DNA from: Bdellovibrionota bacterium
Lineage (GTDB): Bacteria > Bdellovibrionota > UBA1018 > UBA923
Length of the DNA stretch: 23,538 nucleotides
Direction of reading: 5' to 3'
Assembly (NCBI GenBank): GCA_040754655.1
Contig: JBFMCE010000063.1
Location: 1-23,538 of the forward strand
Made by a program: the position numbers and the translations under genes. How positions within the stretch are numbered: position 1 is the stretch's first letter; every line of letters begins with the position of its first letter. Shown here piece by piece: positions 1 through 23,538 of the stretch. The notes below the pieces were generated by a model. It was not told where the DNA came from, made no database searches, and saw only the letters and a program-made list of their open reading frames with translations.

Positions 1-72
1 TAAAAACCTTGTACGGCTGAAGCCGTCGCTAAAAGAAAACAACTGCGCTCATTCGCCCTACGGCGCAAAAGC

Positions 73-105
73 AAAGGCCCCGGAAAGAAAATTTCCAGGG
101 CCTTT
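73..105 (-). terminator. Probable intrinsic terminator downstream of the lipoprotein array
   Basis: Inverted repeat AAAGGCCC-C-GGAAA (73-86) / TTTCC-A-GGGCCTTT (92-105). The mismatch becomes a G-U pair on the minus strand and is followed by GCTTTT. It lies 37 nt after the stop of 143..1174. Confidence 0.75.
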
Positions 106-142
106 CATCAAGACGACAGCGGCTTTTTTCGAACCAGTCAAG

Positions 143-1174
143 TTACTCCACGAGCTCAAGTTGCTCTACGAAAACACCAGGAATGCTTGCATCCACTTTG
201 CCAGTCGGGCGGTACTGAGGCTCTGGCTGCTCAAGAGATGCGGCATCAGACGCAGTTTTCGAGTGGCGGAACAACAAAAGTCTGTTCTTTTCTTTACCTG
301 CGGAAGAGGTCTTAACAACAGAAGAAGTCTCGGCCTGAGTTGGCGTCACCGTTTGTTCAAGGTCCGCGCTGACCGAAGAAGTCTTCCCCTTATCCGGAAA
401 AGAAATTGAAACACCTTCCGGGACCACATCTACCTGGCCTTTGGGACCCGAGTTGTATTTCTCTAGAAGCTTCTCAATCACCTGGCTCTCTTTGAATCCA
501 AGCAGATCACGAAATGCAACGGCCTTTTCGATCAAGGCGCGCACGTTTTCGATGCTGCCGCGAGGCGTGGGCTCAGAAGCGCAAGCCTTTCGAATCTGTT
601 TCACATGCTTATGGATCTCTCCGGCCAGGTTGCTTGCTCTTTCGCAGCGAGCACCGGGTTCTTCACCCTCGATTTCGATTTCAAAACATTGTTTTTCAAC
701 ATCTAACCACAAAGCATTGTCAGTGGACTCGTTTGAAAAGCTCAGTGCATTGGCCAACTGACACCCTTGATCTTGGAGATAGTGGTAAAAACCGCAAACC
801 CGGTCTTTCGTCAGATGCAAGATCTCAGAAGCGATCGCACCTTCTTCTTCTTCGTGTATGCCTCTAGCGATGTCGTAGGATTGAGCATTGAGTTGGTATT
901 CAAAAATAGTAGCGACTTGGGCGATCTGAGCGGATGGGCTCTGACCTTGAATATCGCTTCTCATCGATTCATCGACGAACATCCTTCCAAGCACGAGATT
1001 CTTTCGAACCTCCGCCGCGTCAAGCGTTTGAGCTGACGCCGAAGATTGGCCTTCAGACGATCCGCCGCCCGACGCTTTCGTGGCGCCATCGTCTTTCTTC
1101 GCGCATGCAGCCAACGCGATCACAGCCACTAAAGAAAATCCTGAGACAAAACGGAACATCGCTTTCGTATTCAT
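143..1174 (-). CDS. Hypothetical lipoprotein, 4-Cys paralog 1 (343 aa)
   Basis: RBS TAGGAG; signal peptide with lipobox LAAC; S/G-rich linker; motif YHYLQDQGC...C...C...QIRKAC...RGS shared with the three neighbours. Confidence 0.85.
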   Translation of the reverse strand: MNTKAMFRFVSGFSLVAVIALAACAKKDDGATKASGGGSSEGQSSASAQTLDAAEVRKNLVLGRMFVDESMRSDIQGQSPSAQIAQVATIFEYQLNAQSYDIARGIHEEEEGAIASEILHLTKDRVCGFYHYLQDQGCQLANALSFSNESTDNALWLDVEKQCFEIEIEGEEPGARCERASNLAGEIHKHVKQIRKACASEPTPRGSIENVRALIEKAVAFRDLLGFKESQVIEKLLEKYNSGPKGQVDVVPEGVSISFPDKGKTSSVSADLEQTVTPTQAETSSVVKTSSAGKEKNRLLLFRHSKTASDAASLEQPEPQYRPTGKVDASIPGVFVEQLELVE

Positions 1175-1206
1175 AACGACTCCTATGTTAAATCGCAGGC
1201 GATAAG

Positions 1207-1222
1207 AGCACGAAGCATGCCA
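1207..1222 (-). promoter_or_regulatory. Sigma-54 (RpoN) -24/-12 promoter
   Basis: Minus strand reads TGGCATGCTTCGTGCT, which fits GG-N10-GC and the TGGCAC-N5-TTGC consensus. It is 32 nt upstream of the ATG at 1174. Confidence 0.75.
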
Positions 1223-1328
1223 TAAATTAAAACTCTTTAATTTCAGTCAGTCGCGTCCAACGGTCCCAATCCGTCAGACCACTGAAGTATCTAACGCTTT
1301 GCGTGTCGTACAATCCTTAGACACTTTT

Positions 1329-2216
1329 TCACTGGGGTAGCGTACCAAAAAGCCAGTCCAAGTAAGGAGAAAGCCAGTTATCACGGTCGGCGCCTTGTTC
1401 GGAATCGCCTTCATCCGCCATATCACTGTGGGGAATGATCTCGGTAGTGGGCTCGGCGCCTTCAGTAAAACGGACCCTTCGAATGACCTCAGGGACGGGC
1501 CGGATCACGGCGAAGTCTTTTGCCCCCGTTGGGCGCTCAAATTCCATTTGATCAAATCTGATTTTCTTTTCGACAAGAGAGCTCTCAATCAAGCCGAGAT
1601 GTTCGATAAGTCGGCGAGCGAGCCCTTGGCTTCCTCGTTGTTCCTGTTCGCAGAAACGGTCAATTTGGCCAGCGAATGAGTAGGCTTCAAGAATGAGCGC
1701 CGTAAAATCGCGGCAATCCTTTAGTTCGTGCTTTTGGCAGACCAAGGCGACATCCCCCGCTAGCTCTTCCATTGCAAGCGAGGGACGGTCTGAAAATACC
1801 GTCTTTAGACATTGGGTTGCAAGCCAGCAACCTCCATCAAACTTGTAAAAGTAGCCGTTCTTCCCTAAGTTTTTGGCAAACTGACGCTCTTCCTCCAAAG
1901 TTCTTTTCGTGAGCTGCACGGAGAAGGCCCATCCTAAACGCCCCAAGCCTTTGACAATTTCAATGGCTCTTGAAGCGTCTTGAGACGATGCCTCGAACGC
2001 ATCTTCTTCCGCAACGAGCTGTTCTTCGCGCTCGTCACTAGATGGGTCACTTGCTTCCGCTGGCGAAGCTAGTTGCTCGATTTGCGAAACATTGCCCTGC
2101 TCGGGTCGATACTTCGCCCTAGCCTGCTCGTCCTGCTTAGAGCAAGCCATGCACAATAAGAACGCCACTGCCGGCACGATAACCGGGACTACAGCTCTAC
2201 CCGACTTCAAACCCAT
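1329..2216 (-). CDS. Hypothetical lipoprotein, 4-Cys paralog 2 (295 aa)
   Basis: Hydrophobic N-terminus ending in CMAC; motif YFYKFDGGC...C-x7-C-x20-C...RGS; starts 12 nt after the paralog 3 stop. Confidence 0.82.
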   Translation of the reverse strand: MGLKSGRAVVPVIVPAVAFLLCMACSKQDEQARAKYRPEQGNVSQIEQLASPAEASDPSSDEREEQLVAEEDAFEASSQDASRAIEIVKGLGRLGWAFSVQLTKRTLEEERQFAKNLGKNGYFYKFDGGCWLATQCLKTVFSDRPSLAMEELAGDVALVCQKHELKDCRDFTALILEAYSFAGQIDRFCEQEQRGSQGLARRLIEHLGLIESSLVEKKIRFDQMEFERPTGAKDFAVIRPVPEVIRRVRFTEGAEPTTEIIPHSDMADEGDSEQGADRDNWLSPYLDWLFGTLPQ

Positions 2217-2228
2217 GAACTTGGTTTC

Positions 2229-3245
2229 TTAAAAGTCGCGCAGATTGCCGCGCACGGGTCCTGTTTCTGCAGCATTTTGCTCAGATTGGCTTTCCTTCGA
2301 GCCAGAAGTGAATTTTGACGAGAACCAACTTTTGAATCTTTCCCAAATTCGCTCTTCCGGACCTTCAACCACGATCTGGCCACGTTTCTGGGGTTCGATA
2401 GGCACCGACAACCGGCGAGCCATTTTAGGCGAAACTGTTCCGATCTTAGGTTCTGTTTCGTCTTGAACAGGCGAACTCTTTAGAATTGGTTTTGCCACGA
2501 TCGAAGACAGAGGCATGACCTTAGGCCCTTCCTGAGAATCATCGATTTTAGGGGCCAAGGCTGCGGCCTCGCTCTCACCCGTAAGCGCAAAGTTTACCTG
2601 TACATCTTTGCTGGACGCCTCTTCCAAGGGAAGCGCTCTTTCACTTTTCTCGATGACAAAGCCCTGGTTCACGATTTCGTTGTACTGGCTGGACAAGCGG
2701 ATGATGCGTTCGCTGACGAGTTGTGAGCCTCTCTTGTTGTTGGTGCTTCCGCAAACAAAGTCATGTTGACGGACAAGCCTTTCGACTTCATTTCCGAGCT
2801 CAACAGCGAGAGAACAGTCTTCAATTTGCCTTATTTTGCACAATGCTTGGGTGCTTTGAGCCATCGAAAGCTCATTACCCACGCCAGTCAGCGCCTCTAA
2901 AAACTGGGTGGTGAGCTCACACCCCCCATCATCTTTATAATAATACTGGTTTTCTCCGCGAAGTTCCTGAGTCTTCTCTTCGCTCAATCCAAGCTGTCCT
3001 TGAAACCGAGCGCCGAGCTGAGCAATTGAGCCCGCGGGAACCGCGTTTGAAGCAGTCTGTTCATCTACTTCCGGAAGCTGTTCTGAGTCTTCGGGACCAT
3101 CGATCGGTGTTGAGCTGGCTTTAGTTTTTCCAGAGGAATTTGCGTCCTTTTGGACACTTTTTTCGCTTTTTGCGCAAGATGCGAGCATCGCGCTCACCAC
3201 AAGCAATCCAAGGACACTTCGAAGCGTATTCACATTCTTTTTCAT
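2229..3245 (-). CDS. Hypothetical lipoprotein, 4-Cys paralog 3 (338 aa)
   Basis: MKK N-terminus with lipobox LASC; RBS-like AGGT; motif YYYKDDGGC...C-x7-C-x20-C...RGS. Confidence 0.85.
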   Translation of the reverse strand: MKKNVNTLRSVLGLLVVSAMLASCAKSEKSVQKDANSSGKTKASSTPIDGPEDSEQLPEVDEQTASNAVPAGSIAQLGARFQGQLGLSEEKTQELRGENQYYYKDDGGCELTTQFLEALTGVGNELSMAQSTQALCKIRQIEDCSLAVELGNEVERLVRQHDFVCGSTNNKRGSQLVSERIIRLSSQYNEIVNQGFVIEKSERALPLEEASSKDVQVNFALTGESEAAALAPKIDDSQEGPKVMPLSSIVAKPILKSSPVQDETEPKIGTVSPKMARRLSVPIEPQKRGQIVVEGPEERIWERFKSWFSSKFTSGSKESQSEQNAAETGPVRGNLRDF

Positions 3246-3257
3246 ACGTTTACCTAC

Positions 3258-4121
3258 CTACCTTTGATTTCCAGACTCACACCATTCAATTTTTTGATCG
3301 TCTTGCATGGTGTGTACTTCAAGACCACCTGTCGAATCTGAAACTGTTTCCGGCGCAGTGCATATCAGACTTTCTGAGGAAACAGAAGCAGCAGATTCCT
3401 TTGAATTTTTGTCTTCGCACATGTTCGCAGATCCCTGAGGAGCCTCGCACATCTGCGTTTTGTGATTCACGTGAATTTTCTCACCGGCGGTTTCGCCTTG
3501 GTTCTGAGCCGAATCAGAACCCGCGGCGATGGCGATGTCTTTTTGCTCAAACAAACTTGCAGGCAATTCGACTGCCGAAAGACCCACTGATTTGCGATAA
3601 TCAACCATCGACTGGATCAATTGCGCCAAGAAGACCTCACCCTTTGTTTGGCTTTGAACGCAAGACGACTCAAGCTGCCTTGCCGCGATCTTCATCGTTT
3701 GCAAGACGTCCTTAGCCTGATCAATGCAGGAACCTATGCCTCGCACAAGGCAATCGGCTTCGGTGCTTTGAAAAATATTGATGACCTTTTGCTCGGCGCC
3801 CACGCTCTTGCGTTTATCGAGAAGATCCAAAGTTTTCTTTGAAAGCAAGCACCCATGATCGTAATGCACATCGGGCAGCTCATCTGACGGAGGCACTAAA
3901 CCTGCGGCCTGTTTGCTCGACTCGTCCGCGAGTTCCGCCAATTCTTTTGCATAAGAGGCTGCTTCGATCACCTCTTCACTTGGAGTAGATCGGCCCGAGC
4001 TCTTTTGTTCGTTTGAGTTCAACCTGCCATGGTGCTCAGAATTGTCTTCAGGGCCGCAAGCGCTCATCAAAAGCGCCGCTGCCAGCACAAAACAAAGATT
4101 TGAGACGAACCGGTACTGCAT
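3258..4121 (-). CDS. Hypothetical lipoprotein, 4-Cys paralog 4 (287 aa; start corrected to MQYRFV at 4121)
   Basis: ATG at 4121 follows GGAAGGAAAGT and opens a lipoprotein signal ending in MSAC. The longer ORF-track start at 4229 would run through the sigma-54 promoter. Motif HYDHGC...C-x7-C-x21-C...KG. Confidence 0.82.
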   Translation of the reverse strand: MQYRFVSNLCFVLAAALLMSACGPEDNSEHHGRLNSNEQKSSGRSTPSEEVIEAASYAKELAELADESSKQAAGLVPPSDELPDVHYDHGCLLSKKTLDLLDKRKSVGAEQKVINIFQSTEADCLVRGIGSCIDQAKDVLQTMKIAARQLESSCVQSQTKGEVFLAQLIQSMVDYRKSVGLSAVELPASLFEQKDIAIAAGSDSAQNQGETAGEKIHVNHKTQMCEAPQGSANMCEDKNSKESAASVSSESLICTAPETVSDSTGGLEVHTMQDDQKIEWCESGNQR

Positions 4122-4144
4122 ACTTTCCTTCCGGCTGGCCTTGA

Positions 4145-4160
4145 AGCATGAAGCATGCCA
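4145..4160 (-). promoter_or_regulatory. Sigma-54 (RpoN) -24/-12 promoter for lipoprotein paralogs 4-3-2
   Basis: Minus strand reads TGGCATGCTTCATGCT (GG-N10-GC), 15/16 identical to the element at 1207-1222. It is 23 nt upstream of the ATG at 4121. Confidence 0.75.
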
Positions 4161-4296
4161 CCCCGAAAACAAGATGGGCTCGCACGTCGTTTTCGAGAAG
4201 GCCCTCTTTGTGCGGTAGACAGTTGTCAAAACGATTTACAGGAGAGCTCGCGGAACTTAGCAAGCACCGCCGTTGATTGGTTACGACGTGTGTGAA

Positions 4297-5856
4297 TCAG
4301 TGCCTGAAGTGGCGTTTTCCGGTGAAGACCATCGCAACGCCCAGTTTATCGCAAGTTGCTACGACTTCTGGATCGCGGATGCTGCCACCGGGCTGAACGA
4401 TGTATCTCAGGCCAGCGGCATGAGCCTCTTCAACATTGTCGCCGAACGGGAAAAATGCGTCGCTCACAAGCACGCACTCTGAAAGGACTTTCTGCGCATC
4501 GAGGCCTTGCGCGCTCAAAGCTTCCCGTGCTTTGGGAACGGCGAGGCGTCGAATCGCATCTACTCGGTTGGGTTGGCCTGAGCCCATGCCCACAAGTTGG
4601 AACCCTCCGTCTGGAAGCATGCGAACAATTGCAATCGCATTGGACTTGATCCACTTGGCAGCCACGACGCCGAAGCGCGCTACTCCCGCCAGATGGTCAG
4701 GAAACTTTGTTTGAGTCGCCGTTTTGAACTCTTCTTTCAATCCTTCATCGGGATGCTGAACGAGGTATCCGCCTTCGACCCTCATCCTTTGCATCTCATA
4801 CGAAGTTTCAAAACTTGCGATTTTGATCACGCGAAGTTTCTTTTTCTTGCGACGTAAAACCTCGATTGCGCCGTCTTCAAAACCTGGAGCAAGCACAACT
4901 TCAACGAATTTTTCTTCGAAAAGACGCGCGCACTCAAGCGTGAGCATCGAGGAAAACGCGACCACTCCTCCGAAGGCGCTCACCGGATCGCCTGCCCATG
5001 CTCGCAAGAAGGCTTCATCTATCGTGGGTGCGGTTGCAAGACCGCAAGGATTATTGTGTTTCACGATCGCACAAGCTCCGTGTCCGCCTGATGTCAGCTC
5101 TCTTGCATCACGCACGGCACCGAGTGCGGCCTGCGCATCCAAAATATTATTGTAAGAAAGATCCAGACCCGCGGGTTCGAGCAACTGCCATTCCATCGAA
5201 ACTTTTCCGAAGTCAGGTACAAAATAGGCAGGTTGGTGAGGATTTTCGCCGTATCTTAAAGGGCGCTTTGCAAATGCCTCATAGATCGACTGGTCATACC
5301 GCAAAACACGCTCAAATGCCTTTACCGCAAGTCTCCTTCGGGTCTCAAAGCTGATGCATCCGCCAAGGCTTCTAAGCTCAGTCATGAACTCAGCATAGTC
5401 TGAAGGGTCTGTGAGCACGACAACGCTATGATGGTTCTTCGCCGCCGCTCGCACCATCGTTGGCCCACCGATATCTACTTCATGAATAAGATCGGCCTCA
5501 CTTGAACCTTTTGAAACCGCTTCTTCAAATGGATAAAAATTGCAAACCACCAGGTCGATGGGTTCAATGCCCAGATCTTTTGCTTGCTCGACGTGAGTTG
5601 AGTTCGCACGATCGTACAAGAGAGCGCTTTCGAGCTTGAAACTCAAGGTTTTCATCCGGCCATCAAAAGCTTCAGGATTGCCCGTGAAGTCTTCAATAGG
5701 GCGAAACTTGATTGCACTGCGACGCAGGCGATCCGCCGTGCCACCTGTCGCGATGAACTCAATGCCAAACCCAGTGAGACTCTTTGCCAATTCCTCAAGA
5801 TATGTTTTGTCTGAAACGCTAAATAAAGCGCGTTGGATTCGAACTGCACCTGTCAT
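4297..5856 (-). CDS. purH: Bifunctional IMP cyclohydrolase / AICAR transformylase
   Basis: Motifs RALFSVSDK, ATGGTA, GRMKTL, DIGGPTMVRAAAKN, LRYGENPHQ, SYNNILD, KHNNPCG, SDAFFPF, QPGGSIRD, FTGKRHFRH. The start may be 5856 (MTGAVRI) or 5886. Confidence 0.97.
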   Translation of the reverse strand: MTGAVRIQRALFSVSDKTYLEELAKSLTGFGIEFIATGGTADRLRRSAIKFRPIEDFTGNPEAFDGRMKTLSFKLESALLYDRANSTHVEQAKDLGIEPIDLVVCNFYPFEEAVSKGSSEADLIHEVDIGGPTMVRAAAKNHHSVVVLTDPSDYAEFMTELRSLGGCISFETRRRLAVKAFERVLRYDQSIYEAFAKRPLRYGENPHQPAYFVPDFGKVSMEWQLLEPAGLDLSYNNILDAQAALGAVRDARELTSGGHGACAIVKHNNPCGLATAPTIDEAFLRAWAGDPVSAFGGVVAFSSMLTLECARLFEEKFVEVVLAPGFEDGAIEVLRRKKKKLRVIKIASFETSYEMQRMRVEGGYLVQHPDEGLKEEFKTATQTKFPDHLAGVARFGVVAAKWIKSNAIAIVRMLPDGGFQLVGMGSGQPNRVDAIRRLAVPKAREALSAQGLDAQKVLSECVLVSDAFFPFGDNVEEAHAAGLRYIVQPGGSIRDPEVVATCDKLGVAMVFTGKRHFRH

Positions 5857-5951
5857 TTGGGACGTACTTTTCCATGATTTCTGCATTTGCTCAATGGGAG
5901 AGTATTGGACTTTAAAACTCTGCTTGTTTTAAGTTGATCACTTTGCTATGA

Positions 5952-5970
5952 ATTAATGCATTGCATTAAT
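5952..5970. promoter_or_regulatory. Perfect palindrome, candidate operator in the divergent purH / 820-aa gene region
   Basis: ATTAATGCA-T-TGCATTAAT: 9-bp arms with a 1-nt spacer in an AT-rich intergenic region. Confidence 0.5.
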
Positions 5971-6014
5971 ATTATTCGCTTTTAGCTCCTGATTTTAGAG
6001 AGGTTGTAAACCCC

Positions 6015-8477
6015 GTGCGTTTTAAGCCATTGACCCTTACCAAGAACTTAATTTTCATCAATGTGCTGTTGGTTTTTGGTTTAGCCACTGTGATCGCCGT
6101 GACTGCCGCCGAAGCAAATGAGCCTTCCGAGAACCAATTCAAGGTTCTCAAAGAACAGGCACTAAACGTAAAGGCGCGCGTTCCACAAGAAGATCTTGAT
6201 GAGACGCTGCGAAACGGGACCAAGGTTTTTCAGCTCAACCTGGGGTCTCGAACCCTTTATTTGTATGCAGATCCTAAAAAAATCCAAGCAATGATCAGTC
6301 GCATTCAACGCTCAAAAGAGCTTGCACCCTTAGAGTCGGTCGATCTGGTCAACATGCTTTTGGCTATGACGACTCAAACAACACTTTCGTCCGCCCAAAC
6401 CGGACAGCCCAAAGGTGAGTTGATCACGTGGTCATCTGCTGCAAACCAAAGCGGCAGTGGACTTTCGTTTAGAGACTATTTGGAAGGAAAGACCACAACT
6501 GTCATTTCACCGCAGCCGCCCGTTGCCACCGAAACTAGCGCAATAACGGTGCCTGAGAAGACCGCAACTGAGACCGCAGCGCTTGAAACAAGTTCTCGCC
6601 CTGCCAAGGAATATACTTTTGAAATCCCGATGCAGGGAAGAAAGAATATCGTTTTAATCGGGACGCCGGATGAGATGCTTGATCAACTTTCAAAGCACGC
6701 CGAAAAAACGATAGAAGCTCTGCAAAAACACCCATCGCCGTACGCTGACGAAGGCAAGCAACCAAAACTTCGTTTTGATTTGAGCCAAGTTCAATCTGCG
6801 CTTACGGTGCGAATAGGCAAAGCGTATCTAGAATTTATCGAGTCTAGAAAAGAACTGGAACGAAAAACGAACCCAATCAAATGGAGAAGGCCTCGCACAG
6901 AAACCGAGTCTTGGGCGATCGCGCTGAGCGAATGGTTTGCGGGAAAAGGATTGGGAGAGCAGTACCAAGCCCTCAAAACAAAGGTAGACCACGCTGTTGC
7001 CACAATGTGGGAGACTAGACAGCAAATTGCCGGCACTCCTACCACTGCTCTTGGAGTAACGACGAGTGTGGCTAAGCTCGCGGCTGAAAAGCTCGCCCCA
7101 CGACAAACCTCTGCAGGTGCCGCTGAAGCCAAGATAGAGCGTCGCGCTAACTCTGATGAAACAAGATTAGAAAATGCGGTGGCTAAAGAAACAAGCTTCC
7201 CCAGCGTAGAAAAAACACCTGAGGCCACCAGTGGTTTTGAACTCAATCCATCAAAAGGATCGAGATTCGCATTTTATGCAAAAAACAGCACCCCTTCCTC
7301 CAGTTTTTCGCTGCACGCCGCTTTAGAGCCGATTCTTAGTTACCTTGAATCTGTCGACGGCCCACAAAGTGTTCGAGAAGTTCTAGAGCTTCAGGCCCCT
7401 AAGTATCAGGTGTCCACAGTGGAAGAAGGCAAGAGTCCCATCGTTTCATGGAGAAAGCCAAGAGACTCAGCTTCGCCTGCGCCACCTAGCATTTGGACTC
7501 TACGCGAATGGATAGAAGAGCGCGCCCGCAATGATAAAGCTCTTTTGGCCCGTTATCATGCATTAAAAGCGAAAACCCTTGCTGACTCTACTGTCACGAG
7601 CCCAATTGCTGTAACCCTAGAGGTTGTCCCAGCGACAACCCTTCCTTTCGTGCCGATGCCAGTTTCGCCTACTAAACCAGTCACCGCGCAAACGTCACAA
7701 CGGCAGGCGAGCCTTCCAAGAACCAAAGAAATAGATACTCAAGTTTTATCTCCATACCAAAGCCCTTTGGCGGACCTCACGCAAAACGGGAGGTGGGGTT
7801 CCGACCATTACGAACGCGATTGGAATAGAATAGCCCCAAGACCTTGGAGCGACGAGGTTCATGAGACACGGGCACGCTCCCTGTTCGCCGAGCAGGCAAT
7901 TCTTCCGGAGTTCCTTGAAGCCGACGAAACCGATATAGAGGATACGGGAAGAAAACGACGGAACCCTATTCGCCGTCCTATAGACAGCCAAACCCAAAGC
8001 GTCGCAGCTGTCGCAAACGATAGACCTCATTTTATTGAAGCAGTGGCTACGCATGTGAATCCGCCATCACCACGAGCGCCGGCAAATCCGACGCAAGCAG
8101 AGGCGGAATGGCAGCCTACCGTAAGCCAAGAAGAGGTGATTGAGCGCCTTCAAGCATTTGAGCGTCAGCTTCAGCCCCTTGAAGCAAGACTGGGCCTGGT
8201 AGGAAATCGCATCGATTCTCTTGCCAGAGATCTTGAAGCACTCAAAGATTTCTACGACCGCTCAAGAAGCTTTGAATGGCTTCTTAAGAATGACAGAACC
8301 GACTCGACCGCGCGGATGATCAATCGAATCAATAGGATCAAACACCATTTTCTTGCTGAAGCCGAGGTATTTGTCTTTAATGGAAAACCGGATCCCTATT
8401 GGAATGAGAAATTGCGCTGGGAGTTTTCGGCCGCGGGCATGAGGCGTTTCAAATGCGCGCTTTTGCTCTCGCGCTGA
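6015..8477 (+). CDS. Hypothetical secreted protein (820 aa) with diverged internal repeats and a C-terminal coiled coil
   Basis: Long ORF with GTG start after GAGAGG; Sec-type signal peptide (..VTAAEA-NE); T/S/P/A-rich linkers; heptad region VIERLQAFERQLQPLEARL; single Cys near the C-terminus. Confidence 0.85.
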   Translation: MRFKPLTLTKNLIFINVLLVFGLATVIAVTAAEANEPSENQFKVLKEQALNVKARVPQEDLDETLRNGTKVFQLNLGSRTLYLYADPKKIQAMISRIQRSKELAPLESVDLVNMLLAMTTQTTLSSAQTGQPKGELITWSSAANQSGSGLSFRDYLEGKTTTVISPQPPVATETSAITVPEKTATETAALETSSRPAKEYTFEIPMQGRKNIVLIGTPDEMLDQLSKHAEKTIEALQKHPSPYADEGKQPKLRFDLSQVQSALTVRIGKAYLEFIESRKELERKTNPIKWRRPRTETESWAIALSEWFAGKGLGEQYQALKTKVDHAVATMWETRQQIAGTPTTALGVTTSVAKLAAEKLAPRQTSAGAAEAKIERRANSDETRLENAVAKETSFPSVEKTPEATSGFELNPSKGSRFAFYAKNSTPSSSFSLHAALEPILSYLESVDGPQSVREVLELQAPKYQVSTVEEGKSPIVSWRKPRDSASPAPPSIWTLREWIEERARNDKALLARYHALKAKTLADSTVTSPIAVTLEVVPATTLPFVPMPVSPTKPVTAQTSQRQASLPRTKEIDTQVLSPYQSPLADLTQNGRWGSDHYERDWNRIAPRPWSDEVHETRARSLFAEQAILPEFLEADETDIEDTGRKRRNPIRRPIDSQTQSVAAVANDRPHFIEAVATHVNPPSPRAPANPTQAEAEWQPTVSQEEVIERLQAFERQLQPLEARLGLVGNRIDSLARDLEALKDFYDRSRSFEWLLKNDRTDSTARMINRINRIKHHFLAEAEVFVFNGKPDPYWNEKLRWEFSAAGMRRFKCALLLSR

Positions 8478-8532
8478 CACGACAGCCCAAACGAAGTAAA
8501 TACTTTGTATTGACACTGGCGAAGACGCGCAT

Positions 8533-9273
8533 CTAGCGCGCATCCTTCAACTGTTCGTAGGCGTTGCTGAAAAGCTCGATCCCCAGAGGCACTTTTTCAC
8601 CTCTTCCGCCGGGATGAAGTTCATCCGTCCAAAACGCTTCTGGATGAGGCATCAAGCCCATCACCCGCCCTTGGGCCGTGGTGAGACCTGCCGTCTGGTT
8701 CCAAGAACCGTTCACATCTTCGGTATAGCGAAGCACGATTTGGCCTTCTTGTTTGGCCTTGAGCGCATCTTTTTCATCTGCGAAAACAAGGCGCCCTTCC
8801 CCATGCCGAACGGGGAGCTCAAGCGTCGTAATGCCTCGGTCCCGAAGCCTGTCGGTGAAAATACTGGGTCCAGAAATCTCAAGCCTCACCCATCGGTTGA
8901 TGAAATGACCCTGCTCGTTTTGCGCAAGCACGACACCAGAACCAAAAACCCCGAGCCTTGTGAGCACTTGGAAGCCATTGCAAATACCAAGCACAGCCCC
9001 CCTTCGCTCAATGAACTTCGTCAATACTTCTCCTAGACCGTGTTTTAGTTTCAGAGCCAGGATTTTTCCGCTTCCTAATTCGTCGCCAAAAGAAAATCCG
9101 CCGGGGATCACGAGCAAGCTTGCTCCATCCAGCGATTTCCCCTTTTCCGCCAAGAAATCATTCACGTGAATCGTCTTCGCGAGAAATCCGGTTTCTTTCG
9201 CCGCGTACGCCGTTTCTTGCTCGCAGTTGATGCCATCGCCTGAAAGAATGAGTGCCCGTGCTTTGTTACTCAT
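8533..9273 (-). CDS. purQ: Phosphoribosylformylglycinamidine synthase glutaminase subunit
   Basis: GDGINCE, PGGFSFGD, GICNGFQ (catalytic Cys), HGEGR, GLMPHPE (His-Glu); ATGA overlap with purL. Confidence 0.96.
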   Translation of the reverse strand: MSNKARALILSGDGINCEQETAYAAKETGFLAKTIHVNDFLAEKGKSLDGASLLVIPGGFSFGDELGSGKILALKLKHGLGEVLTKFIERRGAVLGICNGFQVLTRLGVFGSGVVLAQNEQGHFINRWVRLEISGPSIFTDRLRDRGITTLELPVRHGEGRLVFADEKDALKAKQEGQIVLRYTEDVNGSWNQTAGLTTAQGRVMGLMPHPEAFWTDELHPGGRGEKVPLGIELFSNAYEQLKDAR

Positions 9274-12200
9274 CGCGTTTCCTCGCCGTGATAAGCGCGC
9301 TCAAGCGCGCGAAGATCCCATGAAACCTTGAGTTTCTCAGGCTGACGCACCTCAAGCGATAGCGTCTGGTTTTGGGCCGCCTCAAACGCCTCTCCCGCCT
9401 CGATCACCGTGAAATCTGAAAATTCCTCTCTGACCGCTTGAAGGTCTTCCCGTCTCACTGACAATACGAAACTAGTCGCGGGCTCGCTGAACAAGGTCGC
9501 CCAGTTGGGTTCACCGGTTCGCACGTCGGCAAGCTCTAAACTAAGCCTCGCGCTGGCGCCGCTGCCAAACAACATCTCGGCCGTCGCAACAAGCCAGCCC
9601 CCGTCACTCACATCATGAGCAGATTCAATGGCCTCTGTTTGAACCAGGCGGTGAAAAGCGGAAAGAAATTTCTGAGTGCGATTGAAATCAACCTTGGGAA
9701 GCCCCAGCGCGTCAGGAACGATGTCTTGCCCTGAAACCCAGAGAATTTTTCGAAGTTCTTTACCGGCAACCACATACCCCTTGGGAATCTTTCTCACGTC
9801 ATGGACTTTTCCCATCGCTGTGATCAAGACCGTCGGAGGAACGCTGATCTTCACGTCACCCATGCGGTAATCGTTTTTCATTGAATCTTTGCCTGAAACA
9901 AAAGGCATTCTGAGCGCAACCGCGCCGTCAAAAAGACGCTGGCAGGTCACGACCAATGCTCCTAGCTTCTCGGCGGCATCCGGATTGCCGGGGCCAGCGA
10001 GCGGATCAGGCCAACAAAAATTATCGACAAGCGCTGCGTGCGCGGGATCCAAACCTGCGACCACGGCATTGCGAAGCGCTTCATCCAACGCCAGTTCGGC
10101 TGCGACTTTAGGATCGATCGCGGCCGCATACGGAGCAAGTCCCAATCCCAATGCAATACCTTCAAAACTTGAACGGCCAAGCCTCAGAGTCGCCCCATCG
10201 TTTGGAGCAAGGTGTTCAGGCGTTCCATAAGGTTTTCTCACAGACCTTGCCTGAACTTCATGGTCATACTGCCTGACCATTGGTCTTCTTGTTCTTACGT
10301 TGGGAAGAGACAGTACTTCAGGAAAAACTTTTTCAAGCGACAACGAAAGCGCCTTGTCTCCCAACTGCAGCCAAGCTCCGAAGCGTTTTTTATCACTGCG
10401 CTGAACCTTGGGGACCCTGGCATTCAGCTCTAACTGCGGCAACCCTTCGTGCAAGAAAGCCATCTCGAGCTCACCCACTGTTTGCTCATGATAGAGAATG
10501 TGGAATCTGCCGGAGTCTTCAAACTCGCCTAAGACCGAGCACTCAACTCCCCGCCTGTCGGCTAACGCCAGGAAGCTTGCAAGTTTCTCTGGTTGGACCG
10601 CGAAGGACATGCGCTCTTGGGACTCGCTCACCACCAATTCAAAAGGTTTAAGGCCTGGATATTTTGTTTTCGCCAGACCCACGTCCATTTTGGCCCCACC
10701 TTTTTTTCCGCAAAGCCTCGCGAGCTCGCCAATGCTTGAAGAAAGCCCTCCGGCACCGTTGTCAGTCACCGCTCGAAACAGACCCTGGTCTCGCGCTTCA
10801 ATCAAAAAGTCCCACACCCTGCGCTGTGTGAGCGGATCGCCAAGCTGAACTGCTGAAACAGGCGAATCCTCGTTCATCTCAAGCGAACTGAATGTGGCGC
10901 CGTGAATGCCGTCTTTACCGATTCGACCGCCGACCATCACGATGTGATCGCCTGGCTCGATAGTCTTGGTGATAAAGTCTTTGTCCGCCGGTAAAACGCC
11001 GATCGTGCCGCAAAACACCAAAGGCTTCCCCAAATAACCCTCATGGTGCACGACTGCGCCCGTGACTGTCGGGATGCCGCTCTTGTTGCCACCATGCTCT
11101 ACGCCCACACGCACGCCTTCCAAAATGCGCCGGGGATGGTGCAGCCGTGGCGGCAAGGGTTCTTTCGCGTCAAGGGGGCCTACGCAAAAGACATCGAGAT
11201 TGGCGATGGGATGGGCTCCAAGGCCCACTCCCAGGATATCGCGATTTACGCCGACGATTCCGGTGAGCGCGCCGCCGTACGGGTCAAGCGCGCTGGGGCT
11301 GTTGTGGGTCTCGACTTTGATCGCGCAGTCCCACTCTGATGTCACCTGAATGACGCCTGCATTGTCTTCAAAAACGGATTTCAAGTATGAAGCGGGGATC
11401 TCACGCGTAGCCCCCCGAATGTAGGTCTTAAAGACGCTCGAAACCCTTTCAGGCAACTCGATGTCTTTTCTTTCGTTCTCAATCGAAATGGCAGCTGCAA
11501 ATATTTTATGTTTGCAGTGCTCAGACCAAGTCTGAGCCAGCACCTCGATCTCGACATCGGTCACCGGCCTGCCAAGCGCGCGGTAATGGGTTTGAATGCA
11601 CTCAAGCTCAGAACGCGTAAGCGCCCAAAGCCTTTCCCTGGAAAGTTTCTCAAGCTCGTCCAAGTTCAAGGCCAAAAAATCAATTTTCCCGACTTCACCC
11701 GAAACCTTAAGTGTGCTTGCCTGCGGGCGCTCTTCCATCAAAGCGCCCTTGAAAAGCCCCGCATCCTTTTCTTTGGCTTGCCCAAAGGCCCAAACCTCAA
11801 CCCGCTCGATCAACGCATTGAAAAAGACTTCCTCGGCATAGGCGCGAACTTCGTCTGCGGACACCTCCCTCGGCAACTCAAGCCAGAGCCTTGAACCTGA
11901 TCGACATTCGGTCGAGGCGCCACCACAGACGAGCGAAACCGCTTCCGCCAAGACGTGCCCTGGGTTGTCGGTCACCCCAGGGCGAAATGATTTCTCGAGG
12001 CACCACCATTGAGAGCGCTCTTGTTGCTTCAAGACTTCATTGGGCCAACGTGAGCCAGCGGCGCTGACCTTGCACAAAGGATCGGCCAAGACTTCTTCCG
12101 CCAAAGCACGGCTCACCTGATCTCGAATATCAGCTGAACCCGCGACCGCCACCCAATACACCTCAGTCGAAAAAGCGCGAATCTGATGGTACTTTGCCCA

Positions 12201-12299
12201 CTTGGGAAAAAACAAACTCATCTCTGAGAGAGCTCTTCGCGCCCTCGGATCCCACTTTGAATCGACCGGCGCGCGCTCTACGCGAATCAGGTGTCTCAC
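9270..12299 (-). CDS. purL: Phosphoribosylformylglycinamidine synthase synthetase subunit with N-terminal PurS-like extension
   Basis: AQTWSEHCKHKIF, DNAG, KVETHNSPS, GGRIGKDGIHGATFSS, DNGAGG, SESQERM, QYDHEVQ, SGKDS, HDVSDGG. The N-terminal ~200 aa contain RPGVTDNPG (PurS-like). Confidence 0.96.
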   Translation of the reverse strand: MRHLIRVERAPVDSKWDPRARRALSEMSLFFPKWAKYHQIRAFSTEVYWVAVAGSADIRDQVSRALAEEVLADPLCKVSAAGSRWPNEVLKQQERSQWWCLEKSFRPGVTDNPGHVLAEAVSLVCGGASTECRSGSRLWLELPREVSADEVRAYAEEVFFNALIERVEVWAFGQAKEKDAGLFKGALMEERPQASTLKVSGEVGKIDFLALNLDELEKLSRERLWALTRSELECIQTHYRALGRPVTDVEIEVLAQTWSEHCKHKIFAAAISIENERKDIELPERVSSVFKTYIRGATREIPASYLKSVFEDNAGVIQVTSEWDCAIKVETHNSPSALDPYGGALTGIVGVNRDILGVGLGAHPIANLDVFCVGPLDAKEPLPPRLHHPRRILEGVRVGVEHGGNKSGIPTVTGAVVHHEGYLGKPLVFCGTIGVLPADKDFITKTIEPGDHIVMVGGRIGKDGIHGATFSSLEMNEDSPVSAVQLGDPLTQRRVWDFLIEARDQGLFRAVTDNGAGGLSSSIGELARLCGKKGGAKMDVGLAKTKYPGLKPFELVVSESQERMSFAVQPEKLASFLALADRRGVECSVLGEFEDSGRFHILYHEQTVGELEMAFLHEGLPQLELNARVPKVQRSDKKRFGAWLQLGDKALSLSLEKVFPEVLSLPNVRTRRPMVRQYDHEVQARSVRKPYGTPEHLAPNDGATLRLGRSSFEGIALGLGLAPYAAAIDPKVAAELALDEALRNAVVAGLDPAHAALVDNFCWPDPLAGPGNPDAAEKLGALVVTCQRLFDGAVALRMPFVSGKDSMKNDYRMGDVKISVPPTVLITAMGKVHDVRKIPKGYVVAGKELRKILWVSGQDIVPDALGLPKVDFNRTQKFLSAFHRLVQTEAIESAHDVSDGGWLVATAEMLFGSGASARLSLELADVRTGEPNWATLFSEPATSFVLSVRREDLQAVREEFSDFTVIEAGEAFEAAQNQTLSLEVRQPEKLKVSWDLRALERAYHGEETR

Positions 12300-12958
12300 G
12301 CTTCTCCTCCAAACACGACCCTGGGTCGCCCTGCGCCTTCAGACCCGCGTGAAAGACGCCACGAATGATTGAACAACTTGTACAGCGCTTCGCTGTAAAG
12401 CTCATGCTCAACGGCAAGACCTCTTTTCAAAAGCGCTTCCAGGGTGTCATCGTCTCGAACCTCAAAGGACCGTTGCAAAACCACCGGGCCATCGTCTAGT
12501 CCGGTGGTCACCAGATGAACCGTGGCTCCCGTGACCTTTACACCGTACTCTAAGGCTTGCCGGTAGCCACTCGTGCCTGGGAAAGCAGGCAAAAGGGAAG
12601 GATGGATGTTCACGATCCGAGACACGCCCAATTCACTGTCCCAAAATCTCTCGATGAATTCTTTTGTCAGGAGGCGCATATAACCTGCGAGCACGATCCA
12701 TGGCCGCTCTGCTTGAGGCAGCGCCTCTAGGATTTTCTTCTCGTGCTGCTCGCGACCACATCCCTTGTGCGAAACGGCGATCACCGGAACCTTGAACATT
12801 CTTGCAATCTCGGTTGCTCCGCAGCCATCTGTATTGCTCACGAGAGCGCGAATGTCTGCGTTGAGTTTGCCCGCATGCACCGCTTGACAGAGAGCTTCGA
12901 AGTTCGATCCCCTGCCGCTGGCAAAAACAAAGACAGGGATCAAGGCTTTCTTCTTCAT
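12296..12958 (-). CDS. purN: Phosphoribosylglycinamide formyltransferase
   Basis: ASGRGSNFEAL, LAGYMR, NIHPSLLPAFPG, GATVHLV, LDDGP. Confidence 0.97.
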   Translation of the reverse strand: MKKKALIPVFVFASGRGSNFEALCQAVHAGKLNADIRALVSNTDGCGATEIARMFKVPVIAVSHKGCGREQHEKKILEALPQAERPWIVLAGYMRLLTKEFIERFWDSELGVSRIVNIHPSLLPAFPGTSGYRQALEYGVKVTGATVHLVTTGLDDGPVVLQRSFEVRDDDTLEALLKRGLAVEHELYSEALYKLFNHSWRLSRGSEGAGRPRVVFGGEA

Positions 12959-12960
12959 TT

Positions 12961-14316
12961 CTAATACCCAGGCCCCACGGCCCCAATATCGCGCCGAAAG
13001 TACATGCCCTCAAACTTCACCTTCTCCAAGGCCTCTAAGGCTTGAAACCGGGCTCCTTCAATCGAATTAGCCAAAGCGCTGATGCTAAACACTCTTCCAC
13101 CGCTGTTGTAGAGTTTTGAATCCTTGCCTTGAACGCCGGCGAAATAAATATGAACGCCCTCCAAGTTTTCGGCGCCCGAAATCTCATAGCCCACATCGGG
13201 TCTTTCCGGATAACCACGGCTTGCGGCAACAATATTCACACAGCTTTGCGACGTCCAACGAGGAGGAAGCGAGTCGAGATATCTTTTGAGGTCACCCATA
13301 GCCACGCCGTAGAGCAGTGGCAAGAGATCGGACTCGAGCCTCGGCAAAATCACTTGAGTCTCGGGGTCGCCAAACCTTGCGTTGAACTCGAGCACCCAAT
13401 AGTCTTTTTCCCGAACCATGAGCCCCGCATAAAGAAGCCCTTTGAAAGGCGATTTCGCGGCTGCCATCTGCGCAAGTGCCGCAGGAAAAACCTTATCCGC
13501 GATTTCTTGGATCACGGTGCGATCAAGCCACGGCACAGGGCTGTAAGCTCCCATCCCGCCCGTATTGGGACCGTAGTTCCCTTCATAAAGGTGTTTGTGA
13601 TCGCAGGCCGCTTCAAGCGCCACATAAGTCGTTCCATCAGTCAGGGCGAACAGACTCACCTCATGCCCCGAGAGAAACTCTTCGGCTACGACTAACGGTT
13701 TCACGACCGAGTCATTGCGACTGAATTTTCTTCTTTCAAAGATATCGGCCAAAAAAGCCTTGGCCTCAGACTCGCCAATGCAGATGCGGACTCCTTTGCC
13801 CAAGGCCAACCCATCGTACTTGAGAACGACGGGGAAACCTCCCACAGAATCAATGATCTTTCCGACTTCCGGGAGGTCTTCTTCACGAATGGTTCGGTGC
13901 CTCGCGGTTGGAATAGATGCTTTTTCGAGGATGGTCTTTGCGAAAACCTTGCTTGACTCGATGCGGGCAGCACCTTGCCTGGGACCAAAAACCAGCAAGC
14001 CCGCGTCTTCTAAAGAATCTACGATCCCATCCGCTAGAAGGTCGTCGGGCCCTACGACTACCAATCCAACCCCGAGCTTTTTCAGCTGGGAAATAAGTTT
14101 GGGATGATCCGTGAGATCCGTGGTTTCGATCCCGACCTTCGCACTCAAACGAGCCGGCAATCCAAGCAACATCCCAGCGTTGCCCGGCAACACCGTCACT
14201 TTTTCACAAAGCACGCTCTCGGCGATCTTGCGAGCCAATGCGTGCTCTCTGCCCCCAGAACCAAGAACCGCGACAGCAATGGGTTTTGAAAGAAACTCGT
14301 GATTTAAGCGAGGCAC
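12961..14316 (-). CDS. purD: Phosphoribosylamine-glycine ligase
   Basis: GSGGREHAL, PGNAG, ESSKVFAK, DGLALGKGV, GPNTGGMGAYSP, EFNARFGDPETQ, GGRV. Confidence 0.97.
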   Translation of the reverse strand: MPRLNHEFLSKPIAVAVLGSGGREHALARKIAESVLCEKVTVLPGNAGMLLGLPARLSAKVGIETTDLTDHPKLISQLKKLGVGLVVVGPDDLLADGIVDSLEDAGLLVFGPRQGAARIESSKVFAKTILEKASIPTARHRTIREEDLPEVGKIIDSVGGFPVVLKYDGLALGKGVRICIGESEAKAFLADIFERRKFSRNDSVVKPLVVAEEFLSGHEVSLFALTDGTTYVALEAACDHKHLYEGNYGPNTGGMGAYSPVPWLDRTVIQEIADKVFPAALAQMAAAKSPFKGLLYAGLMVREKDYWVLEFNARFGDPETQVILPRLESDLLPLLYGVAMGDLKRYLDSLPPRWTSQSCVNIVAASRGYPERPDVGYEISGAENLEGVHIYFAGVQGKDSKLYNSGGRVFSISALANSIEGARFQALEALEKVKFEGMYFRRDIGAVGPGY

Positions 14317-15440
14317 CTTCTAATCCTTTCTAGGGCCTGGTTCAAAGGCAAGCCCCGTAGGCCCGGGTTTTCTCCGCAGACCGCCAAAGCCAGTGACGGA
14401 TAAAGTACATCCGCGGCGTCTGAAAAAGCCGCCGTGAGAAGCGGCGGTTCACCTGCGCGCTGGCGAACCCTGTCTTTCCAATCGATCTTGGGATCAAGGT
14501 TTGCCTCGCGCTTGGCTTCTTTGACTTCTTGGAACCAAGGCGTCTTTCGATAAAACAGGCGCAAGAATTCTTTTGAGATCTGGGTTCCACTCTTAGGATC
14601 AATGAGTCGCAACTCATCAGGCCCGATCGAATCGACCAAGGCTAGTTTCCCGTCTATCAGTCCCCACTCGACTTTCCCGTCCCACAGTTCAAGTCCCTTG
14701 GACTGAAAAAACTCCGCCAACCAAACCGCGATGCAAAACGAAGAAGCGACGAGCTCTTTGAACTGCGTGAAATCTAAACCAGAGTAGTTTAGGGCCTGTT
14801 CCCAAGTCAAAAACCGGTCGGTATCTTCAAGCTTCGTGAAAAACTCAAGCACCGGCATGGCAAACAGCGATCCCACCTCGGGCAGTGAATCAAAGCCCAT
14901 TTGCTGCGCATACTCTGGCGTTAGCCGTTCAATGAGGCTCGAACCTTCTGGCATGCCAAACCGAAAGACGACTTCAAGCGGAACGAGTTTTGACGCCATT
15001 TCAGGACTTGCTCCAAAAGAACCTGCCCTGTAATGGTAGAGGGTTTGGCCCGCGATTTTTTCTACTGCGGGTTCTGGGATGGCAACTCTTTGAACCAAAA
15101 GCTTATTGGGTGCCGGGCGGTCTAAAAAATGATGCCTTAATCCCGTGGCCTTAAGAGCTACAAGCCTCTCTTCAATCGCCTCGCGAAGAGAGGGCTCTAG
15201 CGGTGCAAACCACTCTGACGCGCTCGTCTTTTTCCAAGATTCCGCGCGGCCCAGCGCCGTGAAAAAGAACGCTCCCAGGGCCGCAAGTGACTCGCCCTTA
15301 TAAGCAAGCTCATTGGGCATCCTTCCCCAATCAAAAACAGAATAGGCGTTGGTGTATTCAAACTCGAGCGAACGGCTATCGACTTCCCAGAGATTCTTTA
15401 CGCTTCCCTCATAAATCAGGCGACGCTCTGGCTTGCTCAT
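14304..15440 (-). CDS. purC: SAICAR synthetase (long form, 378 aa)
   Basis: YEGSVK, YSVFDWG, VPLEVVFR, EFFTKLE, DGKVEWG, VDSIGPDELR, SKEFLR; embedded in the pur operon. Confidence 0.93.
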   Translation of the reverse strand: MSKPERRLIYEGSVKNLWEVDSRSLEFEYTNAYSVFDWGRMPNELAYKGESLAALGAFFFTALGRAESWKKTSASEWFAPLEPSLREAIEERLVALKATGLRHHFLDRPAPNKLLVQRVAIPEPAVEKIAGQTLYHYRAGSFGASPEMASKLVPLEVVFRFGMPEGSSLIERLTPEYAQQMGFDSLPEVGSLFAMPVLEFFTKLEDTDRFLTWEQALNYSGLDFTQFKELVASSFCIAVWLAEFFQSKGLELWDGKVEWGLIDGKLALVDSIGPDELRLIDPKSGTQISKEFLRLFYRKTPWFQEVKEAKREANLDPKIDWKDRVRQRAGEPPLLTAAFSDAADVLYPSLALAVCGENPGLRGLPLNQALERIRRCLA

Positions 15441-15441
15441 C

Positions 15442-16899
15442 TTACCTAGAGTCCCCGCGTTGGCTGTGCCTCAATGCCGCAAACCTGGAAGACTCAGACA
15501 CATCCGTAGGATATTTTCCATCAAGACACGCGATGCAAGGCTTTTCGATTCGCCCTTGGCTTACCTTGGCGATGCTTTCAAGCAAGCCCTTTGTATCTTG
15601 GTAAATGACGCCATCGGCATCAAGAGCCTTGGCGATTTGCTCTTCTGTTTTGTCAGACGCGATCAACTCTCGCCGATCCGGAAAATCAATCCCGTAGAAA
15701 CAGGGGAACCGGATGGGCGGGCAAGTGCTTACAAAATAGACTTTCTTGGCGCCTGCGCGCTTGACCAGTTCCACGATTTTCTTTGAGGTCGTTCCGCGCA
15801 CGATCGAATCATCAACCAAGATGATGCTCTTGCCTTCGATTTCGCTGCGAACAGGATTCAGTTTCAAATCAACCGCGCTTTCGCGCTTCTGTTGCGACCC
15901 TAAGATAAAAGTCCGTTTGATGTAGCGGTTTTTGATCAAGACTTCGCGGTATGGAAGCCTGAGTTCTTCAGCGAGCGCTGCAGCAGCGGTGCGAGATGTA
16001 TCCGGAACCGGAGCGACAAGATCAGCTTCGAGCTCTCCACTATCTATCTTCAGTTGAATACGCCGGGCAAGCGAACGCCCCAGCTCAAGCCTCGTGCCGT
16101 AAACAGGCGTTTCTTCAAAAGAGCTTTCGGCCCCCGCGAAATAAACCCACTCAAACATACAGGGCCGCAACTCGGCCTGCTTCGCCGTGGGAATGACCCT
16201 TGAATGCACGGTGAGATCTTGTGTGATGTAGAGCAACTCGCCGGGCTTCAAATCACGTTCGAACTCATAACCCGAAAAAGACAGAGGAATGGTTTCGCTC
16301 GCGACCATATAGGCTGTTTTGTTTCCAACTTTCTTTTTGCCTAAAACCAAGGGCCTAATCCCATGAGGGTCTCGAAACGCGAACAGCCCTCCTTCACCTA
16401 AAATCCCTGCGACGCTGTAGCTTCCATGAAGGTTTTCAAACACGGACTTGGTCGCGCGCACGAGATCTTCAAACTCACATCCTTCCAGGTGATGGGCAAA
16501 CCAATTGAGGATTGCCTCGGTATCGGATTGCGTCAAACACCTGCGGCGCATTTCTTTTTGCAGGCGCTCTTTTGAAGCCTGATAGTTCACCAGGTTTCCG
16601 TTGTGCACCATACCCATGCCGTAAGGATAGTTGAGGATCAGGGGTTGCACGTCTTGCACGTCTCCCTTGCCTACGGTGGAATACCGGGTGTGTCCGATGG
16701 CGATCTCGCCCGTCAACCCTTCGATCGCCGCGCGAGAAAAAATATTTTCAACAAGCCCTAAATTCTTAACAAGATGGAAGGATTGATCATAAGTCAGGAT
16801 ACCAGCGGCATCTTGCCCCCGATGCTGCAATGTGATCAGTCCCATGAATGCTTCTTTGGATGCTTCTGGTGAACCAATAACCCCGATTACGCCACACAT
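15442..16899 (-). CDS. purF: Amidophosphoribosyltransferase
   Basis: N-terminal MCG nucleophile, QHRGQDAAG, GHTRYST, HNGNLVN, RDPHGIRPL, CMFEWVYF, VDDSIVRGTT, PCFYGID, CIACLDGKYP (Fe-S type). Confidence 0.98.
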   Translation of the reverse strand: MCGVIGVIGSPEASKEAFMGLITLQHRGQDAAGILTYDQSFHLVKNLGLVENIFSRAAIEGLTGEIAIGHTRYSTVGKGDVQDVQPLILNYPYGMGMVHNGNLVNYQASKERLQKEMRRRCLTQSDTEAILNWFAHHLEGCEFEDLVRATKSVFENLHGSYSVAGILGEGGLFAFRDPHGIRPLVLGKKKVGNKTAYMVASETIPLSFSGYEFERDLKPGELLYITQDLTVHSRVIPTAKQAELRPCMFEWVYFAGAESSFEETPVYGTRLELGRSLARRIQLKIDSGELEADLVAPVPDTSRTAAAALAEELRLPYREVLIKNRYIKRTFILGSQQKRESAVDLKLNPVRSEIEGKSIILVDDSIVRGTTSKKIVELVKRAGAKKVYFVSTCPPIRFPCFYGIDFPDRRELIASDKTEEQIAKALDADGVIYQDTKGLLESIAKVSQGRIEKPCIACLDGKYPTDVSESSRFAALRHSQRGDSR

Positions 16900-16910
16900 T
16901 TATGGTTTGG

Positions 16911-16939
16911 AAAGTAACGGAAACCCAATGCAAATTCAA
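16911..16939 (-). promoter_or_regulatory. Candidate sigma-70 promoter of the pur operon
   Basis: Minus strand TTGAAT-N17-TACTTT, ending 11 nt before the purF ATG; no Shine-Dalgarno sequence. Confidence 0.45.
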
Positions 16940-17156
16940 TCGCTAGTATGGGTGGAGCGAAGATAATAACTGCTATTCCAGACCGGCCTGTCCTCTCTTG
17001 CTTACTGAGAAGCTGATCGGCTGGCAGCACCTAAAAAATCTTAGCGATCCGCCAAACCTTCAAGATCAATTCTTCCAGGCTGAAGCTCTTATGAATGATT
17101 GCGATTCAAACACCTGGCGGATGAAATCAAAGGAGAAAAGCATGCCTTGAAAAAAA

Positions 17157-17172
17157 TTGACACGTCGGTCAA
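17157..17172. promoter_or_regulatory. Inverted repeat overlapping a perfect -35 hexamer upstream of the peptidase
   Basis: TTGAC-ACGTCG-GTCAA. It begins with TTGACA and is preceded by an A-tract. Confidence 0.4.
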
Positions 17173-17254
17173 GGCTGGTTTACTCGATTATCCGAAATGT
17201 TGGGTTGGGGCTCAACATTTATGGGGAAGTCATTCAAGGGGGAGTTCAATCACG

Positions 17255-18859
17255 ATGCACGGTCTCATCCGTTTTCGTCTCGCTTTAGGGCTAGCCGCTA
17301 GTCTCATATTTTCATTCCATACGGCTCACGCCAACGATTCTAAAAACTCGGTAAAATCAGCGCGCTACAAGTGCGCTTCGCTCCTCACCAACGCCATCCC
17401 ACTCTCGTGGGTCAAGAAAATGGCTGAAGAAGGCAAGGCCCATGACCCTCAAGTCAAAAGACTGCGCGACAATGTGCAACGCAATGGTTTTGAAAACACG
17501 GCGCTGAACGCAGACATCTTGAAGTCGCACTCAGACAATTACACCCTGGAACTTTTTCAAGGGCCCATTACTGACCAGCAACGCTCGGGGCGTTGTTGGA
17601 TCTTCGCCGGCCTCAACATGATTCGTTCACAGATGATCGCGGAAGGAAAAGTACCCGAAAACTTCGAGTTCTCAGAGAACTACCTTCACTTCTTCAACAT
17701 GCTCGAGAAGTCAAACAGGTACCTCGAAGAGATCATCGAGCAGACCTCAGTCAACTCCGTGGCAAAAAAATTGAAGATTCCGGGCGAAACCAGGGGAGAA
17801 GGCTTGAGCAGCATCTTCGAACCCCAAATCAGCGATGGCGGCTGGTATGAATACTTCATGTTCCTGGTTTCGAAATACGGGCTTATGCCGAAAGAGGCGA
17901 TGCCCGAAACTCGCAGCGCCCTGAACACAGATGCTCTTCTCACCGAACTGAAGAAATACTTGGCCTCAACGGCTGCTGAGATGCTGGTCGCAATCAATGA
18001 GTTCGAAAGCAAGGCCCCGAAGAGGATGGGCAAGAAAAAGAAAGAAGAAAAACTGACTGAGCTCTTGCGGCCGATCAAAGAACGCGGGATGCAGGGGGTG
18101 TGGAAGGTTTTGGCCACCCACCTTGGCGACCCACCGACGCGATTTGATTATCGGATGACCGGAAAATCCGAGCGACGCGGGCTGATCAGGGTAAACCCGA
18201 CACAAGTCGTAACCACGACGCCAAAGATCTTCGCGCGTAAGTTCATTCAGTTTAATCCTGACGATTACGTGCCAGTGACGACGTATTCGCAACTTGATCC
18301 GGGAATTGTTTATGAAATCCCAGAGAGCGCCATCGGACCGTCGACCTCAAAGAACCATCCTTACAATCTTCGCTTCTTGAACGTCGATATCTCGCGCTTG
18401 GAACACCTCGCGGTAAACGCGATCGAGGGCGGCCAGGCGGTTTGGTTTGCCGCAGACATTGGAATTGATGTCTTCAATACGGCCGGAATCATGCACCCCA
18501 AGCTTTTTGAACGAGATTCGATCTACAACTTGAGTGAGACCGAACGCATGGCATCCCTACCTCGGCCGCTTCGCACTTATTTTGGTCTGGCCTCACCCAA
18601 CCACGCGATGCTTTTGACGGGGCTTGATCGCCCAGACCCGAAAGGACCTGTGGTGAAATTCAAGAACGAAAACTCGTGGGGCAAACAAGTGGGAAGCCAG
18701 GGCATTTACCATCTCTACCGCGAATGGTTCCAAGAGTATGTGTTTCAAATCATCGTGCACAAGCGGTTCCTCACCGAGAGAGAACGCAAAGCATGGGGTT
18801 CTGAAGCCGCAGAGGTGCCTGCCGAAGCTGACCTCGCTGATGGCGTGAGACAAGATTAA
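17255..18859 (+). CDS. Secreted C1B-family cysteine peptidase (aminopeptidase C / bleomycin hydrolase-like; start corrected to 17255, 534 aa)
   Basis: ITDQQRSGRCWIFAGLN (oxyanion Gln, catalytic Cys), FEFSENYL, DGGWY, KYGLMPK, HAMLLTG (His), ENSWG (Asn). ATG at 17255 follows GGGGAG and opens a signal peptide ending in AHA. Confidence 0.92.
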   Translation: MHGLIRFRLALGLAASLIFSFHTAHANDSKNSVKSARYKCASLLTNAIPLSWVKKMAEEGKAHDPQVKRLRDNVQRNGFENTALNADILKSHSDNYTLELFQGPITDQQRSGRCWIFAGLNMIRSQMIAEGKVPENFEFSENYLHFFNMLEKSNRYLEEIIEQTSVNSVAKKLKIPGETRGEGLSSIFEPQISDGGWYEYFMFLVSKYGLMPKEAMPETRSALNTDALLTELKKYLASTAAEMLVAINEFESKAPKRMGKKKKEEKLTELLRPIKERGMQGVWKVLATHLGDPPTRFDYRMTGKSERRGLIRVNPTQVVTTTPKIFARKFIQFNPDDYVPVTTYSQLDPGIVYEIPESAIGPSTSKNHPYNLRFLNVDISRLEHLAVNAIEGGQAVWFAADIGIDVFNTAGIMHPKLFERDSIYNLSETERMASLPRPLRTYFGLASPNHAMLLTGLDRPDPKGPVVKFKNENSWGKQVGSQGIYHLYREWFQEYVFQIIVHKRFLTERERKAWGSEAAEVPAEADLADGVRQD

Positions 18860-18862
18860 GAA

Positions 18863-18894
18863 GGCCGTGGTTTCTACAAGTAGAAACCACGGCC
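18863..18894. terminator. Long perfect hairpin between convergent genes, likely bidirectional terminator
   Basis: GGCCGTGGTTTCTAC-AA-GTAGAAACCACGGCC (15-bp arms); followed by TTCTT on the minus strand. Confidence 0.7.
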
Positions 18895-18923
18895 CTCAGT
18901 CAATGATTTTTATGAAAGAAGAA

Positions 18924-20150
18924 TTACTGCGGCTCACCGACGGTGGCAGTAACCGCAGTCGCTGTCTTAGATAAATCTTTGGTAGCGGTGCCGGCTTCGA
19001 CCAAATCTAGCCCGACTGTTGCGCTCTTGGTCGCCGTTTCTGCGCGATCAGCCTCAACCGCAGCTGAGCTCGATTGAGTAGCGCTGCTTGACAGCGTGCC
19101 GGCGAGCGTTTCGGCTTGGCACTCTTGTCTGATTTTCTCTGCAGCTTTTGCTTCATAGCGGTTGATCGCGTGGTACAACTCGTTTGAGTTCGCAAAGAAG
19201 CCAAACGTTCTTGTGCCTGCTTGAACTTTTGGCGCGATCTTATTAATGTCTTCTAGAATCGGCTCGGCGTCTTCAGACAAATCAAGGCCTGAAGCGATCG
19301 AGTAAGTAGGTGCATTGAGATCACCTGCAGGAAAGCCTGACTTTGCATTGCCAGCCGTGGTCACCAAGAGGATCTTGCCACCTTGAAGGTAGATGCGATC
19401 TTCGATTTTTCCTGGATAAGCGTCACTCTTTAAGAACAGCAGGAAGTCGCGTGGCATTGCTTCGCCTAGTGTGCCAGGTTGAGCGTCTTTGCTAAGGTTT
19501 TGTACCTTGTCACGCATCTCGTGTTCGAATTCTTCCATCTCAGCTTCGACTTTATTCTTAGACTCCTCCAAGGTTTTTACTGTAGCTTTGAGATTTTCAA
19601 GATCAGTTACCCACTTTGCGCGTTCTTTTATTTTTTTATCTGCTTTGTTTGGATCAACGTTTTCGTGTCTTGCCTGAAGTTCATCGACCTCATCAAGAAC
19701 CTTTAAGATTCCTTCTCCACCTTTAACCGCTTTCTGGCCTAACGAAAGCGCCCGCCGGGCTTTATCGAGCCGCTCGGCAATCTCGAAGTAACCAACCTGA
19801 TATAATTCGGCCGTAATTCTATGAAAAGGCAGACTAAACCTCTTGAACCTTTCCTTTTGTGCCTTCAGGTGAGAAAACTGCGTGTCTTGGACCTGTCCAA
19901 AAGCAGATTCGCCGTCTTTATAGGCCAGGTGAATCGCAAGTTCGAGATCTTCGATTCTTTCTGAGAGCTTTTGGGTCTTGTCTTCAATACAGGCGATTTG
20001 GCTCGCATCAAGAAGGCCTGAGTTTTTCTCATCGAAAAGACTGGGGCCGGCGTCTCCGACAGCGGGCGCCGCGACCTGAGGCTCTGAGGCCCACGCCTGA
20101 AAGGCACTCGTGAATAAAACAAAGCTTGTTATCGAAATGAGATTGATCAT
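18924..20150 (-). CDS. Hypothetical secreted coiled-coil protein (408 aa)
   Basis: RBS AAGGGAG; signal peptide ending in AWA; long K/E-rich heptads; two Cys bracketing the core; A/T-rich tail. Confidence 0.85.
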   Translation of the reverse strand: MINLISITSFVLFTSAFQAWASEPQVAAPAVGDAGPSLFDEKNSGLLDASQIACIEDKTQKLSERIEDLELAIHLAYKDGESAFGQVQDTQFSHLKAQKERFKRFSLPFHRITAELYQVGYFEIAERLDKARRALSLGQKAVKGGEGILKVLDEVDELQARHENVDPNKADKKIKERAKWVTDLENLKATVKTLEESKNKVEAEMEEFEHEMRDKVQNLSKDAQPGTLGEAMPRDFLLFLKSDAYPGKIEDRIYLQGGKILLVTTAGNAKSGFPAGDLNAPTYSIASGLDLSEDAEPILEDINKIAPKVQAGTRTFGFFANSNELYHAINRYEAKAAEKIRQECQAETLAGTLSSSATQSSSAAVEADRAETATKSATVGLDLVEAGTATKDLSKTATAVTATVGEPQ

Positions 20151-20190
20151 GGCTCTCCCTTAAATTTCTCTCTTACTCTAATGGAGAGAC

Positions 20191-20206
20191 TTCAAAGAAC
20201 ATGCCA
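20191..20206 (-). promoter_or_regulatory. Sigma-54-like promoter (variant -12 element)
   Basis: Minus strand TGGCATGTTCTTTGAA: same TGGCATG -24 box as at 1207 and 4145, with TTGA instead of TTGC at -12; 40 nt upstream of the ATG at 20150. Confidence 0.6.
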
Positions 20207-20209
20207 CGA

Positions 20210-20222
20210 CAAGTATTTGATT
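20210..20222 (-). promoter_or_regulatory. IHF-type binding site
   Basis: Minus strand AATCAAATACTTG is an exact match to WATCAA-N4-TTR and lies between the sigma-54 box and the upstream palindrome. Confidence 0.55.
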
Positions 20223-20247
20223 TTACTAAGTATTAATAACTTCATTT

Positions 20248-20264
20248 CGTCTAACTTATAGACA
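20248..20264. promoter_or_regulatory. Candidate enhancer (bEBP upstream activator site)
   Basis: Palindrome GTCTA-ACTTA-TAGAC at 20249-20263; GTCTAACTT recurs at 20292-20300. Confidence 0.5.
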
Positions 20265-20356
20265 CCCGCTAGCCGCGAGATCGACCCTCTGGTCTAACTT
20301 CTATGCATTGACTTGAACCTTGTTCTCTCGTTTCACCCGGTGCTAGACTCGCGAAA

Positions 20357-21211
20357 ATGAAACCCACCTCTATTCCCTTCACCAAACTGCACGGCCTCGG
20401 CAATGATTTCGTGCTGATCGATTTGCGCGAACAAAAACTCTCGCTCACGTCGAGCACCATCCGCGCAATCGCAGATCGAAAAAGAGGCGTTGGGTTTGAT
20501 CAACTTCTCGTGCTCAAACGCTCATCGCGGGTGCATGCGGAACTTGAGATTTTCAATGCCGATGCCTCTCTTGCTGAGATGTGCGGCAATGGCCTAAGAG
20601 CAGCGGCGTTTTATCTGTGGACTCAAGGTAAACTCAGAAGCCACGAGACGCTCACTCTTGAAACCGCGGCTGGTGACCGGCAGTCGCGCGCGGTAAAAAA
20701 AATCCACCCAAACGACACCGAGGCCGAGATTGAATGCGAAATGGGAGTGCCCAAGATTAAAACGATTCCACGATTGCTCAAGCGCGGAATCAAACTGGGG
20801 ACGAAGACCCATCATCCCGTTCTCGTCGACGTCGGCAACCCTCACGCCGTTTTTTTCACTTGGCCCAAGAACCAGGCGCAGCTTGAACAATGGGGAAGCT
20901 TGGTTGAAAACCACCGCGCGTTTCCCAAACGCACCAATGTTGAGTTTGTGCGCGCCGTAAGCCCGCGCGCAATCGAAGTGCAGGTCTGGGAGAGAGGCGT
21001 CGGCATTACTGAGGCTTGCGGCACCGGTGCTGTAGCGGCGACCTGCGCCACCCTTTCGCAGGGGAAAGGCGTAGGCCCGATGGAAGTGCGTTTTACCGGA
21101 GGAAGAGCCAGCGTGCGTTGGGAGGGCGCGCAGCAGGCAGCGTTCTTGCAGGGATATGCAGCCAGGGTGTTTTGTGGCGAGTGGCTTCTCACTAACCCTC
21201 ATGAACATTGA
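20357..21211 (+). CDS. dapF: Diaminopimelate epimerase
   Basis: FTKLHGLGNDF, GVGFDQ, NADAS-AEMCGNG, VGNPHAV, NVEF, WERGVGITEACGTGA (both catalytic Cys present). Confidence 0.97.
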   Translation: MKPTSIPFTKLHGLGNDFVLIDLREQKLSLTSSTIRAIADRKRGVGFDQLLVLKRSSRVHAELEIFNADASLAEMCGNGLRAAAFYLWTQGKLRSHETLTLETAAGDRQSRAVKKIHPNDTEAEIECEMGVPKIKTIPRLLKRGIKLGTKTHHPVLVDVGNPHAVFFTWPKNQAQLEQWGSLVENHRAFPKRTNVEFVRAVSPRAIEVQVWERGVGITEACGTGAVAATCATLSQGKGVGPMEVRFTGGRASVRWEGAQQAAFLQGYAARVFCGEWLLTNPHEH

Positions 21212-21273
21212 GAAGCCGATTAGTAACCTTTTGTAACCAATTCGCCTTTTATTTACAGAGAGGACGTGAATGC

Positions 21274-21624
21274 ATGAAACCAGCGTTCAGAAGTTTTTCG
21301 GGCCGACTGATCGTGGAACAAAAAGAAAGCCTTTCGCTTCTTGATGCGCGAGATGAAAAGCAGTTCTTAAGCGCAGGCGAGGCTCTTATCGAAATACACA
21401 GTCAAACGATCGTATTGAAAAAAGACAGCAAAGAGTATGTCTTTCACTCACCCGTTCAGACCGATCTCATGAACGATCAGCTTCTTCTGCCCGCCGGGCT
21501 AAATGACCAGCCCCTTTCATTGTCGGGAAGCCTGCAAAACGAGAATCTTTCCCTGGTTTTTGAAAGAGAAGGGCCCTCAGGATCTAGGGCCATTGCTTCT
21601 TTCAAGACCTTGCGACTTCTTTGA
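21274..21624 (+). CDS. Hypothetical protein (about 116 aa; start likely MKPAF at 21274)
   Basis: ATG preceded by GAGAGG; ORF fills the gap up to the convergent gene; beta-strand-like pattern; no family recognised. Confidence 0.65.
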   Translation: MKPAFRSFSGRLIVEQKESLSLLDARDEKQFLSAGEALIEIHSQTIVLKKDSKEYVFHSPVQTDLMNDQLLLPAGLNDQPLSLSGSLQNENLSLVFEREGPSGSRAIASFKTLRLL

Positions 21625-21626
21625 AA

Positions 21627-21842
21627 TCAATTGTCGAGACTGAAAAGCGGATTGACGTACAACCGAAACGTCTTGTCACGGTGTCTGCGAATCGCGAAAT
21701 TCTCTTTTCGATCTACAAGACGTTTGTAAAAGTCGGGGTCAAGTTCAGCGACCTCTGAAACAGTTCGACCTTCATACTGTCCAAAATCAATGATGACTTG
21801 ATCTTCTTCGATAATGCCGGTCAATGGACTACCATTGGCCAT
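21627..21842 (-). CDS. Small protein with FG-x-Y-x-G motif (exonuclease X C-terminal / DUF3820-like)
   Basis: Strong RBS GGGAGG; IDFGQYEGRTVSEVAELDPDFYKRL resembles the FGKYKG...DPxYxxW small-domain pattern. Confidence 0.75.
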   Translation of the reverse strand: MANGSPLTGIIEEDQVIIDFGQYEGRTVSEVAELDPDFYKRLVDRKENFAIRRHRDKTFRLYVNPLFSLDN

Positions 21843-22007
21843 TGTGAGTAAACCTCCCTGTGTATGACGATTTCTAGGAAAATACTTCCTCTTTTCGCCT
21901 GGGTCCTTCCCTGCTTAGAGACCCCTGAAAAGAAATCCTAGCGTTCTTGGATTAAAAATCAACCCCTCTTCTATTCTCAGTCGGCAGGATGGGCTACACT
22001 TTAGGGT

Positions 22008-22535
22008 ATGGAGCCCGGGCGATTGAGCGCTTGCACTCATTGGATGGTTTGTATTTGGGCCGCGTTGACGGCGTTCTCACCCTCGAGGGCGCTTGCGACC
22101 GATTCTCATCGCGAACGGCCGGCTTCAATCAAGAACATTGAATTGGTGAAGCCCGGGAAGACGTCAGTTTCTGAACTGCGTCAAATCTTGGGAAGCCCTC
22201 GCAGCGTCGTTCGTGAAGGGCCAACGCGCGAGTACTATTTTTTTGATTTAGGCGAAGGAAGCACGATGGATGCAACCATCAGTTTGCGTCGCGGCGTCGT
22301 CGATTACATTAGCTACCTTTGCAGCGAATCTTTGAAAGAAGTGCGTGAAAAGTACGGTGAAAAACCCTCTTCCACGCAAACTCTTCGGTCAAAGGGAATC
22401 GGTTATTACAGAACCTTCAAACAGGCGATTTACGAAGAACAAGGGCGCGGTTTCGTCTATGACTCAAAGAGCCAAAAGGTAAAGGCCTGCCTTGTTTGGA
22501 GGCCGGGTGAAAAGTTCGAGGAACTGGGGAGTTAG
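22008..22535 (+). CDS. Hypothetical exported protein with BamE/SmpA (BLIP-like) signature
   Basis: Signal-like N-terminus (..SRALA); VKPGKTSVSELRQILGSP and a second SLKEVREKYGEKP repeat; two Cys in the mature part. Confidence 0.75.
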   Translation: MEPGRLSACTHWMVCIWAALTAFSPSRALATDSHRERPASIKNIELVKPGKTSVSELRQILGSPRSVVREGPTREYYFFDLGEGSTMDATISLRRGVVDYISYLCSESLKEVREKYGEKPSSTQTLRSKGIGYYRTFKQAIYEEQGRGFVYDSKSQKVKACLVWRPGEKFEELGS

Positions 22536-22656
22536 GTGAGACCGGGATTGAGGCCGCGATTGCAATTGCGAGCAAGGTAGTGATCGCGGGATTTCTAATT
22601 TTTGCTCTCACGCCAGGAAGGCGTTGAGTTTTTTGACTAGGAAGGCGAGGTGAAAG

Positions 22657-23319
22657 ATGGGTTCTTTAAAAAACAATTCGATTCAATGGGTTCTATTGGC
22701 TTTACTGACCGCGACTCCTGCAGTTGCACATGCGAAGTGCAAGTACTCTACCTTGAGCGCAGCGCAATGCGAAAAGATTAAACGCGTCACTGAAAAATGG
22801 CCCCCAAAAACCGAAATCGCGCGCGTGGATGAAGTTGATCCTGAAACGGGCGCATGCCGGTACAATGCAGATGAGAATAAAGTTGAAGTAGCAGCTGCAG
22901 CGCTTGAAAAATACTCGGAAAACGCTCTTGCACAATGCCTTGCCCGAGCATTCGCCAACGCGAACTACGCAGATGTCGAAGAGCAGTGGGCTAAAGAACT
23001 GGGCGAGCATAAAGCCTGGATCGTTCGCAGGGGCGAGGCCCAGGAAGTCTCGACTGAGGGCAAGAAGCTGGCTGCCGTCTCGGCGCATGCGCTTTGGACC
23101 ACATTTGCCGCTCGTGAGTTGCTGGCACGTTATGAAGGTTTAGTGAATGACGGCGGCCAGGATGTGGCGACGACAAGCGGACGTACTTTGGCTTCGTTAA
23201 ATGATTCTGCTTCTGCTGGCGCCATAGTTGACGCCGAAGCCACACCGGGTGGCGGCGGCACTGGAAAGCCAGAACTTGACGAGGTCGTCAGAGGGCTCTT
23301 GGGAGCTTCGACTCGCTGA
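22657..23319 (+). CDS. Hypothetical secreted protein (220 aa)
   Basis: RBS GAGGTG; signal peptide ending in AHA; four Cys in the N-terminal half; low-complexity tail. Confidence 0.8.
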   Translation: MGSLKNNSIQWVLLALLTATPAVAHAKCKYSTLSAAQCEKIKRVTEKWPPKTEIARVDEVDPETGACRYNADENKVEVAAAALEKYSENALAQCLARAFANANYADVEEQWAKELGEHKAWIVRRGEAQEVSTEGKKLAAVSAHALWTTFAARELLARYEGLVNDGGQDVATTSGRTLASLNDSASAGAIVDAEATPGGGGTGKPELDEVVRGLLGASTR

Positions 23320-23412
23320 GCAATCCAAGCCAAGAGAGCGCCAGTGTGCGAGGTGTATCTTCGCGTTCGCAGCAGCACCGCTTCGTTTTACCGGAATTTC
23401 GTTGCTGAACAC

Positions 23413-23538
23413 TCACAGCAGCAGTGGCACTTTTCTCAACACACCTCTTTCATCAAAGAGAATGAGATCGGTTTGCAGAAGATCGAGCACGCCTGATTTT
23501 ACTGGGTTCTGAAAGATGTAGCGGATGGTGTTGGTAAG
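23413..23538 (-). CDS. 3' end of a probable Y1 HUH transposase (RAYT / IS200-like); partial, runs off the window
   Basis: My translation of the minus strand from 23538 is LTNTIRYIFQNPVKSGVLDLLQTDLILFDERGVLRKVPLLL*. YIxxNPVKxG is the catalytic-Tyr motif of RAYT-type transposases. Only 41 aa are visible. Confidence 0.6.
   Translation of the reverse strand, partial: LTNTIRYIFQNPVKSGVLDLLQTDLILFDERGVLRKVPLLL

Follow-up and report, generated by a model that had tools for sequence, protein, structure and literature searches.

Periplasmic immunity lipoproteins of the Tai/Rap and Tli types act against cell-wall amidases or lipases, and orphan immunity genes of this kind can stand in arrays. Catalysis in the Lipocone superfamily needs a histidine. 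Lipocone proteins share a four-helix core, some of them carry lipoboxes and some occur in Bdellovibrionota, and in the available part of that preprint they are predicted to be enzymes (bioRxiv 10.1101/2025.01.14.632903). The lipoprotein CyanoQ folds as an up-down bundle in which the first helices are broken and an Asp caps the N terminus of helix 2a (PMC4180030). In Borrelia, the surface proteins BBK32, FbpA and FbpB are lipoproteins whose four-helix bundle binds a protease, C1r, according to the available extract of that study (PMC12183334).

The window analysed here, a stretch of 23,538 nt from a Bdellovibrionota bacterium (contig JBFMCE010000063.1), holds a tandem array of lipoprotein genes whose family is new while the arrangement is of a known kind. 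The four minus-strand lipoprotein ORFs named in an earlier, sequence-only reading are all present, each with a lipobox-type Cys at residue 22-25. The features of the array and its flanks, including those on contig C49 of the same genome, are as follows.

73..105, minus strand: 14-bp hairpin followed by a short T run, 3′ of paralog 1
143..1174, minus strand: paralog 1 (P0001, 343 aa), with lipobox Cys24, a linker, a four-Cys helical domain (residues 77-228, nt 491-946, minus strand) and a 115-residue tail
1208..1222, minus strand: sigma-54-type -24/-12 site (GG-N10-GC, 9 of 11 consensus bases), 33 nt before the paralog 1 start
1329..2216, minus strand: paralog 2 (P0002, 295 aa), lipobox Cys25, domain at residues 80-217 (nt 1566-1979)
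2229..3245, minus strand: paralog 3 (P0003, 338 aa), lipobox Cys24, domain at residues 67-195 (nt 2661-3047)
3258..4121, minus strand: paralog 4 (P0004, 287 aa), lipobox Cys22, domain at about residues 49-182
4146..4160, minus strand: sigma-54-type -24/-12 site (9 of 11 bases), 24 nt before the ATG at 4121
4297..5886, minus strand: upstream flank of the insertion, which we take from its sequence to be purH
C49:111-1073: paralog 5
C49:1106-1819: paralog 6
C49:1942-3024: purM, behind paralogs 5 and 6

The cysteine spacings are those originally claimed, with C1-C2 distances of 24, 29, 26 and 32 residues, C2-C3 of 13, 7, 7 and 7, and C3-C4 of 20, 20, 20 and 21. Among the 24,250 six-frame ORFs of the genome, the lipoprotein pattern proposed with them matched these four and no others; shuffling all ORFs of at least 100 aa 20 times gave no match. 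Shuffle z values for the six pairs of window paralogs were 15.0, 9.2, 4.5, 3.8, 2.6 and 1.2, the three lowest all involving P0004. When a profile was built from eight proteins outside the genome, seven paralogs came out as the top seven of the 24,250 ORFs (E 4.6e-15 to 7.3e-5; next match 0.02), a test that is partly circular because these outside proteins had been found with a profile of six paralogs. The supposed array of four is homologous as proposed and likely larger. The genome holds three further paralogs, of which two open contig C49 and the seventh lies on contig C32. In total the family counts 16 proteins and 17 domains, P0010 fusing two of them, and nine of the proteins come from outside the genome; word-based protein searches contributed one new member only (P0016). 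A lipobox-type Cys lies at residue 19-26 in all 16, as judged by pattern only. The motif anchors hold in the four ORFs, but Q-x4-C and [RK]G are not family-wide, and the domain begins about 45 residues upstream of D-x-G-C rather than at the motif. Core identity among six paralogs is 18-29%, and a single clade of the six array members was neither rejected (AU p 0.234) nor shown.

No Pfam family was matched at E ≤ 1 by the four window proteins, and paralogs 5 and 6 (P0005 and P0006) gave one row at E 0.3, one at E 0.07 and nothing else. With 14 members, NCBIfam returned weak rows only, none with more than 3 of the 14 and the best at E 0.0036, lipoprotein models on top; PADLOC had no match to the family proteins and the PDB sequences had none either (best E 0.054). 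Across these four collections no immunity or defence family was matched by sequence. In the ESM Atlas, P0003 had no usable feature match and only below-bar structure rows, while P0008 reached a best score of 0.84, which serves as a lead only. Pattern scans with two sub-alignments, aimed at the loci of P0010-P0016, found none. Four candidates were dropped as non-members: G040 (E 0.047), G261 (35 positions, without a lipobox), G036 and G012; so were rows of the family search that covered the signal or linker region only (7 of 16 rows in the class-wide search). The original picture, in which helical lipoproteins diverged long ago while keeping a common scaffold and belong to no curated family, is supported by the profiles and by the models described below.

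Among the 16 aligned proteins only C4 and the Asp three residues before C1 are invariant; other conserved columns are Gly, Cys, Ser, and residues that are small or hydrophobic, while Arg is kept in 10 proteins and Gln in 9. C1 is lost in one of the 16, P0013, in which it is replaced and an additional Cys stands four residues past C4. The co-loss of cysteines in the family supports the proposed C1-C4 and C2-C3 pairing. Extra cysteines occur within C1-C2 in P0002 (one), before C1 in P0001 (one) and in the tail of P0004 (four). The alignment holds no conserved catalytic set, no conserved His and no CxxC, which, together with a core net charge ranging from -16 to +16 across the family, suggests that the domains are likely binding modules; this spread of charge and the low core identity argue against one shared ligand. 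Asp at +2 is found in 0 of 16 proteins, and by the E. coli lipoprotein sorting rule, which turns on this residue, they would be destined for the outer membrane, though the rule may not hold for the host lineage.

Two members are confidently modelled as four-helix bundles. The P0003 core reached pLDDT 92.4 and pTM 0.87, and in P0004 the domain scored 84-97 per block of ten residues against 42-57 for the tail with its four more cysteines; linker and tail are predicted to be disordered. Both models have the same helix order, their second helix being broken and beginning at the invariant Asp-x-Gly-Cys; for both, the best structural match is the PsbQ-family chain 9grx_6 (Z 7.7, rmsd 3.5, 103 aligned; Z 9.5, rmsd 3.4, 106 aligned). 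Both values lie below the tool's bar for helical bundles of Z about 13, and the PsbQ-type top Z is only 1.3 above that of an unrelated catenin, at 7-14% identity. For P0004, photosynthetic-complex chains make up six of the top seven rows, including CyanoQ (3zsu, Z 8.0) and PsbQ (1nze, Z 7.9). Foldseek found nothing in the PDB at E ≤ 0.001 (best 0.14), and the best among viral models was 0.40. Structure searches otherwise gave generic helical bundles, with no solved immunity protein among the 50 matches listed, which excludes nothing.

The family resembles CyanoQ, PsbQ and the PsbQ-like NDH subunits (PF05757; 3zsu, 1nze, 9grx) in its lipobox, flexible linker and predicted up-down four-helix bundle. 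It differs in its four conserved cysteines and tandem array, and it matches neither PF05757 (six paralogs, E ≤ 1) nor the NCBIfam PsbQ model (14 members, E ≤ 0.1), nor was there a match genome-wide (E ≤ 1). CyanoQ conserves a Trp where helix 2a begins and a Gly-Pro after it (PMC4180030); neither is conserved here, no column holding Trp or Pro in at least 9 of the 16 rows. Like this family, Tai/Rap and Tli immunity proteins are exported lipoproteins of small size that have disulfides (predicted in the present case), occur as diverged tandem paralogs and are patchily distributed; here, in contrast, there is no sequence match to them, no co-directional effector gene, sigma-54-type sites belonging to the array itself and an insertion in a housekeeping cluster. 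BBK32/Fbp structures scored in the background range (Z 6.1, rmsd 4.9, 118 aligned; Z 5.6, rmsd 5.0, 114 aligned) without a sequence match, and their host-complement target is irrelevant to this family. Unlike the predicted Lipocone enzymes, its members lack a conserved His and match none of the Pfam models named for that superfamily in the part of the preprint at hand.

Paralogs 4, 3 and 2 follow each other at 12 bp and are likely co-transcribed, as their spacing suggests. The hairpin after paralog 1 looks terminator-like by inspection, and it is not among the terminators listed by a terminator scan. On the other side, purH and purM are adjacent in all seven relatives that possess both, and since these usual neighbours flank the two contig ends, the array likely comprises six or more genes within the purine cluster. 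It is cut by the contig end and likely continues beyond it across an assembly gap; no overlap between the two contig ends was found. No hydrolase or toxin gene adjoins the array, whose flanks are purH and purM, the sequence between the contigs being unseen. A scan for genome contigs with purH returned distant organisms only, and synteny was not obtained from it. Recent horizontal acquisition is unsupported, the codon adaptation of the seven genes falling at percentiles 12-54 of 1,321 long ORFs.

A comparison of copy number across related genomes, as the sequence-only reading had proposed, gave seven copies in one genome and one in each of two others. Domain-level matches were confined to 3 of 10 genomes of the taxonomic family and 3 of 127 of the class; no match was found in 7 of 9 related genomes, three of those seven being 71-89% complete. 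In the two genomes with a single copy, which belong to one genus, this copy and a CHAP/NlpC-like gene are arranged tail-to-tail (E 7.7e-5 and 5e-4 for Pfam CHAP, neither passing the cut-off). This neighbour counts for a reading of the family as inhibitors, set out below; its convergent orientation without co-transcription, and its restriction to one event, count against it. The lone C32 copy is the nearest relative of these single copies, yet it has other neighbours, and the CHAP-like homolog of the source genome sits on contig C19 with no family member adjoining. No T6SS sheath gene was found in this genome (90% complete), which speaks against the inhibitor reading, as do the C32 and C19 neighbourhoods and the want of a hydrolase or toxin gene beside the array. 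The genome carries markers of a Bdellovibrionota-like predator, and the bacterium is likely predatory by inferred lifestyle.

Neither the insertion between purH and purM nor the sigma-54-type sites had figured in the sequence-only reading. Such sites stand before five of six leading family genes in two genera (9-11 of 11 bases, 24-39 nt before the ATG), P0005 being the exception with 7 of 11 bases and no GG. The background is 3% (56 of 1,847 leading genes of the genome), and controls gave 5 (antisense), 2 (coding DNA), 2.7 (shuffled), and 2 and 3 (wrong spacing). The site at 4146..4160 favours the ATG at 4121 over a longer TTG frame and likely drives paralogs 4-3-2, paralog 2 having no such site of its own. 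The genome encodes one sigma-54 DNA-binding domain, and 22 matches to activators were found in it, 18 with E below 1e-55. The family's own sigma-54-type sites would fit genes under a regulated programme no less well than genes for standing immunity, a point against the inhibitor reading.

How predatory bacteria guard their own envelope or recognise prey at contact is not settled, and a good many of their envelope proteins belong to no described family; one such family is now defined. The reading we favour, tentatively and at less than even confidence, is that its members are lipid-anchored, non-enzymatic four-helix binders, each of which would block another envelope-attacking enzyme, as inhibitors or immunity proteins do. 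Lipoproteins with a four-helix bundle that binds a protease have a precedent in BBK32, FbpA and FbpB. Separate units, namely 4-3-2, 1, the lone C32 gene and possibly 5-6, would be turned on by a sigma-54 activator, and the proteins would be exported, lipidated and oxidised (C1-C4, C2-C3), likely facing the periplasm, where a linker of 18-60 residues would give the bundle some distance from the membrane. Between purH and purM, tandem duplication may then have allowed surfaces to diverge on a fixed core, each toward another partner. Taken jointly, these steps probably describe a switchable set of variable binders. The weak step is the last, in which the partners would be hydrolases, either the cell's own in transit or those of prey or rivals. 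Patchy distribution, copy numbers of 7, 1 and 1, and the two-domain P0010 are easier to reconcile with an outside partner that changes than with a fixed machine. It is unlikely that the array is a sigma-54-switched, antibody-like repertoire of disulfide-locked proteins, built outside photosynthesis on a PsbQ/CyanoQ-type scaffold and expanded in tandem, that neutralises prey or rival enzymes during attack; no predator counter-defence array of this kind is described in the literature searched.

Other roles have to be weighed against inhibition. The top rank of PsbQ-family chains for both models would suit CyanoQ-like accessory subunits, each docking on and stabilising or tuning one of the cell's envelope complexes (flagellar, pilus, gliding or secretion) made in the same sigma-54 programme. 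The promoter motif is shared by genes that presumably resemble, as recognised by eye, flagellar fliL and flgF/G. The authors of the CyanoQ structure propose, in the portion of their paper available, that surface changes could redirect the fold to other complexes (PMC4180030). With Z under about 13, 7-14% identity and no PsbQ profile match, this role is doubtful, the more so as a core-machine partner predicts family-wide presence whereas 7 of 9 related genomes gave no match. Paralogs that diverge strongly and vary in charge around a likely disulfide-locked core, linkers and tails that are long and of low complexity, and the predator markers could instead point to variable binders exposed on the cell surface, which would serve in prey recognition or adhesion or as phage decoys, and sigma-54-type sites are enriched before lipoprotein genes (13/91 vs 56/1,847). 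We regard this as unlikely: the domain is small and single, without stalk or fibre, and 92 of 140 attack-phase promoters of B. bacteriovorus carry a FliA motif rather than a sigma-54 one, according to the available part of that study (PMC3627812).

Where a helix begins, the invariant Asp and the neighbouring Cys, kept in almost all members, could serve thiol redox or metal binding in periplasmic stress proteins, or the proteins could be chaperones, and several genes presumed by eye to resemble general-stress genes share the promoter motif. Such a role is very unlikely, for there is neither CxxC nor conserved His, the C1 replacement and further Cys after C4 in P0013 are expected of a structural disulfide, and seven divergent copies would go unexplained. 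Least probable of all, and very unlikely, is a version of the hetero-oligomeric envelope complex earlier suggested in which every paralog would be an obligate subunit. The 12-bp spacing of paralogs 4-3-2, likely co-transcribed, and the joined domains of P0010 would fit such a complex, but the single copy in two relatives, at least two promoter-like sites in the array with a hairpin after paralog 1, and the unlinked seventh copy weaken its obligate form. Complex prediction for the P0003 and P0002 cores scored 0.00 in two runs, evidence for neither side.

The family is rare, its fold common and its host uncultured, so that its weight is moderate; it should be testable by expression in a laboratory strain, since its fold is modelled with confidence, a disulfide pairing is proposed, and both the place of insertion and a conserved signal for its regulation are defined. 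A Trp-containing amphipathic stretch in the tails of 2 of 16 proteins was considered as a second membrane anchor, but the case is too weak to claim: of 115 lipoprotein-like ORFs in the genome, 9 have such a stretch, these two among them. Beyond the family, the 56 genes with the promoter motif form a candidate sigma-54 regulon of the lineage.

The window is one whole contig, C63, of a draft genome of 3.78 Mb (196 contigs, 90% complete), and the four minus-strand ORFs described in the sequence-only reading, each with a lipobox-type cysteine and the proposed spacing of the domain cysteines C1 to C4, were all recovered as claimed in a sequence check. The proposed pattern, Y-x(0-2)-D-x-G-C-x-L followed by spaced C2, C3 and C4, is specific, matching these 4 of the 24,250 six-frame ORFs of the genome and none in 20 shuffles. 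The array of four genes holds, but it is only part of a larger set, as a profile built from the four core domains detected two further paralogs on contig C49, and contig C32 holds a seventh:

C63 143-1174, minus strand: lipoprotein paralog P0001
C63 1329-2216, minus strand: lipoprotein paralog P0002
C63 2229-3245, minus strand: lipoprotein paralog P0003
C63 3258-4121, minus strand: lipoprotein paralog P0004
C49 111-1073: paralog P0005, at the very start of the contig
C49 1106-1819: paralog P0006, followed by purM
C32: paralog P0017, standing alone

Pairwise similarity of P0004, the most divergent member, is weak (shuffle z 1.2, 2.6 and 3.8). The claimed homology of the four ORFs is borne out by a profile of eight outside proteins, which puts all seven paralogs on top (E 4.6e-15 to 7.3e-5; next match 0.02), a ranking that is partly circular because the outside proteins came from a profile of six paralogs.

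This lipoprotein family is real, rare and unnamed. A six-sequence profile gave 12 matches at E<=0.001 among 1.84 billion cluster representatives, six of them the queries themselves and the other six new (P0010-P0015); searches of genomes contributed one copy apiece in the related genomes G004 (P0008) and G008 (P0009), which belong to the same genus, and a word search added P0016. In total the family counts 16 proteins and 17 domains, P0010 carrying two in tandem. All 10 proteins checked by cluster look-up are single-member clusters, and the sole recorded name among the looked-up members is “hypothetical protein, Deltaproteobacteria bacterium”. Across the class, 3 of 127 genomes contain a domain-level match, and among 401 sampled from the phylum no other family has one (one 35-position row dropped). 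Scans of Pfam, NCBIfam, PADLOC and PDB sequences gave no family assignment. In the tree, P0017 clusters with P0008, P0009 and P0016 (98/96) and P0005 pairs with P0006 (98/94), while 10 of the 14 inner branches stay open; a single origin of the array is not rejected (AU p 0.234), nor does the tree support it positively.

Ahead of the array, C63 carries purF-purC-purD-purN-purL-purQ, an 820-aa ORF and purH, the pur genes of C63 and C49 being presumably those, as named by recognising their sequences. Both purH and purM are present in seven of nine related genomes of the family, on the same contig and strand in 7/7, the matched stretches lying 3-162 bp apart in six relatives and 1,031 bp apart in G008. 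From this neighbourhood we consider that reversed C63 and C49 are likely adjacent, and therefore that six or more genes were likely inserted between purH and purM; no overlap was found between the contig ends. In G008 the interval (L031:3268-4206) encodes a 312-aa exported protein resembling an outer-membrane barrel, therefore the site seems to have received unrelated envelope genes on more than one occasion. The expansion is, judged by composition, not recent, because all seven paralogs match the rest of the genome in GC content and codon use. The 820-aa ORF (6015-8477, plus strand) lies opposite to its neighbours purQ and purH, which are adjacent in G003 and G004; it has a hydrophobic N-terminus, no Pfam or NCBIfam match and a codon adaptation at the 9th percentile.

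The core of P0003 was modelled as all helical (14-row alignment; pLDDT 92.4, pTM 0.87), and mature P0004 showed the same helix order plus a small hairpin insert, with pLDDT per block of 84-97 over the domain, falling to 42-57 in the tail. Foldseek returned no significant match for the models. In a wide structural search the chain 9grx_6 came top for both (residues 93-198 and 89-198; Z 7.7 and 9.5), and since the same chain and range rank first for each, there is indirect evidence that the two predicted folds superimpose. In both models C1 starts the second helix and C4 ends the third, with C2 and C3 on either side of a short hairpin loop. The alignment of 16 proteins has C1 in 15, C4 in all 16, and C2 and C3 in 14 each. 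The disulfides proposed earlier, C1-C4 and C2-C3, agree with this pattern and would fit as the predicted pairing, because P0014 and P0015 lack C2 and C3 jointly (one or two loss events by the tree) and retain C1 and C4, and P0013, the only member without C1, has an extra cysteine four residues past C4. The P0004 tail (3261-3450, minus strand), modelled at low confidence, holds four additional cysteines, set in short motifs that resemble one another and are carried by no other ORF of the genome. Trp-containing amphipathic stretches, which recall membrane-targeting helices, lie near the C-termini of P0003 and P0005, not clearly above background.

A repeat search revealed a 16-nt repeat ahead of both P0001 and P0004, which on the coding strand reads as a GG-N10-GC site of sigma-54 type. 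Scored against the sigma-54 consensus, candidate sites precede five family genes:

33 nt before P0001: 9/11 consensus bases
24 nt before P0004: 9/11 consensus bases
39 nt before P0017: 10/11 consensus bases
27 nt before P0008: 11/11 consensus bases
25 nt before P0009: 11/11 consensus bases

Upstream of P0005 the best score is 7/11, without the GG, and the closely spaced P0002, P0003 and P0006 lack sites (best 6-7/11). By our own crude gene calls, the motif stands 12-50 nt before 56 of 1,847 leading genes (3.0%), compared with 5 antisense, 2 in coding DNA, a mean of 2.7 in shuffled sequence, and 2 and 3 with incorrect spacing. Thus the putative sigma-54-type motif is real in this genome, which also encodes rpoN and gave 18 strong matches to activators. 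Of 91 lipoprotein-like leading genes, 13 are preceded by the motif, three family genes counted in, as are 3 of the genome's 4 leading family genes (binomial p of 1e-4 against the genome rate and of 0.010 against that of lipoproteins, in a post hoc test). Together with the P0008 and P0009 sites, which represent one genus, the signal appears conserved in the family. The 56-gene candidate regulon is rich in exported proteins and lipoproteins, and includes what we take by eye to be fliL, flgF/G, lpxC and general-stress look-alikes.

Two positions are invariant, C4 and the Asp three residues before C1, and there is no conserved His. The cores of six paralogs are 18-29% identical, and the charge of the core ranges from -16 to +16. 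For these reasons the domain probably serves as a scaffold whose binding surfaces vary, and not as an enzyme. By the E. coli sorting rule, lipoproteins without Asp at +2 default to the outer membrane; all 16 proteins lack it, and such sorting would put the domain in the periplasm. Patchy presence and lineage-specific expansion would suit changing outside partners, and with the periplasmic placement they lead us to favour, tentatively, inhibitor- or immunity-like binding of hydrolases. The sole hint from neighbouring genes is a CHAP/NlpC-like gene, convergent with the single family gene in one genus (G004/G008); however, its homolog here (C19:21483-23084; 32% over 312 residues, E 2e-41) adjoins no family member, and no enzyme genes adjoin the array.

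PsbQ-type chains head the structural lists (for P0004, CyanoQ 3zsu at Z 8.0 and PsbQ 1nze at Z 7.9), and the proteins might conceivably dock, like CyanoQ, on machines of the cell itself, at lower odds than hydrolase binding. Yet a catenin reaches Z 8.2, and for helical bundles the tool sets its bar at about 13; hence the predicted fold is better taken as a common up-down bundle, with PsbQ a lead rather than an established relative. Surface recognition of prey is about as doubtful as docking, or slightly more so. The host itself is likely a predatory, Bdellovibrionota-like bacterium, judging from a gliding cluster, four TIGR02147 genes, six flagellin-domain matches, HMG-CoA reductase and two TadE matches (marked passing under the cut-off column), which we assume to point to this phylum. 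Flp pilin and T6SS VipB gave no matches in the genome. A redox, metal or chaperone role seems unlikely for the domain, and an obligate hetero-complex of the paralogs very improbable. The gliding cluster, of myxobacterial type (C49 L009:8352-14442), lies ~6.5 kb past the array's end behind addB/addA-like genes, and comprises an outer-membrane barrel (TIGR04565, above cut-off), a GltC-like protein (E 2e-32, under cut-off) and a large TPR protein.

Arrays in which diverged helical lipoproteins stand in tandem are already a known kind of thing. No description of this family, of its insertion site or of its regulation turned up in the literature searched; for the family, and for lipoproteins of this sort under sigma-54 control in Bdellovibrionota, the search covered titles and abstract openings with few subscription journals, and an unnamed family is not searchable by name, which limits this negative. 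Passages of bioRxiv 10.1101/2025.01.14.632903, PMC11656739, PMC3627812, PMC12183334 and PMC4180030 were consulted; “lipoprotein”, “paralog” and “tandem” are absent from the main text of PMC11656739, whose protein-family tables could bear on novelty.

Elsewhere in the window, 17099-18859 (plus strand) encodes a peptidase C1-like protein (PF03051, E 5.6e-77) whose N-terminal extension may be a signal. Four further ORFs (18924-20150, minus strand; 21208-21624, 22008-22535 and 22657-23319, plus strand) match no Pfam or NCBIfam family above cut-off, and three have signal-like N-termini. The contig end (~23390-23538) carries a repeat of 126-149 nt, common to C106, C48, C2, C80 and C10 at 81-98% identity, which is possibly a mobile or repeated element.
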